Source: Escherichia phage phAPEC8. Taken from it: 64,000 bases of DNA. Under the pieces are notes generated by a model, which searched no databases, was not told the DNA's origin, and was given only the letters and a program-made list of their open reading frames with translations. This document shows positions 1 to 64,000 of this stretch, piece after piece. The translations under genes were made by a program, and so were the position numbers. The stretch is from sequence record NC_020079.1. One strand, written 5' to 3'. Numbering within the stretch: the first letter of the stretch is position 1; every line of letters begins with the position of its first letter.

Positions 1-2
1 AT

Positions 3-68
3 TCGAGCAATATTCCTGCACTTACTGTTTTGACAATGGCAAACATTAGTGTGGACGTTACCGAGTAA
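3..68 (+). CDS. 3' end of an upstream gene truncated by the window start
   Basis: Open frame from window edge to TAA at 66-68, followed by RBS AAGGGG and the ATG at 77. Confidence 0.3.
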   Translation, partial: SSNIPALTVLTMANISVDVTE

Positions 69-76
69 GGGGTAAA

Positions 77-2230
77 ATGAAACAAGCTATATTTACTGTC
101 ACGCGAGACAAGAGAGTAAATGCGAGTTCATTTAACTACACGACTGTTGATGGAACAGCAGTCGCTGGTAGAGATTATATTGCAAAATCGGGAACACTTG
201 TGTTCCCTGATGATGCTGATTCTGCTACCATTGTGGTTGAAGTATTTGAACGACCAAAGAACTCAATAGATCTTAACTTCTCCCTCCAAGTTTCAGGGAT
301 TAGTCAAAATAATATGATGGTTGAAACAACCATCAATTGTATTATAACTACTATCCAAGAAAATACTACTCCAATAACTTGGACTACAAAAGACGTTAAA
401 ATGTTCTCTCCTATGTATTGGACAATAGATTCTCAAGCAACGGAAAGTTGTTCTATTGTATCTCATGGAGACTCTTTTACTGCAAGATTTGTAAACAGAA
501 CAACAGCAGGTTTGGCAGGGGTTATCTGGAGCACAGTTGACAAATATGACCATAAAGGTGTTGGGTATTTACCCCACACAGATTTAAGTTCAGAGAAACT
601 TTGGTTTAAAATGGAAATTAGTCAAAACATGCCAGGTTTTAAAGAAGAACCTTTGGTGCCGACTTTGACTGTAACTCTCCTGGATAAAAGTGTTCATTAT
701 GTCAGTTTAGGATTCTACGCTTCAGATATTTCAGAAGATGGTAAAACAGCTACAATCAAGTTAGATTTTGGTAATATCTTTTCTGGCCCTAATAATGATA
801 TTCCTTTGGATATGAGTGCTGTAGATAATATTTTCTTCTCTTTGATTACAGCAAGGTATGAAGAAATAGAAGAGGTTGTACCTATTGACAGTCAAGAGGC
901 TTGGTTTACTTTCACTCTTCTTGAACCTACTTCTGGTTACAGTATGATGAAAGTCAGCAACCTTGTCCAGCCTGAACATGATATTCGCATGTGCACATCT
1001 TATGATGATATGTATAACCTGACTCCAGAGAGAGTTATTTATAATACATATGCACTAGGTTATCGTGGGATGATTAACCATTATAACGGAATGTCTCACT
1101 ATTATGAGTTCTCATGGAATGGAACATCTTGGGCTTTAAATAAATCTGTTTTCCTGAATCCGGCTACAGAAGCTTGGCTTAACAGCTTTCATTCTATAGC
1201 AAACGAGAAGGGCTACACAATAATGAACTCTTTAAGTTTTGAATTGATGAGCACAGTTTGTCCTGTAGAATGGGTCCAGCATGATTGGAACGATGCTCTT
1301 GCAGCAACAGGGTATAAACCTCCTAGTTATGTGTTGTCTCCAACTATTGACGAAGGTATGGAATATTTGCAAAATGTTATTAATAAAATAGCATCTATTT
1401 CTCAAGCTAACAATATTCCAGTCGTCATTCAAATTGGTGAACCTTGGTGGTGGTATAATACAGCAAGTAAAATGCCTTGCATATATGATTACACTACCAA
1501 ACTGGCATTCAACACAGAAACAGGTTTATTTGCACAAGATGCAGGAACAATAGATAATTATAAAACAGGAACGCCGTTTGACGAATACTATGCATTTTTG
1601 TCTCGTAAACTAGGATTAAGAGTTACAAAGTTTGCAACAGATCCCAGAGCAACTTACCCAGGAGCCAAGGTAACATTGCTTCCGTTCTTGCCATCAATTA
1701 TCGGCAACGGTTTGATGGAGAAAGTTAACTTTCCGTCTGATTACTACATTCCTGAAACTTTTGATTTTTACTGTTCAGAGTGTTACGACTGGCTTCTGGA
1801 AGGTAAAATGATGAAAGCATTCGATGCAATTACCATACCACATGAAAAATTAGGTTTTGAATATTCTGATATTCACTATCTTTCGGGTTTTGTTCCAGAT
1901 GCTACTCTTGCACCTTTGTATGGCTTCGATCCTGAATCAAACTACCGAACGTATCTTTGGAAAATGATTATAGGCAATATAGTATTGAACGCCAACAAGT
2001 TTGACGGACTTACACAATATATATGGGCCTATCCTCAAATAATGCACGATTCCATCACGGTAGTTAATTCTCAATCTCAAGTTTTCTATATGGGTAACGT
2101 GCCTTTGAACGTTTATTTACAGGATATCACTCTTAAACAGGTAAATGTTGAGATTGCCACCATAAGTGGAATTACATTAGCCACTAAATCTGGAGAAGAT
2201 TTGGTAACAACACAAAAATTTTATATATAG
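77..2230 (+). CDS. Large virion-associated protein with N-terminal Calx-beta-like domain (fibre/adhesin-like)
   Basis: 717 aa ORF; N-terminus FNYTTVDGTAVAGRDYIAKSGTLVFPDDADSATIVVEVF resembles Calx-beta motif; heads a run of fibre/spike genes. Confidence 0.45.
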   Translation: MKQAIFTVTRDKRVNASSFNYTTVDGTAVAGRDYIAKSGTLVFPDDADSATIVVEVFERPKNSIDLNFSLQVSGISQNNMMVETTINCIITTIQENTTPITWTTKDVKMFSPMYWTIDSQATESCSIVSHGDSFTARFVNRTTAGLAGVIWSTVDKYDHKGVGYLPHTDLSSEKLWFKMEISQNMPGFKEEPLVPTLTVTLLDKSVHYVSLGFYASDISEDGKTATIKLDFGNIFSGPNNDIPLDMSAVDNIFFSLITARYEEIEEVVPIDSQEAWFTFTLLEPTSGYSMMKVSNLVQPEHDIRMCTSYDDMYNLTPERVIYNTYALGYRGMINHYNGMSHYYEFSWNGTSWALNKSVFLNPATEAWLNSFHSIANEKGYTIMNSLSFELMSTVCPVEWVQHDWNDALAATGYKPPSYVLSPTIDEGMEYLQNVINKIASISQANNIPVVIQIGEPWWWYNTASKMPCIYDYTTKLAFNTETGLFAQDAGTIDNYKTGTPFDEYYAFLSRKLGLRVTKFATDPRATYPGAKVTLLPFLPSIIGNGLMEKVNFPSDYYIPETFDFYCSECYDWLLEGKMMKAFDAITIPHEKLGFEYSDIHYLSGFVPDATLAPLYGFDPESNYRTYLWKMIIGNIVLNANKFDGLTQYIWAYPQIMHDSITVVNSQSQVFYMGNVPLNVYLQDITLKQVNVEIATISGITLATKSGEDLVTTQKFYI

Positions 2231-2238
2231 GAGTAAAA

Positions 2239-5004
2239 ATGTCAACTACAATTACTAATTTACCCGAAACATCAAAAGTTAATGGTTCTGATTACCTGGT
2301 TTTAGATCAACCTGATAAGACTGTTAAAAGCACAGTTTCCAACTTTCTTACTGACACTGGGGTGGTTTTAGCCACCCAGCTAAAAGATACTTCTGGAGCT
2401 ACCAAGTATCCAGAACTTCAAATGTCACGTTGGAGAGATGAAGGTGATCCTAGAGGATGGGGAGCAGTAGGTGACGGAGCAACAGACGATACTAATGCCA
2501 TAACACAGCTTCTTGCTGCTATGCCTGATGGATGGATTGTTGATGGGCGTAATCTCACTTTCAAGGTTACAACACTACCAGATATAAGCAAGTTTAAAAA
2601 CGCTGCTTTTGTTTACGAGCGTATTGTTGGACAACCCCTTACTTACGTATCTGAGGGTTTCTTTGATGGAAATCTGACAAAAATTACGGATACACCATTT
2701 TACAATGCTTGGACGCAAGATAAGACGTTTGTTTATGACAATGTTATATATGCACCATTTATGGCTGGCGAACGTCATGGTGTACAAAACCTCCATGTAG
2801 CGTGGGTTAAATCAGGAGATGATGGACAAACTTGGTCTATGCCAGAATGGTTAACTCCAATTCATCCTGATTATAATGCCTCTTCAGCAAACAAAGTTAA
2901 CTATCATTGTATGAGTATGGGTGTATGTGGTAATCGCTTATATGCGGTGATCGAAACCCGTTACTTATCTAACATGCGATTGAAGAAAGCAGAACTTTGG
3001 TCACGTCCAATGCCTTATTATAGAAGGCCAACTGGAGGCATAACAATTAGTTCTGGGTCTACTACAGCGACAATTGTTTTAGAAAAGCATGGTCTTAAAG
3101 TTGGAGATGCTGTTAACTTTTCCAATTCAGGTGCAACTGGCGTATCTGGAAATATGACTGTTGCATCTGTAATTAACAAGGATACATTTACTGTTACATT
3201 AGCGAGTGCTGCCACATCTAATATAGATAATACAGGAACTACTTGGCATTTTGGAACACGTTTCTGGGATAGCCCTTGGGAAATTACAGAATTACCAGAT
3301 GTTGCCTATTCTACTAATGCAGATTTATGTGTTACAGAAACCCATAGTTTTACAGTTATAGATGATGATAATTACACTTTTGCTGTTGGTTATCACAATG
3401 GTGATGTTTCCCCAAGAAGATTAGGTATTTTGTATTTCAATAATGCTTACTCTGACCCAAGTTCTTTTACTCGTAGAACAATTAGTCAAGAATATGCTGA
3501 CAATGCAGCAGAACCCTGCATTAAATATTATGATGGAATTTTATATTTAACTACCAGGGGTACTTCAACTTCTGCTGCTGGTTCTACATTAGCAATGAGT
3601 ACCGACCTTGGAGAAAACTGGAACTACTTAAGATTCCCTAACAACGTTCATCATACAAACTTACCATTTGCAAAAGTTGGTAACTACCTTTATATCTTTG
3701 GTACAGAACGTTCATTCGGAGAATGGGAAGGAGAAGAACTAGATAATAGATATAAAGGCACGTATCCTCGAACGTTTATGTGCAAGATTAATGTATCTTC
3801 ATGGCCTACATCTTTATCCGATGTTCAATGGTTTAATATCACTGATCAGATGTATCAAGGGCATATTGTTAATTCTGCATGTGGTGTTGGTTCGGTATGT
3901 GTTAAAGATGGTTGGTTATATTATATCTTTGGAGGCGAAGATTTCTTATCTCCTTGGTCTATTGGGGATAATAGTAAAAAATTATGGTACAAGCATGATG
4001 GTCATCCAGCCGATTTATATAGTTATAGACTAAAGATTACCGAACATGATTTTGTATCACGTGATTTCAAATATGGAGCTACGCCAAACCGTACATTGCC
4101 TGTATCTATGGGTACAGATGGGGTAAGGCATGTCTCAGCCCCTGTAACTTTTGATAATGATGTACAAGTATACTCTTTAACAGTTACTGGCCTTGAGCAT
4201 GATGGGACACAACAATCTGCCGTTAGAATAAAATTAGATGGTGATTATGGGGTTGTTGCAAAAAATGTCCCAATAAAAAATCCTTCTAAACAGCGACTAA
4301 TCCTATGTGGAGGAGAAACTCCTTACGTTACTGATGGATCGCTATTACAACTATATGGTTCAAACCATACGTATCCAAACAGAGCAGTTTTATATGCCCC
4401 AGGAGGAGCATATACCCAAAATAATTTCATGCCGTATTTAGATGGACAAGTTGCATTAGGCGGTGCGTCTAACAGATGGTCAGAAGTGTACGCATCTACA
4501 GGAACCATTAATACTTCAGATGGAACATTAAAAACTAAACCTACAGAGATTGAAGATATTTTACTGAAAGCATGGGAAGATATTCATGTAATCTCTTACC
4601 AATGGCTTAGTGCTGTCGCGGAGAAAGGAGATTCTGCGCGTATTCATTTTGGTGTTATAGCTCAAGATGTAAGAGATATTCTGATTAATTATGGCTTAAT
4701 GGATGAAAATAGCACTGATTGTAAGTATGCTTTTCTGTGTTATGATGAATACCCTGCTATGTACGATAGTGTTGTTACGGGACAAAAAGAAATCCCTTTA
4801 TTTGATGATGAAGGGAATGTTGTAATTGATGAAGAAGGTAATCCAGTAACAATCGTAGAAGATGTTGTAGAAACTATCGAAATAATTCCAGCAGGATCGC
4901 GATGGGGTATCCGCGCTGACCAAATGTTTTTTATTGAGATGGCTTATCAACGTAAAAAGTTAAAAGCTCTTGAAGAAAGACTTGCAACCCTGGAAAGTAA
5001 ATAA
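2239..5004 (+). CDS. Tailspike/tail fibre with C-terminal intramolecular chaperone (peptidase S74-like) domain
   Basis: 921 aa; C-terminus TSDGTLKTK...ARIHFGVIAQDVRDIL...FFIEMAYQRKKLKALEERLATLESK matches the self-cleaving chaperone domain of endosialidase-type tailspikes and L-shaped fibres. Confidence 0.65.
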   Translation: MSTTITNLPETSKVNGSDYLVLDQPDKTVKSTVSNFLTDTGVVLATQLKDTSGATKYPELQMSRWRDEGDPRGWGAVGDGATDDTNAITQLLAAMPDGWIVDGRNLTFKVTTLPDISKFKNAAFVYERIVGQPLTYVSEGFFDGNLTKITDTPFYNAWTQDKTFVYDNVIYAPFMAGERHGVQNLHVAWVKSGDDGQTWSMPEWLTPIHPDYNASSANKVNYHCMSMGVCGNRLYAVIETRYLSNMRLKKAELWSRPMPYYRRPTGGITISSGSTTATIVLEKHGLKVGDAVNFSNSGATGVSGNMTVASVINKDTFTVTLASAATSNIDNTGTTWHFGTRFWDSPWEITELPDVAYSTNADLCVTETHSFTVIDDDNYTFAVGYHNGDVSPRRLGILYFNNAYSDPSSFTRRTISQEYADNAAEPCIKYYDGILYLTTRGTSTSAAGSTLAMSTDLGENWNYLRFPNNVHHTNLPFAKVGNYLYIFGTERSFGEWEGEELDNRYKGTYPRTFMCKINVSSWPTSLSDVQWFNITDQMYQGHIVNSACGVGSVCVKDGWLYYIFGGEDFLSPWSIGDNSKKLWYKHDGHPADLYSYRLKITEHDFVSRDFKYGATPNRTLPVSMGTDGVRHVSAPVTFDNDVQVYSLTVTGLEHDGTQQSAVRIKLDGDYGVVAKNVPIKNPSKQRLILCGGETPYVTDGSLLQLYGSNHTYPNRAVLYAPGGAYTQNNFMPYLDGQVALGGASNRWSEVYASTGTINTSDGTLKTKPTEIEDILLKAWEDIHVISYQWLSAVAEKGDSARIHFGVIAQDVRDILINYGLMDENSTDCKYAFLCYDEYPAMYDSVVTGQKEIPLFDDEGNVVIDEEGNPVTIVEDVVETIEIIPAGSRWGIRADQMFFIEMAYQRKKLKALEERLATLESK

Positions 5005-5052
5005 TACAGCTTAGGTGGTATTTCAATCTTTATATCCCACTTAGAGGTACTC

Positions 5053-5316
5053 ATGGCTAAAGAGAAAAATGGTTTTAAAAAATTTATTCGCGGAATGTTC
5101 TGCACTTACCCCGGCAACGGGGTAAGCTCTACGAAAGTCTGGAACGCTGTAGGCATGTCTGTTATGACAGGCATGTTTATCTTTTTAGGAATAGAAAAAG
5201 AAATTCCTGAATGGATGGGCTGGGCTTTTGTTTTCATGATAACCCCTTCTCGCCTCATGAAAAATCTTATTGATTTACGTTGGGGCAGATCACAATCTAC
5301 CAAAGAGGATGACTAA
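5053..5316 (+). CDS. Small membrane protein
   Basis: 87 aa with hydrophobic segments (MSVMTGMFIFLGI, WMGWAFVFMITP); RBS present; sits inside the structural operon. Confidence 0.35.
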   Translation: MAKEKNGFKKFIRGMFCTYPGNGVSSTKVWNAVGMSVMTGMFIFLGIEKEIPEWMGWAFVFMITPSRLMKNLIDLRWGRSQSTKEDD

Positions 5317-6803
5317 TGGACGAATATGGTTTGACAGATGCGGGATTTGTAATCCCGACTTTTGACGATGTTTTAAACAACTACATGACAGCAGTAAAAA
5401 ACACATTTGGTGCAGATGCAGCCACTTCGGAAGACACTGTGATCGGGCAACTGTTTAGAATAATTGCATACACAGATTACACATTGTGGGAAGGTATGCA
5501 AGGTGTTTATAATACTCAAACACTGGATGGTGCAGAAGGTATTTATCTTGACGAAATCTTTTCTAAACGCGGTTTCTATCGAGCAGGGGCAGCAGCAAGT
5601 ACAGGTTATGCATATGTTAAGAGCAATAACAAAGCAGCTTGGACTTATGAGCTAGGCACGGATATTTACTTCAACTCTGATAGTGATATGAACTACTATG
5701 TTAGCACACCAACTATGTTGAATGCTAAGATTGCAGCTTATCAAATCTCTTGTGCTAATGCAACTGCTACAGGTGTTCCAAATATTACTTTTTATGCACA
5801 AAGTGCGGTAGATGGAGGACTAAACAGTAAAACACTTGCACCTGGTTCTTCTACATTTATAACCGATCTTGAAACTTTTATCAAGGCAAATTTAACAGAA
5901 GCTGATCGTAGTCTTGTATTTTCTGATTCAGGTAACTTATCAATTGGTTTTACTTCTTTAACTAGTGATACTCCAGTGGGACTGGTAACTCCTATTAAAT
6001 TTTATGCTAGTGTTCCGGTTGGAACCAAGTGGAGTGAGATTCCGGTAGTTGCAGCAGAGAAAGGATACAACCCTGTTGGCGTGGAGTCTATTACAGGGAT
6101 ATCTTCTACCTTTACAGGTTATCTTGACAGTGGTAACTTTTATTCATTTTCTCCTGGTCGGGATGTTGAGACAGACGCAGAATTCCGCTCTCGTTTCAAT
6201 GACAACGTTGATGAAGCTAACGCAGGGACACGAGCAGCTATTGTGAAAGCTCTGCTACTTACAGATGGTGTTACTAAGGTGAAGATTTATGATAACCCTA
6301 CATTACATGATCAAGAACATGCTCCGGCTATGACTTTCCAGACTATAGTTTATGGAGGAAGTGCTGAAGAAGTTGCTGAAGTTATTTACAAAACTAAACC
6401 AATCAACAGTTTGACACATGGAACAACCAACATAACTGTTACAACGGAAGACGGAGGACAAGAAATTATTCGTTTTTCTCCTGGTGCTTCTGCTACGTAT
6501 TCCGTAAAACTTGTTTATCAAACTGTCAACGGAACAACTTTAAGTGGAACAGAAAAACAAAACATTGTAGAAGCTTTACAAAACCTGCAAGCTTACTTTG
6601 AATTAGGTTCTTCAGTAACGAACGATCAAATCAAAGGTGTTATTTATGCAGCACTTGCTTTTGGACGCTTGACTTCTCTTCGTGTTTATGTTAAACTTAA
6701 TACTGAGGATGACAGTAAATATACAGAGAATAATATAGTTCCTGCTTATAATGTTGTCCCTTCTTTTGACCTTGATAACATTTCTTACGAGTATGGAGTG
6801 TAA
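5316..6803 (+). CDS. Baseplate J-like (baseplate wedge) protein
   Basis: 495 aa; position and N-terminus consistent with the J/gp47-like family; followed by I-like, fibre and assembly-like genes in the canonical J-I-H-G order. Confidence 0.4.
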   Translation: MDEYGLTDAGFVIPTFDDVLNNYMTAVKNTFGADAATSEDTVIGQLFRIIAYTDYTLWEGMQGVYNTQTLDGAEGIYLDEIFSKRGFYRAGAAASTGYAYVKSNNKAAWTYELGTDIYFNSDSDMNYYVSTPTMLNAKIAAYQISCANATATGVPNITFYAQSAVDGGLNSKTLAPGSSTFITDLETFIKANLTEADRSLVFSDSGNLSIGFTSLTSDTPVGLVTPIKFYASVPVGTKWSEIPVVAAEKGYNPVGVESITGISSTFTGYLDSGNFYSFSPGRDVETDAEFRSRFNDNVDEANAGTRAAIVKALLLTDGVTKVKIYDNPTLHDQEHAPAMTFQTIVYGGSAEEVAEVIYKTKPINSLTHGTTNITVTTEDGGQEIIRFSPGASATYSVKLVYQTVNGTTLSGTEKQNIVEALQNLQAYFELGSSVTNDQIKGVIYAALAFGRLTSLRVYVKLNTEDDSKYTENNIVPAYNVVPSFDLDNISYEYGV

Positions 6804-6805
6804 AA

Positions 6806-7435
6806 ATGGCAGTGAGTGTTGACCATGTAACAACTTGGGCCAGTATCAATGAAGACGTTAAAAACCTTCTGATTGAAGATTTTAAATCTTCTCCTAACAT
6901 TGTCAAGCTCCTCTACATCGTATCCAGTGAAAAGCAAAAGATAGATCAGGCAATGATCTATCTTGCTAAACACCGCTTGATCTCCACAGCCACAGGCAAA
7001 TACCTAGATATCTTAGGAGAAGAAATGGGGATCGAACGTAATGGCTCTGATGATGAAGAGTATAGAACAATATTAAAAATCAGGGCTTACCGCGTAGCCT
7101 CATCGGGGACTCGTGGTGACATAATTGATATCTTCGCCCGTTTCACAGGAACAGAGCGTGAAACGCTTAATACTTACGTAGGTTTGAATAAAACCTTTGA
7201 TGTGTTTTTCTACAACCTGTGTCTTCAATCTGATCAAGCTTTAGAGCAGTTGCTAAGTGTTTTCCCTATTATTAGTAGCTACCGTCTTGGAGCAAAAGCA
7301 GGATCAGCTTTTGGTTTTAGTTCTTATTATGCTACCAAACCGCCTCATGGTATTGGTGGTTTAGGTTCCCTGTACATGGAATCTACTGGGGATGAAACAG
7401 GACGCATGTGTACGCTTCTCAAGCAAATAGATTAA
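6806..7435 (+). CDS. Baseplate/tail protein (P2 gpI / DUF2313-like)
   Basis: 209 aa; synteny after the J-like gene; tight coupling. Confidence 0.35.
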   Translation: MAVSVDHVTTWASINEDVKNLLIEDFKSSPNIVKLLYIVSSEKQKIDQAMIYLAKHRLISTATGKYLDILGEEMGIERNGSDDEEYRTILKIRAYRVASSGTRGDIIDIFARFTGTERETLNTYVGLNKTFDVFFYNLCLQSDQALEQLLSVFPIISSYRLGAKAGSAFGFSSYYATKPPHGIGGLGSLYMESTGDETGRMCTLLKQID

Positions 7436-7444
7436 GGAGTTTAA

Positions 7445-8506
7445 ATGGCGAAGCCAATATATTATCCTGACTGGGCTACACAAACTGTAACGCTCCCAGG
7501 AACTTTAAACACAAACAAAATTAGACCTAAAGAAACCATCCGCACAATTGGTATGGATTATGGTCAAATCATGACTTGCGAAGAGATGAACTGGATTCTT
7601 AATAATATCGGTTTATGGATTCGCTATTTGGTGGATGATTTTCTTCCAACTTTACCTAATACCTACTTGCCTTTAGTGGGAACTAAGATTACAATGGCAG
7701 GTGATGCTACTGGTGAGGCCACTTGGAACGGTAACAAAGAAGTTACTTTATCTATCCAAGTTCAAGATAACAGTCATAATCACTTGTCAGCAAACATTAC
7801 AGATGCTACTAGTTCAACAGTAACACCAAACGTGTTGGTAAAACGTGATGCGGGTGGTGCTATTTATGGTGGCGATGTTTATGTTAACGGTACTTCCACA
7901 ACAGATCCTGCAACACTGTTCTTCAAAAACTTTGCAGGACAAACAAATGGTGAGATTTCTGCCGAGTATCAAAGCGGAGGTCAGCTTTACATCTATCGTA
8001 GAAATCCTAGCACAGGTAGTGTATCGGCAGGTGTTCGTTTATATGATGCAGGTTATGTTCTAATAGATAATCCAAGATCGAACAGTGGACAAGATACTTC
8101 TAACGGAAATGCTTTAGTTCGTTTAGATTATCTGAACTCTCGTTTGACTTCCCTTCAGAACACATTGCAGACGAATATTAACACTGTTCAAAACAACTTG
8201 AATAATGTTAACAACAACCTCTCTTCTCGTATAAACAATGTAGAAAGTAATCATCAAAGTCAGATTACAAATAACTACAACTATGCTAACGGAACCTTTG
8301 TAAGAGATATTCGTTATACTAGCCAAGGTGTGTATTATCCACCAGGGAACGAGGTTTCTTGGACTTATATCTGTTCTTCTGGTTATGTTCTTTCTGGTAT
8401 TATCGTACAGGAAACAGGACGTAGCTCTGCGGATAACATCGGTGGGGTTTACTTCAAACGCCTCCAGCGCAACGTTAACGGAAACTGGTACGATATTGGA
8501 GGCTAA
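7445..8506 (+). CDS. Tail fibre protein (coiled-coil shaft)
   Basis: 353 aa; heptad-like N/Q/L-rich stretch LNSRLTSLQNTLQTNINTVQNNLNNVNNNLSSRINNVESN. Confidence 0.5.
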   Translation: MAKPIYYPDWATQTVTLPGTLNTNKIRPKETIRTIGMDYGQIMTCEEMNWILNNIGLWIRYLVDDFLPTLPNTYLPLVGTKITMAGDATGEATWNGNKEVTLSIQVQDNSHNHLSANITDATSSTVTPNVLVKRDAGGAIYGGDVYVNGTSTTDPATLFFKNFAGQTNGEISAEYQSGGQLYIYRRNPSTGSVSAGVRLYDAGYVLIDNPRSNSGQDTSNGNALVRLDYLNSRLTSLQNTLQTNINTVQNNLNNVNNNLSSRINNVESNHQSQITNNYNYANGTFVRDIRYTSQGVYYPPGNEVSWTYICSSGYVLSGIIVQETGRSSADNIGGVYFKRLQRNVNGNWYDIGG

Positions 8507-9052
8507 ATGATATTTACAAACTTTAAAAAATATATTCCTGAAGACCCTGAACTAAAAGAATTGGTAGAAGCAGAGAACATTCTTTTTCTTCGTTGCGATC
8601 AAGGTTACGACTGGTATGATTTACGTAGCACAGAATTCAATAACGATAAAATGAAAGTCGTTTTTGATGATCAAAATCGTATTGTGTTTTGGAATACTGA
8701 TCCTACACTACTTTGCCCTGAAGATCTTTCTATAGCACAAGTAGATTTTAATATAGATACTTTTGAGGATATTAGGAACAAGGTTCTGGATTTAGAAACC
8801 TTAACTCTTAAGGATAAAGAGTATTCCCGTGAAGAGTTGATGACACAAGCTAGTGCAAAAATTCGCTCTTTACAAGAAACAGCGGTAGCACTTATAACAC
8901 CTTTACAGTATGCTAAAGATTTAGAAATGGCTACTGAAGACGAATTAGCTTATCTTAAAAATCTTCAAGTTTATGTAGTTAAACTAAATCGTGTTCCGCT
9001 TCAAAAAGACTATCCTTACGCTATAGATTGGCCTACATTACCGACAGAATAA
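8507..9052 (+). CDS. Possible tail fibre assembly/chaperone protein
   Basis: 181 aa ORF start-overlapping the fibre gene stop (ATGA); size and position typical of Tfa-like chaperones. Confidence 0.3.
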   Translation: MIFTNFKKYIPEDPELKELVEAENILFLRCDQGYDWYDLRSTEFNNDKMKVVFDDQNRIVFWNTDPTLLCPEDLSIAQVDFNIDTFEDIRNKVLDLETLTLKDKEYSREELMTQASAKIRSLQETAVALITPLQYAKDLEMATEDELAYLKNLQVYVVKLNRVPLQKDYPYAIDWPTLPTE

Positions 9053-9061
9053 GGGATCACT

Positions 9062-9397
9062 ATGGAATTTCAAGAAGCATGGGGACTTGCAAAGGATGCA
9101 ATAATCCCTTTAATCGGAGTCATCTGGTTCTTTTTCAAACAAAAAATGGATAAATTCGGCTCTGATCTTGAGGAAATGGAGGAGAAAAGTCGAGAGCTAG
9201 AGAAGAAGTTGGTCTTTGTTGAATCAACTTACGCAACTAAAGCCGAACTTACCCAGATGCTAAATCAAATTAACTCTACATTAATGGCAAATAACAACAC
9301 CCTTGAGCAAAAAATTGAAAAGATTATGGACCTCAAGAATGCGACTATCCAAATGATGCTAGATGACATAGTTAAACGTACACAGAATAAGGGGTAA
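9062..9397 (+). CDS. Small membrane-anchored coiled-coil protein
   Basis: 111 aa; N-terminal hydrophobic helix (IIPLIGVIWFFF) then charged coiled-coil. Confidence 0.35.
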   Translation: MEFQEAWGLAKDAIIPLIGVIWFFFKQKMDKFGSDLEEMEEKSRELEKKLVFVESTYATKAELTQMLNQINSTLMANNNTLEQKIEKIMDLKNATIQMMLDDIVKRTQNKG

Positions 9398-9400
9398 TTA

Positions 9401-12400
9401 ATGGCAACATTCCCAACATATCCAGCAACGTCTCTCGAACAGGGCGTAGACCTGGTTATTTTCTCATCTAACCAACTCCATGATGTTATTAATGGAAGTG
9501 CTACAGAGAGTATTGAAACAGAATCAGGGTTGATACCAACCCTGAGAAAAGCCCTTGTTGACAACTTTTTCTTTAAAAGTCCATTAGATTGGGCGCAAGG
9601 CACAAACGAAACAGTTTTTAACCAACTTCGTTATTTCCAGAACGGGGTGTTGAGTGGTTATTACTATGCGCCTAACGCTACACTGGTAAACCCAATTCCT
9701 ATGCAAGGGACTCCAGTAGGAGATAACAACTGGGTATTGTGGGGACTGAAGACAGAACAACTAGCAACAGAAGTCACCCCTTGGGTATATTCTGGTGCAA
9801 CTGGTTATGAAACAGTAATCAGTCCTCCCTACATCTTTGATAGTGCTATTGTTACGATCAATGGTGTTATTCAGGTTCTGGGAGAAGCTTTCCGCATAGA
9901 AGATAGTAAAATCATCTTATCTGAACCTTTGGGACACGATCCTGCAACAGGACTGCCAAACAAACTTTTTGCCTATATTGGTAAAATCGTAGCTTCCGCA
10001 GATACAGATCCTAACTTAGAAAACCGTCTTGTCAGTTTAGAAACAAAAACTGAAGAACTGACAGAAAGCATGGATAAAGTACCTTTACAAACTATTGCTC
10101 GTAAATACGGTTTGTTGGATGATGAAGTAGCTTACGCAACAGCGGGTCAATCGTTAACAGGGATTAAAGCTCTGTATGATCCAGTAGCACAATCTTCCTA
10201 CACATTGCCTCCTAACATCACAGGGACTTTAACATCCTTGTCTGTTTCTGGAGTAATGACTTATTCTGGCGGATCTGTAGATCTTTCTGCATTGGCTGTT
10301 GAACGTGGACAGTTTGTTCATTTGCCTACAAGCTTTGGTAATAACGTAACTCTGACAGCTAAAAATCAGACGATTGGACGTGGTGCTGGTCGTTATCGTT
10401 GGGCTGGGAGTTTACCAAAAAGTATTTTGGCCTCAGATACATTGGAGACAAGCGGTGGATTAGGTCCAAATGCATGGGTTCTGACCAATACAGAAGGACT
10501 GTTAACCCCTCGTGGTGGAACATACAACGATTTATTCGATGTTGTCTACTTATCAGAATTTGCTAACAACACAACAACATATACCACACCAGAAGCAGCT
10601 TTCCAAGCGGCACTGTTAGCAGCAAAAGCTTCGAAAAGCAAGATTCTCGATGCTTACGGTTGCGATATGACTTTCACGACAAGCTCTTTTGATATTCAAG
10701 GTATCACTTTGCGTGGGGGTGTGTTCCGTGGTCAACGCGACTATCGTGTGCAAAATGCTACAGTAGAAGGCACAACTTTCCGTAACTCTCGTGTTATGTA
10801 TTGGGGTGGTGCTGTGCGCATGTTCGATTGTTTGTGGGACGGTGCTCCTCGCGCAGGTCAAGTTGGTAGCTTGGTATTCCAAGGCAACCCAATATCAGGT
10901 ACTTTTGAAATTGATAACTGTACTTTTAAAAACGGGTTGTATGGCATCCTTCAACAAGGAACAGGGGAACCAGTAACACGTGGTGTCTTCCGTAACCTTA
11001 CCTTCATGGACATGCAAGGTGATGCAATAGAACTGAACGTCATCAATAAACATTATGACGATGGTTGTGTGATTGAGAATATTTACCTGTCTAATATCGA
11101 TGGGACTAACGCTCCTATTCCTCTGTCCAACTGGGGTATCGGTATCGGTGTAGCTGGTAAAGGACCATATGGTTACGGAATCCCTGATGATCAATATTGC
11201 AAGAATATTACAATTCGTAACGTTTTTGCAAAACGTTGTCGTCAGATTGTCCACGTAGAAGTTGGTCGTAATATCTCTATCGAAAACATTCATGGCGATC
11301 CAGACCAGACCGTATCTGTTGGGACAGGTTTGGCAACTGGCGCAGTTGTAATGTATGGAAGTAAAGATTTTACGATTGACGGTGTTTACGGAGAGCCTAA
11401 AACAGACGGTAGCACACTTGCAAGTAATATCCGTATGATTTATTTGGAGTGGGGAACTAACGCAGTTCTGGACGAAGAGGGTAATCCGGTAGTTCCGGCA
11501 CAGGGTAGACCTTCAAACCCATGCTTTAACTATTCTGTTCGTAATATTCACACCAAAACTGGGCGTGTTTTTGCAGGAGTTTCCGCTGGGCCAGGTTATG
11601 AAAACAGAGTTAGCTTTGAAAATATTCGTTGCGCTGCATTGCAGTTATTCGGTATAGCTTCTTGGCTTTCAATGTCTAACATCACCTGTAATATCTTCGA
11701 TTGTGTTGGTCAACCTGAATCTGGTCCAGGGACATTTTATGATGGATTCTTCCGTAGAGAAAAATCTGTTCTTGAAATGGTTAACGTGAACTGTTACCCA
11801 GATGGCAAGACGATGGTTACTGGTCGTCCACAGTGGAGCCGTTGCCGTTACTCGGATATTCATCGTGTCAATTGTAATGTTGAAGCTAATATGTATACCA
11901 ATATCGCAGGTGGTATTGGAGCTATTGTAGGGACAACGGGCAAAGTTTATTACTTAGAGCCTAATCCTAGTCGAAACATTGATGGAATGCATTTCCCAAC
12001 AGGGAAAGAGTTTGACAAAGGTGATATGATAGTCAAGGCGGATAATACGTTCTTCCTTGTAACAACAAGTGGGGCATATATTCCAGATATCCCAGCTTTC
12101 GGTATTCGAGCTACACAGGCAGGAGATACCTTCCTGACACAGAACTTGACTCCTAACGGGACAGCAACAAATGCTTCTTGGTTGTATCATTACCCTCTGT
12201 CAGCAGGGACACGTATCCGTATTCCTGGCGCTGGTGTAGGTGGAGCAGATTTGGACACAGTTATTACTCGTGCACCTTATCAAGATAATGATACGTGGAC
12301 TAACCCAGTTAAAATAGACATTGCAGATCCAATTGTAACGCCTACAAGTGCTGGAGTTAGAATTAAAACCATACCTAATGATTCCAGTAATGTTTCTGTA

Positions 12401-12454
12401 GGTAATACTGCGGTTATTCGCCCAACGCCAGTAGTAGATGTGCCAACAACCTAA
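9401..12454 (+). CDS. Tailspike with probable right-handed beta-helix (depolymerase-like) domain
   Basis: 1017 aa; central region with repeated short beta-strand/turn units rich in N, G, I/V (NIYLSNIDGTN, NITIRNVFAKR, NISIENIHGD) typical of pectate-lyase-fold tailspikes. Confidence 0.5.
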   Translation: MATFPTYPATSLEQGVDLVIFSSNQLHDVINGSATESIETESGLIPTLRKALVDNFFFKSPLDWAQGTNETVFNQLRYFQNGVLSGYYYAPNATLVNPIPMQGTPVGDNNWVLWGLKTEQLATEVTPWVYSGATGYETVISPPYIFDSAIVTINGVIQVLGEAFRIEDSKIILSEPLGHDPATGLPNKLFAYIGKIVASADTDPNLENRLVSLETKTEELTESMDKVPLQTIARKYGLLDDEVAYATAGQSLTGIKALYDPVAQSSYTLPPNITGTLTSLSVSGVMTYSGGSVDLSALAVERGQFVHLPTSFGNNVTLTAKNQTIGRGAGRYRWAGSLPKSILASDTLETSGGLGPNAWVLTNTEGLLTPRGGTYNDLFDVVYLSEFANNTTTYTTPEAAFQAALLAAKASKSKILDAYGCDMTFTTSSFDIQGITLRGGVFRGQRDYRVQNATVEGTTFRNSRVMYWGGAVRMFDCLWDGAPRAGQVGSLVFQGNPISGTFEIDNCTFKNGLYGILQQGTGEPVTRGVFRNLTFMDMQGDAIELNVINKHYDDGCVIENIYLSNIDGTNAPIPLSNWGIGIGVAGKGPYGYGIPDDQYCKNITIRNVFAKRCRQIVHVEVGRNISIENIHGDPDQTVSVGTGLATGAVVMYGSKDFTIDGVYGEPKTDGSTLASNIRMIYLEWGTNAVLDEEGNPVVPAQGRPSNPCFNYSVRNIHTKTGRVFAGVSAGPGYENRVSFENIRCAALQLFGIASWLSMSNITCNIFDCVGQPESGPGTFYDGFFRREKSVLEMVNVNCYPDGKTMVTGRPQWSRCRYSDIHRVNCNVEANMYTNIAGGIGAIVGTTGKVYYLEPNPSRNIDGMHFPTGKEFDKGDMIVKADNTFFLVTTSGAYIPDIPAFGIRATQAGDTFLTQNLTPNGTATNASWLYHYPLSAGTRIRIPGAGVGGADLDTVITRAPYQDNDTWTNPVKIDIADPIVTPTSAGVRIKTIPNDSSNVSVGNTAVIRPTPVVDVPTT

Positions 12455-12460
12455 TGGAAT

Positions 12461-12480
12461 AGAGGGGGGATTCCCCCTCT
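12461..12480 (+). terminator. Hairpin after tailspike gene
   Basis: AGAGGGGG-GATT-CCCCCTCT perfect 8 bp stem; weak U-tract. Confidence 0.35.
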
Positions 12481-12516
12481 TCTTCCAATAGAATGGTCTA
12501 ATGATAGGAGAGATAA

Positions 12517-14541
12517 ATGAATTTAACAAGACCTAATAGTGCGATAGCCGATCTGGTAGAAGCTACTTATCGAAAACGTCGCAGCTTTGAGGCAGGTTTT
12601 ACATTACGTAATTCCCGTGAAGTTTTGCTGTTAGCAGCAGAAGGGAATTATTACCAATGGAAAGGAACTTTTCCTAAAGTTGTTCCAGCAAACTCTACGC
12701 CAGCCACCACAGGTGGTATTTCTTCCCTTGCATGGCAAAGTGTTGGGACCGCTGATGATATAGCAATTATCAATGCCAAGTTTACGGCAATGCAGCAACA
12801 GATTGATGATCTGTCGGAAACAATACCTGAAGCTGGTAAATCGGCTTATCAGATCGCACTTGATAATGGTTTTGTTGGAACAGAAGCACAATGGCTTGCT
12901 TCTTTGAAAGGGGATACTGGTGCTCAACTTAATATTAAAGGATCATTAGCAAGCACTAGTGAACTACCATCCACAGGTAACGTTGCAGGGGATGGTTATA
13001 TCGTAGGTGATGTAATCTACGCTTGGGATGGTTCTGTTTGGAAACTTATTTCTTCTCTTGGGCCAGAAGGTAAATCAGCTTACGAGGTATGGTTGGCAGA
13101 TGGTAATACAGGATCTGTTTATGATTTTCTTACCTCTATAAAAGGTGATAAAGGTGATGTTGGTCCTACAGGGCCACAGGGAGCACCTGGTGTTAACGCC
13201 AACGGTTTTGATTATCGTGGGGATTTGCCTTCTACAAGTAACTTACCACAACCTAACTCTGAAAACGTAAGCCAAGCTTATTCTATCAATGGTAATCTTT
13301 ATGTCTCTAATGGGACAGCTTGGGTCAACATGGGTAATATTGTTGGTCCTCAAGGTCCACAAGGTGAGGCAGGTAAAGACGGTCTTGATGGAACAGATGG
13401 AGATGAAGGGAAATCTGCATATCAAAGTTGGCTGGATGCTGGTAATGAAGGGACAGAAGTAGATTTTATTGCCTCACTTAAAGGTCCAAAAGGAGACAAG
13501 GGTGATCAAGGAGAGCGAGGTCCACAAGGTGAACTAGGTCCACAAGGACCAGTGGGTGCAACAGGATCAGGCTTAGAGATTATCGGGGTTCTGAACAGTG
13601 AAGCTGAACTTCCTCCTACTGGAGAAGTAGGTGATGCATATAAAATTAATAATGATTTGTATGTTTGGATTCAAGATGCTACGGAATGGATGAATGTTGG
13701 CAGTCTTGGAGGAACATCAATTACAGCTAAAGGTCATGTTCCGAACAGTGAAGCTCTCCCTGTTTATAATAACTATGGCGATGCCTACTTAACTGAAGAC
13801 ACCAGTAATCTTTACATCTATACCTACGATCAAGACACCAATTCCGCATCTTTTGTTGACATGGGAAGTATTAAAGGCGACAAAGGTGAAAAAGGGGATA
13901 AAGGGGATAAGGGTGATCCTGGAACAAATGGAACCAACGGTACTGATGGGACCAACGGTAAGGACGGCGCACAGTGGTTTGTAGCAACAACTAATCCAGT
14001 CGCAGGAGACGGTGTTATCAATGATTACGCCTTCAATACTACCACTGGAGCAGTGTTTAAGAAAACAGATTCTTCTACGTGGACACTTATAGGAACTCTT
14101 CCTAGTATACCAGAAGCCCCTCAAGACGGCTTGACGTATGGTCGTTCTGATGGAAACTGGATCGAAATATCAGGATCAGATCCTACAGAAGCTATAACAC
14201 CAACTAGAGTTACAGCAGGTTTCATGGAACTTGAAACAACTACTGCCAACTCTGGAGCATCTTGGACTCCTTCTGGAACTTCCAATATGTATGTTGTTAC
14301 AGTAACTGATGCTCTGACAGTTGGAGCATGGCCTGGTGTCACTGGCTCTACAAAACCTAAAGCGTTTTCAGCAATGATTTATTTGATTCAAGATACAACG
14401 GGACACACGGTTACACTAGATGCGTCTTATGGAGCACTAAATGATACAGAAATAGCAACTACTGCTAACGCAGTAACAATTTTGCAATTAACGTATCCTG
14501 GTGTGGGTGATATCGTGGACATGGTTGTTGTAACACGATAA
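12517..14541 (+). CDS. Collagen-like repeat tail fibre protein
   Basis: 674 aa with several Gly-X-Y runs (GDKGDVGPTGPQGAPG; GPQGPQGEAGKDGLDGTDGDEG; GPKGDKGDQGERGPQGELGPQGPVGATG; GDKGEKGDKGDKGDPGTNGTNGTDGTNGKDG). Confidence 0.65.
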   Translation: MNLTRPNSAIADLVEATYRKRRSFEAGFTLRNSREVLLLAAEGNYYQWKGTFPKVVPANSTPATTGGISSLAWQSVGTADDIAIINAKFTAMQQQIDDLSETIPEAGKSAYQIALDNGFVGTEAQWLASLKGDTGAQLNIKGSLASTSELPSTGNVAGDGYIVGDVIYAWDGSVWKLISSLGPEGKSAYEVWLADGNTGSVYDFLTSIKGDKGDVGPTGPQGAPGVNANGFDYRGDLPSTSNLPQPNSENVSQAYSINGNLYVSNGTAWVNMGNIVGPQGPQGEAGKDGLDGTDGDEGKSAYQSWLDAGNEGTEVDFIASLKGPKGDKGDQGERGPQGELGPQGPVGATGSGLEIIGVLNSEAELPPTGEVGDAYKINNDLYVWIQDATEWMNVGSLGGTSITAKGHVPNSEALPVYNNYGDAYLTEDTSNLYIYTYDQDTNSASFVDMGSIKGDKGEKGDKGDKGDPGTNGTNGTDGTNGKDGAQWFVATTNPVAGDGVINDYAFNTTTGAVFKKTDSSTWTLIGTLPSIPEAPQDGLTYGRSDGNWIEISGSDPTEAITPTRVTAGFMELETTTANSGASWTPSGTSNMYVVTVTDALTVGAWPGVTGSTKPKAFSAMIYLIQDTTGHTVTLDASYGALNDTEIATTANAVTILQLTYPGVGDIVDMVVVTR

Positions 14542-14544
14542 CAG

Positions 14545-14569
14545 AAGCCCCGAAAGGGGCTTTCTTTTT
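14545..14569 (+). terminator. Rho-independent terminator
   Basis: AAGCCCC-GAAA-GGGGCTT followed by TCTTTTT, directly after the fibre stop. Confidence 0.6.
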
Positions 14570-14582
14570 ATGGAGGGTTTAA

Positions 14583-17258
14583 ATGTTTCCAATTCCAATA
14601 TTTACTATTATGACCAGCACTGGTGTCGTTCCTCTGCCAGCAGGTATTGTTAAAAAAGTAATCACTTTAGATTACCCAGATAATGCTGGTAATTCTAACA
14701 GCAGTTTAGCAATTTTGCTTAATGATGGTAGATTGTTTACTCAAGGCGCAAACCTTTTTGGTGAGATTGCAGATGGAACTCGTAGTGCACGATTCAATAA
14801 TTTCCACTTAGCTTCTACTGTAGTAGCGGATGTGTTTACCGCAGATCGTTGTTTTGTTATTAAAACTAACAGTGGGGGATGGCAATATTCAGGATTGACA
14901 GCAGGATTGGTAGGATCTATAGCAGCAGGTGGTACGGACGCATGTGTAACTACTTGGACCAGCTTTCCATCTGTAATAACAGGGACTATCTCTTTAGCCA
15001 ATCTTAAAGAGGTTAAGGGAGGATATAACAACACTCTCTGGTTAATGAATAGTGGTGTTCTTTACGGATCTGGTCAAAACACAGTAGGCAGTTTAGGTGC
15101 AAGTACTACTAACGAAGTTTCTACTCCTCGTCAGATAACAAGTGCAGCAGTTGCTTTTGATGCAGGTTACAACCAATGCTCTTATGTCAACAATGTGGGA
15201 ACCTTGCGTGTTTGTGGAGCTAGTAAAGGTTTAGCAGGTAATAATAACACAACAACAGCTTTTGTCAATGCCAAGATATCCGCTACTGAAACAGTGTATG
15301 TCAAAGATTACATCAATACAGTTTCCCAGACAATAGTTGTAGGAGATACCTCCGGTGGCACGGGTGCAGTAAACTACTTATATGTTAGATCTAATACAGA
15401 AACAACCTACACTAAACTGGATACCTTTGCAGCAGGTTTCTCAACATGGAAATTTCCACCAAGCCGCCACTCTTTTTTCGTTGGGATCAATAATTCCTTG
15501 TGGGCTATTGGTAAGAACTACACTGCAAACTTAGGTTTGGGGTATGATTCTGCGAGCGGAGATCCACTTCAAGTGGGAAAACCAGTTAAACCTGAAGGAG
15601 TGGGTTCCTGGGATATAAACAAGCTCACAAGCGTTCATACGCTGAATATGGATGTTACTAACCAATTAGGTTATCAAGGAACCTTTTTCGTTTATAATGG
15701 AGATATGTATTATTCCGGTATTTGGAAAGATGGAAAAGCCTCGTATCTGTTCAATAGTGGTCTAAACTATAATAAATTCACACCAATAGCAAGCTCCGTG
15801 ATTACGGGTGATATTCTGGCAACTGGCTTAACTACGGATTCTTTAGGAATTTGTATTGTAGGTGGAACTAAACAGTTGACACATTCTGTTAGCCCAGAAG
15901 GAGGTAAACTTTTCAATATTAAATATACTTCTTCTGCCCCTGCAAACATGACAATATCGTCTACTGGTTTAATGACTTTCCATGCAGAAGGTGGTTTTGA
16001 TGCAGGTATGACAGCCTTAAACGCTGAAGGAACAACTTTATCAGATACCTCTGGAGGATATGCTTCAACATTGAGTGTTTACACCCCTAGCTTATCTGCG
16101 ATGGATGTAGGAACAACACAAACAATGGTAGCAGAAATAACGCCAACAGGAGCAGCAAGCTTACCTGGCATGGTTGTTGAGTATTTCTCTAATGACCCTA
16201 CGGTAGCAACAGTTGACCCCGTTACAGGCGTTATTACAGCGGTTGCTGATGGAGGTTGTCGTATCGGTTGTAGAGCAACTTATCAAGGTGTGGTAACTGC
16301 CGAAGATAGTTCTTATCTCACAGTGAATGCTGTGGTGATTGTGATGGATTATGATTTGACGCAAGAAACTATTCCGGCGGATGTAAAGGTCAACAGGAGT
16401 AACCGTTATGCCAGGGCTTCTGGAGATATCCTTGTACCTACAGAGAGTTCTGCTCCCGTAGCACCTTTAGAATATGTTGGTACAACTCCACAAGGTAGAC
16501 GTGTTGTAGCAGCCAACCGTACACATATCTTTATCAACAATAACTTGACAACAGCTTCCCCGTGGTTGAAGACGAACTTGACAGTCACAGCATCAACAAT
16601 CAACTCTCCGGTTGGAACTACGGCTAACACTTACAAGTTAACACCTTCTACAACTTCAGGACAACATATTTTATCAGCAGTGAATACAGCTTCTGATATT
16701 ACAGCAGGTAAGCACTGGGCGGCATCCGTATTCTTGAAGCCAGATGGGATCACTAAAGTGAAACTCAAATTGACTTCAGGAGATGAGATTAACGAAGGGA
16801 CTTATGATCTTGTAGCTGGAACATTTACAGGTGCAGATGCAAACATAATCGATATGGGGAATGGTTGGTATCGTGTAATTCTACACAAAGTGACAGTTGC
16901 CAAACAAGCATCTATAACCTATGAGATTATAGCTTTGAATGCAAGTGGATCAGACACTTTCGCAGGAGATGGTACGGCAGGTCTTATTGCTTGGGTTCCA
17001 CAGCTTGAGATGGGGGATATGACAAATCCAGTTTGGGCGGGGACACCATTTGTTTGTTCTTATGCACGAGACACTACCAGTGCTGTTACCTTCACTATTC
17101 CTAAGAATGGACATACTGGCGTGGACATTTACCACACTGATGGTACTGTGCAACGAGAGGTCTTCACTGGTACAGCTACAACTTGGATGTTGACGTTCAC
17201 CGCCGCAAGTGCGGATTGGGGATCGAAGTTCATTACAGGTTTGAAATATTACGACTAA
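14583..17258 (+). CDS. Large virion protein with bacterial Ig-like domain(s)
   Basis: 891 aa; T/S/G-rich; segment MVVEYFSNDPTVATVDPVTGVITAVADGGCRIGCRATYQGVVTAEDSSYLTVNAV resembles a Big_2-type Ig-like fold. Confidence 0.45.
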   Translation: MFPIPIFTIMTSTGVVPLPAGIVKKVITLDYPDNAGNSNSSLAILLNDGRLFTQGANLFGEIADGTRSARFNNFHLASTVVADVFTADRCFVIKTNSGGWQYSGLTAGLVGSIAAGGTDACVTTWTSFPSVITGTISLANLKEVKGGYNNTLWLMNSGVLYGSGQNTVGSLGASTTNEVSTPRQITSAAVAFDAGYNQCSYVNNVGTLRVCGASKGLAGNNNTTTAFVNAKISATETVYVKDYINTVSQTIVVGDTSGGTGAVNYLYVRSNTETTYTKLDTFAAGFSTWKFPPSRHSFFVGINNSLWAIGKNYTANLGLGYDSASGDPLQVGKPVKPEGVGSWDINKLTSVHTLNMDVTNQLGYQGTFFVYNGDMYYSGIWKDGKASYLFNSGLNYNKFTPIASSVITGDILATGLTTDSLGICIVGGTKQLTHSVSPEGGKLFNIKYTSSAPANMTISSTGLMTFHAEGGFDAGMTALNAEGTTLSDTSGGYASTLSVYTPSLSAMDVGTTQTMVAEITPTGAASLPGMVVEYFSNDPTVATVDPVTGVITAVADGGCRIGCRATYQGVVTAEDSSYLTVNAVVIVMDYDLTQETIPADVKVNRSNRYARASGDILVPTESSAPVAPLEYVGTTPQGRRVVAANRTHIFINNNLTTASPWLKTNLTVTASTINSPVGTTANTYKLTPSTTSGQHILSAVNTASDITAGKHWAASVFLKPDGITKVKLKLTSGDEINEGTYDLVAGTFTGADANIIDMGNGWYRVILHKVTVAKQASITYEIIALNASGSDTFAGDGTAGLIAWVPQLEMGDMTNPVWAGTPFVCSYARDTTSAVTFTIPKNGHTGVDIYHTDGTVQREVFTGTATTWMLTFTAASADWGSKFITGLKYYD

Positions 17259-17261
17259 TAA

Positions 17262-17295
17262 AAAAGGGAACCCGCAAAGGTTCCCTTTTCTTTTA
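17262..17295. terminator. Bidirectional intrinsic terminator between convergent modules
   Basis: AAAAGGGAACC-CGCAAA-GGTTCCCTTTT flanked by A-run and T-run; lies between the last + strand structural gene and the first - strand gene. Confidence 0.6.
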
Positions 17296-17321
17296 TAAAA
17301 ACTCTTTATAAATCAATAAGA

Positions 17322-18209
17322 TTAGAATGGGATATCATCGTCGAAGTCCATTGGAGGTTCTTCTTGATTGCTTGGAGTTGGTTCTGGTTGTGGTTCAGGT
17401 TTCTTCTCTTCTTTCTTCTCTTCTTTCTTAGGTTGTTCTGCGGAACCACGAATGGCAGCAGCAACTTTATCAGACAGAGCCAGAACTTTACGAGCAGAGT
17501 CAATCAGATCTTCTACAGATACAGTCTTAATGGTATGGTCTTTACAAGCATTGAGAATAGCGTGACCAACAGATGCCCCAAGATCATAATCATTAATATC
17601 AACGCCACGAGATTCAGCAATTTCAGATTTCAGCGTGACAGTTGCAGATTGAACAACCCCAGCGATATCGAAAGCATCGCCTTTAACACCATTACGAATC
17701 AGTTCCAGTGCACCATTTACTGCGTGACCAGTTTCCAGACCTACAGTATCACGTTTTTTATAGGACTGCTTAGGAGCAGCATCGTTGGAACCTTTATTGC
17801 CAGAAGATTTGTTAGACTTCTGAACACCATCGGTAGACAATACTGTAATACGAGATTTTTTAGTATTGTAGTAAGTCTTACCGCCTTTATTATCAACGCG
17901 ATCAATATCAATACTTACTTCTACACCTTTTTCAATAGTGATCCAATTATCACCTTCTTTGACTTGCAGGTTTTCATAACCTTCTTTCAGTTCAATGTCA
18001 CCAAGAGAAATCCAAACACCTTTCTCATCTGGTTTAGCACCTTTCTCTTTCAGAACAAGAGAAGCTCGGTGAGTTGAAACAATCGTTTTCCCTTCCCAAT
18101 GAAAAGTTTTAGGTTCAGCGAATTTATCCAGTTTAACGTAGTCTACGATACCAGTTGCATAAGTTACGGTTTTGCCTTTACGATCAGTTTCAGTATTAAT
18201 TACGGACAT
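17322..18209 (-). CDS. ssDNA-binding protein candidate with acidic C-terminal tail
   Basis: 295 aa; Lys/Glu/Pro-rich linker then C-terminus MDFDDDIPF identical in character to the bacterial SSB tail tip; adjacent to replication genes. Confidence 0.5.
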   Translation of the reverse strand: MSVINTETDRKGKTVTYATGIVDYVKLDKFAEPKTFHWEGKTIVSTHRASLVLKEKGAKPDEKGVWISLGDIELKEGYENLQVKEGDNWITIEKGVEVSIDIDRVDNKGGKTYYNTKKSRITVLSTDGVQKSNKSSGNKGSNDAAPKQSYKKRDTVGLETGHAVNGALELIRNGVKGDAFDIAGVVQSATVTLKSEIAESRGVDINDYDLGASVGHAILNACKDHTIKTVSVEDLIDSARKVLALSDKVAAAIRGSAEQPKKEEKKEEKKPEPQPEPTPSNQEEPPMDFDDDIPF

Positions 18210-18225
18210 TATTATCTCCTCTACA

Positions 18226-18618
18226 TTACATTAATTTTGCACAGAAAGAGCGGAGTCTTTCCATATCATCTTGCTCTAACAGGTATTTACCTTTACCTAT
18301 TCCAACTCCAATTTCACCATTAGGAAAATGAACTATTTGCACTGGGAAACCTCCGAGTTTAATTGTGGCAGCTTTGCCTTCTTCGTCTATAACGTTTCGG
18401 ATTGTATCTTGCAGTGAAATGAATTCTTTGTTTGTAACAGTGGTTTCAATTATTTCAGATGTTTCGACACGAGCAGTTAGCTTCTTGTTTCCACCTTGAA
18501 TAACCAAAATTTGAAAATAAAAAGAGTTGTCAAGACCTACAACATTTTTCTCAACTAGTGTCAAACTGGTATAGTTTCCATAAACAGTTTCAACAGCTAT
18601 CTTAGAACGTTCAGTCAT
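18226..18618 (-). CDS. Hypothetical protein
   Basis: 130 aa ORF, compact operon context. Confidence 0.35.
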   Translation of the reverse strand: MTERSKIAVETVYGNYTSLTLVEKNVVGLDNSFYFQILVIQGGNKKLTARVETSEIIETTVTNKEFISLQDTIRNVIDEEGKAATIKLGGFPVQIVHFPNGEIGVGIGKGKYLLEQDDMERLRSFCAKLM

Positions 18619-18663
18619 TGAATGCTATCCTATCATAAAATGTTTAATATTGTCAAGCTTTAA

Positions 18664-19257
18664 TTACCAAGGAATATCATCTTCTTCCAATCTGGTATCT
18701 ACTTGAGGTGGACGTGGAACCTTAACCTCTTTCACAAAACGAAGATATGGGAAACGTGTAGCAATTTTAATAACATGTTTGGCATCTTCTCTAACATCTT
18801 TGTGCAAGAAGCAGATCCCTGTTTCCAAGGTTGTTTCAAAATCTTTAGAATAATAACAGTCCTTCCCATCAAATGCAGCCTGGCAGATGGACAGATCGAA
18901 CTCATTTAGAAAGGTTGTCATTACGCTTGGTTCCATAATCATAAGGTTGCAAAGCTGACCATCACGTTCAAACTCAAAAACGTGTTTAAGACCAGTAACA
19001 CCTTCATAATTGTCAGAAGCCTCTTTGTTCCCTAGTTTACGAATATTGGTTCCCATTAAAGCAGATGCAATTAATCCTTGTATTTGTTCTTCAGTCCGAT
19101 GTGCAGGAAGGGATGTATAGAAATCCAGATCACGTCCAGCAATATCAAGAATACGCCAATCACGAACAGCACCGCCAGCCAAGACAGAATTAGGATCAGC
19201 GATCTTTAATATGGTAAGAATTTCTTTGGCAATATTGATTTGTTTTGATTTAGTCAT
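18664..19257 (-). CDS. Minimal class II nucleotidyltransferase (CCA-adding/poly(A) polymerase head-like)
   Basis: 197 aa; LAGGAVRDWRILDIAGRDLDFYT carries the GGAVRD signature and downstream D-x-D; C-terminus EEDDIPW. Confidence 0.5.
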   Translation of the reverse strand: MTKSKQINIAKEILTILKIADPNSVLAGGAVRDWRILDIAGRDLDFYTSLPAHRTEEQIQGLIASALMGTNIRKLGNKEASDNYEGVTGLKHVFEFERDGQLCNLMIMEPSVMTTFLNEFDLSICQAAFDGKDCYYSKDFETTLETGICFLHKDVREDAKHVIKIATRFPYLRFVKEVKVPRPPQVDTRLEEDDIPW

Positions 19258-19468
19258 TGATACGCTCCACAGTTACTTTTACAACATCGTCCATATTAAT
19301 CTCATCCCCCAAGACCTCAATAACACCTTCCTCATAAAGTCGAGCACATTCTTCCCACACTTCAGCTTCCGTCATTCCACCTGCAATCTTATTTGCAAGA
19401 CCTTTAATAACATCTTCATTTTGTTCATCAACAAGAATTGAAACATTAAAGCTCACTAATTTACGCAT
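19250..19468 (-). CDS. Hypothetical protein
   Basis: 72 aa; RBS AAGGAGA upstream; start-overlaps the upstream stop. Confidence 0.35.
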   Translation of the reverse strand: MRKLVSFNVSILVDEQNEDVIKGLANKIAGGMTEAEVWEECARLYEEGVIEVLGDEINMDDVVKVTVERIND

Positions 19469-19478
19469 TGTTTTCTCC

Positions 19479-19646
19479 TTATACTTCTAAACGGAAAGTT
19501 TCTTTAGATACAAAATCGTATCCACCTTTTTCAAGCCAATCGTTGTAAACCTCATCGGCTTGAGACTCTATCATAAAATACCGAGTGGTAACTTCGTCTC
19601 CGACAATACGCACAATTTTATAGCAAATCATGATACCATTTCCCAT
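19479..19646 (-). CDS. Small hypothetical protein (55 aa, below ORF-track cut-off)
   Basis: ATG preceded by GGAGGAAG; translation MGNGIMICYKIV...FRLEV; fills an otherwise non-coding gap. Confidence 0.3.
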   Translation of the reverse strand: MGNGIMICYKIVRIVGDEVTTRYFMIESQADEVYNDWLEKGGYDFVSKETFRLEV

Positions 19647-19837
19647 TAATCTTCCTCCAGATCAATTTCATTATAACAATGTATACAGAAACCATCATTG
19701 TGCATATGTTGTTCATAAGACATATCTTTACCACAAGACCAACAACGGATATCCCCATCGTCCCATTCACGTTCTTCTTCACCTTCAAATTCATCTGGTA
19801 GGTAAGGCATACCAAAATAATCTAAATCGTAACTCAT
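19646..19837 (-). CDS. Small zinc-ribbon protein
   Basis: Start chosen at internal ATG (MSYDL) preceded by AGGAGA; CWSCG...CIHC pairs; the longer track ORF would overlap the polymerase. Confidence 0.4.
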   Translation of the reverse strand: MSYDLDYFGMPYLPDEFEGEEEREWDDGDIRCWSCGKDMSYEQHMHNDGFCIHCYNEIDLEED

Positions 19838-19850
19838 ATCTTCTCCTATA

Positions 19851-19868
19851 AAGGGGCAGAAGCCCCTT
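19851..19868 (-). other. Intergenic hairpin after the DNA polymerase gene
   Basis: AAGGGGC-AGAA-GCCCCTT between polymerase stop and next RBS; no strong U-tract. Confidence 0.35.
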
Positions 19869-19886
19869 ATAAAACAATACGTTAGA

Positions 19887-22484
19887 TCAATGACAGGATG
19901 CCCAGGAATTACCCACATCATATCCGGCAGTAAGCTGAACATTAAGATTGTAAAATTCTCCAGCCTTAGTAACAGCTAAGGCAGCAAGTTCACCTGCCCG
20001 ACTATAGGCTGTAAACCATCCACCTTTGGGAGATTCATGAATGTTAGCCCAAATTTGTCCCGTCTCTTTTTCCTTATTATGCTTCCATTCTTCAACTTTA
20101 GCAAGGCATTCTTTATCAATTTTCTTTTGTTCTTCAGGATCGTCTACTTTCTTCCAACCTAACGATTCAGGTGAAAACCATTTGAATTCTACAAGGTTAC
20201 GAGAAACTTCAAGCTGGGCTTCATCGTGATATGCGATCATTTGTTGCACGAAGTCTTTATTCTTCCAGTCATCTTTAAAGAAGTCAACACTTAGTCCTTC
20301 TTCTTCGATCATGTCGTCATAAATAACCATTGCACGTTTAGCACAGATAACCCCACCACTTTGGAACAGAGAGTTAAGAATCGCGTGAGCAGAACGAGTA
20401 GGAACCTTACGACCGTCAATACCCAAAACATATTGTTTACCAGTCTTAACCCAGAAATCGTTTAAACGTTCTTTAAGACGCGCCAATGGGAATGCAGCTT
20501 CCCAGAAAGCATCGAACACCAATTGACCTGTAAACTTATCGCTACCAATTGTTTTAGCAACCTTGTCGGCTTGTGCACCATAGGTAATACCATACTTAAC
20601 AGATTTAGCAGGACTACGTTCAAATTTACGTCCAATAGTTTCAGTGATACGTTTTGCCATCATTGTGTGAACATCATTAGGTTTCTCTAACAGCAGAGCG
20701 TTACAATATTCGTGTGGCTCCGGCTCGTACCGCCAACAGTAGTGTGATTCAATTTTTGCTTCCAAAGAGTCGAAGTCGTAGCCGATCTGGAAGTATTTAG
20801 GAACCTCTACACCAAACAAGTTACGCATCTCCCATCCAAACAAAGATGTGACACGAGGAATATTAGCTACAGATCTATGCTTCATACGAGAGGTTGCAGC
20901 ATCACATGTAGCGGCTGGTGTAGGAATACGCCCATCCGCCCTTACTGCGGCTAAGAAACCTTTATCGTATTCTTGATCTTCTTCGTCTTCTTCCCAATCA
21001 GCACCGCCACCTAAAATAGAGTTCCTACGATGCTTATACGTTAAGTATTCTACAATCTGTGTAGCATAAGGGAATTTCTCACCCAAAGCTTGCAGGTTAG
21101 GACAGATTTCTTTTTCCTGACCTTTGGTAAAACATGGGTTAGTCAATACTTTAAGACCGCGACCTTTACCTTTTGCTATACGCTCTTGAATCTTCCTTTC
21201 CAAGGTTTCCGGTGTGCACTCCAGATGATCACAACGGTCCTGACAAAAATTAGAAGATAGAGTTTGCTCAACGTAAGCTCGAATACCTTTCTGAAGTTCT
21301 TCCTCGCTCTTTTTAATCTTGGTGCCAGATTTAAGAGTCAAGTCTTTATCTTTATATTCAGACGGTACCCAACCTAATCCTACAAGCCAGTTTTTAATAT
21401 GGGTTGTATCGTTCAATGTTGCAGGGATGTTAGGATCACACAGAGGCTCATCTGCTGCAACTGGCAGTTTCCACTCTTTCCCCAACATAACTAACCACCA
21501 ATCGCCATCCCTCTCTTCCAAATGACCATCATGTTTCTTAGCAAAATTGATCATATGGTTAGTTGGCTCTAAGTTCTTTTTAATTTGCAACTTAGGTGGA
21601 ATAAAAGCTTTAAGATAACCTTTTGTTGCTGGTTTAGGTGGCAAAATAGGCTCAACGAGTAAACGAAGACGCTCCATTTCTGCATCCAAAAAAGCAAGGT
21701 TCTCTTCTGCTTGTTTCATGTTAAAAGCAAACCCACGGTGTTCCTGGCGTGTAATAATGTCTGCTACACGTTGTTCAAGTTCAAATGGACCTTCCCATTT
21801 ATCATAATCACCCCATTCTTCCATAAGGTAATTATATACGCTCGTATTGGCTTTGTTGTCATAGATACAGTAATAAAGCATATCCGCAGCAAAAGTCTTA
21901 AATCGATCTTCTTCTGGAATCTCTTTACGGAAATCTATTTTTACATCACCACCTGCTTTTCGAGAAAGTGCTGCCAAGCTATGTCCTGATTTGCCCTCAA
22001 TCTTTCGATCTGGGTTTAACACTTTACTCAAAATCAAGGAGTCAATAAGTTTTACCTTATTTTTGCCCCACGTATTATATTTAACACTGTAATCTAATCC
22101 ATAAAACAGTTTTGTAGCCAACCAGTCGTAGTTGATACCGTTGTGAGCCACAGCCATTTCAACCAGATATTCAGGCTTGTCTTTAAAATAACCTTCATGA
22201 TTAATAAAATCTGGGAAATCTTTTAGTTGAAAATGTGTGTAATCTTGTGCCACATACTCTTTAAGAACATATGTGTATTTACCATCTGACTCTTCATAAG
22301 GACGCCCATCAAAGATGTATTTAGGGCCATCGTGGAAAGCTACTATTTCTCCTGTTTCATGGTTCTCTAAGACAATACAGTGCATTTGAAATGTGTCTTT
22401 GAGACGATAAGGACTAGCTAAATAATCAATAGTGTCATTATTCAACAATCCGTTTGCTTCAATATCCCATGTAAACTTACTCAC
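19887..22484 (-). CDS. Family A DNA polymerase, T7 gene 5-like
   Basis: 865 aa; N-terminal WDIEANGL (Exo I D-x-E); RSPAKSVKYGITYGAQ (motif B); IAYHDEAQLEV (motif C); C-terminus ...NSWASCH parallels T7 gp5 ...NWAICH. Confidence 0.85.
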   Translation of the reverse strand: MSKFTWDIEANGLLNNDTIDYLASPYRLKDTFQMHCIVLENHETGEIVAFHDGPKYIFDGRPYEESDGKYTYVLKEYVAQDYTHFQLKDFPDFINHEGYFKDKPEYLVEMAVAHNGINYDWLATKLFYGLDYSVKYNTWGKNKVKLIDSLILSKVLNPDRKIEGKSGHSLAALSRKAGGDVKIDFRKEIPEEDRFKTFAADMLYYCIYDNKANTSVYNYLMEEWGDYDKWEGPFELEQRVADIITRQEHRGFAFNMKQAEENLAFLDAEMERLRLLVEPILPPKPATKGYLKAFIPPKLQIKKNLEPTNHMINFAKKHDGHLEERDGDWWLVMLGKEWKLPVAADEPLCDPNIPATLNDTTHIKNWLVGLGWVPSEYKDKDLTLKSGTKIKKSEEELQKGIRAYVEQTLSSNFCQDRCDHLECTPETLERKIQERIAKGKGRGLKVLTNPCFTKGQEKEICPNLQALGEKFPYATQIVEYLTYKHRRNSILGGGADWEEDEEDQEYDKGFLAAVRADGRIPTPAATCDAATSRMKHRSVANIPRVTSLFGWEMRNLFGVEVPKYFQIGYDFDSLEAKIESHYCWRYEPEPHEYCNALLLEKPNDVHTMMAKRITETIGRKFERSPAKSVKYGITYGAQADKVAKTIGSDKFTGQLVFDAFWEAAFPLARLKERLNDFWVKTGKQYVLGIDGRKVPTRSAHAILNSLFQSGGVICAKRAMVIYDDMIEEEGLSVDFFKDDWKNKDFVQQMIAYHDEAQLEVSRNLVEFKWFSPESLGWKKVDDPEEQKKIDKECLAKVEEWKHNKEKETGQIWANIHESPKGGWFTAYSRAGELAALAVTKAGEFYNLNVQLTAGYDVGNSWASCH

Positions 22485-23278
22485 TATCCCTCCTTTCTAA
22501 TGTTCTCCAGAACCCACTGAAGTTCTTTTAAACTTAAACTTCTTACTCCCGCAGTTTTACTAGCTTCAGCTTTAAGTAACGGGTAAGCCTCAATGATACG
22601 CGTTTTAAGATCAGAAGTCAAGGCTTTTAAAAAATAGGTAGATGCTTCAGATAAAGAATCCTCTTCTGATAACACTTTACCTGCACTTGCTCCCGCTCTC
22701 CTAACGGCTATGTCGTAGTCTTTACTGTTGCCTAATACGAATAGTCGATTTTCTCCTAAAACAACGGGAGAACGCTTCTCGTTGCGTTTAATCCATATCT
22801 GGAATACACAAGGAACATCCCAAGGTTCTCCATGAAGAATAAAAGATCCTTTTGGACATTCTTCTTCGTAAAGAAGATGCATGTGGGGATTTAGTTTGTG
22901 TGCAAAAAAGATTTTTTGAAATGTGCGAGGCAAGATAAAACAAATACCACCTTCGTTATCCAGCATTTCAGCACAATGGTTAAAGAATTTAATGGCAAGA
23001 CTAGCATTTTTTCCAAACGGAGGATTACCGACAAAAGCAGTTACACTGCCAACAGACTCAACAGATTGAGCTAAAAAATCTGCCTCAATACAATCTTCAA
23101 ACTTAGGGTCAATATCAAAAGAAGTTATGTTTTTAAAACAAGAAGAGAAAGCTCCTTCTCCCGCAGATGGTTCTACGTAGTTAGCTTCCTCTCCAAAAAT
23201 TTCTTTGATCTTATCACATAAGAACCCCGCATAAGCGGGGTTAGTGTAATATTGATCAAGTGTGTTCAACTTGCTCAA
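22484..23278 (-). CDS. N6-adenine methyltransferase (probably DNA)
   Basis: 264 aa; EPSAGEGAF (AdoMet-binding motif I) and GNPPFG (NPPF catalytic motif IV). Confidence 0.6.
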   Translation of the reverse strand: MSKLNTLDQYYTNPAYAGFLCDKIKEIFGEEANYVEPSAGEGAFSSCFKNITSFDIDPKFEDCIEADFLAQSVESVGSVTAFVGNPPFGKNASLAIKFFNHCAEMLDNEGGICFILPRTFQKIFFAHKLNPHMHLLYEEECPKGSFILHGEPWDVPCVFQIWIKRNEKRSPVVLGENRLFVLGNSKDYDIAVRRAGASAGKVLSEEDSLSEASTYFLKALTSDLKTRIIEAYPLLKAEASKTAGVRSLSLKELQWVLENIRKEG

Positions 23279-23287
23279 TAGTCCTCC

Positions 23288-23719
23288 TTAGTTGTTAGCG
23301 AACTCAATAGTGAGGTCAACTTTACCATCGTCAGAAATAACCATGTTTTTGGTATTTTTAAAGATGATATCTACTTTACCTTCACTTACACGACAGAATG
23401 CAACACCATCTGCAACTTTATCGATATAATATTTGTAAGAAAGAATACCCACTTTACTACGACCAGCACCTTTTGTGAAAGAAGGGCTTACATCGAAACG
23501 GAAACCTTTAGAAGAAACAACACGGTAAGAACGTCCAGTTGGAAGATGTTCAATAACAGAGACATTATTCTCAACAACTTTTACAGCAAACTCTTCAGGA
23601 TGATCCTCAACAATCATATGTGGGATGGCAAATGCCAACGCTTGTTTGTGTTTAATAACACCAGCACCCAGAGCACCAGCAGCTTTAACTTTTGCATTCA
23701 GATCGATTGTCATACGCAT
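23288..23719 (-). CDS. Hypothetical protein
   Basis: 143 aa ORF between primase-helicase and methyltransferase. Confidence 0.35.
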   Translation of the reverse strand: MRMTIDLNAKVKAAGALGAGVIKHKQALAFAIPHMIVEDHPEEFAVKVVENNVSVIEHLPTGRSYRVVSSKGFRFDVSPSFTKGAGRSKVGILSYKYYIDKVADGVAFCRVSEGKVDIIFKNTKNMVISDDGKVDLTIEFANN

Positions 23720-23797
23720 TTTTACTTCTCCTCTTGTTTGGTTGATGAGACAAGTATAAGTCTCTTCCGTAAAGTTGTCAACAGGTATTTTTAATAA

Positions 23798-23813
23798 AAG
23801 GGCCGAAGCCCTT
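23798..23813 (-). other. Hairpin at the primase-helicase stop
   Basis: AAGGGC-CGAA-GCCCTT overlapping the stop codon. Confidence 0.35.
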
Positions 23814-25590
23814 AATAGTTGCTATCCGTAGGCAAATTAGCAGGATTGTTGAAATACTGCTCTTTGTCATGCAGAGTTGCAGTTCTAATGTCATAGTAAA
23901 ACTGCCCTGCCGGACCAGTTTCTGAGAACTCACGGTTTTTTAGGATAAAGCAATGAGTCGTATTGCGTTCTACAGGGTCTTCAGCGGCTTTATCTCGTTC
24001 CAAAGCCAAGGTAATACCAGCACCTTTAGCCAAGAAACTACTACCCATTGCATCGTCCTCTGTTAAGTGTTCATTGCCACCATTAGCCGATTTCTTAACG
24101 TGTGAGATGACAATAATAGTTATAGCATACTCTTTCATGATGCGCTTCAACCATGTTGCTAACTCTTCCTGGGCTTGAACATCCATACCAGAAAGCAAAT
24201 CAGAATAAGGGTCGATAACAAGAATTGTTACTCCAAAATAGATGATCATCTCCAAAACTTTTTCTTTGATAGACTCCACATCTGCTCCACGATCATCACA
24301 CACATAAAAACGTGGTGATCCATCTTCTCTTTCGTAAAAATCTAGGATTTTTTCTTTATTCTCTTCCAAGATTTGAAATTTCTCTTCCGGTGTTTTCCTG
24401 TGTAGAGGAATATGCAGGAACGAGGACAACAGGTTACGAGAATATTTCTTATAAGTTGCTTCCAAGGACAGAATACCTAGGGTATGTTCTGGGTGCGCAA
24501 CAATAATATGTTTGGTGATCTCGTTCACCATCAAAGTTTTACCGATACTGGTCTTTGCCAGGATAACTGTAATCTCTTCCTCTACTAAACCACCACCCAG
24601 CATATTTGCAGCAACACGCATAAAAGGAGGCAAGGTAATCATCTTGGATTCCAAGCATTCTAATGCAGCTTCATACAAGACATTAGAAGCATAAACACCT
24701 GCTGGGGTGTATAGACGAGCACTCCAAAAAGCTTTTACGAAATCTTTTGCACGACCTTCTTCCAGATACTGATTGGCATCCTTAAGATCCATCTGCATAC
24801 GGTAGACTTTGTTACGAGGCAACACCTTAACAATATTTTCAAATGCCTCATTACCTGCTTTGTCATTATCCATGCAAACAATAATCTTCTTAAATTTTTC
24901 AAAGAAAGGATATTGTGCCTGAACTTGTTTATACATACTGGTTTCACCAGTTGTGCCACTAACTACTGCTGGAAGTTCATATTTGTTGTCCAAGTTTTCA
25001 GACAGCATTTGATAAGCTGCCAGAGCATCGTGTTCACCACCTGTAATTACCACAGTATGAGAACGGTCTGCAAAACGAATTTGTCCAAAAAGATCTACAT
25101 CTTTACCTACTTGACCAATAGGTTTACTGAAATCTTTAGGATGAATACGACGCTTAAAACCAACCAATTCTTTACCGATAGTAGTTGGATATAAACAACT
25201 TTCTACTACCATCTGATCCCCTTCCTGGCGGTATTCATAACGAACACCATAGAAAGATGAAACTTTTTCTTTAATGCCTCGATAACCACGTGGGTTGGTT
25301 GATGTTTCTTGAACAATTTTACGATGAATCTGTTTATTAAATTCCGAACCCACAATCTCCTCCTCTTCTTCTAAAACTTCACCATTTTCTCGTAACCATT
25401 CTACGCTAGGAATAGTGTATTCACACGCAAAGCACTTAGCACCTTTATGCTCTCCATTAGAATCTAATCCATAAACCATCAGGTTATTACGAGAGCGATC
25501 CTTGCCATTTTTCATGCAGCGCGGACAACCTGTATGTCCTTCCTTGCTAAGATCAACATCAAATCCATATTTAGTTATAATGTGCGACAC
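23812..25590 (-). CDS. Bifunctional primase-helicase, T7 gp4-like
   Basis: 592 aa; N-terminal Cys4 zinc ribbon (CPRC...CFAC); central primase region; C-terminal DnaB-like helicase with Walker A-like AKTSIGKT. Confidence 0.75.
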   Translation of the reverse strand: MSHIITKYGFDVDLSKEGHTGCPRCMKNGKDRSRNNLMVYGLDSNGEHKGAKCFACEYTIPSVEWLRENGEVLEEEEEIVGSEFNKQIHRKIVQETSTNPRGYRGIKEKVSSFYGVRYEYRQEGDQMVVESCLYPTTIGKELVGFKRRIHPKDFSKPIGQVGKDVDLFGQIRFADRSHTVVITGGEHDALAAYQMLSENLDNKYELPAVVSGTTGETSMYKQVQAQYPFFEKFKKIIVCMDNDKAGNEAFENIVKVLPRNKVYRMQMDLKDANQYLEEGRAKDFVKAFWSARLYTPAGVYASNVLYEAALECLESKMITLPPFMRVAANMLGGGLVEEEITVILAKTSIGKTLMVNEITKHIIVAHPEHTLGILSLEATYKKYSRNLLSSFLHIPLHRKTPEEKFQILEENKEKILDFYEREDGSPRFYVCDDRGADVESIKEKVLEMIIYFGVTILVIDPYSDLLSGMDVQAQEELATWLKRIMKEYAITIIVISHVKKSANGGNEHLTEDDAMGSSFLAKGAGITLALERDKAAEDPVERNTTHCFILKNREFSETGPAGQFYYDIRTATLHDKEQYFNNPANLPTDSNY

Positions 25591-25602
25591 TTTGTTCTCC
25601 TG

Positions 25603-25881
25603 TTAAAATGGTTCGTTAGTCTCCATCATATATTCTGCTTCTAGTTCTTCCATATGCTTTCTAAATTGGAAAGCAATTTCTGCTACAGTTACATTTAAAT
25701 CTTTTTCAAAAACTTCTGTAGAGCCTTCATAAAAACGAATACCGTCAATTAAAAGCCCTCCGTGGTAATCCCAATCACTTTCACGAGAAAGCGGGTTAGG
25801 CTCTTCATAATAGTAATCCACCTCCACGACTAAAGCTTTCCCGTTACGAGCGGTGTATTCAAAATCAAAAGTGTTAATCAT
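25603..25881 (-). CDS. Hypothetical protein
   Basis: 92 aa, start-overlapping the upstream gene. Confidence 0.35.
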   Translation of the reverse strand: MINTFDFEYTARNGKALVVEVDYYYEEPNPLSRESDWDYHGGLLIDGIRFYEGSTEVFEKDLNVTVAEIAFQFRKHMEELEAEYMMETNEPF

Positions 25882-26825
25882 TATAGCTCCTCAAATAAAA
25901 GTCTACGACGCTCATTCAACACATCAATGTGATAATGAGTCCTGACATACTTAGCTAATGCTAATCCTTTCTCCATGCAAACATCGGGAGCACTTAATAA
26001 GTATTCCGTAATATCTTTCCACTCGGAAGGTGTTTCAGCAAAGAATAACAAATCTTTAAACTCTTGTGTATGATAATTCTCACGAGGAGAACAGATCAAA
26101 GGTAAACCCTTAGCACCTGCCTCAAGAATTTTAAGATTGCTTTTTGCATTATTAAACACGTTATCAATCAATGGCGCAAGACTGATTTGATGACCATCGT
26201 AAGATTCCATGTAGTTGGCATATGGTCTTACACCTTCATAAACACAAGTTGGTGCTACATTTTCTCTGATTACAGACCATTCACGACTACTTAAAACTTC
26301 AGAATCCCTACGAAAACCACATATTGTAAGATCTTTACCAAAATCGGGCAAGATAGCCAAGTCTTGTTTATGTGTTTCACTTCCAGCCCAGACTAATGGA
26401 GTTTTGGAGTAGCGATCACGGGTCAACACAAATTGACCTTCATCGTAAGGAAGTCCATTAGGGATTATGTGCACATTATCATTGTATTGTGAAAGTTCAA
26501 CTTGCAAAGCAGGTGTCGTAGTTGTAACGAGATCGCTGTGCTCTAAAAACCATTTTAAATGTTCACGAATACCTGATTCAAAAATACCTTCTAACATGTG
26601 TCCTTTTGGAATAACTAAAGAGTCATCCAAATCCATAACCATTTTAAAGCCTAGGTTTTTAAGGGCTAAAAAGCCCTCTTTACCTTTTGTTGGCACCCCG
26701 TTAAAAACGAAAACGTTGTGTTTAGGTTGTGAAGAGAACTGCCTTGAGTAAGGCAGCACTACTCTATGGAAATCGCAGACACTATAATTGATTCCGTTAC
26801 GATTGTCAAGAATTATTTGTCCCAT
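25881..26825 (-). CDS. GT-B fold glycosyltransferase (group 1-like), paralog 1
   Basis: 314 aa; C-terminal KILEAGAKGLPLICS resembles the group-1 donor-binding motif; paralogous to the next gene. Confidence 0.5.
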   Translation of the reverse strand: MGQIILDNRNGINYSVCDFHRVVLPYSRQFSSQPKHNVFVFNGVPTKGKEGFLALKNLGFKMVMDLDDSLVIPKGHMLEGIFESGIREHLKWFLEHSDLVTTTTPALQVELSQYNDNVHIIPNGLPYDEGQFVLTRDRYSKTPLVWAGSETHKQDLAILPDFGKDLTICGFRRDSEVLSSREWSVIRENVAPTCVYEGVRPYANYMESYDGHQISLAPLIDNVFNNAKSNLKILEAGAKGLPLICSPRENYHTQEFKDLLFFAETPSEWKDITEYLLSAPDVCMEKGLALAKYVRTHYHIDVLNERRRLLFEEL

Positions 26826-26832
26826 ACTTCAC

Positions 26833-27783
26833 CTACAAACTTTCAATAACCTGGCGTCGCAACTCGTTTGCATCTGCCAGATTATAATGTGTTCGAACAT
26901 GTTCAGCCAAGAACAAGCCACGATCTTCCCGATAGTTTGGATTGCGAAGAAGCTTAACAATTTCGTAATGCCATTCTGCTTTATTCTCTGCGTAAGCAAC
27001 AGCGCGAGCATCTACAGGGTTAAAATAAGGTAATACCTTAGAACAAACAATTGGAATACCTTTTGCTCCAGCTTCCAGGATTTTGAGATTACTTTTACAA
27101 TTATTAAAATCGTTATCTACCAAAGGAGCTATAGCAATAGCATGACTTTCGTAAACACTCATGTAATTATCTAAATCTTTTACAGCGGCTTTATATTTGG
27201 CATTTGGTAAATTTCTGCGAATCTTAATCCACTCTTGTCCTGTGATGCTTTGTGATGCTTCATATCCCGCAATAGTAAGAAGTTCATCATCGAAAGTATT
27301 AGAGACTAGTCGTAAATCGGGTTCGTGACTAGCACCGCCAGCCCATACAACAGGGGTACCGGATGAACGATCATTTGACAAAGTGAATTGTCCGCTATCA
27401 AAAGGAAGTGCATTTCGGATCACAACAACATTCCTATTTAAGTGGCGGATCTTATATGCCAAATATTCCGTAGTCACAATAACCACATCAGCAAGCTTAA
27501 CCATAGCTACAATAGCATGAGTGTTTGACTCGTATAGACTTGCTAAATAATGTTCTGGATTGAGTTGGTAGAAATCATCTAAATCTACAACAATCTTAAC
27601 ACCTTGACGTTTCAAAGATAAAACGTATTCTGCACCTTTAGAGTGGATACGGTTAAACACAACAACATCTTTCTTAGGTTGAATATTATTGTTGTTAAAG
27701 GGCATAACAATACGATGATAGTCACAACCGCTATGAGGTTTTGCATCAATTTTTAGTTTAGACCATTTTTTTTTATTTGACAT
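26833..27783 (-). CDS. GT-B fold glycosyltransferase (group 1-like), paralog 2
   Basis: 316 aa; KILEAGAKGIPIVCS; shared CD(F/Y)HR(V/I)V, VWAG, NxxxNxKSNLKILEAGAKG blocks with paralog 1. Confidence 0.5.
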   Translation of the reverse strand: MSNKKKWSKLKIDAKPHSGCDYHRIVMPFNNNNIQPKKDVVVFNRIHSKGAEYVLSLKRQGVKIVVDLDDFYQLNPEHYLASLYESNTHAIVAMVKLADVVIVTTEYLAYKIRHLNRNVVVIRNALPFDSGQFTLSNDRSSGTPVVWAGGASHEPDLRLVSNTFDDELLTIAGYEASQSITGQEWIKIRRNLPNAKYKAAVKDLDNYMSVYESHAIAIAPLVDNDFNNCKSNLKILEAGAKGIPIVCSKVLPYFNPVDARAVAYAENKAEWHYEIVKLLRNPNYREDRGLFLAEHVRTHYNLADANELRRQVIESL

Positions 27784-28456
27784 GTGCTAGTGCCTCCTCA
27801 TAGGAAATTCGGATTTTCCCATTTTTAATATCCTCTAAAGATGCTTTATATTCTTCCCAGTTAATCCCAATAGCAGCTTCTTTCTCTTCTTTTGTCAGAT
27901 TAGCAAAAGGCATAGGATTGTTTCCAAAAACATCGTCTGGGTGGATATAAGCCATGATACGAAGTGGACAAGGTGTTGCCTGAATACCATGATTCAAACC
28001 AGCAGCTTGCAAACGGTGTCCCCATTCAGCATCTTCAAAACCATAACCGTGAGTGTAAGGACGGAAATAACCCATCTTCTCAACAACGGCACGAGAATAC
28101 ATTGCAAATTGACACATTGCAAGTTCCCAGAGAATAACTTCTCCTTTGCTTCCAACAACTTTATCTTTGAAATACTCCGGCATACCAAAGAAATCCCATC
28201 CTCCAGAGACAGCTTGATCTACAAAGTATGTTTCCCATCCCTCCATGACTGGGTAGCAATCGTCGTCAAAAATAAACCAATAATCATAACCTTCTTCATA
28301 AAACTGGTGCATAAGTTCATTCCTGGCATAAGCTACACCTTTACGATCTGGATCGTTGAATACTCGAAAATCTGCACGTGGATCTGTTACAAGGTAGTCT
28401 TTAAGTGGACGGACACCTACAGTGATAACACCCACTCCGATTTTAATATTTTCCAT
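27773..28456 (-). CDS. GT-A fold (family 2-like) glycosyltransferase
   Basis: 227 aa; FIFDDDCYP (DxD) and GYGFEDAEWGHR (GT2-type ED motif). Confidence 0.5.
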   Translation of the reverse strand: MENIKIGVGVITVGVRPLKDYLVTDPRADFRVFNDPDRKGVAYARNELMHQFYEEGYDYWFIFDDDCYPVMEGWETYFVDQAVSGGWDFFGMPEYFKDKVVGSKGEVILWELAMCQFAMYSRAVVEKMGYFRPYTHGYGFEDAEWGHRLQAAGLNHGIQATPCPLRIMAYIHPDDVFGNNPMPFANLTKEEKEAAIGINWEEYKASLEDIKNGKIRISYEEALAHVK

Positions 28457-28464
28457 TTTCTCTC

Positions 28465-29028
28465 CTAAATAGTTTTACTGTGATCATGACAGTGTAATAA
28501 ATGATGTATAGACCGTTGAGGATTTGTTTGACCTAATCTGTAAATGTGAAACAGATACATTCCCCGCATCAATCCTAACCTCTTTCCTTTTTCATGTAAA
28601 GTGCGAGAGAAAATTAAGTCGAATTGGATAGATTTTTCTTCGAAAGGAATTTCATTCCACAATGATTTTCTAAAAAGCAAAAAGAAACCTGCCAGAGGTG
28701 TTCCGAAAGGAACTTCTTCAACATTTACTTTATGATATTCTCTTGCAATCTTAGCATATTCTATATGGTTTAGAATATCGGGATCATCGTTAATTTGGTT
28801 AGAGAAAAGCTGATAACCACTACCTAACCTGTTACAAGTTGCACCTATTACATCAAAAGGCGGGTTTGACATAACAAGCTCTTCAAGCATAGATGGTTGA
28901 TCAGGTAGGAGGAACATTGTATCGGTATCTCTTAAACACACCCAACTATCATCTGGAAGAACGGCAATGGCTTCATTGATAGCCTTGCCGATATTTCCTG
29001 TCAGATAGGGAGTAATATAATAAATCAT
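28465..29028 (-). CDS. Possible small GT-A-like transferase
   Basis: 187 aa; N-terminal beta-strand then DDSWVCLRDTDTMF (D-x-D like); co-operonic with three glycosyltransferases. Confidence 0.3.
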   Translation of the reverse strand: MIYYITPYLTGNIGKAINEAIAVLPDDSWVCLRDTDTMFLLPDQPSMLEELVMSNPPFDVIGATCNRLGSGYQLFSNQINDDPDILNHIEYAKIAREYHKVNVEEVPFGTPLAGFFLLFRKSLWNEIPFEEKSIQFDLIFSRTLHEKGKRLGLMRGMYLFHIYRLGQTNPQRSIHHLLHCHDHSKTI

Positions 29029-29044
29029 TCTCCCCTCCGTTATA

Positions 29045-29236
29045 TTAACTGTCGGCTACAATCCCGCGTTTAATCATTTCCTGTTGGATTTGGATGACAC
29101 GATCTCGTGCTTCCATGTATTCTTTAAAAGATTCTTGAAGATGGTCACGAGCTACGTCTCGTAGCTTAATCAGTTTGTCGTTTGTCACTTCTTGAAGAGA
29201 GATTTCGCCAGTTTCATTGGTCCCAAGCGTTTTCAT
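29045..29236 (-). CDS. Hypothetical protein
   Basis: 63 aa ORF in operon context. Confidence 0.3.
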   Translation of the reverse strand: MKTLGTNETGEISLQEVTNDKLIKLRDVARDHLQESFKEYMEARDRVIQIQQEMIKRGIVADS

Positions 29237-29444
29237 TTACAACCTCCTTAATAGCTACTGCACAGTTCTTACAAATACATTGACCTTTGTTCTTAGAAAT
29301 TTCAATGTAAGGTTCATTTTCGTTTTCTCCGCGTCGTGAGTCGTATATTACTGTATTGAAGCAGACAACGCAAATGTTTTTAATAACGACATATTTTTGC
29401 ACTTTCTGTTTAGTGCGAAAATTGACTTCAATGACTTCTCCCAT
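29214..29444 (-). CDS. Small zinc-ribbon protein
   Basis: Start placed at internal ATG (MGEVIEVNF) with RBS GGGGAG and ATGA coupling; CVVC...CKNC. Confidence 0.35.
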   Translation of the reverse strand: MGEVIEVNFRTKQKVQKYVVIKNICVVCFNTVIYDSRRGENENEPYIEISKNKGQCICKNCAVAIKEVVNENAWDQ

Positions 29445-29728
29445 CAATGAATCTCCCCTAAAATGTTGTTTTGAGACATTACTGCGGAGCATTCTACAGC
29501 ATCATGAGTCCTTGCAAAACGCTCCCACAACACAGCATCTACTTTAAGAACCATACAAGGATAAATACTGTCGTTGATCATGTCAATGCTATATTTATCT
29601 ACATCCTTTTCATCTTCCATAAACAAAGTAGCGTATGCTTCTAAATGCTTACGGGTGTAGTATACATCCTCTTCAGTAAGACCGACAACCAGGTAACTTG
29701 CTACAACAACAGTATTATCTTCTTGCAT
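29444..29728 (-). CDS. Hypothetical protein
   Basis: Start placed at internal ATG (MQEDNTVVV) with RBS AGGGGAG. Confidence 0.3.
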   Translation of the reverse strand: MQEDNTVVVASYLVVGLTEEDVYYTRKHLEAYATLFMEDEKDVDKYSIDMINDSIYPCMVLKVDAVLWERFARTHDAVECSAVMSQNNILGEIH

Positions 29729-29729
29729 T

Positions 29730-30251
29730 TTAACTCCCCTTTGGTAGATAGAAACCATGCACTTTATCTCGATAAACAAGACGCATATCACGTTCCCAGT
29801 GTGTCCTTATATTCCGTTTCTTGAAGTATAGAGCACCTTTAGTAACATCTAAAACAGACCGCAATTCAGGAAAATGTTTCTCTAAATAAAGTAAACGCTC
29901 CGCTATTGCTTTTGCTTCCTGCCACTTATCTTTCTCTGTTACGTTAAAAGTTTTCGCATATGAGAATTGCCCTTTCTGGAACAAGACTCCTCTGACTGTG
30001 TTAGGGAAGTAGGTATCATTTCTTCTGTTGATTACCACATTCCCAACGGCATTCATTCCTTTTTTACCCAGACCGCGACCTTCTGCGTAAATTGCACAAG
30101 CTAATAGAATTTTATCATTATATTGCTTTGTACATTTGTGAACTACTTTAGCGGTTTTTACGTTTGCAGCTTCGGCTTTCGCCACAACAGGTGTAAATGT
30201 AAAAGCAGTTAAGGATAGTAACGCAACTGTTACAAAGTTTTTTATCAGCAA
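29730..30251 (-). CDS. SleB/CwlJ-like cell-wall hydrolase with signal peptide
   Basis: 173 aa; signal peptide LLSLTAFTFTPVVAKA; CAIYAEGRG motif; TTG start behind RBS AAGGAGG. Confidence 0.55.
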   Translation of the reverse strand: MLIKNFVTVALLSLTAFTFTPVVAKAEAANVKTAKVVHKCTKQYNDKILLACAIYAEGRGLGKKGMNAVGNVVINRRNDTYFPNTVRGVLFQKGQFSYAKTFNVTEKDKWQEAKAIAERLLYLEKHFPELRSVLDVTKGALYFKKRNIRTHWERDMRLVYRDKVHGFYLPKGS

Positions 30252-30283
30252 ATTTTGCCTCCTTTTTAAGTTAACGAACTTCT

Positions 30284-30332
30284 AGTATAACACGATAGAG
30301 GCTTTATTGCAAGAGGGGGATTTCTCCCCCTC
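30284..30332 (-). promoter_or_regulatory. Hairpin plus sigma70-like promoter (TTGCAA-N17-TATACT) upstream of the hydrolase gene
   Basis: GAGGGGGA-TTTC-TCCCCCTC perfect stem right after terD stop, followed by -35/-10 hexamers. Confidence 0.4.
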
Positions 30333-30350
30333 AAAATCATTTGTTAATTA

Positions 30351-30953
30351 TTATGGACATTCATACCATTCTTTTTTACCACCAAAGGCCATCACCACAT
30401 CGCAAATATCCAGACCAGCTTTACCTACACCATATGCTTTCAGCTTCCATTCCCCATCTTCACGAACCAGCGAAGCCACGTGGCAGATTGTGTTGCCAGC
30501 TACTTCAGGAGCCAGGAAGTCAAAATCCAGAATTTCCACATTGCGCTCGGAGTCGAAGATTTTAAGCATACCTTCAGAAGCATGACCAAAACGTTTCAGA
30601 CCTGTATCATCATCAATGGTCAGAACAAAGGCAATCTCTTGTGCATCAGGAGAGATTTTAGCCAGAGTAATATCAATCTGCTCCATGCTGCCAGTTCCAT
30701 CACGAACATCGTCACCAGCGAAGGTAGAACGTTCAGGATCAAACTTGTTAGCATAGCAAACCAGATGACGTGCAGACAGCATTTCAGGATTGCCAGCGGC
30801 ATTATGACGACAAACCAGTGCACTTACATCCAGATCCAGTTTAGAATCAGATTTCCAAGAGAATTCCAGGCGCAGTTCTTTCAGAGCCGGAGCAACTTTC
30901 TTCAGGGAAATTTTTTCGCTAGAACCTTTTTTCAGGGAAATTTTATCAGTCAT
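30351..30953 (-). CDS. terD: TerD-family stress protein
   Basis: 200 aa; block-wise match to E. coli TerD: ISLKKG..ISLKK, DLDVSALVC, GDDVRDGTGS, FVLTIDD, GEWKLKAYGVG. Confidence 0.8.
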   Translation of the reverse strand: MTDKISLKKGSSEKISLKKVAPALKELRLEFSWKSDSKLDLDVSALVCRHNAAGNPEMLSARHLVCYANKFDPERSTFAGDDVRDGTGSMEQIDITLAKISPDAQEIAFVLTIDDDTGLKRFGHASEGMLKIFDSERNVEILDFDFLAPEVAGNTICHVASLVREDGEWKLKAYGVGKAGLDICDVVMAFGGKKEWYECP

Positions 30954-30968
30954 CTTTTGTCTCCTCTA

Positions 30969-31238
30969 TTATTTAAGTGTAATACCAGTTACAGTCAATT
31001 CTACTTCCAAAAGCTTAGATGTGTTTTGGATTGATACTAATTGTGCATGATGGTTTAGTTCTACAGCAGAATAATCATTTTCCCCATCATCTACTTTTAA
31101 ATAAACAATGATTTCACTAAGGTCTAAACCATTTTCGTCAAATGCATTTTCATAGACGAAAGTATCTCCTACATCCAAATCTTTAATGGTAAGGCATCGT
31201 TTATTTACTTTTTGCTCATCAATTTCGAAGTTTAACAC
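30969..31238 (-). CDS. Small protein, paralog B of a duplicated pair
   Basis: 89 aa; shares DLDVG(D/A)TF(V/M)Y...Y(E/D)...GLD and C-terminal T(G/N)ITLK with ORF 32260-32604. Confidence 0.4.
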   Translation of the reverse strand: MLNFEIDEQKVNKRCLTIKDLDVGDTFVYENAFDENGLDLSEIIVYLKVDDGENDYSAVELNHHAQLVSIQNTSKLLEVELTVTGITLK

Positions 31239-31467
31239 TTCTTCCTCCTAATGTTATCTCCGGTTTGTATATACGAAGAATTATAGCATTTTCATTTTCT
31301 TTGTCAACCCATTCTTCATAATCGGGCCATACATGAATCTCTACTCTACTTACAATATCTTCCATCCGCACAATCCCAATGAAATACTCTTTGAGACTGC
31401 GCATAATGAAAGCTTCTCTCTCGCGCCAATAATTTTCTACGACTTGAGAGGCAAGCTCGTCGATCAT
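31219..31467 (-). CDS. Hypothetical protein
   Basis: 82 aa ORF, coupled. Confidence 0.3.
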   Translation of the reverse strand: MIDELASQVVENYWREREAFIMRSLKEYFIGIVRMEDIVSRVEIHVWPDYEEWVDKENENAIILRIYKPEITLGGRSVKLRN

Positions 31468-32258
31468 TTTTTAGCACCTACTTTAACAACCCACTCTCCG
31501 AACTCTTCAGATAAGAGTTTGTCATAAAGCTCTGAATCTGTCAAGTCTAAATCTTTAATGCCAATGAAACCAACATTATCATAAGCATTTGCCAGTTCTT
31601 TCAGGAAGCCAAACTTCTCATTACCAACGCCAACCATGAACCAATAAATAGGTTTATTCTTATTCTCTTCGATAAGACGACGAACAGCACTAGGATCACC
31701 ATTCTCACCATCCGTTTGGAAGAATACAACACCAGGGGTAACGTCAGCACCTGGTTCAGATACAGCTACAACCTTTTCACGCTCTACAGATACTGTTTCA
31801 GTTTTACCAAGCAGACGATTAAAGAAGCCTTTCTTTGGAGCCTCCTCTTGTACCACTTGTTTAGTGGTAATATATTTGGTAACAGTGCCAAAATACTCGT
31901 CGTAGATATCTGCCATTACAGGGGCGTAGTTTGTTCCACCTCCGATACGAACATTACGCATACATTTACCAACATAATCATCGTAAACGTCTGCTGTTGC
32001 TGGGGTAAGCTCTTGAGAACTCGTATTAAAGGCCCACATATCAATTTGTTCATTATCGTCGAACAGCATACCAAAAGGAAGCAGTTTACCTACAAAATCA
32101 CTCACTACCCCACTAGCATATAGACCATGCATACTACCAGAAATATCTAGAGCACATGCTACACGAAGAACAATCTTACCTTCATTCAGGTTCTTATTCT
32201 TTTTCAGAGAGAAAGCAAGGTTTTCTTGACGTTTTTTCAGGCTGATTTTCTCGGACAT
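31464..32258 (-). CDS. von Willebrand factor A domain protein (TerY-like)
   Basis: 264 aa; MIDAS elements DISGSM (DxSxS), GGGT, FFQTDGENGD; N-terminus MSEKISLKK..SLKK echoes the TerD N-terminus. Confidence 0.7.
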   Translation of the reverse strand: MSEKISLKKRQENLAFSLKKNKNLNEGKIVLRVACALDISGSMHGLYASGVVSDFVGKLLPFGMLFDDNEQIDMWAFNTSSQELTPATADVYDDYVGKCMRNVRIGGGTNYAPVMADIYDEYFGTVTKYITTKQVVQEEAPKKGFFNRLLGKTETVSVEREKVVAVSEPGADVTPGVVFFQTDGENGDPSAVRRLIEENKNKPIYWFMVGVGNEKFGFLKELANAYDNVGFIGIKDLDLTDSELYDKLLSEEFGEWVVKVGAKK

Positions 32259-32259
32259 A

Positions 32260-32604
32260 TTATTTCTCCTTCTTAAGTGTAATGTTGGTAACTTCTAAAT
32301 CTACTTCCACCATCTTTGTATCTGGTGGGATGCAATGAGTATAGCCTCGTTGTGCTAGTGATCCATTAATACAGATCGCACTGTTTGTGGAATTTTTAAT
32401 GAACACCAAGTTACGGTAGGTATCCAACCCTGCGTCTTCATAGGCATCATAATACATGAATGTGGCCCCTACGTCAAGATCTTCGAAAGCAATAGGTAAA
32501 TCCTGACTTTTTTCTTCTTGAATATTGAATCTAAACACGCATACCTCCTCTACCAATTTTGAAGCCCAAATCGTAAGCTTCCTTAGTGATCTTTTGTAAC
32601 TCAC
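32260..32604 (-). CDS. Small protein, paralog A of a duplicated pair (true start probably internal)
   Basis: 114 aa as tracked, overlapping the upstream gene by about 70 nt; paralogous core begins near FRFNIQEE. Confidence 0.4.
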   Translation of the reverse strand: MSYKRSLRKLTIWASKLVEEVCVFRFNIQEEKSQDLPIAFEDLDVGATFMYYDAYEDAGLDTYRNLVFIKNSTNSAICINGSLAQRGYTHCIPPDTKMVEVDLEVTNITLKKEK

Positions 32605-33094
32605 TTATAGGAAGTGTTACAAGAGGATCATCTTCTTCAATTTCCATCTTGTCATCTTCTGTTTCAATGAGAGTATTATGCACTTTGTGATAAGGGTTGT
32701 CAACACGTTTAAACTTATTCTTTTCTGTGCTGAAAAAACAATCTGGATCTTCTTCACCATCACCCCAACCTTGGTTAGGATCTCCGTCAGATTGTTCTGT
32801 AGGGATTTCACCTGTAAAGTACTCTTCCAGCACCATAGCGATACCGTCCCTTGGATTTGAGGAATGCATCAAATCACAAACCTTACTCCAATCCATAGCC
32901 CATTCAAATCGTTCACGAACACCATTTTCATCCTCCTTTCCAGAGAAAACACAACCATAACTATCATAGTTGCCATACATCTCTTCAATAACAACACCGT
33001 CCTTCAAAAGAAAGAGATAACAAGGTGATCCGTCGAAAGAAGTAGAAAGGGCAGCTTTGCCCGATTCTTTGCACAAAAAGCTAAAACAACCCAT
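32531..33094 (-). CDS. Hypothetical acidic protein
   Basis: 187 aa ORF. Confidence 0.35.
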   Translation of the reverse strand: MGCFSFLCKESGKAALSTSFDGSPCYLFLLKDGVVIEEMYGNYDSYGCVFSGKEDENGVRERFEWAMDWSKVCDLMHSSNPRDGIAMVLEEYFTGEIPTEQSDGDPNQGWGDGEEDPDCFFSTEKNKFKRVDNPYHKVHNTLIETEDDKMEIEEDDPLVTLPISELQKITKEAYDLGFKIGRGGMRV

Positions 33095-33492
33095 TACAAA
33101 CCCTCCTTCAGATTATCAAGAGCTACAGTGGTTTCACAAAATTCTCCATAAGCTTTATGATGTTCCAGAAAAGCTTCGGGTCCACCCCAGTCATTATCTT
33201 GTGTATTCCAGCCATCAATAAAAGCATCTTCAATGATTGTGATCAGTTCCTGTCGAGTCAACGTAATGGTATCAGGTTTCTGCGTAGTTTCCACACGGAA
33301 CCCTGGTTCTTCATAAAAACCTTTAGTTACAATGGATTCTAACTCTTCTGCATCACAGAGGAAGTAGCCACAAAGATAACACCCACCGTCATCATCTTTC
33401 ATTACTTCATAAACTTCACCACTTGCTAACTTGATGAAAAGAGTAGGGTCTGTTACTGTAAGTTTTAAAAGAATACCTGTTGGATTATACAT
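33094..33492 (-). CDS. Hypothetical protein
   Basis: 132 aa ORF; start-overlaps the upstream stop. Confidence 0.35.
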   Translation of the reverse strand: MYNPTGILLKLTVTDPTLFIKLASGEVYEVMKDDDGGCYLCGYFLCDAEELESIVTKGFYEEPGFRVETTQKPDTITLTRQELITIIEDAFIDGWNTQDNDWGGPEAFLEHHKAYGEFCETTVALDNLKEGL

Positions 33493-33658
33493 CTTCTTCC
33501 TCCTCTAAGATATGGAACCCGTAATTACAATAATCCTGAAAGGTTTCGTGTGCAAGATCTTCTATATCTTCTTGAGACATATCATCTTCAATTTCGATAT
33601 CTACAACCTCATTGCATCCACACCAAGCCGTTTCAATATTCACTCGTAATATTTTCAT
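33485..33658 (-). CDS. Small acidic protein (57 aa, not in ORF track)
   Basis: ATG overlaps upstream TAA (TAATG) and its stop overlaps the next ATG; MKILRVNIETAWCGCNEVVDIEIEDD... Confidence 0.3.
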   Translation of the reverse strand: MKILRVNIETAWCGCNEVVDIEIEDDMSQEDIEDLAHETFQDYCNYGFHILEEEEDV

Positions 33659-33858
33659 TACTCCTCCTCCTCCTCATTGAAGTCAATATCTGCAAGGAGT
33701 TCGAATTTACGGAAGTTACGACAACCTTCATAAATATAACAATCACGACAAACTGCTAGAACACTTGGGGGATATATGCCTCCCATCGGTGCGAATCGTT
33801 TTTCGTCATCATAACGGACACCAATGTCTTCATCAATTATATAGATACGGATTCTCAT
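33658..33858 (-). CDS. Small Cys-containing protein
   Basis: 66 aa; CRDCYIYEGC; acidic C-terminus; coupled to telA stop. Confidence 0.35.
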   Translation of the reverse strand: MRIRIYIIDEDIGVRYDDEKRFAPMGGIYPPSVLAVCRDCYIYEGCRNFRKFELLADIDFNEEEEE

Positions 33859-34967
33859 TTACCAAGCCCTCGTTTCACAGCAGCTACCATCCCGTCTTCC
33901 AGAGATTGAACTTCATTAATATAATCAACACGAGCAGCACGGGCTTCCGTATTGATGCGGTTAGTTTCTTCCAACATCTTAACCAAGTTTTCCTGATCGT
34001 GACGCAGAGTTTCAATATCCAACACTTGACGGTTAGCCAGTGCTGCTGCTTCGATCTGATTCTGTGTGGCAAGATCGCTACCCAGTTTAATTGCCAGGTT
34101 AAATTCATCAAGAACGTTATTCTGCGTCTCTGCTGCTTTCATTTGACGTAAGCTCTCGATATACATTGAGAAGTTAGCAGAGTAAGCAGGAATAACATTA
34201 TTTACTATGTTACGCGCAGATCGCATTAAGCTTGCAGAAACTTTTTGCATACCTTGTACACGCGGTCCCATTTGGACACACAGTAGGCGCAATGCTTTTA
34301 AATCTGCAATACGAATCTCCAGAAGATCCAAAGTATCTCGGATCACTTGTCGCTGTTCTACTGCATCTTCTGGAAGAGCAGCCAAAGCTTGTTCTTCTTT
34401 TTCATAGGTTGCTGTTAGAAGCTGCATATCTCGGTTCAAACTTGCAGCATATTGTCCAATAGCTTGATGTAGCTTTTCAAGATATACCAAGGAATCTTCT
34501 TCTTTGCGAATATCCATTTGAAGGTTCTTTACCAACTCTTCAATACGGTTATTAACATTATCAAACTCCCCAAACAGATCTTCTTTCATACCCATAACTT
34601 TTTTAATGAGTTTAGTAATACCCTTGCTTTGTTTAATAGAGTTTGGATCAAGTTGTTTTGCCTGTTTAATCAAAGCTGTGAGTCGTTCACTCATCTGATC
34701 GCCTTGATTACTACGTTGATGTTTTAATACCTCGGCATTCAAGGAACGCAAGGTTGTTCCTGCCTCTGCCCCAATCTCTTCAATCTCTTGTCGGGTCATA
34801 GAAGGCAAAACTGGAACTTCTTGCGGTGCCGCTGGTGCATAAACAGGACTGGCATCTAACACGCTTGGAGCGAATACAGATTTACTTGCATCGGTTGTTG
34901 CAGCAAATACGCTCATTTCAGGCTTCTTCTGACCACCAGTAGCTGCTTTTAAAAATGGACTTGTCAT
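33855..34967 (-). CDS. telA: TelA/KlaA-like toxic-anion-resistance family protein
   Basis: 370 aa, largely helical/coiled-coil, size and composition of the TelA family; sits in a Ter gene neighbourhood. Confidence 0.6.
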   Translation of the reverse strand: MTSPFLKAATGGQKKPEMSVFAATTDASKSVFAPSVLDASPVYAPAAPQEVPVLPSMTRQEIEEIGAEAGTTLRSLNAEVLKHQRSNQGDQMSERLTALIKQAKQLDPNSIKQSKGITKLIKKVMGMKEDLFGEFDNVNNRIEELVKNLQMDIRKEEDSLVYLEKLHQAIGQYAASLNRDMQLLTATYEKEEQALAALPEDAVEQRQVIRDTLDLLEIRIADLKALRLLCVQMGPRVQGMQKVSASLMRSARNIVNNVIPAYSANFSMYIESLRQMKAAETQNNVLDEFNLAIKLGSDLATQNQIEAAALANRQVLDIETLRHDQENLVKMLEETNRINTEARAARVDYINEVQSLEDGMVAAVKRGLGK

Positions 34968-35554
34968 TCTTCATTCTCCTCTTCTGCATCTCTTATATAT
35001 GGTGAAACACCGTACTCTTTAGCTACTTTAACCCAATCGTCCCATTTATACAACCATAATTTTCCTTCGGTCCCTTCTTTATCTGATTTCAACCACATAT
35101 TAGGTTGCTTACCTGGGTACATGCGATTAGGTTTACGATTATAACCTCTAACACATCTTGTCGCAAACCCATCTACCAGAACAAGAACATATTTATATTC
35201 GTGGTTCAACGGCTCTTTGGAAGTGGCTTTAGGATTAGCCCCTAATTCTGCTGCCAGTTTTTGCCAATGAGCACCGTGCCTACTAAACTTACCCATACAA
35301 CCATCAATAGCATGAGCAATTTCGTGCTTCATTGTGTCCACGATCATATCTCTTGTGGAGTTCTTATGCAAGTGCCAATTTACAACAACAATTTTATCTC
35401 GGTAGTTGCACCAACCGAAAGAGTTATTCACTTTGTTTCTAACACAAGCTTTATATCCTGCTTCACGTAACATGTTGTAGTAAACAGGAAAATCTTCTTT
35501 TATTTCCTGCATCACTTCCCACCACAAGAGTTGCAAGTCTCTCTCGGTATGCAT
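34964..35554 (-). CDS. SprT-like zinc metallopeptidase
   Basis: 196 aa; HEIAHAI (HExxH) followed by GKFSRHGAHW. Confidence 0.5.
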   Translation of the reverse strand: MHTERDLQLLWWEVMQEIKEDFPVYYNMLREAGYKACVRNKVNNSFGWCNYRDKIVVVNWHLHKNSTRDMIVDTMKHEIAHAIDGCMGKFSRHGAHWQKLAAELGANPKATSKEPLNHEYKYVLVLVDGFATRCVRGYNRKPNRMYPGKQPNMWLKSDKEGTEGKLWLYKWDDWVKVAKEYGVSPYIRDAEEENEE

Positions 35555-35557
35555 AAC

Positions 35558-36151
35558 TTACACCTTAAAAGCGAAATGCGTGGTCGTGGCTTCAAAATCA
35601 GGGCCAGATAAACTTGCACTGAAATCTGAAATATTTGTAATTAAAAAGCTTTTATGCATACCTAACACAGCCACGCTTTCAATATCTTCTACTAACATTT
35701 CAATCATGTTAGAAACATGGCTGAACGTATAGTTTTGTTTTTTGATGGTGTAGAAAGAAAGACTCCCACCTGCTGTATAAGATACCTCTTCAAAATCTTT
35801 AATCGTATATTGTGTACCATCAGTAAAGAAAATGGTAGCTTTATTAGTAGCACGTTTCTTGTTTTTTGGTCCTTTTTTACGTTTACTGCGAGTAGGCAAA
35901 CCGTTTGGGAACACCGTAGCTACAAATTCTTCAGGGGAAACCTCCTTACCGAAATCATAATCGTAAGAAACAGCGTCTATACACTCGTCGTCTTCATTTT
36001 TAAAATAATGAAAATAGGGCCAATTTGAGAGATTATCGAGCATCTTATGCGCATCCACAACAGAGAACGTATCCCTCAAAGCACGTGTGATTTGCAAAGC
36101 ATTAGGCAAACTTTTAACACCTGTAATGGAAGTACGAATAGAAATTGTCAT
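35558..36151 (-). CDS. Hypothetical protein
   Basis: 197 aa ORF. Confidence 0.35.
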   Translation of the reverse strand: MTISIRTSITGVKSLPNALQITRALRDTFSVVDAHKMLDNLSNWPYFHYFKNEDDECIDAVSYDYDFGKEVSPEEFVATVFPNGLPTRSKRKKGPKNKKRATNKATIFFTDGTQYTIKDFEEVSYTAGGSLSFYTIKKQNYTFSHVSNMIEMLVEDIESVAVLGMHKSFLITNISDFSASLSGPDFEATTTHFAFKV

Positions 36152-36165
36152 TGTTTTTCTCCTTA

Positions 36166-36603
36166 TTAACGTCGCTTGCTACGAGATGAACTCTTTTTAC
36201 TTAAAGGGCTATTGTAAGATTTACGAGTTGTATAGCTACTATTTGTTTTAAAAGTTTGTCTCGGCTTTTCATAAGTTTTTATCTCTTGTTTAGGCTTACC
36301 ATAAAAATTAGTTTTCGGTTTAGGTGTATTATAATGCTTATTAATAATCGTTCTGTTATCGTTATAATCCCCACTGCTACGATTACTACCACCACTCATC
36401 ATATGCCCTAACAACATACCTGTAGCAAACTCACCAACACCGCTACTACTAGAACCGCCACCATTGTTGATAATAGTTGTATCTCCGTCAGATCCTTGTT
36501 GAGCGTATTGTTGAGGAGGTTGTTGGTATTGTGCAGGATTTGTTTCATCCTCGCAAGCTGTTAAAAAGATACAACCAATTAAAATCAGGGCTAGTTTTTT
36601 CAT
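36166..36603 (-). CDS. Lipoprotein with Gly/Ser-rich region
   Basis: Start at ATG behind GAGGAAAG; signal MKKLALILIGCIFLTAC (lipobox LTAC); Q/G/S-rich linker. Confidence 0.5.
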   Translation of the reverse strand: MKKLALILIGCIFLTACEDETNPAQYQQPPQQYAQQGSDGDTTIINNGGGSSSSGVGEFATGMLLGHMMSGGSNRSSGDYNDNRTIINKHYNTPKPKTNFYGKPKQEIKTYEKPRQTFKTNSSYTTRKSYNSPLSKKSSSRSKRR

Positions 36604-36790
36604 ATTTGCTTTCCTCATTTTGACTATTAATACATCTGTGTTTGAAATCTCCAGAGAAGCAATAAAGTTGCTCTCCATCTCGGTATAAACTCACTTTACT
36701 GCCGTTGATTACGCTTGTCAATACAAAAATTACAACAAACAACCCTATTGCAAAACAAATATTTTCAAACACAACCAACAAGTATTTCAT
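36545..36790 (-). CDS. Small membrane protein
   Basis: 81 aa; hydrophobic N-terminus LLVVFENICFAIGLFVVIFVL. Confidence 0.3.
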   Translation of the reverse strand: MKYLLVVFENICFAIGLFVVIFVLTSVINGSKVSLYRDGEQLYCFSGDFKHRCINSQNEESKYEKTSPDFNWLYLFNSLRG

Positions 36791-37137
36791 TTTAAAAATA
36801 CCTCATCATCAGTCTCATTATCCCAGAAGAACAAATCCCAACCATTCGGATCATTCCATTTGGCTGCTGGAGAAGTCCATATTTGTTCGATATCAATATT
36901 CAAAACTTCACCGTTTCGTTTTGAAACAGCTTTAGTTAATTCCCAACGAGATACAGGCTCTACTTCCCCTGAACCACTCCCACAACAAGCTACCACGTTA
37001 GGAGGCAAATTAATTGGATCTTTGGTCACGATCATAACGCTTACCCCAGGGTAAACTTTTGAAAGATAATCTAAAACGTAATCCACATCACCAGATAAAT
37101 CCCAAACAAGTTCTTGAATTTCATCAAAATTATTCAT
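36787..37137 (-). CDS. Hypothetical protein
   Basis: 116 aa ORF. Confidence 0.35.
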   Translation of the reverse strand: MNNFDEIQELVWDLSGDVDYVLDYLSKVYPGVSVMIVTKDPINLPPNVVACCGSGSGEVEPVSRWELTKAVSKRNGEVLNIDIEQIWTSPAAKWNDPNGWDLFFWDNETDDEVFLK

Positions 37138-37179
37138 AAGTCTCTCCTATAAAATAGCCTCCCGAAGGAGGCTCATCTA

Positions 37180-38154
37180 TTAAACAGCAGCTTCTTCTTT
37201 TTCAGGGAAGATAAAGCTTGCAATAACACCAAGAGCTAATGTGCCTAGAACAATCATCAGACTTACGTTAGGGGAAATATCATGCGGGAGGAATGACCAC
37301 TTGGCATGAAGTGTTTCACCGAACGGGTGATACATAAGTTTAGCACCGACAAATACCAGAACCACAGCAACAGCTTTCTCTAAGTGAACCAGATATTTCA
37401 CAGCCACACTTAACACAAAGAAAAGTGCACGTAAACCAAGAACAGCCATCAGCATTGCAGAATAAACTAGCAGAGGTTCTTGTGTCACACCGATCACAGC
37501 CGGAACTGAATCAAAAGAGAAGACAATATCTGTAAGCTCAATAACAAACACACAAAGAAGAGCAGGAGTTGCATATTTAATACCATTCTTAATGGTGATG
37601 AACTTTTCACCATCTAGTGCATTGTGCACAGGCAGAACTTTACCTACTAAACGAACAGCCCAATGCTTAGAGTAATCAATATCCTCTTCTTCGTCACCAC
37701 CTTTGATGATAGCCACGGCAGACCAAGCTACAATCAAACCGAACAACACTTGGACCGACCAATGAAGGTTAAACAAAGCGGTCCCTGCTGCAACAAAAAT
37801 ACCTCGGAAGACAATGGCTCCTGCAATCCCCCAAAGTAAAATCTTATGTTGGAGATGTGTGCTCTTAATTCCAAAGCTTGCAAAAATTGCCATGAACACC
37901 ATCAAGTTATCTACAGAAAGACTCTTTTCCAACACATAGCCACTTAGGAAAAGCGCGGCAAACTCTTTACCATGTTCTACCCAAATGAATGCGTAATATC
38001 CTAAAGCTAAAGCAATCCAAAAAACAGACCAAAGCAAAGCAGATTTAATTCCAATTTCTTTATTCTCTTTATGACCAAAGAAATCGATACCAATAGACAA
38101 TGCTAAAATACCAACCAAAACAACTACATCAATAATGGGGAAACCAAGTTGCAT
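37180..38154 (-). CDS. terC: TerC-family integral membrane protein
   Basis: 324 aa; multiple TM helices; EKSLSVDN motif characteristic of TerC. Confidence 0.75.
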   Translation of the reverse strand: MQLGFPIIDVVVLVGILALSIGIDFFGHKENKEIGIKSALLWSVFWIALALGYYAFIWVEHGKEFAALFLSGYVLEKSLSVDNLMVFMAIFASFGIKSTHLQHKILLWGIAGAIVFRGIFVAAGTALFNLHWSVQVLFGLIVAWSAVAIIKGGDEEEDIDYSKHWAVRLVGKVLPVHNALDGEKFITIKNGIKYATPALLCVFVIELTDIVFSFDSVPAVIGVTQEPLLVYSAMLMAVLGLRALFFVLSVAVKYLVHLEKAVAVVLVFVGAKLMYHPFGETLHAKWSFLPHDISPNVSLMIVLGTLALGVIASFIFPEKEEAAV

Positions 38155-38173
38155 TATTTTCTCCTTTCTCTTT

Positions 38174-38232
38174 GCGGGGAACCACTCCCCGCCTCATGTG
38201 ATACATCTTACTCTATTCTAAAACTTTGTCAA
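38174..38232 (-). promoter_or_regulatory. Early-type promoter plus 5' hairpin cassette driving terC
   Basis: - strand reads TTGACA-N16-TAAGAT-gtatcacat-GGCGGGGA-gtggt-TCCCCGC-aaagagaaaGGAGaaaataATG; same architecture as the 60-64 kb cassettes. Confidence 0.55.
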
Positions 38233-38235
38233 CAC

Positions 38236-38457
38236 TTATTTTGAAGAACTTGAGGAAAAGATCCCACGTAGTACAGCCATGATAAATGCCACACACACCA
38301 CAGTCCAGAAGGTGACAGGAACAGTGATATCTGTGTGACCCATCATTTCAACAACGTAGTTATAAGCCAGCAGCAGAAGCCATGCTGGAATCATACTAAT
38401 CAGAAAAGCAATAACAAACACAATAATCACTGCAAGAATACCTGCTAAAACGCCCAT
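38236..38457 (-). CDS. Small two-helix membrane protein
   Basis: 73 aa, strongly hydrophobic. Confidence 0.4.
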   Translation of the reverse strand: MGVLAGILAVIIVFVIAFLISMIPAWLLLLAYNYVVEMMGHTDITVPVTFWTVVCVAFIMAVLRGIFSSSSSK

Positions 38458-38470
38458 AATATTTCTCCTC

Positions 38471-38944
38471 TTAAAGTTTATAAATAGTCACATCGTGACC
38501 TGTTTTTACTAAAGTTTCTTCAATCATCACTTGGATGATAGCCCAATTACCTCCAGCATGTCCAGCGCCAATCATAGGTAAGCCGATCTTACATTTTTGG
38601 TCACGGAGAAGCAAATCGTTAGCCATAGCTATTAGTGCATCGTAAAGTGCATCATAGTCCAACTGACGACCTTTAGCATTGTATCCGTAACGGTATTGCC
38701 CGTATAGATTATATACCAAAGGGTCTGATTGTTCGTCTGGCACTCCTAAACTAAAACAACCTAGTTTACTTTGATCACCAGCCATTGTGTCTAAGTCTGC
38801 TGCATATGCGTAAGGAAATGCTCGTTTGATTTGTGGGGCAATACCTGCCCCCATATTACACATACAGTTGCAACAATGAGCAATAACAGTTACTTCACCT
38901 GCTTTAGCGGCATCAATAAGATTACCTGTTTTCATTTTAAGCAT
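38471..38944 (-). CDS. Macro domain protein (ADP-ribose binding/processing)
   Basis: Start at ATG behind AAGGAG; VIAHCCNCMCNMGAGIAPQIKRAFP and IGLPMIGAGHAGGNW parallel the two macro-domain glycine-rich loops. Confidence 0.55.
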   Translation of the reverse strand: MLKMKTGNLIDAAKAGEVTVIAHCCNCMCNMGAGIAPQIKRAFPYAYAADLDTMAGDQSKLGCFSLGVPDEQSDPLVYNLYGQYRYGYNAKGRQLDYDALYDALIAMANDLLLRDQKCKIGLPMIGAGHAGGNWAIIQVMIEETLVKTGHDVTIYKL

Positions 38945-38957
38945 TTTTAGCTCCTTA

Positions 38958-39785
38958 TTACAGAATGTGTTGTTTTGTGTAACGATCCAAGAATTCAAAG
39001 TTTTCAGCATACTTTGAAATTCGGTTGTAACCTTCTCCCAAGCATCCAAAGAAAAGTTGCTCTACATAGTAATGTGGCAATTGGCTAAGAATGATTTTGA
39101 AGTCTTCATGATTTTGGCCCATAAGATACTTAATAGGACGAACAAGACACTGTGCATCACGTTCTTCATTAATCATTTTAACAAACGCTTCCGGTGTATT
39201 AATGTAGTTAAAATTCAGTTTAGCTTCGGTATCTGCTTGATTACCTTCATATTTTGCAAAATACAGGAAGTAAACATCATTTTTAACTTGATTTTCATTA
39301 AGGATCTCAATCAGTTTGTCTTCATGCGTTCCAGTGATATTTACATCATCAATGAATACAAGCTTCTTATCACCCCAGAATTCTTTGTTACAGTAGAATG
39401 TATCCCCATCAATAAGTTTCTTACGACTAGCTTTATCCAAGAAACCATAATCGTTGATATAGCTAACTTTACGATGAATAATGTCCAGTTCTGCTGAACG
39501 ACCTTGATCATATTGTGATTGCAACATATTAAAGTAATTAATAAAATGATCTGTCATCATTGTTGCAGCATTATGCACATGGTTGTAAGGAGAAGGAATG
39601 ATAACAAATTGTTCCCCAATATGTTTCATTGCCACTTGAGCAAAAAACTGAAGTGCCAATTCTTTACCCATACGACGCGCGGCTTGGTTACTACCAAATT
39701 TCAATTTTGAATAATCTTGGATATCAAAAGTAGCAGTTTCCAGGTCATCAAATTTATTTGCAAAAATTTGAGTTTGATTACGCAT
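38958..39785 (-). CDS. Phosphoribosyltransferase (type I PRTase fold) domain protein
   Basis: 275 aa; KLVFIDDVNITGTHEDK matches the PRPP-binding motif (hydrophobic-DD-x-x-TG-T). Confidence 0.55.
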   Translation of the reverse strand: MRNQTQIFANKFDDLETATFDIQDYSKLKFGSNQAARRMGKELALQFFAQVAMKHIGEQFVIIPSPYNHVHNAATMMTDHFINYFNMLQSQYDQGRSAELDIIHRKVSYINDYGFLDKASRKKLIDGDTFYCNKEFWGDKKLVFIDDVNITGTHEDKLIEILNENQVKNDVYFLYFAKYEGNQADTEAKLNFNYINTPEAFVKMINEERDAQCLVRPIKYLMGQNHEDFKIILSQLPHYYVEQLFFGCLGEGYNRISKYAENFEFLDRYTKQHIL

Positions 39786-40434
39786 TTACAATTTCTCCTC
39801 TTTTAAGTTTCTCTAGTAAGTCGTTAGGGTTCTTAATATGACAGAAGTTAAATCCTAAGTCAACACATTTTCCATCATATTCTTCACTATCGCCTACGTG
39901 CAATACTTCGTGCCCTAACAGAGGGATCGGAGAATACGTGAGCGTGCGAGCAAAGAATCGCGGATCTGGTTTACAAAGTAAAGCTTCATCCGAGAAATGG
40001 GTGAACTCAAAACAATTCCAACTATCAAACTTACAAGCACGACGCAGGATATCCCCTGATATAAAGTTGGTATTGCTCTTAATACTCAAATCATAACGTC
40101 CCGAAAGATACAGCAAGTACATCGGCAGATCCACGGCTACGTGTGGTGGAAACTTAAGGAACCACTGTTCACACTCGAAACGAAGCTTTGCAGACTTCCA
40201 AGGTGTTATCCCAAGTTCAGAACCAAGTCTTTCCCAGGCGTATGCTGCACACTCGGCTTTGCCTTGAAGTGCTGCATTATCCAGTTCCTTTTTGATCTTC
40301 TTATAAGCTGCTCTTGCTTCCACTTCCGTAATATCTCCATATTTTGCGATAGTCCAGGCTCGCATGTCTGCGTAATTGGAGTTTGCTGTGATCAGTGTGT
40401 TCCATACATCAAAAGAGATATGTTTAATAGTCAT
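39778..40434 (-). CDS. HAD-superfamily hydrolase/phosphatase-like protein
   Basis: 218 aa; N-terminal ISFDVWNTLI (nucleophile Asp motif I variant) and HVGDSEEYD (motif IV-like). Confidence 0.45.
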   Translation of the reverse strand: MTIKHISFDVWNTLITANSNYADMRAWTIAKYGDITEVEARAAYKKIKKELDNAALQGKAECAAYAWERLGSELGITPWKSAKLRFECEQWFLKFPPHVAVDLPMYLLYLSGRYDLSIKSNTNFISGDILRRACKFDSWNCFEFTHFSDEALLCKPDPRFFARTLTYSPIPLLGHEVLHVGDSEEYDGKCVDLGFNFCHIKNPNDLLEKLKRGEIVNA

Positions 40435-40435
40435 A

Positions 40436-41041
40436 TTAAGCCCACCATGCGTCTAAGTTAAGATTACTGTCCACTACCACTTGTTCTATGTGGTAGCCTT
40501 TTATCTGTATCCCACTGTTCAAGAGCATATCATACGCTTCATTGAAACGCAACTTATCTTCTGCGGAATATAAGCGAGCATTATAAAATCGGTAATCAAT
40601 TTCTTCAGCATTAGAAGAAATACGGAAGAAGTTTGTTTCTACTTCGGGATCACTTGCTGAAGTCTTAATGTGAACTTCTCCGTAATTTTCTTTACTTAGA
40701 TCCATGAAAAGAACACAGGCAACATGTTTAAACATTCGTTCCAGTTTGTAACGAACAACATTGAAACCTGCATTCTCAAGTTTTTCTACACACTGCAACA
40801 TTAAAGTAGTGTCGAGATCGCTTTGATACTTTGTTAACATACGATCACGTTGAGACTTTGTATCCCGATGTAAATCAATTGTTGTGCATTTGGCACCAAT
40901 AATCTTAGCTGCTTTCATCAACTCTTCAGAACTAACGTTAGATAAAGTAAGATGAAAGTGGGCTTTCCACACTTTTTTAGCAGGGACACCAAAAGATTTA
41001 TCCCCACTATTCGGCATGTTGACTACTACACTATGTTGCAT
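40436..41041 (-). CDS. Hypothetical protein co-operonic with HAD/PRTase/macro genes
   Basis: 201 aa; no confident motif. Confidence 0.35.
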   Translation of the reverse strand: MQHSVVVNMPNSGDKSFGVPAKKVWKAHFHLTLSNVSSEELMKAAKIIGAKCTTIDLHRDTKSQRDRMLTKYQSDLDTTLMLQCVEKLENAGFNVVRYKLERMFKHVACVLFMDLSKENYGEVHIKTSASDPEVETNFFRISSNAEEIDYRFYNARLYSAEDKLRFNEAYDMLLNSGIQIKGYHIEQVVVDSNLNLDAWWA

Positions 41042-41056
41042 TACTTATCTCCTCAC

Positions 41057-41248
41057 TTAAAATGGAAGTCTTTGAAGTTCATCTCCTCCGATATCAAGTA
41101 ATTTAGCAACATCTCGATCAGAAAGCAACTCTTTTCTTTGTAAAATATCCACAAGGGTTGCAAGAATGTCCTTAACGTCCCGATCACTGTTCTTCAAAAG
41201 TTCTCCTGCCGTCCCTACTCTATCTCCTACAGCAAAATATGTAACCAT
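41057..41248 (-). CDS. Hypothetical protein
   Basis: 63 aa ORF. Confidence 0.3.
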   Translation of the reverse strand: MVTYFAVGDRVGTAGELLKNSDRDVKDILATLVDILQRKELLSDRDVAKLLDIGGDELQRLPF

Positions 41249-41260
41249 GAAACCTCCTAG

Positions 41261-41731
41261 TTAATCTGATTGCCAACCACTTGCCGTTTTGGTCCATAAT
41301 CTTTGATTATCTGACCCTCTGAAAGGTTTTGTAGTTGGATTGTTTATTTCATACTTTCCGTCTACAATAATGTCAACAAGATTTTTAATATACAAAGGCA
41401 CTTCCTCAAAAGTATACCCTGTATACACCATTATATCTTTGCTTGACCCATAAACGTCTCTAACCTTTTCTATAAGGTTTTTAACATTGTAAATATTCTG
41501 TGGATCTAATGGCTCTCCTCCTAAAATTGTTAAACCTTTTACAAACGGTCTTGACAAATCTTTTAAAACTTGCTCTACATTTTCGTGAGTAAACGGTTTC
41601 CCATAAGAATAAGACCAGGCTTTTTGGTTAAAACAGCCACGACAACCGTGGCTACAACCACTAACCCAGAGGGAGCACCTAACTCCCTCACCATTAATAA
41701 GATCTACAGGTTCGTATCCTGCAAAATTCAA
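41261..41731 (-). CDS. nrdG: Anaerobic ribonucleotide reductase activating protein
   Basis: 156 aa; radical-SAM Cys cluster CSLWVSGCSHGCRGCFN; start-overlaps nrdD stop. Confidence 0.75.
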   Translation of the reverse strand: MNFAGYEPVDLINGEGVRCSLWVSGCSHGCRGCFNQKAWSYSYGKPFTHENVEQVLKDLSRPFVKGLTILGGEPLDPQNIYNVKNLIEKVRDVYGSSKDIMVYTGYTFEEVPLYIKNLVDIIVDGKYEINNPTTKPFRGSDNQRLWTKTASGWQSD

Positions 41732-43542
41732 AAATGTTTCTCCCTTTGCAAAACTTCCTGCATTTTACCTTTGTTGTAAGGCCGTGAATTAGGGGCAGAA
41801 AGATACCCTGATACACGTCTAACTACAGAAATAGTTTCTTCTTCATGGTTGCCACAATCAGGACACTCAAACCCTTTAGCCGTTGCCTTAAATTCTCCAT
41901 GAAAACCACACTTAAAGCATTGATCCACGGGCTGATTAATACCAAAATAGTGAATATGTTCATAAGCGTAGTCTACTAAAGTCTCCAAAGCTTCTAAGTT
42001 ATTCTTTAAGTTTGGTGTTTCGACATAACTTATGTTACCACCATTACTAATCTGTGCAAAACCTGCTTCATAATCCCATTTTTCAAAAGGATTTGTTACC
42101 AACCACACAGGTTGATGAAAAGAGTTAGTAAGATAATCTCTTTCTACCAAACCTGGGTATTTTTCATTTAAAGCTGTTGCAAACTTATAGCACAAGGATT
42201 CTGCTGGAGTTCCATAGAGACTAAACGCCAAATTAGATCGTTCTTTAAACACAGCACACACATCTTTCATATGTTGCAGAATGTTTTTACCAAGTTCCTT
42301 TTTATCTTTTTCTTCTGGATAAAGGATTTCCAAAGCTTCGGCAAGACCTACATAACCAATACTAATAGAAGCATAACCACCTTCAAACAAAACACCAATT
42401 TCATCGTTGGCATTTAAACGCGCTAAAGCCCCTTCCATGAAAAGAATAGGGTTTTCAGATGCTTTGGTATGTCTGATACGGTTTACACGTAGCATGTGAG
42501 CATCGTAGGCTATCTCCATATGTTTATTAAGAAGATCGGTGAAAGATTCTCCTTTACTTCTCGCTTCCGCAGCGATCAGAGGTAAGTTGATAGAAACTAC
42601 TCCAAGGTTGAATCGTCCATCGTATTTTTCTCCTTGTTCTGTGGCATAGTACGACAAAAAGGAACGACAACCCATACTCGTAACAGTGCCATCTGCTGAT
42701 CCCGTAACTTCTTTGTTCAAAGGAACAGAAATAAAATCTGGATAAATACGATCAGCACAACATGCCAAAGCTTGTTGCTTAAGGTCATAGTTAGGATCAC
42801 TAGGTTTCATGTTAACACCTTCTTGTAAAAAGAAAATAACTTTAGGGAATACAGGCGTTACATGATCTTTGCCTAGACCATTACTATGCACTTTAAGATA
42901 GTTAGCTGTGATCATTCTGCCAAAAACAGAGGTATCCAGACCCATACTGATTGTAATAAAAGGAGATTGTCCATTAACACTCATTAAAGTATTAACCTGA
43001 TACAAGAGAGTTTGCATAGCATCATATACATCTTGTTCGGTCATTTCTAGGGCTTCTTTCCTTGCATAACAACCGTAGCGACGTTTGGTTATCTCCATGT
43101 TTTTAAGGAAACTAGCTTCAACATAAGGACTAAGACCTTTATCAATGTGCGCACACGTCTGACCTCCATACTGACTGGAGGCAACAGCTTGGATGATTTG
43201 AGTTAGCACTGTGGTAGCTACTCCAATAGATTTTGGTTTTTCTATCTGTGCGGCACCGATTTTAAAACCATTTTCTAACATATCTTGATAATTAACAAGA
43301 CAACAGTTTGTAAGAGGAGAGAGCAGATAATCCAAGTCGTGAATATGTCCAAAACCTTCTGTATGCCACTCTGACAAGTTTTTTGGCAGTATCTGTGTCA
43401 TTGCCATATGTTTGCTTAAAATCCCCGCCAAGAGATCCCTATGCGTGTTAACGAGGTGGGAAGGTTTGTTTGCATTCTCTCTAGTGTATGTTTCTGAAGT
43501 ACGATCTAAAAAAGAAAAAACATCTTGGTACAAATCTTTCAT
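41728..43542 (-). CDS. nrdD: Anaerobic ribonucleoside-triphosphate reductase (class III)
   Basis: 604 aa; C-terminal zinc ribbon CFKCGFHGEF...CPDCG and glycyl-radical-type motif RRVSGYL. Confidence 0.85.
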   Translation of the reverse strand: MKDLYQDVFSFLDRTSETYTRENANKPSHLVNTHRDLLAGILSKHMAMTQILPKNLSEWHTEGFGHIHDLDYLLSPLTNCCLVNYQDMLENGFKIGAAQIEKPKSIGVATTVLTQIIQAVASSQYGGQTCAHIDKGLSPYVEASFLKNMEITKRRYGCYARKEALEMTEQDVYDAMQTLLYQVNTLMSVNGQSPFITISMGLDTSVFGRMITANYLKVHSNGLGKDHVTPVFPKVIFFLQEGVNMKPSDPNYDLKQQALACCADRIYPDFISVPLNKEVTGSADGTVTSMGCRSFLSYYATEQGEKYDGRFNLGVVSINLPLIAAEARSKGESFTDLLNKHMEIAYDAHMLRVNRIRHTKASENPILFMEGALARLNANDEIGVLFEGGYASISIGYVGLAEALEILYPEEKDKKELGKNILQHMKDVCAVFKERSNLAFSLYGTPAESLCYKFATALNEKYPGLVERDYLTNSFHQPVWLVTNPFEKWDYEAGFAQISNGGNISYVETPNLKNNLEALETLVDYAYEHIHYFGINQPVDQCFKCGFHGEFKATAKGFECPDCGNHEEETISVVRRVSGYLSAPNSRPYNKGKMQEVLQREKHF

Positions 43543-43613
43543 TATTAATCCTTATTTTGTGAGTAGAACTATTATTCTACCTCTTCCAACCGAAAAAAGC
43601 TTTGAGGAAAATC

Positions 43614-43635
43614 AAAAAAGGCGCAAAGTGCGCCT
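43614..43635 (-). terminator. Rho-independent terminator (- strand)
   Basis: + strand AGGCGCA-AAG-TGCGCCT preceded by an A-run, giving a U-tract on the - strand transcript. Confidence 0.5.
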
Positions 43636-43642
43636 TTAAGTT

Positions 43643-45031
43643 TTATCGTTTGGAGAGGAATTGTCTTCCCATGATCTTACCGTTCTTTACAGCGGTCCCA
43701 TCGTGTCCATTATAATCCCAAGTTCCATCAATGTTACGCAAGAAGCTATCACGAACAGTGTAGGCTTTACCGTTCTCTACTTTACTTTCTTCAACAATGA
43801 TTGCCATAACAAGCTTATTTTCAATTTCGGTAGTAACCGATTCTTTAATACCCTCTGTAACTTCACGATCATATTGGATATAAACTCGCTCCTCGGTTAC
43901 TTGCACATCAACCACATTTTTAAATGTGTATGTCTGTTGTGTAGTGTAGAGGACACGAACGACACTCTTCTTACCTACCGGAGGCTTCTTACGAGGCTTA
44001 CGGTAACGTGGTTTAGGGTTGTTAGTTGGAAGCCAACCAACAATATCCCGATCATATCCAACATGACCCCAAGTGAAATGCGTAGCCGATCCACTATCCG
44101 TAGTTCCGTCACGAAAGAGAACTTCTACGTGACCACCACAAGGGCGGTGTCCACCATTATTATAGTTGTATTTTGCCGTGCGCGGGAGAATGAAGTATTC
44201 TTTAATCGCCCACTCTTCCAGATTGTCGATATTCCAAGTGAATACTGTTCCCTTAGCAACATCTGTTTGACCATTGTTGAAGCGAACCTGCACGAAATCT
44301 TCTGAAGGCATAACACCTGTGTTCGGAAGATATTCAAATGCAGTATCTTCCGCTACAAACTGTTCTTCCTCTTGCTCCTCAATACTTGGCACAGGCGCAG
44401 CTTCATCGTATTTCGCAGCAAACATATTTTTAAATTCTTGAGCCGTGACTTCTACAAGGCCGCGATCACCAGTAGCAGCAGAGTGTGGGCGTGGTAAATC
44501 CCCAACTTCAATATGCATTGCATCTAAGCCTGCTTGACGATCAAAGAAGATAACCTTGCGGAATTGTTTATCTTTATATTGTGGCAGTTCATACATACTT
44601 GGGTCGATTGTCTTCAAACGTTCAGCATCTTCTGGCTTCCAGAAGCTTTTACCTGTTGCAAATCTAAAGTCTACCAGTAGTTTAACAACATCTCCTAATG
44701 ATAACCTATCTGCATCTACGAAAACGTCTTCGATTCCCAATAACCCTGATTTCTTAAGAATCAGATCTAACATGTAACCTCCTGTGGTTTGTTCTGCGTC
44801 TGGATAACGATCAACACTGGTGCTGGTTACACCGTTTATTTCACCAGTGGAGGCATTGTAGGAAATATATGGGAAGGTCATATCGTTCATTGCAAAATCA
44901 CCTGAACAGGTTGGATCATCTTCTCCCTCCCAGCCATACACCTTCACAATACCTTCACACAATTTGTCATACACACCAGCGCGACGTGCTGCTTCAGCAA
45001 CTTCCTGTTTACGGGCAAATTTATTAATCAT
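43643..45031 (-). CDS. Large hypothetical protein
   Basis: Start set at ATG (MINKFARK) behind AGGAGG; about 462 aa. Confidence 0.4.
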   Translation of the reverse strand: MINKFARKQEVAEAARRAGVYDKLCEGIVKVYGWEGEDDPTCSGDFAMNDMTFPYISYNASTGEINGVTSTSVDRYPDAEQTTGGYMLDLILKKSGLLGIEDVFVDADRLSLGDVVKLLVDFRFATGKSFWKPEDAERLKTIDPSMYELPQYKDKQFRKVIFFDRQAGLDAMHIEVGDLPRPHSAATGDRGLVEVTAQEFKNMFAAKYDEAAPVPSIEEQEEEQFVAEDTAFEYLPNTGVMPSEDFVQVRFNNGQTDVAKGTVFTWNIDNLEEWAIKEYFILPRTAKYNYNNGGHRPCGGHVEVLFRDGTTDSGSATHFTWGHVGYDRDIVGWLPTNNPKPRYRKPRKKPPVGKKSVVRVLYTTQQTYTFKNVVDVQVTEERVYIQYDREVTEGIKESVTTEIENKLVMAIIVEESKVENGKAYTVRDSFLRNIDGTWDYNGHDGTAVKNGKIMGRQFLSKR

Positions 45032-45581
45032 GATTCCTCCTATTAATTGCCATAGATGCACGAGGTTCGGCTATGGCTGTTGCATAAATATATGGATGAC
45101 CTTGTGGGGACAATCTTGTTCCGAATGACCCTAATTCTAAACCATTCATGTCTTCCACGTCAAGCCCTATTTCTGTTTCTACAATTCTTGTTTGGACTTT
45201 GTAGTAGGTCCAGAAGAAGTATCGCATTTCTTCGGCATACTCTTTCACTTCACCAAAGCTGGGATAGAACTCAATCAACTCCAGCTTCAAGAAGATGTTG
45301 AAGTGAGAATCATCCAACACTTCCTCTGTGCGGTAACATGGTGTCAGGGCCATGTAGGGATGACCAGCGATAAACTCGTAGCCATCCTTTTCCATTTGCA
45401 AGAATGATTGCTCGGCACTGGCAACATAAAACTTCCCATTAGGATGCCCCAAAGGAGCATCTTCTTTGCCAGGTGGCAGTGTGAATGCCAAAATATCTGC
45501 ATCCACTAAATAAGGAACATCTAACATTTCAGCAAAGCGTCCATAACTCTGGATGGCTTCGGCAATCACACCTGTGTTCAT
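45024..45581 (-). CDS. Hypothetical protein
   Basis: 185 aa ORF. Confidence 0.35.
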   Translation of the reverse strand: MNTGVIAEAIQSYGRFAEMLDVPYLVDADILAFTLPPGKEDAPLGHPNGKFYVASAEQSFLQMEKDGYEFIAGHPYMALTPCYRTEEVLDDSHFNIFLKLELIEFYPSFGEVKEYAEEMRYFFWTYYKVQTRIVETEIGLDVEDMNGLELGSFGTRLSPQGHPYIYATAIAEPRASMAINRRNHD

Positions 45582-45829
45582 GACCTTCCTCCTGTGCGAA
45601 ACGCACGTTTAGTAATGTTTGACATAATGATCAAATCTTGTAAAGTCGTACCTGGGAACTGTTGTTCTAACACTCCCTCGACAGCACCTATAATATCAGA
45701 TAGTTCAACAAGTTGCATTATTTTGCAATCCTGTTCAACAGCATCGAAAAGTTCTTCCACTTCCTCTTTAATCTTTTCTATGCTTCCGTAAGATTGTTTC
45801 TTAATGTCTGTTATGTGATACCCTGCCAT
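45578..45829 (-). CDS. Possible MazG-like nucleotide pyrophosphohydrolase domain protein
   Basis: 83 aa; EEVEELFDAVEQ...ELSDIIGAVEGV resembles the MazG/HisE helical EExxE..D motif pair. Confidence 0.3.
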   Translation of the reverse strand: MAGYHITDIKKQSYGSIEKIKEEVEELFDAVEQDCKIMQLVELSDIIGAVEGVLEQQFPGTTLQDLIIMSNITKRAFRTGGRS

Positions 45830-47422
45830 TTAACGATCCTCTCTGATTTGATTAATCTTACGAGCAAGGGCCGCTATAAGTTTATCTTCTTCAGATACAG
45901 GAGCCGTGCTCTTACCTAAACGATGCATGTCTAAAATCTCTTGAACAGTTCGGTTCCATTGCAGGCATTTAATACAACGTGTATGTGCAACATACAGAAG
46001 ATTTCGTTCTGATTCTTCAAGACCTACCCACTCACCCTTCTTATCATAATTGGAAGGAAAGTCATTTGCAACAATAACCTGATCCCATTCCAAACCTTTT
46101 GATTTGTGGGCTGTAGTTAAAGTAACTTTAGCCGTTGGAGAGTTACGGTGCATACGTAAAGTATATGCAATATTATTAGCTTTACCAGAAACAACAATGT
46201 TTAAAAGTCGTTTTGCATCAGGATCTGATTCTGCACACTCTACAAATTCTTCCCAAGAAGTGTAAGGGAGAACTGTCTCATGCTTAACTTTGTCCAAATC
46301 ACCTCTACGTAAAGCATTAACACTATCAACCATAGAAATGAAATCTTTGGTATCTACGTTAATAATAATCTCTTCTCCGTTAGCGATTCGGTCCATAGCT
46401 TCGAGCAACAGAGTCAAATTCTTACGGAAAATAATGGTGTAAGGTTTACTATAATCTACCACATCAGAATGAAAACTTCCAGTGACAGTATCATAACCTT
46501 TGCCTACCAGCGGATGCTTCAGAGGTGAACGATCAGAAAGGATCGCATTAGCAATTTCCGCAACTTTAGGACCAAAGCGAAAACAAGCTGTCAGAGGCAA
46601 CTCAACCCCATATGTAGCCGTTTGCTTCATCATGTTCTGGCTTCCACGGAACTGATAAATACTCTGAAATTCATCACCCACAACAACAATACGTTTAGCC
46701 GATTTAGCATTGCGAAGGATAGACAGGAATGCAGGGTTAACATCCTGGAATTCATCTCCGAAAATAATATCATATCCTAAGTCTTCTTTGCTCAATTCAA
46801 ATAGTTTCACATAGGTGTCATGAGTCATAATTGTTTCTGATTTAGGATCAATACGCTCACGCCAAAGTTGCTTCGCATATTTAACAACTTCGTTAATAAG
46901 TTTTTGTTCGTTGATGTTTTTACGTTTTAGGTCTGACATATGCACTTTAGGAAAATGTTTATGTCCAATATGTTCATCGTCAGAAAACTCATATTTAGCT
47001 AAAGTTTGTTTGACCATTAACCCGATCATTGCACGAGTCAGTAGCACTTTACCATTCTTATCGATCAAGTTCTGAATCTTGAATTTCTTGGCAATCTCAC
47101 TACCAGTTCCAGCTACGTTAACATATTGACCTTCTGGACGAGATAATTTGTGTCGAAGGTTTTGTGGAAGACGCTGGTAACAGATAGAATGTAGCGTTCG
47201 GCACATAACATTAGGCGGCATTTTACGTCGAGCTTCCTCTGCCATACTTTTGTTAAATGCCAAGTATAGAATACTATCATTTGTGCCATTAGCCAACATA
47301 TACAGTGTTGACGTTTTACCTGATCCAGATTTAGCTTGAATTGTAACGAAACGATTTTCTTTATACCCGCTTTCAATAGCGTATTGTTCCTCGGTAGGTG
47401 TAAAACTCAATTGTGTAGACAC
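45830..47422 (-). CDS. SF1 DNA helicase, UvrD/PcrA-like
   Basis: 530 aa; FTPTEEQYAI...IQAKSGSGKTSTL (motif Q/I, Walker A) and VVVGDEFQSIY (motif II). Confidence 0.6.
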   Translation of the reverse strand: MSTQLSFTPTEEQYAIESGYKENRFVTIQAKSGSGKTSTLYMLANGTNDSILYLAFNKSMAEEARRKMPPNVMCRTLHSICYQRLPQNLRHKLSRPEGQYVNVAGTGSEIAKKFKIQNLIDKNGKVLLTRAMIGLMVKQTLAKYEFSDDEHIGHKHFPKVHMSDLKRKNINEQKLINEVVKYAKQLWRERIDPKSETIMTHDTYVKLFELSKEDLGYDIIFGDEFQDVNPAFLSILRNAKSAKRIVVVGDEFQSIYQFRGSQNMMKQTATYGVELPLTACFRFGPKVAEIANAILSDRSPLKHPLVGKGYDTVTGSFHSDVVDYSKPYTIIFRKNLTLLLEAMDRIANGEEIIINVDTKDFISMVDSVNALRRGDLDKVKHETVLPYTSWEEFVECAESDPDAKRLLNIVVSGKANNIAYTLRMHRNSPTAKVTLTTAHKSKGLEWDQVIVANDFPSNYDKKGEWVGLEESERNLLYVAHTRCIKCLQWNRTVQEILDMHRLGKSTAPVSEEDKLIAALARKINQIREDR

Positions 47423-47436
47423 GTATTTCTCCTCTC

Positions 47437-47952
47437 TTAATAAAAACTCTTGACAATCCTCATCATTTCCTTAGCTCTGCTGGCATAAGGTTCTTTTAGA
47501 TTAGGTGGCAAATGTGCATTAATGTACCCCATTTGTTTTTCCCATGTCCACTTATCTTTAAATCTTGGCATGGTGTCTCCTGCTAAACTGTTTTCTTTTC
47601 GTGTTTGAATAATCCAATTGCATGGAAAATGCACACCACCTTTACGGAAGGGAATATAATGTCCCAATGTGAATGCCTTATTGTTCTTTAAACGTCCAGC
47701 TAAATTAAGATTAACAATAAGACTACGAAACACGTAGTATTGATAAAGATTGTCAACAGTATATACAGAGTAGTATGCTCTAAGTGCATTATCTCTACTA
47801 AGATTACCAACATCCAAACTGCACCAGTTTAAATTACTTGGATCGTAGTTGTGATTATCAATCCATTCTTCTCTTTCCTCAAATTCTGCATTAACAGCAG
47901 ACTGCCCTGCTGTAGATACAAAAAGAGAATTTGCATCAAAGAACATACTCAC
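47437..47952 (-). CDS. Hypothetical protein
   Basis: 171 aa ORF. Confidence 0.35.
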   Translation of the reverse strand: MSMFFDANSLFVSTAGQSAVNAEFEEREEWIDNHNYDPSNLNWCSLDVGNLSRDNALRAYYSVYTVDNLYQYYVFRSLIVNLNLAGRLKNNKAFTLGHYIPFRKGGVHFPCNWIIQTRKENSLAGDTMPRFKDKWTWEKQMGYINAHLPPNLKEPYASRAKEMMRIVKSFY

Positions 47953-47960
47953 TCCCCCTT

Positions 47961-48371
47961 TTAGTTTACATCGTTTAGAGCATTACCAATCTTTAAGATA
48001 ATAACATCATTAAGAGCTTCTTCTCCATTAAGGCCAGAGAAAGCAGGAGTAACGAAAGTTACCATATAATAATGGTCTTCTTGTAGGATTGCGATAACGC
48101 CGTCTAGTTTAACATCTCCTGTGAAACGAAAAACTTTCAACTTTTGTTCTAAAGGAAGATCTCCTTCAACATTTAAAACCATATCTCCGACACCAAACCT
48201 TTCTGCCCCGATGTAGATGTAAGCTTTGTCCTCTTTTTTATGATAATACAATGTTGCTTGTTTGTCTTGTAGTGTTGTGATACCAAACACATCTACATCA
48301 ATAATATTTTTCAAAAATTCTCCTCCCAAATCCAATAATTGTCTACATAAGTAGGATGCCTTTTGTCCCAC
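47961..48371 (-). CDS. Hypothetical protein (start uncertain; overlaps upstream gene by 60 nt as tracked)
   Basis: 136 aa ORF. Confidence 0.3.
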   Translation of the reverse strand: MGQKASYLCRQLLDLGGEFLKNIIDVDVFGITTLQDKQATLYYHKKEDKAYIYIGAERFGVGDMVLNVEGDLPLEQKLKVFRFTGDVKLDGVIAILQEDHYYMVTFVTPAFSGLNGEEALNDVIILKIGNALNDVN

Positions 48372-48679
48372 TCTTTTCTAGCCCAAGCTACGGCTGCTAC
48401 CAATACATCTCCATGACAAGGTTGAGGTGAGCAGTAGCAAACTAAATCTTTCCCTTCTAACTCTAATAAATCTTCAAGAGTGATCTTACCACAACGAATT
48501 TGCTCCCACAACCACTCTTTATACCTTTGTATGGTTGATCCTCGTGGTTCATCATCTTTTAACTTAAAAGGATTTGCAAACTTAGAGGCTTTTAGTCCCA
48601 TATGTGGCATTGCTCTACCAATATAAACAGCACCCTCTGGGATTGTTTTGCCTAAATGGTAAAAGTTTAATACCTTCAT
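48311..48679 (-). CDS. Conserved phage protein with CxC...CHG motif (DUF4326-like)
   Basis: 122 aa; LVCYCSPQPCHGDVL. Confidence 0.35.
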   Translation of the reverse strand: MKVLNFYHLGKTIPEGAVYIGRAMPHMGLKASKFANPFKLKDDEPRGSTIQRYKEWLWEQIRCGKITLEDLLELEGKDLVCYCSPQPCHGDVLVAAVAWARKEWDKRHPTYVDNYWIWEENF

Positions 48680-48680
48680 A

Positions 48681-49043
48681 TTAACCTAAACACATACGTG
48701 CGATCAGACCTTGGATGAGTTTATCTGCTTCTTCACGATCATAGTCGGTATCTTCTATACCACCATCTTCGTCACGATAAACTTTACCTTCCAGGTACCC
48801 AGCATCGATCAAACCAATAATCAAATCGAACTGCCAGCAAGAGTTACCGAAAGGGCGTTTTCCACTGAAACTATCTTCTTCTTCCCAAAGCGTAGAGAGC
48901 AGTCGTCTGAAATATTCACGCACAGTAACAGTGCCAAGATCATCGTCTTCAAAAACAACATCTAAAGCATCTGGTTCAGCTTTCTCTACAACAGGCACAT
49001 AACGTTGACCATTAATAACAACATCTACAATCGTTTCTCTCAT
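48681..49043 (-). CDS. Hypothetical acidic protein
   Basis: 120 aa ORF. Confidence 0.35.
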   Translation of the reverse strand: MRETIVDVVINGQRYVPVVEKAEPDALDVVFEDDDLGTVTVREYFRRLLSTLWEEEDSFSGKRPFGNSCWQFDLIIGLIDAGYLEGKVYRDEDGGIEDTDYDREEADKLIQGLIARMCLG

Positions 49044-49402
49044 TTTTCCTCCTTCTTGTATTCTAAGAACATGTCAACTTCATAAGCTGTCCGTTCATCA
49101 AATTTACTAGGATCTACTAAAATAAAAAGTTGTTTGTTTATATCTTGAAACTCTTTTACTACAATGTAAAGGTGTTTCTTACACGAGAAGCCTGTTGCTT
49201 GATAAGCATCACCCCAATCATCCACACCTTTTAATGTTTCTACATACTTACATTTTATTTTATCTTTACCGTCTTGGTAAAGTGCTTCACCTCCGAACCA
49301 TGTGAAGAATTTAGTGCGATCTGCCCCAACCTTAAAGCCGTCACGAGCAAAAACACCAGTAGAGGCTAATAACAGCAAGGCAAACAGCACTTTTCTCATC
49401 AC
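49040..49402 (-). CDS. Secreted/periplasmic protein
   Basis: 120 aa; signal peptide MMRKVLFALLLLASTGVFA. Confidence 0.4.
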   Translation of the reverse strand: MMRKVLFALLLLASTGVFARDGFKVGADRTKFFTWFGGEALYQDGKDKIKCKYVETLKGVDDWGDAYQATGFSCKKHLYIVVKEFQDINKQLFILVDPSKFDERTAYEVDMFLEYKKEEK

Positions 49403-49707
49403 ATCTCCTCGTCGGACTTCAAGGCTTTAGAGAATACCACATTAAACATTTCACCGCAACCATTATTAACGTAATACATGATATAATTATCATCTTCGTC
49501 TACAGGCGCACGGTACTCAAGTTCATAACTGTATAGGTTAGAATTACTTGTGCAACCTTGTGGATACCAAAAATAAAGTTCATCACCGGATTCTACCCAT
49601 TTAAGACCCGTCCGATCTTCAAACACCAATGTAGAAGGATTTTCTGAATCTTTCACAGCTTCTTCGTAATACTGATGAACCGTAACTGCTAATGATAATG
49701 TACTCAT
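49399..49707 (-). CDS. Hypothetical protein
   Basis: 102 aa ORF. Confidence 0.35.
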   Translation of the reverse strand: MSTLSLAVTVHQYYEEAVKDSENPSTLVFEDRTGLKWVESGDELYFWYPQGCTSNSNLYSYELEYRAPVDEDDNYIMYYVNNGCGEMFNVVFSKALKSDEEM

Positions 49708-49877
49708 ATAACCTCCTCATAGCCTTTGCAGACAACTAAACGCCAAGTCTTTTTATAGTGCTCTCGGATCTCAAGAGCAGCGTGATAAGATGGAATGTGT
49801 TGTGCTAAAAGCATCCATTCACAGTCCACACCCATACGTCCGTAAAGTGCATACTTGATTACTTTGTTTTTAGTCAC
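49704..49877 (-). CDS. Small hypothetical protein (57 aa, GTG start; not in ORF track)
   Basis: RBS AAGGAG 7 nt before GTG; stop overlaps the next ATG. Confidence 0.25.
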   Translation of the reverse strand: MTKNKVIKYALYGRMGVDCEWMLLAQHIPSYHAALEIREHYKKTWRLVVCKGYEEVI

Positions 49878-49896
49878 AACACTTCTCCTTAGTTAA

Positions 49897-50094
49897 TTAA
49901 ACTTTTTCCCAAGTACCAAAAGCACAGGAAGGATAGATCCCAACTTGAGGGTTTCCGTTATCATCTTTGAAAGTAAAACTGTTGTTGTCTTTATCAAGAA
50001 CTGTAGAATAAATCTTACCAACAGTAACGCAGTTGGAAGCTTGACCCAGTTCAGTGAGAGTAAGACATTTCATTTTCTGTTTCTTTGTAGCCAT
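49897..50094 (-). CDS. Hypothetical protein
   Basis: 65 aa; preceded by TTGACA-N18-TAGAAT promoter (+ coordinates 50125-50154). Confidence 0.35.
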   Translation of the reverse strand: MATKKQKMKCLTLTELGQASNCVTVGKIYSTVLDKDNNSFTFKDDNGNPQVGIYPSCAFGTWEKV

Positions 50095-50176
50095 TTATAA
50101 AATCTCCTTAGTAAGTGAATCTTTATTCTACACAAAGAGCTTTGCACATGTCAAGTAACTCTTTGTCAGATTAGTC

Positions 50177-50446
50177 TTAATGATTAGTGATGTTGATGAC
50201 AATTTTAGTTTCAACCTTAGCCCAACAGTAATCTGCTTCATTAAAACGACTAGTCACAATGTATTCTCCTGCACGAGAACCTGTTAAGCACACTGCACCT
50301 GTATCTGTAGCTAAGTAGTAGTCCCGTTCTTGTTCACTTACTTCTGAATCGTAGTAGTAGAAAACAGACATAGGTTCAATTTCATCTAAACGATATAATT
50401 TTGGAACAGGGGATTTCTCGATAAACTCGATAGAAGTCTTACTCAT
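50177..50446 (-). CDS. Hypothetical protein
   Basis: 89 aa ORF. Confidence 0.35.
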   Translation of the reverse strand: MSKTSIEFIEKSPVPKLYRLDEIEPMSVFYYYDSEVSEQERDYYLATDTGAVCLTGSRAGEYIVTSRFNEADYCWAKVETKIVINITNH

Positions 50447-50679
50447 TTGTTTTCTCCTAGATCTAAACTAATTAAGAAGTCACGAAGGATGATCATTTGT
50501 TCTGTAGACAATGATAATACACCTTCTCCATAAATATCACCAGACCATTCAGCAGTTAGATCTAGTGTACCAGTACCAGGAAACCAATCAACAGTGATCT
50601 GATTACCATTAGAGTCAGGTAGTATTTCACTGACTAACATAACACACTCTCCTATTATTGTTCTTGATCTTACGATCAT
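50443..50679 (-). CDS. Hypothetical protein
   Basis: 78 aa ORF. Confidence 0.35.
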   Translation of the reverse strand: MIVRSRTIIGECVMLVSEILPDSNGNQITVDWFPGTGTLDLTAEWSGDIYGEGVLSLSTEQMIILRDFLISLDLGENK

Positions 50680-50816
50680 CTACCGATAAGAACAAGTACT
50701 TAAATCTCTGTTCTTCGAACATCTAACGATAGAGATTAATTTATTACATAATCTATACTCGCTATCGCTCGACCCTTCGGGGTTAGGGTAGCATATTTTT
50801 TGAAAAAAGTCAACAC

Positions 50817-51134
50817 TTATTTTTTGGTAAGTAGATAAACCAATTGTTCACCTGCTTCTGGTGCATATAGTGCTTTAGTATCGAAGTCAAAGAAGTGAGT
50901 GACTCCTGTTACTTTGGATGCATGAATAGATAATCGTGCAAGCTTAAGCAGATTATCCATTTCCGCAATCTTTGCACGAAATACTGCACGTGTAGCGTCA
51001 AAAGCTGCATGTGGCATATATTTACGATTTAGACTACTACGTTTAAATTTACGATAATCTGCAATGATCTTGTTACGTTCTTTGTTCAAGTGCTTTACCA
51101 GTGCAGTATATACATGTGGTTCTTTGTTAGCCAT
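50817..51134 (-). CDS. Hypothetical basic protein
   Basis: Start set at ATG (MANKEPHVY) behind GAGGAG. Confidence 0.35.
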   Translation of the reverse strand: MANKEPHVYTALVKHLNKERNKIIADYRKFKRSSLNRKYMPHAAFDATRAVFRAKIAEMDNLLKLARLSIHASKVTGVTHFFDFDTKALYAPEAGEQLVYLLTKK

Positions 51135-51339
51135 TGTTAATCTCCTCTTCATATGTTGGTAGTGCATGGTATGCGATCACAGGTGCCAAGTCAAAATAAA
51201 AATGACCATTGATAACAGCTATCGTGCCATTGCGTGTTTTGTTAACTTCACAGAATCCCTTCTTGCCGTTTGCCATGATTACAAGCCACTCTCCGATAGG
51301 AACATCCTCAGTACCAGATACTTTAATCCATCCACTCAC
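51127..51339 (-). CDS. Hypothetical protein
   Basis: 70 aa ORF. Confidence 0.3.
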   Translation of the reverse strand: MSGWIKVSGTEDVPIGEWLVIMANGKKGFCEVNKTRNGTIAVINGHFYFDLAPVIAYHALPTYEEEINNG

Positions 51340-51593
51340 TTTACTTCCCCTTTGTAATCGGACACTATACCAGGTCTTACTTTTGCCTTAAGATGTTTCA
51401 ACTCTGCCATAGGAGTTGCCACTTGTATAGGGTTAACTTCAACCTCGTAGATAGTATACTCATAACCCGCATACTTCCCGATGGAATGCAGGTATTTGAT
51501 AGCATGTTCAGGTGAATCTGCTTCAACATACCCCAAATCTTTTGTAGTGCGGCCTTCACAGTCGCCTTCTGTAGTTACGTGATAAAGTGTCAT
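51336..51593 (-). CDS. Hypothetical protein
   Basis: 85 aa ORF. Confidence 0.35.
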   Translation of the reverse strand: MTLYHVTTEGDCEGRTTKDLGYVEADSPEHAIKYLHSIGKYAGYEYTIYEVEVNPIQVATPMAELKHLKAKVRPGIVSDYKGEVK

Positions 51594-51739
51594 AAAACCT
51601 CCTCATAGTAAGGTAAAGCCTTGATCAGTTGTTCTGAAGTGCCATTTTGCACCCACGTAACACCCTTGTCAAGAGAAACATACCCTTTCTTATTGATAAA
51701 TTTACGGAGACAACCAGTGAACTTGTTTTTGTAGATCAT
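51590..51739 (-). CDS. Small hypothetical protein (49 aa, not in ORF track)
   Basis: ATGA overlaps at both ends (translational coupling); MIYKNKFTGCLRKF... Confidence 0.3.
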   Translation of the reverse strand: MIYKNKFTGCLRKFINKKGYVSLDKGVTWVQNGTSEQLIKALPYYEEVL

Positions 51740-52179
51740 TTCTTCTTTCCTTTCTTTAATTTGTTGTGACCTTTACCCTTATAAAGCTTGTGATTACGAG
51801 TAGACGGGTTATTTTGGTTCTCCAGTCGGCTAACAGGTGTATTCCAAAGGTTTCCTGCTACAAAAGATGCTGCCACAAGTTCTTCCAGGTATACAAAATC
51901 CAAAGCAGGTATCTTTGTTTCCCTCATCTCGCGTTCTACATTAGACAACACGCCTTCTTCCTTACTGTCTTCTTTTTCAATTACAGACCAACCCTCTTCC
52001 TGCCAAGCTTCTCCTCTGAACCAAGTTTCCATGTTATAACCTTGTTCGTCGAGAATAACACCATCTCGCATCTCAAACCATTCGCCACCACAAAAATGGC
52101 GGTGCTCAACACGTCTACCTTCCTTCATTGCTTCTTTAGCTTCGGGCCAAGTCAGTTTGATGTTTTGGATGTTTTGCAT
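51736..52179 (-). CDS. Hypothetical protein with Lys-rich tail
   Basis: 147 aa; first gene of the - strand block. Confidence 0.4.
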   Translation of the reverse strand: MQNIQNIKLTWPEAKEAMKEGRRVEHRHFCGGEWFEMRDGVILDEQGYNMETWFRGEAWQEEGWSVIEKEDSKEEGVLSNVEREMRETKIPALDFVYLEELVAASFVAGNLWNTPVSRLENQNNPSTRNHKLYKGKGHNKLKKGKKK

Positions 52180-52209
52180 TTGTTTTCTCCTTTTGTTTGG
52201 TAGGAGTTG

Positions 52210-52268
52210 ATCTTAACAAGATTAAAAAGTATGTCAATACTTGATCTGAAATTATTTTCAGGTATCAT
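52210..52268. promoter_or_regulatory. Divergent sigma70-like promoter pair at the strand switch
   Basis: - strand TTGACA-N17-TAAGAT (+ coordinates 52210-52238) and + strand TTGATC-N16-TATCAT (52241-52268). Confidence 0.45.
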
Positions 52269-52293
52269 GTATGAACATTAACAAGAGAGGTAG

Positions 52294-52587
52294 ATGATGA
52301 ACATTACTTTAGCAACTAAGAATATTTCTGAAACAATTAACGGTTTTGGTGTGATTGTAGCCTTGCACGGTAACAATGAGAAATGGTTGGCTTCTTTTGA
52401 AGAAGATCGTCAACACAACATTATTTTAGATGCCCCTATAAAAGTTATGCATATCGTTGGTGAAAACAAAGTGCTCACTTCCTCCCGTTCAAAGGAACAA
52501 ATTACAAACGAATTAGTAAAACTGCTTGACAATGTTCTTAACATGTTTGATAATGCGCCCATCGACACAAAACGTGTCTTAATGTGA
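52294..52587 (+). CDS. Hypothetical protein
   Basis: 97 aa ORF. Confidence 0.35.
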   Translation: MMNITLATKNISETINGFGVIVALHGNNEKWLASFEEDRQHNIILDAPIKVMHIVGENKVLTSSRSKEQITNELVKLLDNVLNMFDNAPIDTKRVLM

Positions 52588-52599
52588 AAGGAGAATATA

Positions 52600-53091
52600 A
52601 TGGCTTACCCTGATTACATTGACGAACGTGCTATGGGTTTCTTCCGTAACTTCTTGGTTGGTCGTTCTCACGGAGACAACGGTTCCAGTTATAAAACAAG
52701 CTGGGATAGTCAATGTGGCGCTAAGGCTACCAAAACTTTGAAAATGCCAGGTCGTCCGTTGTGCGCGTATTGTGGTAATGAAGCCTTAGCTCTTCAACCT
52801 TGTATTGAACATGGTGATTATACTATTAAAGGTTACACTTGTGTCTGCAAAGGTGCAATGGACGAGGCGGATTGGGTAAAAGAAAAAGCAGAGATGGAGG
52901 AACGCCATAAACGAGAAGTTTATGAAATGGAAAAACGTATGCCTGTTCCAGATTTGCAAGTTAAGAAAAATATTGTTGCGAAAATGATGGAAAAAGTCCA
53001 GAAAGCAGAGACGGAAGAAGACCTAAACCGTGCACTGGAAAACTTGCGTAATTTTAAAGAAGAAAAAGAGTTGCGCGAGATTATGTGGTAA
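52600..53091 (+). CDS. Cys-rich (zinc-binding) protein with charged helical tail
   Basis: 163 aa; CAYCGN...CIEHGDYTIKGYTCVC. Confidence 0.35.
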   Translation: MAYPDYIDERAMGFFRNFLVGRSHGDNGSSYKTSWDSQCGAKATKTLKMPGRPLCAYCGNEALALQPCIEHGDYTIKGYTCVCKGAMDEADWVKEKAEMEERHKREVYEMEKRMPVPDLQVKKNIVAKMMEKVQKAETEEDLNRALENLRNFKEEKELREIMW

Positions 53092-53128
53092 GGTATACTA
53101 TTTCCATCAATTAAGAGAGGAGAACCAA

Positions 53129-53416
53129 ATGTATTATTCACAAGATGAAGTAGCAAACATTAAACTGGCAGTGGGCGATCTTATTGTGTCACCTAACTAC
53201 TATTGGGATAACACAGATTTGGTTGAAGTAGTAACCTATGTTGGAGTTGAAGGTATTGTGCTCTACACACTAGGTGGAGGTGTTGTTGGGGAAATGGAAC
53301 GTTATACGACAACGAAGAAACTGGTAAGCTCTTATCACATGTTTTTACACCAAGGTTCGGAAGAGTATACAGCTTTCTTGTTGAAATTAGATGCAGATCG
53401 GGAGAAGGCACGATGA
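53129..53416 (+). CDS. Hypothetical protein
   Basis: Start at ATG behind GAGAGGAG (track ORF starts further upstream). Confidence 0.35.
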   Translation: MYYSQDEVANIKLAVGDLIVSPNYYWDNTDLVEVVTYVGVEGIVLYTLGGGVVGEMERYTTTKKLVSSYHMFLHQGSEEYTAFLLKLDADREKAR

Positions 53417-53769
53417 AAATTGTACACGATGAAATTCAAATAGAAGAAAGTGACCTGATGGATTTGGATGCAGCTTTGGGGAAGGTAATCTATGCAGGAA
53501 TTAAAGCCTTCCGTGAGAAGGCAAACAATAGCACGTTTGTCATGATCCCCACTAAACTGATGCGTGTTTTGTATCCAAATAGAAGTGCGCCGTATACAGA
53601 TGAAGAAGAGGAGACAGGTAGAAGAGAGTGGTTAAATATTTTAGAAAAGATGGAGAATGCTTTTATTGATAGTGGTAATCCAGAAATCGTGTATGCTGAA
53701 GATCAAAGGAAGGCACGGTTAGAGGGCCGTCTTTTATTCGCTAGTTATTTTGATAATCTTTGGAGCTAA
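53413..53769 (+). CDS. Hypothetical protein
   Basis: 118 aa ORF. Confidence 0.35.
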   Translation: MKIVHDEIQIEESDLMDLDAALGKVIYAGIKAFREKANNSTFVMIPTKLMRVLYPNRSAPYTDEEEETGRREWLNILEKMENAFIDSGNPEIVYAEDQRKARLEGRLLFASYFDNLWS

Positions 53770-53771
53770 AT

Positions 53772-53948
53772 ATGTCTGAATTCTTCACAATGGCTTTCTT
53801 AGGGATCTATCTGATTATTAGTGCTGTTGGCTTAATCATGTCTCTAATAGAGGAAATGGGAATTAAGTGGAATTGTGTATTCGGTATAGCTCTTATGCTC
53901 ACTCCAGTTTGGATTTACATTTGCAAATCGGTTGAACTAATTGGTTAA
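53772..53948 (+). CDS. Small membrane protein
   Basis: Start at ATG behind GGAG; two hydrophobic helices. Confidence 0.35.
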   Translation: MSEFFTMAFLGIYLIISAVGLIMSLIEEMGIKWNCVFGIALMLTPVWIYICKSVELIG

Positions 53949-53958
53949 TGGAGGTAAT

Positions 53959-54297
53959 ATGTTTAGTAAAGAAATGAGAGAGGTGATCGCTACTCTGGTA
54001 GTTGATCATGGTGTTGAAGTTGAGCGTCACATTTGGAAAGATGAGCCTCCTTTCTTTGATTTGGCATCACGGGCTAAAAGTCACATGTATCTCCTTGAAG
54101 ATGATAAGGATTTTATTCTGCGTATGCGTTATGATCGAGAGTTTAGAATTCCTCTTGACACAGATCCTGATGATGTAATATTGTGGTTGGCAGAGCATTT
54201 CGCATTTAACGCTCTACATGGAAGAAGTTTTGGTAATGAACGTTGGGATACCATTTGTCGTAAACATAATATTGAACCAGAATACGGGAGTATGTAA
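53959..54297 (+). CDS. Hypothetical protein
   Basis: Start at ATG behind GGAGGT. Confidence 0.35.
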   Translation: MFSKEMREVIATLVVDHGVEVERHIWKDEPPFFDLASRAKSHMYLLEDDKDFILRMRYDREFRIPLDTDPDDVILWLAEHFAFNALHGRSFGNERWDTICRKHNIEPEYGSM

Positions 54298-54548
54298 TGT
54301 TAAGCGTTAAGCCTAAGATGATCAGTGAAGACCAGAAAGATTTCATTTACAAGTGTGGACGAATCTGGAGAGAGTATACCAAGGGTAACGAGGTCGTGGT
54401 GGTTACTGAACACGAGATTGAAATCTCTGATCTTTTCGGTGATTATTTGCAAGTGATCAAATTAGGCATTGACAGAGGTTTGGTGCAGGTGTTAACATTA
54501 TCCCAAGTTGAAGCAGAACACTTAGACAAAATCATTGTCGAGTTCTAA
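54297..54548 (+). CDS. Hypothetical protein
   Basis: 83 aa ORF. Confidence 0.35.
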   Translation: MLSVKPKMISEDQKDFIYKCGRIWREYTKGNEVVVVTEHEIEISDLFGDYLQVIKLGIDRGLVQVLTLSQVEAEHLDKIIVEF

Positions 54549-54561
54549 GAGGAGAAAGAAT

Positions 54562-54726
54562 ATGATCTCTTTAGAATCAATAGCTTTTAAGAAAGGGTAT
54601 ACCGCAGGGTTCAAGTTTGGTATGTTTAATAAAGTAAATCCATACTGTCCAATGACACACAAAAAGGAATTCGAAGAATGGGAAGATGGATTTTCTAAAG
54701 GCTACCAGGCAAAGGGTTGGTTGTAA
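54562..54726 (+). CDS. Small hypothetical protein
   Basis: Start at ATG behind GAGGAGA. Confidence 0.3.
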   Translation: MISLESIAFKKGYTAGFKFGMFNKVNPYCPMTHKKEFEEWEDGFSKGYQAKGWL

Positions 54727-54735
54727 GGAGAGAAT

Positions 54736-54900
54736 ATGATTTTAAACTTCATCATCAATTTGTGTTTGACATTGGGACTACTTTGCGCAATAGTATCCCC
54801 TCTGGTTGGTGAATATTGTTCAGAACTGGCGATGTTTATAGTTCTTGGTGTGGCTGTTGCTAACATGTTTGTCGCTGCGATTTGTATGTTGTGGGAATAG
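54736..54900 (+). CDS. Small hydrophobic membrane peptide (54 aa, not in ORF track)
   Basis: RBS AAGGAG; MILNFIINLCLTLGLLCAIVSPLVGEYCSELAMFIVLGVAVANMFVAAICMLWE. Confidence 0.35.
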   Translation: MILNFIINLCLTLGLLCAIVSPLVGEYCSELAMFIVLGVAVANMFVAAICMLWE

Positions 54901-54911
54901 GAGGGAAGTTT

Positions 54912-55268
54912 ATGAAAAAATTAATCTTAGTCACATTGCTGGCTACCGTAAGCTTCACCACTTACGCTCAAAAATTTGTAGCAGTTAAAACGGATATTGG
55001 TAAAGATGTTGTGATCACAGGCAACAAGTTTTACTATACACCTGGAAATGGTGTTCTAGAAGAGTGTAAAGATATTGAGGCATATACAGGAAAAGAAGAT
55101 AACACGGAACGTCCTTTTTATTCGATTATAGCTACTTGCAAAAATGAAATAGTAGCTATTAAACAATACAAAGATGCCCCTGGAGGAGAGTACTTATTAA
55201 TCAAGAATATTAAGAGTGAAAAAACTGCAAAGTTTACAGTAATTATTTTAAAAGGAGAAACGTTCTAA
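54912..55268 (+). CDS. Secreted protein
   Basis: Start at ATG behind GGAGGG; signal peptide MKKLILVTLLATVSFTTYA. Confidence 0.4.
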   Translation: MKKLILVTLLATVSFTTYAQKFVAVKTDIGKDVVITGNKFYYTPGNGVLEECKDIEAYTGKEDNTERPFYSIIATCKNEIVAIKQYKDAPGGEYLLIKNIKSEKTAKFTVIILKGETF

Positions 55269-56407
55269 TGAAATACACTATTTTTGGAGATGTGGCTGTT
55301 GTAAATAAGGAATATGGTGTTGAAGCTAATAAACTTCCTGCTGGAGTTTGGGTTGTCAACTGCGATCCGCACGGTAACTACTCTTTAGTGCGTGGCGAAA
55401 GTTTCTCTCTTCCGAACACTCTTTATGGGGAAACTAAAGACCGCGCCGCACATGTTATTAAAACATTTGCTCGTCGTAGTAAAGAAGGTAAAAATACTGG
55501 GGTGTTACTGACAGGGACAAAGGGCAGTGGTAAGACGATGTTAGCTAAACTGATTAGCATGTCCCTAATGTCCACAGAAGGTTTAGGTATTCCGACCATT
55601 TTGGTTACACAGCCTTACACAGATGCTGGCTTCTTAGAATTTATGAGTAAAATTACAGATCGTGCTGTTGTTTTATTTGACGAATTTGATAAAGTGTACG
55701 CTAAGAAAGAAGATCAGGAAGCACTGTTGACCTTGTTGGATGGAACAGGAAGTGGGAATAAACTTTACATCCTCACTAAAAATAGTGGTTATATCTCGGA
55801 ATATTTTGTAAACCGTCCTAGTCGTATCTACTACAGTTTCAATTACGATAAACTGTCTAGTGAAACTATGTTAGATTACTTGGATAAGAACTTGGTAAAT
55901 AAAAAACACGTAGATAACTTCCAACGTTTATGGGATGTTAGCACAGAGTTGTCTTTCGATGTTATTCAAGGCATTGTAGAAGAATTGAATTTCTATCCAA
56001 AAATGACTTTTAAAGAATGTCTTGAAATGATGGGTATTTCTTTAGGCAATGATGCTAAATGGAATGTGGCTTCTATTGTAGCTAATGGCAAAACCTTGAA
56101 GGTGAATTGGATCAATAACTGGCACGACTTTACCCCTACTAAGTTTTTGTCGGGTGCTTGTTCCTTGAACATCTATCTACAAAGCTTGAAAGATGATGAA
56201 GTGGAAGCAATGGAAACCAATAGTTATGTTATCCTAGACGAAGATGGCGATCCACATATTGATCTATGTGCAACTGCTGATGGTCTAACTTGTGATCTGA
56301 TTGAAGGTGGTAAGATCCTGGTGATGAGCACTACACCAGGAAACACTCTGCGAGTGGTGCTGGAGCCTGTAACACAACGTTCCACTACTTTGGGTAGCGT
56401 ATTCTAA
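55268..56407 (+). CDS. AAA+ family ATPase
   Basis: 379 aa; Walker A LTGTKGSGKT; Walker B VVLFDEFD. Confidence 0.55.
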   Translation: MKYTIFGDVAVVNKEYGVEANKLPAGVWVVNCDPHGNYSLVRGESFSLPNTLYGETKDRAAHVIKTFARRSKEGKNTGVLLTGTKGSGKTMLAKLISMSLMSTEGLGIPTILVTQPYTDAGFLEFMSKITDRAVVLFDEFDKVYAKKEDQEALLTLLDGTGSGNKLYILTKNSGYISEYFVNRPSRIYYSFNYDKLSSETMLDYLDKNLVNKKHVDNFQRLWDVSTELSFDVIQGIVEELNFYPKMTFKECLEMMGISLGNDAKWNVASIVANGKTLKVNWINNWHDFTPTKFLSGACSLNIYLQSLKDDEVEAMETNSYVILDEDGDPHIDLCATADGLTCDLIEGGKILVMSTTPGNTLRVVLEPVTQRSTTLGSVF

Positions 56408-56424
56408 TAAGTTGAGATTCATTA

Positions 56425-56449
56425 AACCCGCTTCGGCGGGTTTTCTCTT
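56425..56449 (+). terminator. Rho-independent terminator
   Basis: AACCCGC-TTCG-GCGGGTT then TTCTCTT. Confidence 0.6.
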
Positions 56450-56482
56450 GTATGGATATCAGATTAATAAGAGGAGCAACAG

Positions 56483-57667
56483 ATGGCAGCACCAAAATCA
56501 TGGGAACAATATAAAGAAGAGTGTCAACCAATAGCAGAGAGTAAGCAAATCCAAATCTTAGGATGGACGGGAGAATGGAAAGGGGTTAATACAAAACTTG
56601 ATTTGTTGTGTCATTGTGGTTATAAATGGGATACTACAAGTATTAACAGTTTTAAACGTGGTGGTGGTTGTCCTATGTGTGCAGGTCAAATTAAAGATTT
56701 AAAAACATACCTTACTGAATGTAAACCAATAGCGGAAGCTAAGGGGATTACCATCATAGGTATCGTAGAACCGTTTAAAGGTGCGCGTACGAAAATGATG
56801 CTACGTTGTAGGTATGGTCATGAATGGAATACATGCAGTTTTGATAGTTTTAAACATGGCAGTGGTTGTCTTATATGTAGGTATGAGAACACAAGGAGGT
56901 CACAAACAATACCAGACGATCAACATATTGCAGATTTCTTTTCTACAGGGAAGTTTAAGGAAGGTACTATTTTCACCAATACGGGGGAACGTAAAGGGTG
57001 TGATCCAATATGGATGGTTCAGTGTCCTGTTTGTTCTCATGATGAATATGTTAAAGCTGGACTATGTGATGGTAAGTTTTATATGACGCGTAGCAATCTT
57101 AAATATGGACACTTACCCTGCCGTTGCTCTGCATCTTATAGGTATACAGCGGAACAGATTACGTATAAAGTAAGAAAGAAAATAGAAAAGAAAGGGTATG
57201 TTTGGATAGGATGGATTACCAAACCATCTTCTATAGGTAAGTTTAAATATGTATGTAAGAGTCATGGGGAACAAAAAGGAACTGCAAACAACCTTTTAAA
57301 CATAGGACAAGGTTGTCCGCAGTGTGCTAACAAAAATCAACAACAAGCCTACATTAATTATATTTACGATGAGCAAGATATTCTCTGTGCACTGAAGTTT
57401 GGTATTGCTAATAATAGTAATCGCCGTATCAAAGAACAAAATAGTCGTAATGTGTTTACTATGAAACAGGGTCAAGTGTGGCACTTCCCTACTGTGAAGC
57501 AATGCAAAGATGCAGAAAAGCGTTGTAAGCGTGTCCTTCACACGGAAGCAGTGAGCAAATATTCTATGCCAGATGGCTACACAGAGACAGTAGAGTTATC
57601 TTGCATGGCCTCAATACAAAACATTTATAAACTTTATGGTGGAATATTACAGGAGGAAACATGTTAG
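56483..57667 (+). CDS. Tandem zinc-ribbon repeat protein, possible nuclease-like C-terminus
   Basis: 394 aa; four ~55 aa repeats each ending in a CxxC knuckle (GCPMCAGQ, GCLICRYE, CPVCSHDE, GCPQCANK); C-terminal YINYIYDEQD...KFGIANNSNRR weakly GIY-YIG-like. Confidence 0.4.
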   Translation: MAAPKSWEQYKEECQPIAESKQIQILGWTGEWKGVNTKLDLLCHCGYKWDTTSINSFKRGGGCPMCAGQIKDLKTYLTECKPIAEAKGITIIGIVEPFKGARTKMMLRCRYGHEWNTCSFDSFKHGSGCLICRYENTRRSQTIPDDQHIADFFSTGKFKEGTIFTNTGERKGCDPIWMVQCPVCSHDEYVKAGLCDGKFYMTRSNLKYGHLPCRCSASYRYTAEQITYKVRKKIEKKGYVWIGWITKPSSIGKFKYVCKSHGEQKGTANNLLNIGQGCPQCANKNQQQAYINYIYDEQDILCALKFGIANNSNRRIKEQNSRNVFTMKQGQVWHFPTVKQCKDAEKRCKRVLHTEAVSKYSMPDGYTETVELSCMASIQNIYKLYGGILQEETC

Positions 57668-58026
57668 TTGACGTTCAAATTATGCGCAACGAAAGGATGG
57701 ATTTCTTTGAAGCAGTAGAGAAACATCTGATCCGATGGGACTATGAATTTGTTCCTGCTGGATGTGGACCAGTAGAGCATTTAGCGGAAGACGATGATGT
57801 ATACATGATCATTCGTCAAGTGTACCAGACAGACCAGTGTGAAGAAACTCCTGAACTAATTTTGTTTGAGTGCAAAGATCTTGCAAAATATTTTGACTAT
57901 GGCGGAAAAGAGGGTCATAATCTCTCCAGATACAATAAACGTCTACTTATCTTAGACTACATGCGGAACAATAAACACAAACTCATCGACGCAGACGCAG
58001 TTTATGGCTACTGGTGGATGGACTAA
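57661..58026 (+). CDS. Hypothetical protein
   Basis: 121 aa ORF. Confidence 0.35.
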   Translation: MLVDVQIMRNERMDFFEAVEKHLIRWDYEFVPAGCGPVEHLAEDDDVYMIIRQVYQTDQCEETPELILFECKDLAKYFDYGGKEGHNLSRYNKRLLILDYMRNNKHKLIDADAVYGYWWMD

Positions 58027-58039
58027 CAAAGGAGAAACT

Positions 58040-58228
58040 ATGGCACGTTTAGCAGATCATGAAATCTTTAAACCTATTCTGAACCACTATGATGAACTTA
58101 AAGCAGTGTTGGATTGTTATAGAGAGGATGAAGAACGTTTGGAAGTCAATCTTAAGATAGTTCTGATGAAAGCTTTTCAAGACGGGCAAGCTAAAGTTTT
58201 AGAAGGCATGAAAAATGAGAATAACTGA
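58040..58228 (+). CDS. Small hypothetical protein
   Basis: Start at ATG behind AGGAGA. Confidence 0.3.
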   Translation: MARLADHEIFKPILNHYDELKAVLDCYREDEERLEVNLKIVLMKAFQDGQAKVLEGMKNENN

Positions 58229-58757
58229 TGAATATGTATTCTTCTTTTCACATAAAGATGTGTTTAGTAATTGGTATATTGCACCCTTTACAGAAACTGA
58301 ACCAGGTTACAATCAGACATTTAATTGTGTCGAACAATACATGATGTGGCGTAAAGCTTTGCTTTTTAATGATCACAACACTGCACAGGCTATTCTGACT
58401 CATAGTTTGATACGGAAAGATGAGAAGATCCAAGCTTATTACAAACGTATGGGTAGGGCAGTGTCAGATTTTGATAACAACGTATGGGAAGAGAACCGTG
58501 AGCGTATTGTTATGCGAGGTTTATGCTTGAAATATGTACAGAATCCAGATTTGTATGCAGACTTACACCTTTACCAATACAAAACGTTTGTTGAAGCAAG
58601 TCCTTACGATAAGGTTTACGGTATTGGAATGGGAATGTATGAACCAGGGGTGCTAAATCCGGTCAACTGGAAAGGGCAAAATCTTTTAGGTAAATATCAT
58701 AACAAACTGATCGAAATACTTTTCCCAGACAAAATACCGCAAAGACGATATTTGTGA
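58215..58757 (+). CDS. NADAR (YbiA-like, DUF1768) domain protein
   Basis: 180 aa; YVFFFSHKDVFSNWYIAPF, FNCVEQYMMWRKALLFND, GQNLLGKYHNKLIEIL match conserved NADAR blocks. Confidence 0.55.
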   Translation: MRITDEYVFFFSHKDVFSNWYIAPFTETEPGYNQTFNCVEQYMMWRKALLFNDHNTAQAILTHSLIRKDEKIQAYYKRMGRAVSDFDNNVWEENRERIVMRGLCLKYVQNPDLYADLHLYQYKTFVEASPYDKVYGIGMGMYEPGVLNPVNWKGQNLLGKYHNKLIEILFPDKIPQRRYL

Positions 58758-58812
58758 TATTTTAACTTTTTTCATTTTTAGAACAAAGGTGTCACTTTGT
58801 AGCACAGAAATA

Positions 58813-58848
58813 AGGCTCCTACAGCACCGTAGAGAGCCTGTTATTTTG
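58813..58848 (+). terminator. Rho-independent terminator ending the + strand block
   Basis: AGGCTCCTAC...GTAGAGAGCCT stem followed by GTTATTTTGT. Confidence 0.5.
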
Positions 58849-59000
58849 TCCTATACAAACCCTTATCTTTTTCAGTTTGCATCACTAGGATTCGATCTAA
58901 GTGGGTTCCTGAAGGTTTACCAATAAGATTAAAGGTTATCTCAAATTCCCACTACCTATTATCTCAAAAATCCCTCAAATTATTTAAACTTTTTAAGAAT

Positions 59001-59047
59001 TTACAAAAGTGAAAGTTGAAAACCAAAATTTAAAGTTTAGGAAAATT
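59001..59047. repeat. AT-rich direct repeat, copy 1
   Basis: ttacaaaagtgaaagttgaaaaccaaaatttaaagtttaggaaaatt; about 75% identical to the copy at 59139-59186. Confidence 0.5.
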
Positions 59048-59138
59048 ATCTTAAAATGTTAGATACAAAACAAAACTCAAAAGTCAAGGAAAATTTTAAA
59101 AATTTTGCGCGCCCACAGTATTTAAAGTTTTTTTGCTT

Positions 59139-59186
59139 TTACAAAAATGAAAGTACAAAAGCAAAATTTAAAGTTTACAAAAATTT
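59139..59186. repeat. AT-rich direct repeat, copy 2
   Basis: tttacaaaaatgaaagtacaaaagcaaaatttaaagtttacaaaaatt. Confidence 0.5.
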
Positions 59187-59223
59187 ATGCAGGTGGGAAT
59201 GAGAAGAGTTCTCATGTGGAAAT

Positions 59224-59242
59224 GCAAATGATAATGATTCGC
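59224..59242. promoter_or_regulatory. Fur-box-like palindrome 1
   Basis: gcAAATGATAATGATTcgc; 14/19 to consensus GATAATGATAATCATTATC. Confidence 0.35.
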
Positions 59243-59281
59243 ATTTAAGTTTATAAATGAGATTGATTCTTATTCAATAAG

Positions 59282-59300
59282 GTAAATGATAATCATTCTC
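59282..59300. promoter_or_regulatory. Fur-box-like palindrome 2
   Basis: gtAAATGATAATCATTctc; core AATGATAATCATT perfect, 17/19 to consensus. Confidence 0.45.
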
Positions 59301-59531
59301 ATTTAGAGAATGACGCGCAGGGGTGGTGTTTGTCTCGCGCTCCCGTGTCCCCTCGCCATGTAATAAGAATAACAGATCCAACCAGGAAAGCAAGCGATTA
59401 TTTTATCTTTACATTTCTTTACAAATATATAGCGCCCAGCCTACCGGCGATCAACCTTCCAACCAGTGCCCCTGGTATGTTAGCCCCGCCTTTACGCCGT
59501 GGGGTGGCGCTTCCTCTTCTGTATGTAAAAC

Positions 59532-59560
59532 AGTATAAGCCCGATCCCTGGGCTTGTCAA
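59532..59560 (-). promoter_or_regulatory. Strong sigma70-like promoter on - strand facing the GC-rich non-coding segment
   Basis: - strand TTGACA-N17-TATACT; the same DNA on + strand forms hairpin AAGCCC..GGGCTT followed by a T-rich run. Confidence 0.4.
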
Positions 59561-59562
59561 TA

Positions 59563-59829
59563 TTATTTTTTGTTTTCTTGCCAGGATAGGACACCTAACC
59601 AAAAATGCATGTCGCCCCGCGCCCCTGGTGGGATCTTGCTTTCCCCGCCGCCACTGCAAGCCCATAAATAACCATCAGCGAACGGATCAAAATTTTCTAT
59701 TTCTTCCACCTTATGATCGCCCAGGTTGAGAACTGTTTCAACCTTTAAGCCCGTTGCGCTTGCTACCTGGTGCACCGTGCCGCCTTGCCAGCCCAATGAG
59801 TGCATAAGGTGTAATGTAGTATTTGTCAT
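59563..59829 (-). CDS. Hypothetical protein with high-GC, host-like composition
   Basis: 88 aa ORF; GC-rich codons unlike neighbours; upstream TTGCTA-N17-TATTAT. Confidence 0.4.
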   Translation of the reverse strand: MTNTTLHLMHSLGWQGGTVHQVASATGLKVETVLNLGDHKVEEIENFDPFADGYLWACSGGGESKIPPGARGDMHFWLGVLSWQENKK

Positions 59830-59938
59830 GGTGTCGCCCTTTCTTTGTTGTGCGCCCTGGTTGGCGCGGTAGAAAGATAATAGCCCTTTCCTTTACATAT
59901 AGCAAGCAAAAAGAAAATAAAAAAGATTGAAAAAGTGG

Positions 59939-59997
59939 TTGACGTTCCTCACCTGGTAGCGTAGTATTCATCTTGTAGGGCGGCAATGGTGCCGCTC
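59939..59997 (+). promoter_or_regulatory. Promoter-hairpin cassette 1
   Basis: TTGACG-N17-TAGTAT then GGGCGGCAATGGTGCCGCTC hairpin, RBS, ATG 60017. Confidence 0.55.
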
Positions 59998-60016
59998 ACT
60001 ATTTGGAGTTAAGATC

Positions 60017-60214
60017 ATGGCAACATTGCACATTGTGGCGAAAGCTGGACAAATCAACGTAATAGTAAACGGTTTTACTGAGTTCAGTCATCCCCAGGAT
60101 GATCATGAAACGGTTTTATCTTTCATTGATTCCCTGTTAGAAATGGGAGTAATTACAGAAGACCAGCACGCTACAAAATGCAAACGCGTTAATCAAATTG
60201 CAGGAATAGAATAA
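60017..60214 (+). CDS. Early small protein
   Basis: 65 aa; RBS GGAG. Confidence 0.45.
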   Translation: MATLHIVAKAGQINVIVNGFTEFSHPQDDHETVLSFIDSLLEMGVITEDQHATKCKRVNQIAGIE

Positions 60215-60220
60215 AAAGTA

Positions 60221-60282
60221 TTGACAACAAACAACAACCTGATAAGATGTACCACATAGGGCGGCGGAATGGTCCACCGCTC
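60221..60282 (+). promoter_or_regulatory. Promoter-hairpin cassette 2
   Basis: TTGACA-N16-TAAGAT then GGGCGGCGGAATGGTCCACCGCTC. Confidence 0.55.
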
Positions 60283-60304
60283 ACAACAGAAGAGAGAAAT
60301 CATC

Positions 60305-60577
60305 ATGGCATCATATAGCGCAACAATGATCGTAGTCGGCACCACTGGTAAACCTATGAGCGGTGGCGGATCTTTCGCAAATATCAACATTGACGGGCGT
60401 TTATCCCTGGACGCAGCGATCACCGTGGCGCGGGAAACATTTAAGAAAGAATGTAAATTCAATAAACAAGATTATCTCGGTTTCGCTATTGAAAAAACCG
60501 CGCGTTTTGTTGATTATAAAAGCCCAAAAATGGTTGATACTACACTAAAAGCGCAAGATGTAGCGTTTTTGCTTTAA
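60305..60577 (+). CDS. Early small protein
   Basis: Start at ATG (MASYSAT) behind AGAAGAGAGA; the longer track ORF begins inside the hairpin. Confidence 0.45.
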   Translation: MASYSATMIVVGTTGKPMSGGGSFANINIDGRLSLDAAITVARETFKKECKFNKQDYLGFAIEKTARFVDYKSPKMVDTTLKAQDVAFLL

Positions 60578-60580
60578 GGC

Positions 60581-60635
60581 TTGACATTAACGAATAATTT
60601 GTTAATATGTTACATAAAGCGGGAATAGTTCCCGC
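60581..60635 (+). promoter_or_regulatory. Promoter-hairpin cassette 3
   Basis: TTGACA-N16-TAATAT then GCGGGAATAGTTCCCGC. Confidence 0.55.
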
Positions 60636-60653
60636 TATTTGTAAGGTGGTAGA

Positions 60654-60911
60654 ATGTTTTACATCAAATTAAAAGGTCACGTGATCGCGTTCAAAGATAA
60701 CGCTTTTTACAGATTAGCAAAATATGCGTTAATACATCCCCACTATGTTTATATAAGGGGGCGTGATGAAATAAATATCTTTGATCAAACAACATGCGAA
60801 AACATCGAGATCCGCAAGGTTGGCGTACGTGATTATCGTACATCTTTCTACCCTTGCAAGGATTCAGCAAGTCTTTTTAAAGTATGCCAATTGTTGAAAA
60901 AAGGTGGTTAA
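60654..60911 (+). CDS. Early small protein
   Basis: 85 aa; RBS AAGGTGG. Confidence 0.45.
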   Translation: MFYIKLKGHVIAFKDNAFYRLAKYALIHPHYVYIRGRDEINIFDQTTCENIEIRKVGVRDYRTSFYPCKDSASLFKVCQLLKKGG

Positions 60912-60912
60912 T

Positions 60913-61470
60913 ATGGGCCGCGAATATGTGATCCAGTCTTGGGTAAAACATGAAGCAGATGATCCGCGCATCATTCCCGATCATCTTATCGATGAATCCA
61001 CGGGATATAGCGGTGAGCAAATAGGTAACAGATTAGCACGTAGTAACGGCAACGTAAAAGCGCGTTATGTGCGCCCTGGCTGGCTGGCAAATGGTAACGC
61101 TGATTTATCCAGTGCGGAAGATGCGAGCGACGGCGCGAAAGATAATCCTTTGTACAAAGTTGATCCGGCTTTTCGTGTCCTAGATGAATACCCCAGCAAG
61201 ATAGCGGCGCTTGATGAAGCATTGGAAAGTAAGCGCATCACCTGGACCGCTTACAACATGGCAAAAAACGTACTTGATGGTAAATTGATTCAAGCTGAAA
61301 GAAAATTAGCCAAAATTGCAGCCATAGCCCAGGAGGAAGACGAGGAGACAACGGAAGAGGAAGAGTACGAAGAGATCCCGCCGTTGTTGTGTGTTGATGC
61401 TTTTCCTGATTATCAGCCGACAGAGGAAGAAAAAAGGATCGCACTAGAAAACTTTGAAAATAGTCTTTGA
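60913..61470 (+). CDS. Early protein with acidic C-terminal region
   Basis: Start at ATG (MGREYV) behind AAGGTGG; EEDEETTEEEEYEE stretch. Confidence 0.4.
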   Translation: MGREYVIQSWVKHEADDPRIIPDHLIDESTGYSGEQIGNRLARSNGNVKARYVRPGWLANGNADLSSAEDASDGAKDNPLYKVDPAFRVLDEYPSKIAALDEALESKRITWTAYNMAKNVLDGKLIQAERKLAKIAAIAQEEDEETTEEEEYEEIPPLLCVDAFPDYQPTEEEKRIALENFENSL

Positions 61471-61525
61471 CATATCGCCGCCACTGGCATAATATTTACC
61501 ACGTAGGGCGGCAATGGTGCCGCTC
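61467..61525 (+). promoter_or_regulatory. Promoter-hairpin cassette 4
   Basis: TTGACA-N17-TAATAT then GGGCGGCAATGGTGCCGCTC. Confidence 0.55.
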
Positions 61526-61552
61526 ATAGTGAAATTATGCAAGAGGCTTACA

Positions 61553-61660
61553 ATGATTAATAAAGGAAATAGCTTGACAGTTGGAACGATTAACGCTATC
61601 ATCTTAGTCGTTCCATTCTGGATCACCGTGGCAGTTATCGCAACAATCATTTTCAAGTAA
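61553..61660 (+). CDS. Small hydrophobic peptide (35 aa, not in ORF track)
   Basis: MINKGNSLTVGTINAIILVVPFWITVAVIATIIFK; first ORF after cassette 4. Confidence 0.3.
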   Translation: MINKGNSLTVGTINAIILVVPFWITVAVIATIIFK

Positions 61661-61670
61661 GGGGCACACC

Positions 61671-61862
61671 ATGTTTAAAAATATCACTGGCAACGTAGCA
61701 ACATTGAAAGCAGGCGACAAAGTAGAATTGCACCGGATCACAATGACAGTAGCGCACGTCGAGAAAGTGCCACCGCATCACCGCAAGATCTCGCTAATGT
61801 GCGACAAAGGGCGCAACATTACCGCCACACTGCACGAAAAAGATAACGTAGTCATTTTGTAA
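61671..61862 (+). CDS. Early small protein
   Basis: 63 aa; RBS AAGGGG. Confidence 0.4.
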   Translation: MFKNITGNVATLKAGDKVELHRITMTVAHVEKVPPHHRKISLMCDKGRNITATLHEKDNVVIL

Positions 61863-61872
61863 GGTGGACACT

Positions 61873-62154
61873 ATGAGCAAGGTAATTAACTATAAAGAGT
61901 TAAGCCCTACCCTTTCAATGAGTGAATGTACCGATGGGTATTGGCTGTATGATGAAACGCGCGGCATGAATTTAGCAATGCAAGCGAAAACCGAACAAGC
62001 GGCATATGTGCAAGCCCTGGAATATTACCAGCGACGACTACAGGAAGTCGAAAGCAATTATAAAAGCCTGAAATCAAAGGTTGATCACTTTATCAACCAG
62101 GTAGCAGATGACGATGATGATCACTACTGCGAACGATGCGGATCATATAGTTAA
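61873..62154 (+). CDS. Early small protein
   Basis: Start at ATG (MSKVINYK) behind AAGGTGG. Confidence 0.4.
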   Translation: MSKVINYKELSPTLSMSECTDGYWLYDETRGMNLAMQAKTEQAAYVQALEYYQRRLQEVESNYKSLKSKVDHFINQVADDDDDHYCERCGSYS

Positions 62155-62162
62155 AAATATCT

Positions 62163-62224
62163 TTGACAACGTTTAAAATTAGTGTAAGATGTATCACATA
62201 GAGCGGCGGAATGGTTTCCCGCTC
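62163..62224 (+). promoter_or_regulatory. Promoter-hairpin cassette 5
   Basis: TTGACA-N16-TAAGAT then GAGCGGCGGAATGGTTTCCCGCTC. Confidence 0.55.
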
Positions 62225-62245
62225 ACAACAGAGAGATTAAAGATT

Positions 62246-62473
62246 ATGGCTATCAATATTGTTCGCGTATCCGGTACCGTTGGTAACTCCCAGGTTGTAG
62301 CAGTTATCACAGAGAAGAAAGGGGATGATCTTCACTCTTCCTTGAATAGCTGGGCGGTCGCTAACTTCGGGCAATGGTCGAGCGTTGAGTACATCGAATC
62401 CTACCAGGTGCCGACGATTAGCCTAACCGATCTCAACGTTGATCGCTTGTTGTGCCTGGATGAATTAATCTGA
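62246..62473 (+). CDS. Early small protein
   Basis: Start at ATG (MAINIV) after purine-rich RBS; the track ORF start at 62189 lies in the hairpin. Confidence 0.45.
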   Translation: MAINIVRVSGTVGNSQVVAVITEKKGDDLHSSLNSWAVANFGQWSSVEYIESYQVPTISLTDLNVDRLLCLDELI

Positions 62474-62483
62474 AAAAAGATTG

Positions 62484-62541
62484 TTGACACCGGAAAGAAA
62501 AAGAGTAGAATATATTACATAGGGCGGCAATGGTGCCGCTC
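62484..62541 (+). promoter_or_regulatory. Promoter-hairpin cassette 6
   Basis: TTGACA-N16-TAGAAT then GGGCGGCAATGGTGCCGCTC. Confidence 0.55.
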
Positions 62542-62564
62542 ACAACAGAAGAGAGATTATCACG

Positions 62565-62780
62565 ATGGCTAATATCCGCACTTTACTGAAAAATGCAAGT
62601 CAAGTTTTATTTTCAGATGACGAGTATTTCAATAAAGACATTACAGGCGTGAAAAATTTAAAAGACGTGAAGGATGTTATCGGTATCCGTGGATCTTTAC
62701 GTAAGGGCGATTACTACGGTAACAAGGTGCAATATAAACTGTCAAAGGATTACAATTTTACTTTGACAATTATTTCATAA
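62565..62780 (+). CDS. Early small protein
   Basis: 71 aa ORF. Confidence 0.45.
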   Translation: MANIRTLLKNASQVLFSDDEYFNKDITGVKNLKDVKDVIGIRGSLRKGDYYGNKVQYKLSKDYNFTLTIIS

Positions 62781-62786
62781 AACCGC

Positions 62787-62846
62787 TTGCAATACTGCAA
62801 AAATAAAGTAAACTATATTCATCAAGGCGGGGAATGGTCCGCCGCC
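62787..62846 (+). promoter_or_regulatory. Promoter-hairpin cassette 7
   Basis: TTGCAA-N16-TAAACT then GGCGGGGAATGGTCCGCCGCC. Confidence 0.45.
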
Positions 62847-62870
62847 TAACAAAGAGAAGAGGAAAATATC

Positions 62871-63038
62871 ATGATCACTTTCGCTACCCGTGAAGCCGCT
62901 CGCAACGTTGCACGTAAAGTTAACGCCGCCAACCTGGGCGCTACACTTAAAGCCCCGGTAAAAGATGAATCAGGAAAATGGATCTTCCCTGGTTTGCGTC
63001 ACGCTGACAAGTTAGGTACTTTAAGCCTTAAAAAATAA
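62871..63038 (+). CDS. Early small basic protein (55 aa, not in ORF track)
   Basis: MITFATREAARNVARKVNAANLGATLK...; first 15 nt identical to the gene at 63113. Confidence 0.35.
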   Translation: MITFATREAARNVARKVNAANLGATLKAPVKDESGKWIFPGLRHADKLGTLSLKK

Positions 63039-63041
63039 TCG

Positions 63042-63078
63042 TTGACTTTTCGTTATAGCGCCTTATAATGGGCGCTAT
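63042..63078 (+). promoter_or_regulatory. Promoter with palindrome overlapping the -10 (cassette 8, variant)
   Basis: TTGACT-N16-TATAAT embedded in ATAGCGCC-ttataatg-GGCGCTAT. Confidence 0.5.
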
Positions 63079-63112
63079 AGAGAAGAGAAACCACTACTAA
63101 CAAGGAAACATC

Positions 63113-63334
63113 ATGATCACTTTCGCTATTGTCGCCGTTGTCGCTGGTCAAGTTTACGTAAATGAGACATTTACTACAGAAGACAAGGCGGCAGGAGATA
63201 TAACCGCCGTTTACAACGAGTGCAAGGCAGTAGAAAGGATGTTAGCGCCTTGTATGCTAATGAGTGAACGCCAGGACGGGATAACAGTATTTACTAACAT
63301 TGAAACAGGGTACCAAATGGTAGTAACAAAATAA
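63113..63334 (+). CDS. Early small protein, N-terminally hydrophobic
   Basis: 73 aa; MITFAIVAVVAGQVYV. Confidence 0.4.
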   Translation: MITFAIVAVVAGQVYVNETFTTEDKAAGDITAVYNECKAVERMLAPCMLMSERQDGITVFTNIETGYQMVVTK

Positions 63335-63337
63335 AGC

Positions 63338-63394
63338 TTGACACGGATTTAATTTTCAGTAAACTGTTACACGTAGGGCGGGAATAGTTCCCGC
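63338..63394 (+). promoter_or_regulatory. Promoter-hairpin cassette 9
   Basis: TTGACA-N16-TAAACT then GGGCGGGAATAGTTCCCGC. Confidence 0.55.
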
Positions 63395-63412
63395 TAAAAA
63401 GAGAGAAAGACC

Positions 63413-63766
63413 ATGAAAGCACAAAATGCAATTAAAGAGTACATCCTTGCCGCTATCGATTTTAATGATCACGGTATTACAACCGAAAAAGAGAAGATCG
63501 CGGAATTGATGCGCCGTTTTAATTCCGAGTACTGGTACCCTGATAACCAATCACGTTTTAATTATAGTATTGTTAAAGCACTTGCATCATGGTTACAAGG
63601 TTTGCCATCAGATATCAATATCGCTTTCGAATATTGGGAAATTGATCGCTTGTTAACATCCTGGGGATACATTAAAGAGAATAGCAACGATGATAAAATC
63701 CAACGAGAAAGGGAAAATTATTGGCTTTATATTGCAGGCGTGATCCTTGCTTGCTCTTATGAATGA
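63413..63766 (+). CDS. Early protein
   Basis: 117 aa; RBS AGAGAGAAAGA. Confidence 0.45.
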   Translation: MKAQNAIKEYILAAIDFNDHGITTEKEKIAELMRRFNSEYWYPDNQSRFNYSIVKALASWLQGLPSDINIAFEYWEIDRLLTSWGYIKENSNDDKIQRERENYWLYIAGVILACSYE

Positions 63767-63772
63767 TAAACC

Positions 63773-63826
63773 TTGACAATTTTACAAAACAGTTTAAATT
63801 AACAATATAGCGGCAATGGTGCCGCT
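63773..63826 (+). promoter_or_regulatory. Promoter-hairpin cassette 10
   Basis: TTGACA-N16-TAAATT then AGCGGCAATGGTGCCGCT. Confidence 0.5.
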
Positions 63827-63845
63827 CATATGAAGAGGAAACAAA

Positions 63846-63992
63846 ATGAATACATCTGATCGCGCAGAAAAAATTCAATCTTCCAAGATCCGCAAGGCCT
63901 GGAACGAGGAAGTGATCCGCAAAGGCGACAAGCGCAATAAAACAAAGCGCGGGAAGAGTGACAAATATAATTGGATGGATTTAGAGGATTAA
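63846..63992 (+). CDS. Early small basic protein (48 aa, not in ORF track)
   Basis: MNTSDRAEKIQSSKIRKAWNEEVIRKGDKRNK...; RBS GAGGAAA. Confidence 0.35.
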   Translation: MNTSDRAEKIQSSKIRKAWNEEVIRKGDKRNKTKRGKSDKYNWMDLED

Positions 63993-64000
63993 CATAACAA

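Follow-up and report, generated by a model that had tools for sequence, protein, structure and literature searches.

Accessory genes for a SprT/Spartan-family metalloprotease and a putative lipoprotein in the variable terC-telA slot of Escherichia phage phAPEC8

Do the genes lying between telA and terC in Escherichia phage phAPEC8 work with the Ter genes that surround them, or do they merely share their strand? The initial annotation placed here a SprT-like HExxH metallopeptidase and a Gly/Ser-rich lipoprotein, and attributed to the wider block a function directed at the envelope or at DNA damage. The window considered below is the whole analysed stretch of 64 kb (64,000 nucleotides of NC_020079.1), which is 99.5% identical to Escherichia phage PNJ1809-36; at least 80% of the region is covered by 60 database records, and the genome is that of a virulent Phapecoctavirus (phAPEC8-like), a well-known type of E. 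coli phage. The genes lie in a co-directional stretch of approximately 18-52 kb, as read from GC skew and ORFs, and the surroundings of the SprT-like gene are the replication and nucleotide-metabolism module of the phAPEC8-like genome. TelA and TerC indeed flank the interval, which consists of three unrelated accessory genes in a variable slot of a phage-borne Ter system:

33855-34967, minus strand: TelA-family protein (PF05816, E = 3e-33; phrog_5890, 'tellurite resistance')
34964-35554, minus strand: SprT/Spartan-family zinc metalloprotease, 196 aa, predicted cytoplasmic (PF10263, phrog_6445)
35558-36151, minus strand: orphan protein, 197 aa (ORF between the SprT-like and lipoprotein genes)
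36166-36603, minus strand: putative lipoprotein precursor, 145 aa (lipobox, ribosome-binding site, phrog_21570/32479)
36545-36790, minus strand: small bitopic membrane protein, 81 aa (ORF list, phrog_17591, hydropathy)
36787-37137, minus strand: acidic protein, 116 aa, pI 4.05 (phrog_27498)
37156-37173, minus strand: terminator-like GC hairpin (consensus scan, folding)
37180-38154, minus strand: TerC-family integral membrane protein (PF03741, E = 3e-40)
38232-38205, minus strand: sigma70-like promoter TTGACA-16-TAAGAT upstream of terC (promoter scan)

The SprT-like protein carries HEIAH at residues 77-81, which is far from a chance occurrence of HExxH, given the scores of the protein against the Pfam SprT-like family PF10263 (36.7 bits against a cut-off of 25.6, E = 4.2e-9, residues 31-107) and against phrog_6445 (E = 2.8e-63). 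The third His ligand lies downstream, within a GHGxxW motif, and the catalytic residues are H77, E78, H81, and H93; in an alignment of 66 representatives, no variation occurs at H77, E78, H93, or W97, and H81 is kept in at least 90%. When aligned, HExxH and third His coincide with the catalytic residues of the family and of human Spartan (HEMIH...GHG), the point on which the assignment had been made to depend. The fold matches that of a solved SprT-like family member. Against the NCBIfam equivalog for E. coli SprT, the protein scores 19.9 bits, far below the cut-off of 175.

The protease subdomain occupies approximately residues 1-115 and is followed by a beta-rich domain (approximately residues 122-181) devoid of Zn-ribbon cysteines. 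With a single Cys in residues 116-196, a Zn site of the Spartan or E. coli SprT type is impossible, and with a pI of 6.8, DNA binding by this domain is not evident from its composition. Sequence analysis found neither a signal peptide nor a transmembrane segment, so that nothing indicates that the protein reaches envelope substrates, which the initial annotation had counted among its possible targets. Judged by sequence, the protein belongs genuinely to the SprT/Spartan family of zinc metalloproteases: its HExxH...H site is intact, and its two-domain build is soluble.

The HExxH, the GHGxxW motif with the third His, and the minimal zincin fold are common to the phage protein and the SprT-like family, including human Spartan (SPRTN) and E. 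coli SprT; yeast Wss1 is a more distant relation. In Spartan, too, the protease subdomain is followed by a beta-rich one, with the start of which the second domain of the phage protein aligns, the Spartan profile match spanning the HExxH, the GHG, and the first strands of the Zn-binding subdomain. Unlike Spartan, the phage copy, with its one Cys, has no Cys/His Zn site in the second domain and lacks tails for binding ubiquitin, PCNA, or p97. The ArdC-type anti-restriction metalloprotease matches much more weakly than Spartan, and its N-terminal ssDNA-binding ArdC domain is missing from the phage protein. SprT-like peptidases have been noted in jumbo phages and mycobacteriophages (PMC7824862; PMC12363180); they share with the phAPEC8 protein the family, a patchy accessory distribution, and a resemblance to PDB 6MDX, but the phAPEC8-type copy differs in lying inside a Ter block. 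The label 'SprT-like family protein' is already present in some GenBank records of the phAPEC8-like group, and the gene, phage Ter clusters, and the scattered SprT-like peptidases of large phages are all already known. Targeted keyword searches of the accessible literature found no experiments on any phage SprT-like protein.

On balance, we lean towards a cytoplasmic Spartan-like accessory protease that is independent of Ter, together with an envelope pair at the face of the inner membrane. By analogy with Spartan and SprT, the protease would act alone in the infected cytoplasm and have no share in the work of the Ter machinery. Contact with DNA would be made by its Zn-less beta domain, which is related to the Zn-binding subdomain of Spartan; the protease would then cut proteins stuck or bound there, be it covalent topoisomerase, other adducts, or host DNA-binding proteins, and so clear the way for phage replication. 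The membrane protein of 81 aa and the lipoprotein would reside on the periplasmic side of the inner membrane, most likely as an accessory pair of the envelope-modifying or superinfection-exclusion type.

A possible, although clearly less probable, alternative is that the protease serves host takeover or anti-defence and cuts specific host proteins, such as defence and stress-response factors, rather than DNA-bound adducts. Host-protein targets are preferred for phage SprT-like peptidases by Iyer et al. (PMC7824862). However, no target is known, and the Spartan-like second domain suggests association with nucleic acid, not a dedicated protein-recognition module. Searches with PADLOC models against the protease, the orphan, the lipoprotein, and the membrane protein returned nothing meaningful either, the best matches, SspF (E = 0.007) and PglX (E = 0.001), both being weak.

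In line with the initial annotation, the protease and the lipoprotein could instead be working parts of the Ter system; they might, for instance, process TelA or vWA-TerF scaffolds, or connect TerC with the periplasm. The genes flanking the slot (TerC, TelA, vWA-TerF, TerD, PRTase_3, and HAD) match the phage and plasmid Ter systems already described by Iyer et al. 2021, including the Ter-associated PRTase_3 and HAD, whereas the accessible part of that paper (PMC7824862) names neither the SprT-like gene nor the orphan or the lipoprotein as a component. The wider block is a described phage Ter system, and the proposal that it is directed at the envelope or at DNA damage is not supported. The SleB-like hydrolase, on which that functional proposal also drew, is annotated as an endolysin in related phages.

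Comparison of the slot across lineages argues in the same direction for the protease. In phi92, of the sister genus Justusliebigvirus, the order is TerC-gp181-gp180-gp179-TelA, that is, TerC, membrane protein, lipoprotein, orphan, and TelA, with all Ter genes kept and no SprT-like gene, and none of the 362 records with tblastn matches to the SprT-like protein was a Justusliebigvirus, apart from distant families. Ter genes were found within 10 kb in only 2 of the 80 IMG/VR viral loci with SprT relatives (L017 and L018), a count confined to viral loci; the other 78 have none. In Caulobacter and Pseudomonas phages, the Ter clusters contain neither a SprT-like gene nor the lipoprotein, and the lipoprotein is also missing from the L017 lineage, which keeps the Ter block. 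Conversely, the SprT-like family is common in phages without Ter genes, T4-like phages included: in Pseudotevenvirus, its gene has the topoisomerase II subunit genes on one side and rIIA on the other, and in T4-like environmental loci, as read from the sequences, it lies just upstream of gp59-like and gp32-like genes. These settings, like the replication and nucleotide-metabolism module of the phAPEC8-like genome, are related to DNA and speak for the Spartan-like reading. Two full-length relatives with 42% identity (L019 and L020) adjoin Lar-type genes. None of the nearest metagenomic relatives has TelA next door, on contigs too short to say much. Overall, among the viral lineages compared, the SprT-like gene does not co-occur with Ter genes across independent lineages. 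The slot is mosaic, with an extra 79-aa ORF in the Klebsiella lineage, and its genes have drifted apart much more quickly than the Ter genes (34-49% identity between lineages versus 66-88% for TerC, TelA, TerD, and vWA).

Signals around terC also weigh against a joint role. Directly after its stop codon is the hairpin AGCCTCC-TTCG-GGAGGCT, followed by ATTTTAT, which folds with -17 kcal/mol (z = -3.7) and which the annotation of phage ASO2A gives as a rho-independent terminator; a second hairpin, like the sigma70-like promoter, lies upstream of terC. No Rfam family matched in 33000-39500, so that no riboswitch or other RNA was identified upstream of terC. terC is enclosed by a promoter-like site of its own on one side and the terminator-like hairpin on the other, and the latter sets it apart from the downstream genes. 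The genes of the slot do run in the same direction as the Ter genes, as originally noted, but because of the hairpin at 37156-37173 a shared strand run does not equal one operon.

Some features nevertheless favour a working part in Ter. In three lineages, with 48-66% identity, the SprT-like gene retains its position between terC and telA and its adjacency to telA, the stop codon of the SprT-like gene overlaps the telA start codon as ATGA, and the membrane protein, the lipoprotein, and the orphan accompany the Ter block throughout the subfamily, being found only in phages that have it. Word-seeded homologue searches yielded no more than close relatives. The restriction of these three genes to Ter-bearing phages runs counter to independence from Ter, since it also fits a Ter-accessory role for them. 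Because of the overlap and the kept adjacency, a local functional link between the SprT-like gene and telA may exist. Weighed against the distribution of the genes and the signals around terC, full membership of the protease and the lipoprotein in the Ter machinery is improbable. We consider still less probable an elaborated version, in which the slot would be a subfamily-specific envelope extension of Ter, with a small disulfide-bearing membrane protein, an inner-membrane lipoprotein whose invariant D/E-x5-M-x3-HMM core would handle a metal ion delivered by the TerC-family transporter, and a SprT-like protease, translationally coupled to TelA, that would adjust the TelA/vWA scaffold proteolytically.

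Two further genes of the interval are of limited distribution. The 197-aa ORF at 35558-36151, which the initial annotation omitted from between its two named genes, is confined to this phage subfamily (Stephanstirmvirinae); its conserved part consists of a basic KRKKGPxxKKR linker and a C-terminal all-beta domain, and its N-terminal region differs among lineages. The gene for the 116-aa acidic protein occurs only in Phapecoctavirus-type lineages, where tblastn matched it in L017 and L011 has a gene of the same size; it is absent from phi92 and the Klebsiella lineage.

The lipoprotein proposed at 36166-36603 begins MKKLALILIGCIFLTAC, with a GAGGA ribosome-binding site 7 nt upstream. Its signal region, MKKLALILIGCIFLTA|C, ends in the lipobox LTA|C17, which conforms to the pattern [LVI][ASTVI][GAS]C, and C17 is invariant among 12 aligned relatives; it is the sole ORF of the window to pass a simple lipobox filter in which Pro was disallowed in the hydrophobic region. 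The initial call of a lipoprotein is therefore upheld for this putative product with a canonical lipobox, and the description as Gly/Ser-rich holds locally, for residues 46-80 (51% G+S), but not for the mature protein as a whole (24%). An acidic, Q/P-rich N-terminal part is followed by the invariant core GVGxFATGMxLGHMMSGG and by a basic tail rich in S/T/N/Y/K/R and ending in RR, so that charge is polarised along the chain; the core is too little hydrophobic for a clear transmembrane segment. The +2 residue is Asp in 11 of the 12 relatives and Glu in the phAPEC8-type copy.

Assignment of the lipoprotein to a known family was unsuccessful. A Gly/Met-rich motif that we took to resemble that of DUF1190/YgiB led to no homology: in hhalign, the family and E. 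coli YgiB aligned at a probability of 16.6%, and over the lipobox region only. DUF2076 (best 17 bits against 38) and DUF1190 (YgiB/YjfM; 11.5 against 22) remained below the Pfam cut-offs, the DUF2076, YjbE, and LysC matches of the family were sub-threshold and driven by composition, and LPAM_1 matches in relatives were below threshold. T5 Llp and phi80 Cor are superinfection-exclusion lipoproteins of phages. Like these and the o-spanins (Rz1), the protein is a small phage lipoprotein with a lipobox and a membrane-protein gene as partner, but there is no sequence similarity to any of them, and most members of its family bear the inner-membrane retention residue.

That partner is the 81-aa protein, in which E9 and C12 within the transmembrane segment and C44 and C53 outside it are invariant among six aligned orthologues. 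The 3' end of its gene overlaps the start of the lipoprotein gene by 59 nt, an arrangement kept in L011, phi92, and KP2025; because of this overlap, the lipoprotein is, as the gene layout indicates, translationally coupled to the upstream membrane protein and made together with it. Such a pair of overlapping genes for a membrane protein and a lipoprotein recalls a two-component spanin (Rz/Rz1-like) that would disrupt the outer membrane at lysis, and the LysC (Rz1-like) model matches one relative weakly (E = 0.021, below cut-off), but we reject this identity as extremely improbable: the curated spanins of phAPEC8 (gp121/00146 at 62.0-62.6 kb, as i- and o-spanin) and of phi92 are other genes at other places in the genome (Kongari et al.) with no tblastn match in this window, the Asp at +2 of 11 of the 12 family members is an inner-membrane retention signal, the periplasmic part of the 81-aa protein is just ~40-55 aa with no evident coiled coil in the sequence, both PHROGs (phrog_17591 and phrog_21570/32479) are in the category of unknown function, and one lineage (L017) does without the lipoprotein. 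In the 49 kb of the phage anhysbys annotation that were scanned, no spanin was found.

The value of these results lies mainly in annotation, the comparison separating the conserved genes of the Ter block from interchangeable cargo. Phapecoctaviruses are candidates for phage therapy, so that the unexplained envelope and protease genes that they carry merit eventual testing.

The SprT-like gene and the lipoprotein gene placed between telA and terC in the initial annotation are both there, as Pfam, PHROG and lipobox analyses confirm, with the correction that the 197-aa and the overlapping 81-aa ORFs had been missed; the description of the lipoprotein as Gly/Ser-rich holds around residues 46-80 but not over the whole protein. 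The locus is organized as follows:

38154-37180, minus strand: terC (PF03741, E=3e-40)
37173-37156, minus strand: terminator-like hairpin directly after terC
37137-36787, minus strand: ORF for an acidic 116-aa protein
36790-36545, minus strand: ORF for an 81-aa membrane protein
36603-36166, minus strand: lipoprotein ORF
36151-35558, minus strand: ORF for a 197-aa orphan protein
35554-34964, minus strand: SprT-like ORF (PF10263)
34967-33855, minus strand: telA (PF05816, E=3e-33)

The SprT-like stop and telA start overlap as ATGA. Location in the same minus-strand run as the Ter genes, from which a common function had been suggested, is weak evidence, because a separate sigma70-like promoter (TTGACA-16-TAAGAT) precedes terC, together with a GC hairpin in a short 5' leader (both in 38155-38235, minus strand), and the terminator-like hairpin follows it (37156-37173); both hairpins are stable and already labelled terminators in another group's annotation. 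Bacterial TerC-family genes can carry a yybP-ykoY-type riboswitch; an Rfam search of 33000-39500 found no match and hence no riboswitch of this type. GC skew and ORF orientation place the slot genes within a co-directional minus-strand module spanning ~18 to 52 kb, which also encodes primase/helicase, NrdD/NrdG, a UvrD-type helicase and glycosyltransferases. In sequence searches, the region 33800-38200 was 99.5% identical to Escherichia phage PNJ1809-36 and matched 71 phage records, nearly all from Phapecoctavirus (phAPEC8-like myoviruses, Stephanstirmvirinae); 60 of the 71 covered at least 80% of the query. Three records named 'Campylobacter phage' or 'Acinetobacter phage' (MG065650.1, MG065639.1 and OP562383.1) share 99% identity over the region with genomes of E. 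coli Phapecoctavirus or Justusliebigvirus, and their host labels may be unreliable.

Assignment of the SprT-like protein to its family is solid at the PF10263 level (36.7 bits; cut-off 25.6), and phrog_6445 matches it end to end (E=2.8e-63). An exhaustive HMMER search recovered 998 cluster representatives (E<=1e-3), mostly of 150-200 aa; an alignment of 66 of these shows no variation at H77, E78, H93, W97 and G105, and at least 90% of them retain H81. The profile of this alignment matched human Spartan (6mdx; E=2.5e-7) across HExxH, the GHG third-ligand motif and the first strands of the Spartan Zn-binding subdomain. Confidence in the AlphaFold model is high (pLDDT 93.5). Unlike Spartan and E. 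coli SprT, the phage protein is a variant without a Zn-ribbon, a form common in phages: the C-terminal beta-rich domain (~residues 122-181) contains a single Cys and therefore no comparable Zn site. Sequence analysis found neither a signal peptide nor a hydrophobic segment.

The surrounding genes (TerD, vWA-TerF, TelA, TerC, PRTase_3, HAD and macro) form a phage-borne Ter system of a kind already described for jumbo and related phages by Iyer et al. (PMC7824862); such a system has also been noted in Klebsiella phage phiKp34. On four counts, the SprT-like gene looks like cargo and not like a working part of this system. The same locus in phi92, of the sister genus Justusliebigvirus, reads TerC-gp181-gp180-gp179-TelA, where the three intervening genes are orthologues of those for the 81-aa protein, the lipoprotein and the orphan, respectively, and the SprT-like gene is absent. 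The family was found by tblastn in 362 phage records, 293 of them below 60% identity; these are T4-like phages (KVP40, RB43-like, KP27-like), Pseudomonas, Streptomyces and other phages absent from the TelA hits. A Ter gene lies within 10 kb in 2 of 80 IMG/VR loci encoding relatives, these two being the only Stephanstirmvirinae-like ones. Finally, Caulobacter phage CcrBL9 and Pseudomonas phage phiPsa347 have Ter clusters from which both the SprT-like gene and the lipoprotein are missing. Relatives of full length and 42% identity have small early genes as neighbours, one of them a Lar-type restriction-alleviation gene; directly upstream of telA, the gene recurs in a Klebsiella lineage (KP2025, phi1_175008) and in L011, a metagenomic relative.

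Sequence comparison indicates that the slot is mosaic and fast-evolving. Between three Stephanstirmvirinae lineages, identity is 71-88% for TerC, 74-79% for TelA, 81-86% for TerD and 66-67% for vWA, and 48-49% for the SprT-like protein, 40-49% for the 81-aa protein, 35-36% for the lipoprotein and 34-39% for the orphan. Only Phapecoctavirus-type genomes carry the 116-aa gene; an additional 79-aa ORF is present in the Klebsiella lineage. A 153-kb Phapecoctavirus-like IMG/VR genome (L017, 8876-9997), with a 93% identical SprT-like protein, retains the 81-aa protein, lacks the lipoprotein gene altogether and encodes a 289-aa form of the orphan, whose extra N-terminal domain resembles that of phi92 gp179.

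The lipoprotein, which begins MKKLALILIGCIFLTAC and is preceded by a GAGGA ribosome-binding site, is the sole ORF of the window to pass a simple lipobox filter. In its 12 family members, the lipobox Cys and the core GVGxFATGMxLGHMMSGG do not vary; the N-terminal part is acidic and Q/P-rich, and the tail is basic, rich in Ser/Tyr/Lys/Arg and terminated by RR. By hydropathy, the core is too polar for a confident transmembrane helix. At +2, 11 members have Asp, which in Enterobacteria is the classical signal for retention in the inner membrane; the window copy has Glu. A likeness of the core to E. coli YgiB (DUF1190) did not hold up when checked with hhalign. The 81-aa protein has a single transmembrane segment; a Glu and a Cys within it and two cysteines outside the membrane are invariant, hinting at a disulfide in the periplasm and a buried charge that matters for function. 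Its gene overlaps that of the lipoprotein in every lineage carrying both. A spanin role for the pair is excluded for practical purposes: the spanins curated by Kongari et al. are other genes (phAPEC8 gp121/00146 and a phi92 pair at about 56-62 kb), with no tblastn match in the window. The orphan (35558-36151, minus strand) combines a conserved basic linker with an all-beta C-terminal domain and has no informative structural neighbours; a weak PADLOC match between that domain and the C-terminal part of PglX, the BREX methyltransferase (E=0.0013, 15 bits), is probably noise.

The macro-domain ORF of the Ter block (38471-39049, minus strand) overlaps the PRTase gene and is annotated elsewhere in a shorter, 157-aa form; its best match is DarG (NCBIfam E=5.5e-9, PADLOC E=4.3e-10), an antitoxin DNA ADP-ribosyl glycohydrolase, and it could counter DarT-type defence. 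Adjoining the HAD and PRTase genes, a 201-aa protein (40436-41041, minus strand) matched two PADLOC 'AbiEi' models nearly full-length (E=4.7e-13 and 4.4e-12) and nothing in Pfam. In phiPsa347 (L006), a nicotinamide phosphoribosyltransferase gene (923-2713) lies ~3 kb from the TelA/TerD genes, with a macro-domain match in between, and may be linked to NAD-related counter-defence.

We lean slightly toward a DNA-associated role in which the protease would act like Spartan/SprT on covalent adducts or host DNA-binding proteins, since the Spartan homology reaches into the DNA-binding subdomain, the family is often located among replication genes and the window gene itself lies in a replication and nucleotide-metabolism module. 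In T4-like environmental phages, the gene is just upstream of genes read from sequence as gp59-like and gp32-like; directly upstream of it, some of these contigs encode a SleB-like cell-wall hydrolase (Hydrolase_2) with a signal peptide (L025:2459-3504; L079:3-1010; also L077 and L081). The hydrolase is 1.5 kb away in another locus (L040, about 9210-11371), and the window has a SleB-like gene 5 kb from its own SprT-like gene; the two genes may pair recurrently or may simply lie in the same hyperplastic region. In Pseudotevenvirus, the SprT-like gene sits between topoisomerase II genes and rIIA, as in Escherichia phage UPEC03 (L100:1552-3453), where it follows the large- and medium-subunit genes. 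Spartan-type proteases remove topoisomerase-DNA adducts in eukaryotes, and this neighbourhood is suggestive of such an activity. The main rival, proposed by Iyer et al. (PMC7824862), is that the enzyme cleaves particular host proteins in the service of takeover or anti-defence; it seems less likely. A true Ter role, kept alive by the tight coupling to telA, is improbable. Targeted keyword searches of the literature yielded no experimental study of a phage SprT-like protein.

Some public records already label the gene 'SprT-like family protein', that phage SprT-like proteins resemble 6MDX in structure is already in the literature, and phage Ter clusters are known from phiKp34 and from Iyer et al. 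(PMC7824862); the membrane protein, lipoprotein and orphan are restricted to Stephanstirmvirinae. The finding is real but ordinary: phAPEC8 encodes, as accessory cargo, a soluble cytoplasmic two-domain protein with an intact SprT/Spartan-type active site.

Follow-up and report, generated by a model that had tools for sequence, protein, structure and literature searches.

A promoter-hairpin cassette shared by terC and an array of small genes in Escherichia phage phAPEC8

Main finding

In Escherichia phage phAPEC8 the gene terC is preceded by a conserved sigma70-type promoter and by a structure that has been selected for pairing and is strictly coupled in position to that promoter. It is well supported that this upstream element belongs to the family of cassettes that stands in front of the genes of a small-ORF array in the same DNA. 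Our analysis concerns 64,000 nucleotides of sequence record NC_020079.1, which we call the window. The window belongs to Phapecoctavirus (Stephanstirmvirinae), and its 4-kb terC region is 99.4% identical to that of Escherichia phage vB_EcoM_ASO2A.

Anatomy of the cassette at terC

On the - strand an 81-nt gap separates a 73-aa ORF from terC, and in it lies the cassette, which we read base by base. The order is TTGACA, N16, TAAGAT, GTATCACATgag, GCGGGGA-gtggt-TCCCCGC, aaagagaAAGGAGaaaata and the ATG at 38154. The initial annotation had described the - strand as TTGACA-N16-TAAGAT-gtatcacat-hairpin-RBS-ATG and had placed this at 38174-38232; the layout agrees with our reading base for base, and the coordinates are exact, with the -35 hexamer at one end and the last base of the hairpin at the other. 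The gene and its signals are as follows.

38238-38236, - strand: stop codon of the upstream 73-aa ORF, followed by gtg and then by the -35 hexamer (from reading of the sequence)
38232-38227, - strand: -35 hexamer TTGACA; TTGAC is invariant in eight orthologous terC cassettes
38210-38205, - strand: -10 hexamer TAAGAT, separated from the -35 hexamer by a 16-nt spacer; T, A and the final T are invariant in orthologues
38193..38204, - strand: region between the -10 hexamer and the hairpin, GTATCACATGAG, containing the predicted start
38192-38174, - strand: leader hairpin GCGGGGA / loop GUGGU / UCCCCGC, 7 bp, -14.3 kcal/mol
38155..38173, - strand: A/G-rich unstructured leader with the Shine-Dalgarno sequence AAGGAG (38166-38161), 6 nt before the ATG
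37180..38154, - strand: terC, a 324-aa TerC-family integral membrane protein (PF03741, E 3e-40; phrog_7180)
37173-37149, - strand: canonical intrinsic terminator, AGCCTCCttcgGGAGGCT + ATTTTAT (hairpin 37173-37156), directly after the terC stop codon

An A-rich stretch (caaaataag) lies 5' of the -35 hexamer, and the stop codon of the 73-aa ORF falls inside it. Downstream of the -10 hexamer, GTATCACAT occupies 38204-38196 (-) and is followed by gag before the stem; the same sequence is found, without a difference, at 62191-62199 in an array cassette. Since transcription usually begins 6-8 nt after the -10 hexamer, the predicted start is A 38199 or A 38197. The stem sets in 12 nt after the -10 hexamer, its 5' arm is G-rich and its 3' arm C-rich, the apex reads AGUGGU, and there is no T-tract after it. 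From the end of the stem to the ATG there are 19 nt, which is also the median over the 53 cassettes of the family, and in the folded leader both the Shine-Dalgarno sequence and the AUG are unpaired. Compared with composition-matched shuffles of the same 60 nt, the fold energy of the leader is unremarkable (z -1.2); given that the energy is not exceptional, the case for a structure rests on covariation instead.

The gene itself carries the annotation TerC in phAPEC8 and in phiWec188. Its terminator was detected by a consensus terminator scan and is annotated as a terminator in ASO2A as well, and in 10/10 relatives examined terC is likewise followed by an equivalent G/C hairpin that has a T-rich tail. 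With a terminator immediately 3' of terC, the cassette promoter can drive terC alone. There is no terminator 5' of the terC promoter, so that terC may also be reached by read-through from upstream.

Three genes upstream of the promoter deserve mention.

39778-40434, - strand: HAD hydrolase
38958-39785, - strand: PRTase_3, ComF-like
38471-39049, - strand: phosphatase/macro-like protein

Together these genes (38471-40434) correspond to the nucleoside-derivative 'signal biosynthesis' components of bacterial Ter systems; neither TerD nor TerB was seen near them. An abbreviated Ter system thus appears to be present in a phage of about 150 kb. PRTase, HAD and TerC have been regarded as components of a Ter system before, with a suggested role in superinfection exclusion (PMC7824862).

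The initial annotation went further and held that the cassette ties the Ter block to the early regulon. This is overstated. The part that stands is that terC carries a cassette of the same family as the array; the PRTase_3, HAD and phosphatase/macro genes are all upstream of the promoter, and a terminator comes right after terC. The other genes in the long - strand block around terC do not have the cassette.

Membership in the array family

Nine array cassettes lie within the window.

59939..63848, + strand: part of the array inside the window, nine cassettes of the same family as the terC cassette
59939-60019, 60221-60307, 60581-60656, 61467-61555 and 62163-62248, + strand: array cassettes 1 to 5
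62484-62567, 62787-62873, 63338-63415 and 63773-63848, + strand: array cassettes 6 to 9

The pattern TTGACA-N(15-18)-TAAGATGTATCACAT, 37 nt in length, occurs twice in the window, at 38232 (-) and at 62163 (+), and not once in 100 shuffles. The 9-mer GTATCACAT by itself is a different matter: with one mismatch allowed it has 20 matches where 17.9 are expected, which is chance level, and we rejected it as stand-alone evidence. As the 9-mer is uninformative, the evidence lies in the composite pattern. A generic scan of the 64 kb for a -35 hexamer with at most one mismatch, TAnnnT and a perfect G/C-rich stem of at least 6 bp returned six array sites and terC, and no others. When the nine array cassettes are aligned with terC, the positions TTG, TA...T, GCGG, the apex A.U.GU and CCGC are invariant.

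A covariance model was also built from the nine array cassettes only (59.9-63.9 kb), with terC excluded. It scores terC at 51.6 bits (E 6.5e-8), while the next best site reaches 19.8 bits. Hence the earlier statement that the terC element matches the early cassettes is confirmed by a model that had not been given terC, and gtatcacat is indeed shared with the cassette at 62163. A covariance model from all ten cassettes found no further copy above 22 bits in the window.

Distribution in the genome

We assembled a whole-genome equivalent from the window and ASO2A 145-151.66 kb and 1-86.5 kb. ASO2A has about 21 cassettes, all on the + strand and all located either from 146.6 kb to the end of the record or at 0.24-4.4 kb, which amounts to one contiguous run of about 9.5 kb of small genes with unknown function. 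The region 59.9-64 kb of the window is the start of this array, which goes on past the end of the window. In the remaining ~135 kb the covariance model found no cassette above 22 bits besides the one at terC. A motif scan over the complete genome had been proposed along with the initial annotation, and in the whole-genome equivalent the result speaks against its notion of a genome-wide regulatory unit: all copies but one (about 21) sit in a single small-ORF array, and terC is the only outlier.

In the genome scan every match to the hairpin pattern has a promoter at the fixed distance; orphan hairpins lacking promoters were looked for and none was found. The converse does occur. At least four strong sigma70-like promoters without a hairpin stand directly before - strand genes (52237, 51194, 31307 and 23781). 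At each of these sites the promoter (e.g. TTGACA-N16-TATAAT at 31307) leads straight into a purine-rich leader with a Shine-Dalgarno sequence and then into a small gene whose function is unknown, and they may represent a second class of promoters for host RNA polymerase in the - strand block. One further match without a hairpin, TTGACA-N17-TATCAT (11/12 matches, 61574-61602, +), lies inside a 48-aa ORF of the array (61514-61660).

Conservation and covariation

The same promoter-hairpin layout precedes terC in ESCO37 and phiWec188 (Phapecoctavirus), in ECGD1 (Justusliebigvirus), in Citrobacter phage Tr1 and in Klebsiella phage KP13-26, and also in four IMG/VR contigs. That the link between terC and the cassette is evolutionarily old is, judging from these sequences, well supported. 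In Klebsiella phage KP13-16 terC lacks the cassette. There the gene starts with GTG only 28 nt after the preceding gene (L008 1159-1188), which offers a natural comparison without the cassette.

Across eight orthologous terC regions TTGAC, the 16-nt spacer and TAnnnT are kept while other bases diverge. The stems vary among the relatives (GCGGGGA, GCGGAGGA, AGAGGGAG and AGGGAGAG) and pairing is retained: compensatory changes are seen in five of the eight pairs, and one-sided changes in none. In these orthologues 93.8% of the cells are paired; shuffles give 76.4%, and sliding the partner columns gives 48-65%. The U and the G of the loop are invariant in terC orthologues and in paralogues even where the stem has been replaced completely, as can be seen from the contrasting stems AGAGGGAG-AUAGG-CUCCCUCU and GCGGGGA-GUGGU-UCCCCGC.

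A wider set comprises 53 distinct cassettes from three Stephanstirmvirinae lineages. Here 91.7% of the cells are paired against 82.1% in shuffles (0/500 reach the observed value) and 43-60% when slid, and there are 19 G.U pairs versus 9 A.C/C.A, i.e. a modest excess of G.U on the sense strand. The polarity of the arms is pronounced, with G 305 / C 101 in the 5' arm and G 109 / C 279 in the 3' arm. The -35 hexamer is TTGACA in 44/53 cassettes. Further marks of the family are a spacer of 16-17 nt, a TAnnnT -10 and an A-N-U-N-G-U apex, and all of these are seen at terC. Loops are mostly (A)AUGG or (A)AUAG, and the pattern (A)U(G/A/U)G covers about 44/53. In terC and in 53/53 aligned cassettes the stem-loop comes after the -10 hexamer; the core stem sets in 10-11 nt after the -10 hexamer in 27/53, and in most of the others the predicted stem reaches nearer to the start site. 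Among the first 8 nt past the stem there are 0-3 T in 53/53 cassettes, and the tail at terC, AAAGAGAA, has no T in 8.

The arrays of ECGD1 and Tr1 consist of the same cassette family, and the Vequintavirus PDX also carries cassettes. At the array positions first guessed in KP13-26 and ECGD1 no cassettes were found; the ECGD1 array sits at the start of its record. We considered concerted evolution of terC and array hairpins within each genome as a rule and rejected it, as the Tr1 array has stems of the GCGGGGAA type and the Tr1 terC stem is AGGGAGAG. Compensatory changes together with hexamers kept at the same place in several genera point to purifying selection on the element, and not to a decaying scar.

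Variant elements in and near the array

Some elements in the window resemble the cassette in part only. The first, at 63042-63115 (+) within the array, has TTGACT-N16-TATAAT and a hairpin of 9-10 bp at 63054-63079, TATAGCGCC(T) / (G)GGCGCTATA, whose loop is the -10 hexamer (63064-63069); the leader has no hairpin. This is the layout of the RB49 type of PeSL (see below), and so both layouts coexist within one array. At 59532-59560 (-), TTGACA-N17-TATACT (11/12 matches) has a spacer that is itself a hairpin, AGCCCagggatcGGGCT. This promoter points leftwards to a non-coding repeat region, and its layout is the PeSL-like one with the stem-loop between -35 and -10. These two, 63042 (+) and 59560 (-), are the only RB49-like variants in the window.

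The first array cassette has a divergent partner at 59829-59905 (-), with TTGCTA-N17-TATTAT and the hairpin GCGCC-aaccag-GGCGC (59867-59852), followed by acaacaaagaaaggg and then by the ATG at 59829 of an 88-aa gene (-). This element is conserved in ECGD1 (L013 - strand, position 144) and is too weak for the cassette model.

An AT-rich non-coding stretch, 58976-59305, separates the last - strand genes from the array. Within it there are several direct repeat families with units of 72 nt, 29 nt and 50 nt, AATGAGA..ATCATT motifs and one inverted repeat, and a similar repeat region is found at the right end of the ECGD1 record. A replication origin, or else a genome-end/packaging region, may be located here.

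Possible roles of the hairpin

The reading we prefer is that the hairpin is a leader RNA structure at the 5' end of transcripts from its own promoter, not a terminator, and that it protects the 5' end of the mRNA; in our judgement this is about equally apt to stand or to fall. That it would be a leader element and not a terminator is suggested by three features: there is no T-tract, the stem lies about 10 nt after the -10 hexamer, and the hairpin never occurs without the promoter. The cassette would then be a compact, self-sufficient expression unit, of a type that these phages put in front of small genes presumed to be immediate-early. It would consist of five parts, namely a strong promoter for host sigma70 with a perfect -35, a 16-nt spacer, a TAnnnT -10 and A-rich sequence upstream, a short conserved stretch that would hold the start site, the G/C-rich stem-loop about 10 nt after the -10 and thus within the first ~5-25 nt of the transcript, an unstructured purine-rich leader, and finally the Shine-Dalgarno sequence with the ATG. 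With this cassette and its own terminator, terC would form an autonomous monocistronic unit, readable by unmodified host RNA polymerase at DNA entry.

The 5'-terminal hairpins of the E. coli ompA and T7 gene-10 (phi10) mRNAs protect them from 5'-end-dependent decay. The likeliest role of the phage hairpin would be of the same kind, i.e. shielding the 5' end from 5'-end-dependent decay (RppH/RNase E), and the hairpin would also ensure that the surroundings of the ribosome-binding site are always the same and open. The likeness includes a stable hairpin near the predicted 5' end, its fixed distance from the predicted start, an unstructured leader and a strong ribosome-binding site. Certain points do not fit well. 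From work on ompA, protection of the 5' end reportedly favours about 4 or fewer unpaired 5' nucleotides; from the predicted starts, typical array copies would have 3-5 unpaired nt and terC 5-7 nt, so the single strand at terC may be at or beyond the protective limit. Furthermore, stabilisers need no conserved loop, whereas here the loop U and G are invariant, and these together with the fixed G-then-C polarity of the arms are superfluous for a pure stabiliser. The invariant bases would leave room for an extra sequence-specific partner. Finally, in transcripts that read through from upstream genes, the terC hairpin would be internal.

The timing of expression is a related issue. We infer 'early' timing of the cassette genes from the sigma70 consensus and the type of gene, and an early role of TerC in ion/membrane physiology or in superinfection exclusion is suggested in the same spirit. 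A literature search on Phapecoctavirus, phi92, rV5 and relatives found no transcriptome or expression timing. An Srd-like anti-sigma candidate has been reported in the rV5 paper, and a sigma70 shut-off is plausible in this phage group.

The first alternative, which we consider unlikely but worth a careful discussion, relates the hairpin to the PeSL (promoter-early stem-loop) cassettes of the T4-like phages RB49/phi1, PST/T4 and nt-1/KVP40 (Arbiol et al. 2010, PMC2839356; Comeau et al. 2014, PMC4122927). As a terminator or attenuator of this type it would stop or dampen transcription from upstream, and perhaps partly its own, with the result that genes are dosed independently. In sequence the PeSLs and our cassettes are alike as repeated intergenic modules of ~80-100 nt, in which an AT-rich flank and a sigma70 early promoter are combined with a G(n)-loop-C(n) stem-loop and, at the 3' end, with a Shine-Dalgarno sequence and an ATG. 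Both kinds of module are concentrated before small ORFans in a hyperplastic region, and in both, indels between close relatives end at cassettes. A PeSL stem-loop of RB49/phi1, of the same G(n)-loop-C(n) make-up, cut reporter expression as strongly as rrnB T1 (PMC2839356). In addition, there are no canonical + strand terminators between the genes of the array, where the cassette hairpins are the only strong intergenic structures, and the ASO2A sites were labelled as terminators by WebGeSTer (a few by TransTermHP). On the other side, the scarcity of T after the stem in all 53 cassettes is not what a terminator would have, and the consensus terminator scan misses the cassette hairpin, yet picks the real terminator after terC. 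A terminator at a fixed distance past its own promoter would also terminate the transcript that it serves. The position is different as well. In RB49/phi1 the stem-loop lies between -35 and -10 or overlaps the -10, and in PST/nt-1 it lies just upstream of the promoter and is read as the terminator of the preceding gene (PMC2839356, PMC4122927); PeSL stem-loops are thus upstream of or inside the promoter, whereas ours is in the 5' leader, ~10 nt past the -10, without a T-tract and never without a promoter. The lineage is another one too, Stephanstirmvirinae and also Vequintavirus. Because the defining layout differs, we do not file the element as a PeSL, but as a variant of the PeSL-like kind in another lineage.

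The same considerations apply to intrinsic terminators in general. Both have a short loop on a G/C-rich stem of 7-10 bp, but the cassette hairpin comes after a promoter and has no T-run, while the real terminators of the phage have a UUCG loop and a T-run (37173-37149). GenBank MZ726793 already annotates both parts of the cassette, as a 'promoter' and as a 'rho-independent terminator predicted by WebGeSTer'; from the sequences, the terminator label on the cassette hairpins in GenBank is probably wrong.

The second alternative, to which we give a similarly small share of our belief, is that the hairpin is a recognition site for a trans-acting factor, either an RNA-binding protein of the phage or the host or a DNA repressor on an inverted repeat at about +5 to +25, by which the array and terC would be switched jointly, on or off. 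The genes with the cassette would in that case make up a true post-initiation regulon. Several observations favour this reading: the loop U and G stay invariant in paralogues and orthologues despite replaced stems, about 44/53 loops conform to one consensus, and the polarity of the arms is fixed. Moreover, the presence of other sigma70-like promoters without a hairpin means that the hairpin marks a subset of genes. However, we identified no candidate factor, and since the terC stems of Tr1 and KP13-26 are unlike the stems in the Tr1 array, a factor could recognise nothing but the loop and the general shape. That the loop is conserved among paralogues may be due in large part to common descent and to gene conversion between copies, and compensatory changes and G.U pairs speak against a double-stranded DNA operator that is read by base identity. 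A more specific version, in which the hairpin would be the address tag of a dedicated phage or host RNA-binding regulator of stability or translation, serving the ORFan array and terC as one immediate-early gene set in Stephanstirmvirinae and Vequintavirinae, is in our view rather more doubtful. If it is true, the rV5/phi92/phAPEC8 supergroup would have an early regulon that acts post-transcriptionally and for which no description exists so far.

The nut sites of lambda (boxB, bound by N) are a parallel, being short hairpins with a conserved loop and a variable stem soon after an early promoter. The loop, however, is AURG-like in our case and a GNRA-like pentaloop, GAAAA/GAAGA, in boxB; no boxA was found, there is one copy per gene and not per operon, and no N-like protein has been identified. 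We did consider antitermination of the boxA/boxB kind as a candidate and rejected it; by eye, GCTCACAACAGA after the stem bears a weak resemblance to the boxA of rrn. The Mn2+ riboswitch yybP-ykoY (alx, mntP) is likewise a regulatory leader before a TerC-family gene. The phage leader differs in being ~45 nt long with a single hairpin that is common to unrelated phage genes, and Rfam returned nothing meaningful, and no yybP-ykoY, either for the window at the gathering threshold or for the terC leader at E up to 10.

The third alternative, a very improbable one, is that the cassette is mainly a recombination module and that the copy at terC is the footprint of a cassette-mediated insertion of terC, with no regulatory role at present. 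Recombination at cassettes is suggested by the comparison with ASO2A, where 61622-62153 of the window is replaced by 1.35 kb (L002 3316-4665) with three more cassettes, so that two small genes of the window stand against three cassette-gene units. The window and ASO2A become homologous again at 62154, which is 9 nt short of the -35 hexamer of the 62163 cassette, and a second indel between the two has its end at the 62787 cassette. Identity with ASO2A is only 89% over 62154-62773, against 97% in the flanks. Mini-circles and shuffling at PeSLs are documented in T4-like phages (PMC2839356, PMC4122927). Against a mere footprint, the terC cassette is found in the same place in several genera, with compensatory changes in the stem and conserved hexamers. 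Recombination and a regulatory role are not exclusive, nor are the rival readings in general.

Finally, a chance placement of a sigma70-like site beside an unrelated inverted repeat has practically no probability left: generic sigma70-like matches in 34-44 kb are indeed at chance level, being no commoner than in shuffles (25 vs 26.1), but the composite pattern is absent from shuffles, the leave-one-out E value is as low as given above, and the element is conserved at the orthologous position across genera. These results have already refuted this reading.

Implications

To our knowledge, the transcription programme of the phAPEC8, phi92 and rV5 groups is essentially unmapped. These phages are widely used as candidates for therapy and biocontrol. 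The cassette provides a precise and testable definition of a probable immediate-early promoter class in these groups. The papers on ASO2A and rV5 do not describe the composite of promoter and hairpin, and the promoters in the rV5 supplement extend only up to +7; nor did a literature search find a description of the cassettes in Phapecoctavirus, phi92 or rV5. A practical consequence concerns databases, in that many GenBank 'terminators' located right after promoters are probably mislabelled leader hairpins.

We do not wish to overstate the case. The cassette is an ordinary kind of regulatory module, which does not overturn current understanding and is of moderate interest for the transcription biology of phages. 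Given that the position of the hairpin is unlike that in T4-type PeSLs, it may be that another lineage of myoviruses evolved similar modules, or adapted them, to serve a different purpose. Of the genes outside the ORFan array, terC is the one that has the cassette signal, and if TerC is made at once on infection, this would fit a role in membrane/ion physiology or in superinfection exclusion (for the Ter system, see PMC7824862).

Follow-up and report, generated by a model that had tools for sequence, protein, structure and literature searches.

The closest described relative of the small protein treated here is probably Atd1 (anti-TIR defence 1), a MazG-like pyrophosphatase of Pectobacterium phage PcCB7V. 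According to the preprint that describes it (bioRxiv 10.1101/2022.06.09.495361, Ho et al.), Atd1 hydrolyses ppGpp with a Km of about 50 uM, does not act on rNTPs or cGG, and guards against TIR-STING and retron-TIR effectors. These data come from a preprint, from one type of assay and from over-expression, and the NTase QQG33502.1 of the same phage served as an anchor in the screen. A cyanophage MazG reportedly does not hydrolyse ppGpp (cited in PMC8953757), so a substrate is not safely transferred from one member of the MazG superfamily to another. For the helicase encoded beside this protein, the familiar reference is the full-size UvrD/PcrA architecture, taken here as roughly 670-725 aa long and including a large 2B subdomain as well as a C-terminal extension.

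The window analysed, a 64 kb stretch of DNA, is 99.1% identical to Escherichia phage PNJ1809-36 and comes from a phAPEC8-like E. coli myophage (Phapecoctavirus). Four genes on its minus strand, encoding a UvrD-family helicase, an 83-aa MazG/HisE-like protein (p83), a SerRS-like protein (p185) and a 472-aa product, make up one transcription unit (Table 1). Sigma70-like promoters lie upstream of the unit and a terminator follows the 472-aa ORF, an arrangement that fits an operon read by host RNA polymerase. The helicase gene starts with a GTG at 47422, with GAGAGGAG just ahead of it; the ATG of p83 directly abuts the helicase TAA, and the p83 TGA overlaps the next ATG (ATGA). An earlier note on this DNA had assigned the helicase and the small ORF to 45578-47422, exactly where both are found, and the two coincide with annotated CDSs of near-identical GenBank phages; its description of the small ORF as immediately upstream of the helicase needs reversing, since in the direction of transcription p83 lies immediately downstream (3'). 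Both are mostly ordinary genes, already annotated in dozens of phAPEC8-like GenBank records. The 472-aa ORF bears the PHROG label "ribonucleotide reductase", without support from Pfam or NCBIfam, and diverges much faster than its surroundings (37-58% identity where the flanking genes have 87-99%).

Table 1. Features of the helicase-p83-p185 transcription unit and the gp4-like gene; nucleotide positions refer to the 64 kb window, residue numbers to the protein named.
Feature	Position	Strand	Basis or remark
gp4-like DNA primase/helicase	23812..25590	-	phrog_239 2.4e-164; DnaB-like phrog_19 1.3e-20
Intrinsic-terminator-like hairpin	43617..43637	-	9-bp stem, 5 GC pairs, T-run; closes the helicase-p83-p185-472aa unit, before nrdD/nrdG
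472-aa ORF	43643..45061	-	last gene of the unit; GenBank relatives start about 30 nt further in
p185, putative mini class II aminoacyl-tRNA-synthetase core, SerRS-like, 185 aa	45024..45581	-	class II motifs
p185 motifs	1 (P23); S55-A-E57 (TxE-like); 2 (TPCYRTE, R84); E149/S152; 3 (T168...R174)		
p83, putative MazG/HisE-like all-alpha pyrophosphohydrolase, 83 aa	45578..45829	-	acidic motif; identical to phAPEC8_00225
Compact UvrD-family (SF1A) helicase, FBH1-like core, 530 aa	45830..47422	-	ORF, SD, Pfam, PHROG, PDB
Helicase motifs Q to II	Q (Q13); I (AKSGSGKTS 30-38); Ia (52-64); II (DEFQD 223-227)		
Helicase motifs III and IV	III (VVVGDEFQSIYQFRG 246-260); IV (FRFG 281-284)		
Helicase motifs V and VI	V (TAHKSKGLEWDQV 437-449); VI (NLLYVAHTR 474-482)		

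Judged by its sequence, the 530-aa protein belongs to the UvrD family of SF1 helicases and has all motifs intact. Both Pfam domains lie well above their gathering scores (UvrD-helicase, 1.4e-19, 71.3 bits against 23; UvrD_C, 7.4e-11, 42.5 bits against 25.6), bearing out the earlier identification of a UvrD-like SF1 helicase; phrog_1967, "DNA helicase", matches at 2.2e-161, and GenBank relatives are annotated "putative UvrD-type helicase". The SF1 set of motifs Q, I, Ia, II (DExx), III, IV, V and VI is complete, and eight homologs, down to 31% identity, share the key residues of each motif without exception. Sister alleles carry inteins in Walker A and in motif III, sites which argue that the helicase motifs are under strong constraint. 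The further description of the protein as "full-length UvrD/PcrA-type" does not hold, as it has 530 aa rather than about 720 and its segment from motif IV to motif V has about half the length seen in UvrD; the NCBIfam models uvrD, pcrA, rep and helD reach 19-54 bits against cutoffs of 419-1168. A role as a defence gene was considered and rejected, as the GajB, RTasHel and AbiO models matched solely via the generic UvrD core in the NCBIfam and PADLOC searches.

The protein would be an active, compact SF1A helicase or translocase, with 3'-5' movement along ssDNA expected by homology. Its most likely part is that of an accessory motor in phage replication and recombination, with tasks that may include fork remodelling and the stripping of recombinase or other proteins off DNA. 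The replicative helicase is not this protein but the gp4-like one encoded at 23.8-25.6 kb, whose presence upholds the claim that the UvrD-like enzyme occurs in addition to a gp4-like replicative helicase. We infer the roles proposed for the UvrD-like helicase, and its genomic associations point to no specific one; the location of its distant homologs among DNA ligase and dNMP-metabolism genes speaks for the reading as a whole.

The assignment of the 83-aa protein to the all-alpha MazG/HisE pyrophosphohydrolase superfamily, under which the earlier note had already called it MazG-like, is supported by a conserved acidic motif, with profile matches that stay sub-threshold. The metal-binding motif of MazG/HisE, written as EExxE(12-28)ExxD, takes the form E22-E23-x-x-E26-x-x-D29 ... 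E42-x-x-D45 in p83. Across 86 diverse family members five of these residues (E22, E23, E26, E42 and D45) never vary and D29 is kept in at least 90%, and the corresponding regular expression is present in 119 of the top 150 family representatives; the acidic residues whose lack had been named as a refutation are therefore in place and conserved. Among the profile searches that had been suggested, those for UvrD gave matches above gathering score, and those for MazG returned for the small ORF only sub-threshold hits to Pfam PRA-PH/HisE (E 0.0076, 17.1 bits, under the 21.3 cutoff) and to a PHROG nucleotide pyrophosphohydrolase (0.007). PRA-PH matches recur weakly in 14 of the 86 relatives (best E 6.7e-4). 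PHROG itself sorts p83 into family 6408, "unknown function", and a few GenBank records name the ORF "MazG-like" or "phosphoribosyl-ATP pyrophosphatase". Neither p83 nor p185 had a match in NCBIfam or PADLOC. Searched against the PDB as a single sequence or as a 21-sequence profile, p83 gave chance matches with no MazG or HisE among them, and a cluster look-up of ten representatives yielded no name. The family is large and separate, with 1020 cluster representatives at E <= 1e-3.

The structural model of p83 consists of three helices in what may be a HisE/MazG-like fold. Its best Foldseek match has an E of 0.76, and its best structural neighbours are HisE (2a7w, 1yvw, 7bgn) and MazG (2yxh, 3cra, 1vmg, 7yh5). 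Like MazG and HisE, the model carries EExxE...ExxD on two antiparallel helices. The classical MazG domain has four helices, whereas p83 lacks the usual first helix of the clan (PF03819, PF01503) and has a conserved N-terminal G-Y-H segment instead; it further differs in staying below the Pfam gathering scores and in carrying a conserved C-terminal T-x-R-A-F-x-x-G-x-R. Tandem-domain relatives keep the acidic residues in one copy and have lost them by decay in the other, resembling E. coli MazG with its degenerate second copy. A carrier-protein identity, suggested by S44 in "ELSD", was rejected, as the model places S44 in the middle of a helix and the pattern of acidic residues agrees with MazG. 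From these features p83 is predicted to be a metal-dependent MazG/HisE-like pyrophosphohydrolase that probably dimerises to build a four-helix-bundle active site.

The gene that accompanies p83 across phages is p185. Of 40 p83 loci, 37 have a p185 homolog no more than about 1 kb away, 4-nt overlaps are common, and in two loci (L020 and L026) the pair is fused into one ORF; p83 is found in 267 phage records and p185 in 271, with matching genus profiles. The helicase gene, by contrast, lies within 6 kb of p83 in only 7 of the 40 loci, all of the Phapecoctavirus/Justusliebigvirus lineage. Its own distribution, also 267 phage records, adds Pseudomonas and Vibrio and does not include Caulobacter, Pectobacterium or Cronobacter. 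Distant relatives of the helicase (PAK_P5, Shewanella 1/40, AbaM_P1) are followed by small ORFs that are not p83-like and gave negative scores. These comparisons speak against the helicase/MazG-like pairing that the earlier note had implied, and they bear equally on the idea that the two proteins act jointly in DNA repair or replication, with p83 sanitising the (d)NTP pool for the phage replisome. The abutting genes (TAA-ATG) within one operon of the phAPEC8-like phage, the continuation of that operon into anaerobic ribonucleotide reductase genes and hence a setting of nucleotide metabolism, and the house-cleaning of non-canonical nucleotides that is the classical role of the MazG family would all suit such cooperation. 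With the adjacency confined to one lineage, the small ORFs beside distant helicases unrelated and the phage distributions different, we regard joint action as very unlikely. The proposed cleansing of the nucleotide pool also finds no support in Atd1, the one tested homolog, which was inactive on rNTPs.

By its sequence, p185 shows the hallmarks of the class II synthetase fold, namely motif 1, motif 2 (fRxE) and motif 3 (GxGxGxxR-type), and it keeps the catalytic residues for binding ATP, Mg and amino acid, although the window protein reaches no Pfam or NCBIfam synthetase model. It is without a tRNA-binding arm, the N-terminal coiled coil of SerRS, as its match begins at about SerRS residue 183-206, past the arm, and its motif-2 loop appears shortened. 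A model of the fused p185 and p83 has a pTM of 0.73, a value which alone is not decisive on the interface. We propose that p83 and p185 form a conserved, occasionally fused, phage-borne module of two presumably coupled enzymes. One could instead picture p83 as a small, non-enzymatic regulatory or scaffolding subunit of p185, much as HisZ, a synthetase paralog, regulates HisG. The tight linkage and fusion, the mere three predicted helices and the failure of p83 to reach any database threshold would agree with a subunit, but the invariance of the five acidic residues (with D29 nearly so), their frequency among family representatives, their retention in one tandem copy while the other decays, and the catalytic activity reported for Atd1 make this the most improbable of the explanations considered.

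Atd1 itself, as we infer from gene position and annotation, would be QQG33500.1, the sole protein of the MazG clan encoded no more than 4 genes from the NTase QQG33502.1 in PcCB7V. This 86-aa protein shares 51.9% identity with p83 over 81 aa, and the two have in common the motifs EEVEEL.DA and VE(L/M)SD, so that p83 probably belongs to the Atd1 family. PcCB7V likewise carries a SerRS-like p185 homolog about 1 kb downstream of QQG33500.1; its neighbouring NTase, CCA-adding and Pth2-like genes have no homologs in the 64 kb window. Seryl-tRNA synthetase goes unmentioned in the main text of the preprint on Atd1 (bioRxiv 10.1101/2022.06.09.495361), no partner gene for Atd1 appears in the passages covered, and no discussion of the pair was found in genome papers; the two-gene module thus seems to be undescribed.

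The reading we favour, with modest confidence, is that the helicase and p83 are functionally separate and merely co-transcribed in phAPEC8-like phages, p83 being a (p)ppGpp-type pyrophosphohydrolase partnered with p185. Early in infection p83 would probably strip pyrophosphate from a (p)ppGpp-type nucleotide, which would dampen the stringent response of the host together with any abortive-infection pathways relying on that response. The earlier suggestion that the small ORF could degrade alarmone or signalling nucleotides accords with the ppGpp hydrolysis given for Atd1, its probable relative, in the preprint (bioRxiv 10.1101/2022.06.09.495361). PHROG 6408, listed as being of unknown function, is thereby tied to a probable characterised anti-defence enzyme. 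With about 1000 metagenome cluster representatives and 267 of 50,697 phage records, the family further suggests that large myophages and jumbo phages commonly manipulate (p)ppGpp or related nucleotides. Hydrolysis of ppGpp leaves unexplained both the tight link to a catalytically intact SerRS-like enzyme and the existence of radical-SAM and GGQ fusions.

Genomic neighborhoods raise a second possibility for the pair, namely repair of tRNA, in which p185 would grip the acceptor CCA end/A76 and p83 would remove a 3'-pyrophosphate added by toxSAS/CapRel-type defence toxins, with ppGpp acting as a surrogate substrate in vitro. Pyrophosphorylation of tRNA 3' ends by toxSAS is established (PMC11245113), and the release of pyrophosphate from ppGpp and not from GTP by Atd1 would fit 3'-pyrophosphate removal. 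Genes of tRNA lie no more than 6 kb from the pair in 8 fetched loci, a raw count that includes the near-duplicates L018 and L019. Caulobacter phage CcrBL9 carries the pair within its tRNA cluster, and in PcCB7V it lies near the CCA-adding enzyme, the Pth2-like hydrolase and an RlaP "RNA repair" NTase. One locus (L003) has a class I TyrRS/TrpRS-family protein as the next gene, and L028/L029 encode fusions of a GGQ (peptidyl-tRNA-hydrolase-type) domain with the N-terminal half of p83. However, p185 is without the SerRS arm and apparently has a shortened motif-2 loop, and there are no tRNA genes in the window or near most p83-p185 loci; we consider tRNA repair unlikely.

A biosynthetic role appears equally unlikely. 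Here p185 would adenylate a serine-like amino acid for transfer to a nucleotide or other acceptor and p83 would trim a triphosphate or pyrophosphate, the product being a modified nucleotide or a small molecule for DNA/RNA modification or signalling interference. The retention of every class II catalytic residue in p185 suggests real adenylate chemistry, and p83 is recurrently fused to a radical-SAM domain. An expanded cassette in L044 holds a radical-SAM-p83 fusion, Metallophos, p185 and a second radical-SAM gene, and in L005 the surroundings of the pair include Mom-like and nucleoside deoxyribosyltransferase-like genes. A search for the subfamily of the fused radical-SAM domain identified the generic SAM-binding core only; nucleotide-using enzymes (MoaA, QueE, viperin) are among the nearest models, and these and a tungsten-cofactor maturase scored far below cutoffs. 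Against biosynthesis, all-against-all clustering of 332 neighbouring ORFs revealed no conserved third gene beside the pair: the single family common to at least 3 loci was NAMPT-like by sequence, in 3 loci, and the neighborhoods were otherwise unrelated. No modified base is known to us from phAPEC8-like phages. Atd1 alone, moreover, gave both phenotype and activity.

Drawing on the same features, a broader proposal holds that p83-p185 is an undescribed two-enzyme system, found almost solely in phages and phage-like contigs, which would combine adenylate-forming class II chemistry with pyrophosphate removal. Its target would be not free ppGpp but the tRNA 3' end (reversal of toxSAS/CapRel) or an aminoacyl- or modified-nucleotide product, and the ppGpp activity of Atd1 would be a side reaction. 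A scan of 100,044 species genomes with narrow peptide patterns found 7 loci with the p83-p185 pair, all in MAGs or short contigs, and recovered no informative bacterial context such as toxin-antitoxin genes; given the narrow patterns, this absence is weak evidence. We hold this proposal to be possible but doubtful. If it were true, the radical-SAM, Metallophos and GGQ fusions and neighbours would be expanded versions of the same pathway. The small enzyme is hardly ever found by itself, and an understanding of its pairing with p185 could revise the mechanism proposed for Atd1.

Compared with SerRS and the truncated class II paralogs, namely the amino acid:carrier-protein ligase Bll0957, HisZ, AsnA and EpmA, the 185-aa p185 is smaller than any, has no anticodon-binding domain, and is linked to a MazG-like protein, a link that our literature searches did not find described for the others. 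Among functional class II synthetase-like enzymes it could prove to be the smallest known.

The phage helicase shares with UvrD, Rep and PcrA the superfamily 1A motif set and the Pfam domains, but it is about 190 residues shorter, has no long C-terminal extension, and holds about 127 aa between motifs IV and V where UvrD of D. radiodurans has about 250. Its sequence similarity to these proteins is also weaker (UvrD 1.9e-7, PcrA 6e-4, Rep 2.8e-3) than to FBH1 (9xzj_F, 4.1e-34); by the E-values of this one PDB search, rather than by a phylogeny, its core is closer to human FBH1 than to bacterial UvrD/Rep/PcrA. FBH1 is the closest solved relative of the core, aligned over its residues 374-668 and, in the motif V-VI region, 794-870, and the stretch between its motifs IV and V, which holds the 2B subdomain, has a comparable length of about 115-126 aa. 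The F-box, zinc ribbon, PIP and APIM elements of FBH1 are all missing from the phage protein, which has no room for extra N-terminal domains because only 11 residues precede the aligned core (FBH1 374 aligns with phage 12), and the ubiquitin-ligase context of FBH1 (SCF adaptor F-box) has no counterpart. The junction-binding R447/K448 of FBH1 (subdomain 1B, needed for fork reversal) aligns to phage Q86/N87 in a loop where the alignment is gapped; 3 residues on from this site lies a conserved basic patch, RHKLSR 89-94, in which K92 is invariant. With its FBH1-like core, the phage helicase may offer a small, single-chain model from a bacterial virus for this non-canonical SF1 subgroup.

The helicase gene, p83 (the 83-aa MazG/HisE-like ORF) and p185 (a 185-aa ORF resembling a miniature class II seryl-tRNA synthetase, SerRS) are consecutive minus-strand genes, as are all genes of the window between ~18 kb and ~52 kb. 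Across the 3 kb surrounding the helicase and p83, numerous complete phAPEC8-like myophage genomes from E. coli (Phapecoctavirus, Stephanstirmvirinae) share 97-99% identity with the window, PNJ1809-36 most of all (99.1%). The coordinates given in the earlier note for the helicase and MazG-like genes proved exact, and both genes are real, known, and already annotated in relatives; p83 is identical to phAPEC8_00225. Both genes being on the minus strand, p83 is the downstream gene of the two in transcriptional order, not the upstream one as set by the earlier note. The sigma70-like promoters at ~50-52 kb are consistent with an early region transcribed by host RNA polymerase. The GC skew of the window changes sign at ~18 kb and ~52 kb, coinciding with strand switches of the inspected ORFs.

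Features of the helicase-p83-p185 operon and its surroundings, with an expanded cassette from a related locus
Feature	Position	Strand	Description
Helicase ORF	47422..45830	-	530 aa; GTG start; Shine-Dalgarno GAGAGGAG
p83 ORF	45829..45578	-	83 aa; ATG abuts helicase TAA, zero spacer
p185 ORF	45581..45024	-	185 aa; own ATG overlaps p83 TGA
472-aa ORF	43643-45061	-	After p185; closes operon
Strong terminator-like hairpin	43637..43617	-	After 472-aa ORF, before nrdD and nrdG
Near-consensus sigma70-like promoters	50154, 51672, 52237 (~50.1-52.2 kb)	-	Upstream, pointing into minus-strand block
gp4-like primase-helicase	25590..23812	-	Separate gene; replicative helicase
L044 cassette	610-4338		Radical-SAM-p83 fusion, Metallophos phosphoesterase, p185 (in-frame stop), 131-aa ORF, second MoaA-like radical-SAM protein

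Several neighboring genes have features of their own. The 472-aa ORF goes under the name "ribonucleotide reductase" in PHROG 15930 and GenBank, has no match in Pfam or NCBIfam, and diverges far more quickly than its neighbors, with identities of 58% (L038) and 37% (L006) versus 83-99% for flanking genes. An nrdD (anaerobic ribonucleotide reductase) homolog in an IMG/VR relative (L007:8332-10412) matches the window NrdD as residues 2-291 and 286-604, and the ~270 bp between the two parts may be an intron or small insertion. A DUF4326 protein (Pfam 1.3e-21; 48311-48679, minus strand) is encoded ~0.9 kb upstream of the helicase, and in an Erwinia-phage-like locus its homolog sits directly downstream of p185 (L010, 6814-7140). 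Beside the primase-helicase, adjacent paralogous ORFs of 314 and 316 aa (25881-26825 and 26833-27783, minus strand) each match PHROG 7162 "glycosyltransferase" at about 1e-145, and therefore represent a tandem duplication.

We compared 40 loci holding a p83 relative (25 from IMG/VR, three metagenome contigs, five annotated phages, and seven from a GTDB genome scan, with several near-duplicates). A p185 homolog is found within about 1 kb of p83 in 37 of these, in most cases as the next gene downstream, overlapping by 1-4 nt, and in some loci upstream; in two (L020 and L026) a single fused ORF carries p185 then p83. The three loci without p185 are one variant represented twice (L028 and L029) and a locus cut off at the match (L030). 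Only 7/40 loci, all of them close relatives of the window, have the helicase within 6 kb of p83. In phage records (p83, n=267; p185, n=271; helicase, n=267), p83 and p185 have a common genus profile of Escherichia (about 110), Acinetobacter (about 60), Caulobacter (13), Pectobacterium (10), Cronobacter (8), and others, while that of the helicase has an extra 54 Pseudomonas and 19 Vibrio phages and is without Caulobacter, Pectobacterium, and Cronobacter. Small ORFs following distant helicase homologs are unrelated to p83. Because of these locus, genus-profile, and distant-homolog data, the helicase-p83 adjacency is read as lineage-specific synteny and p83-p185 as a conserved functional unit: p83 partners p185, not the helicase, and we hold this with strong confidence. 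The same co-occurrence data weigh against the earlier pairing of a helicase with a pool-sanitizing MazG-like enzyme, which is very unlikely.

A scan of 100,044 GTDB species genomes, run with narrow search patterns, placed the module at seven loci only, all in MAGs or short contigs; on this weak evidence, it seems to occur mainly in phages or phage-like contigs. In one contig (L045:1-6112), a large dCache/PAS/HWE histidine-kinase gene precedes, by ~2 kb, a tandem-domain p83 (182 aa) and p185; this contig may come from a bacterium (a prophage or island) and not from a free phage. The variant represented twice encodes a 184-aa ORF (L028:5989-6543, and L029) in which the N-terminal half of p83, up to and including the ELSD helix, is fused to a GGQ domain (SGPGGQKKNK) of release-factor or peptidyl-tRNA-hydrolase type; p185 was not detected near it. 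Near the module, only one gene family recurs in at least three unrelated loci; it encodes a protein of roughly 480-550 aa (L013:3952-5607, L018:10696-12132, L021:10159-11601), which by eye looks like a nicotinamide phosphoribosyltransferase (NAMPT/NadV).

Taken alone, p83 has sub-threshold matches only (PRA-PH/HisE, 0.0076; PHROG pyrophosphohydrolase, 0.007), and the PHROG to which it belongs, 6408, carries the label "unknown function". Searching 1.84 billion proteins with a profile built from 21 relatives recovered 1020 cluster representatives at E <= 1e-3. In a sample of 86 relatives, 14 match Pfam PRA-PH weakly and one matches MazG; Y4, H5, K19, E22, E23, E26, Q33, E42, D45, T73, F77, and R82 never vary, and D29 almost never does. 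The acidic residues, whose absence would have refuted the MazG reading of the earlier note, are thus present and invariant in this sample, as EExxE...ExxD, the metal-binding signature of MazG/HisE enzymes, and this conservation weighs against a non-catalytic p83, which we judge highly improbable. A confident AlphaFold model (pLDDT 89.9) has three helices, and Foldseek ranks only structures of HisE or MazG among its top eight matches (2a7w, probability 0.97; best E 0.76, none significant). Although no single test reaches its formal threshold, sequence and model together give good support to membership of the MazG/HisE superfamily. Tandem-domain relatives retain the acidic residues in one copy and have lost them in the other, recalling the two-domain E. 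coli MazG; this pattern suggests that single-domain forms dimerize.

The closest functional precedent is anti-TIR defence 1 (Atd1), a MazG-like pyrophosphatase of Pectobacterium phage PcCB7V. According to their preprint, Ho et al. screened phage ORFs within four genes of phage nucleotidyltransferases, that of PcCB7V being given in Table S1 as QQG33502.1; purified Atd1 hydrolyzed ppGpp (Km about 50 uM) and not rNTPs or c-di-GMP, while in cells Atd1 reduced the output of a (p)ppGpp reporter, gave protection from TIR-STING toxicity, and allowed T5 to plate again on a retron-TIR strain (bioRxiv 10.1101/2022.06.09.495361). QQG33500.1, an 86-aa protein annotated "phosphoribosyl-ATP pyrophosphatase", is encoded two genes downstream of QQG33502.1 and would, from gene position and annotation, be Atd1. 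Since it is the sole protein with any MazG-clan signal within four genes of the nucleotidyltransferase and is 52% identical to p83, we place p83 in the putative Atd1 family. The earlier guess that p83 degrades alarmones would thereby gain experimental support from a homolog, whereas sanitizing of the nucleotide pool is unsupported by Atd1, at least for rNTPs. That ppGpp is the physiological substrate of p83 is plausible but tentative.

In p185, P23 of motif 1 is nearly invariant, and S55-x-E57, C82 and R84 of a SerRS-like TPC(F/Y)RxE motif 2, E149, S152, and T168 and R174 of motif 3 are invariant; we take these to be the ATP, Mg, and serine ligands of SerRS active sites. SerRS has a tRNA-binding arm, whereas p185 is without it, and its motif-2 loop seems short. 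p185 appears to be a catalytically competent mini-synthetase and, contrary to the label in some GenBank records, appears not to be a tRNA synthetase.

Gene neighborhoods bear on two further roles for the module. Repair of tRNA 3' ends would suit its position inside or within a few kb of tRNA gene clusters in eight loci by raw count (L003, L015, the near-duplicates L018/L019, L021, L024, L033, and L039), including inside the cluster of Caulobacter phage CcrBL9 (L033, 4983-5808), as well as the CCA-adding, Pth2-like, and RlaP genes neighboring the PcCB7V module, a class I synthetase-family gene after the module in L003, and the GGQ fusion of the p83 half (L028/L029). As reported in the preprint, Atd1 frees PPi from ppGpp, not GTP, which is consistent with 3'-pyrophosphate removal; the 64-kb window, however, has zero tRNA genes, and we consider this role unlikely. 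Equally doubtful is synthesis of a modified nucleotide or aminoacyl-nucleotide, to which point the recurrent fusion of a radical-SAM domain to the p83 N-terminus (P0095, P0101, P0223, L011:5299-6243), the expanded L044 cassette with Metallophos and second radical-SAM genes, and, in L005, genes of Mom-like and nucleoside deoxyribosyltransferase-like type close to the module. The fused domain comes nearest to the models for MoaA, a tungsten-cofactor maturase, QueE, and viperin, and falls far short of the cutoff for each.

Assignment of the helicase to the UvrD-type SF1 family held: Pfam UvrD-helicase (1.4e-19) and UvrD_C (7.4e-11) are above threshold, the PHROG label is "DNA helicase" (2.2e-161), and all SF1 motifs are present, with key residues invariant in eight phage homologs at identities down to 31% (including Pseudomonas PAK_P5, Shewanella 1/40, Acinetobacter AbaM_P1, and metagenomic sequences). 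We hold the family and the intact motifs with high confidence. Distant homologs neighbor DNA ligase, thymidylate synthase, dCMP deaminase, and dNMP kinase genes. Sister alleles with exteins 65-100% identical carry in-frame inserts of roughly 290-350 aa with Hint, Intein_splicing, or LAGLIDADG domains, either in or just after the Walker A loop at about residue 36-41 (P0233, P0273) or inside motif III (GDEFQ|SIYQFRG, after Q253; P0236, P0335, P0346); L007:3177-5990 is a further intein-bearing allele, and the window allele is intein-free. Insertion at these motifs suggests that the helicase is constrained and probably important. The gp4-like primase-helicase, also recognized earlier, takes the replicative role, and we therefore propose that the UvrD-type helicase is an accessory motor with 3'-5' polarity that serves replication and recombination, for example in fork remodelling or protein clearance.

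The best-supported reading, which we regard as moderately probable, is that the operon delivers two independent functions early in infection, a helicase and an Atd1-type pyrophosphohydrolase. The first would come from an FBH1-like SF1A helicase with an accessory part in phage DNA transactions. In the second, p83, probably dimeric, would work together with the SerRS-like adenylating enzyme p185 and remove pyrophosphate from (p)ppGpp-like nucleotides, which would hold the host back from stringent or abortive states. The conserved, sometimes fused MazG-like and mini-SerRS module seems not to have been described previously: a term count finds no mention of seryl-tRNA synthetase in the main text of the Atd1 preprint, and genome papers, that of phage RXM for one, give the two genes as separate entries. 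This module is the sole part with real discovery potential; p83 itself would be a further member of the presumed Atd1 family.

Among known systems, the helicase is not the full-length UvrD/PcrA enzyme of the earlier description and stands closer to human F-box DNA helicase 1 (FBH1). It falls far under each NCBIfam equivalog cutoff for UvrD, PcrA, Rep, and HelD, and its best solved-structure relative in a PDB sequence search is the FBH1 helicase core (E 4.1e-34), versus only 1.9e-7 to 2.8e-3 for UvrD, PcrA, and Rep. In these alignments the motif IV-V segment of the phage helicase spans ~115-127 aa; that of FBH1 has ~126 aa and that of D. radiodurans UvrD ~250 aa. The shortness of the phage segment agrees with the reduced, divergent 2B subdomain of FBH1 (PMC12946210). 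FBH1 has an F-box and a zinc ribbon, whereas the phage helicase has room for neither; the FBH1 junction-binding R447/K448 align, in a gapped loop alignment, with phage Q86/N87, after which comes a conserved basic patch, RHKLSR, with K92 invariant. The helicase joins a known UvrD-family kind, with an FBH1-like twist.
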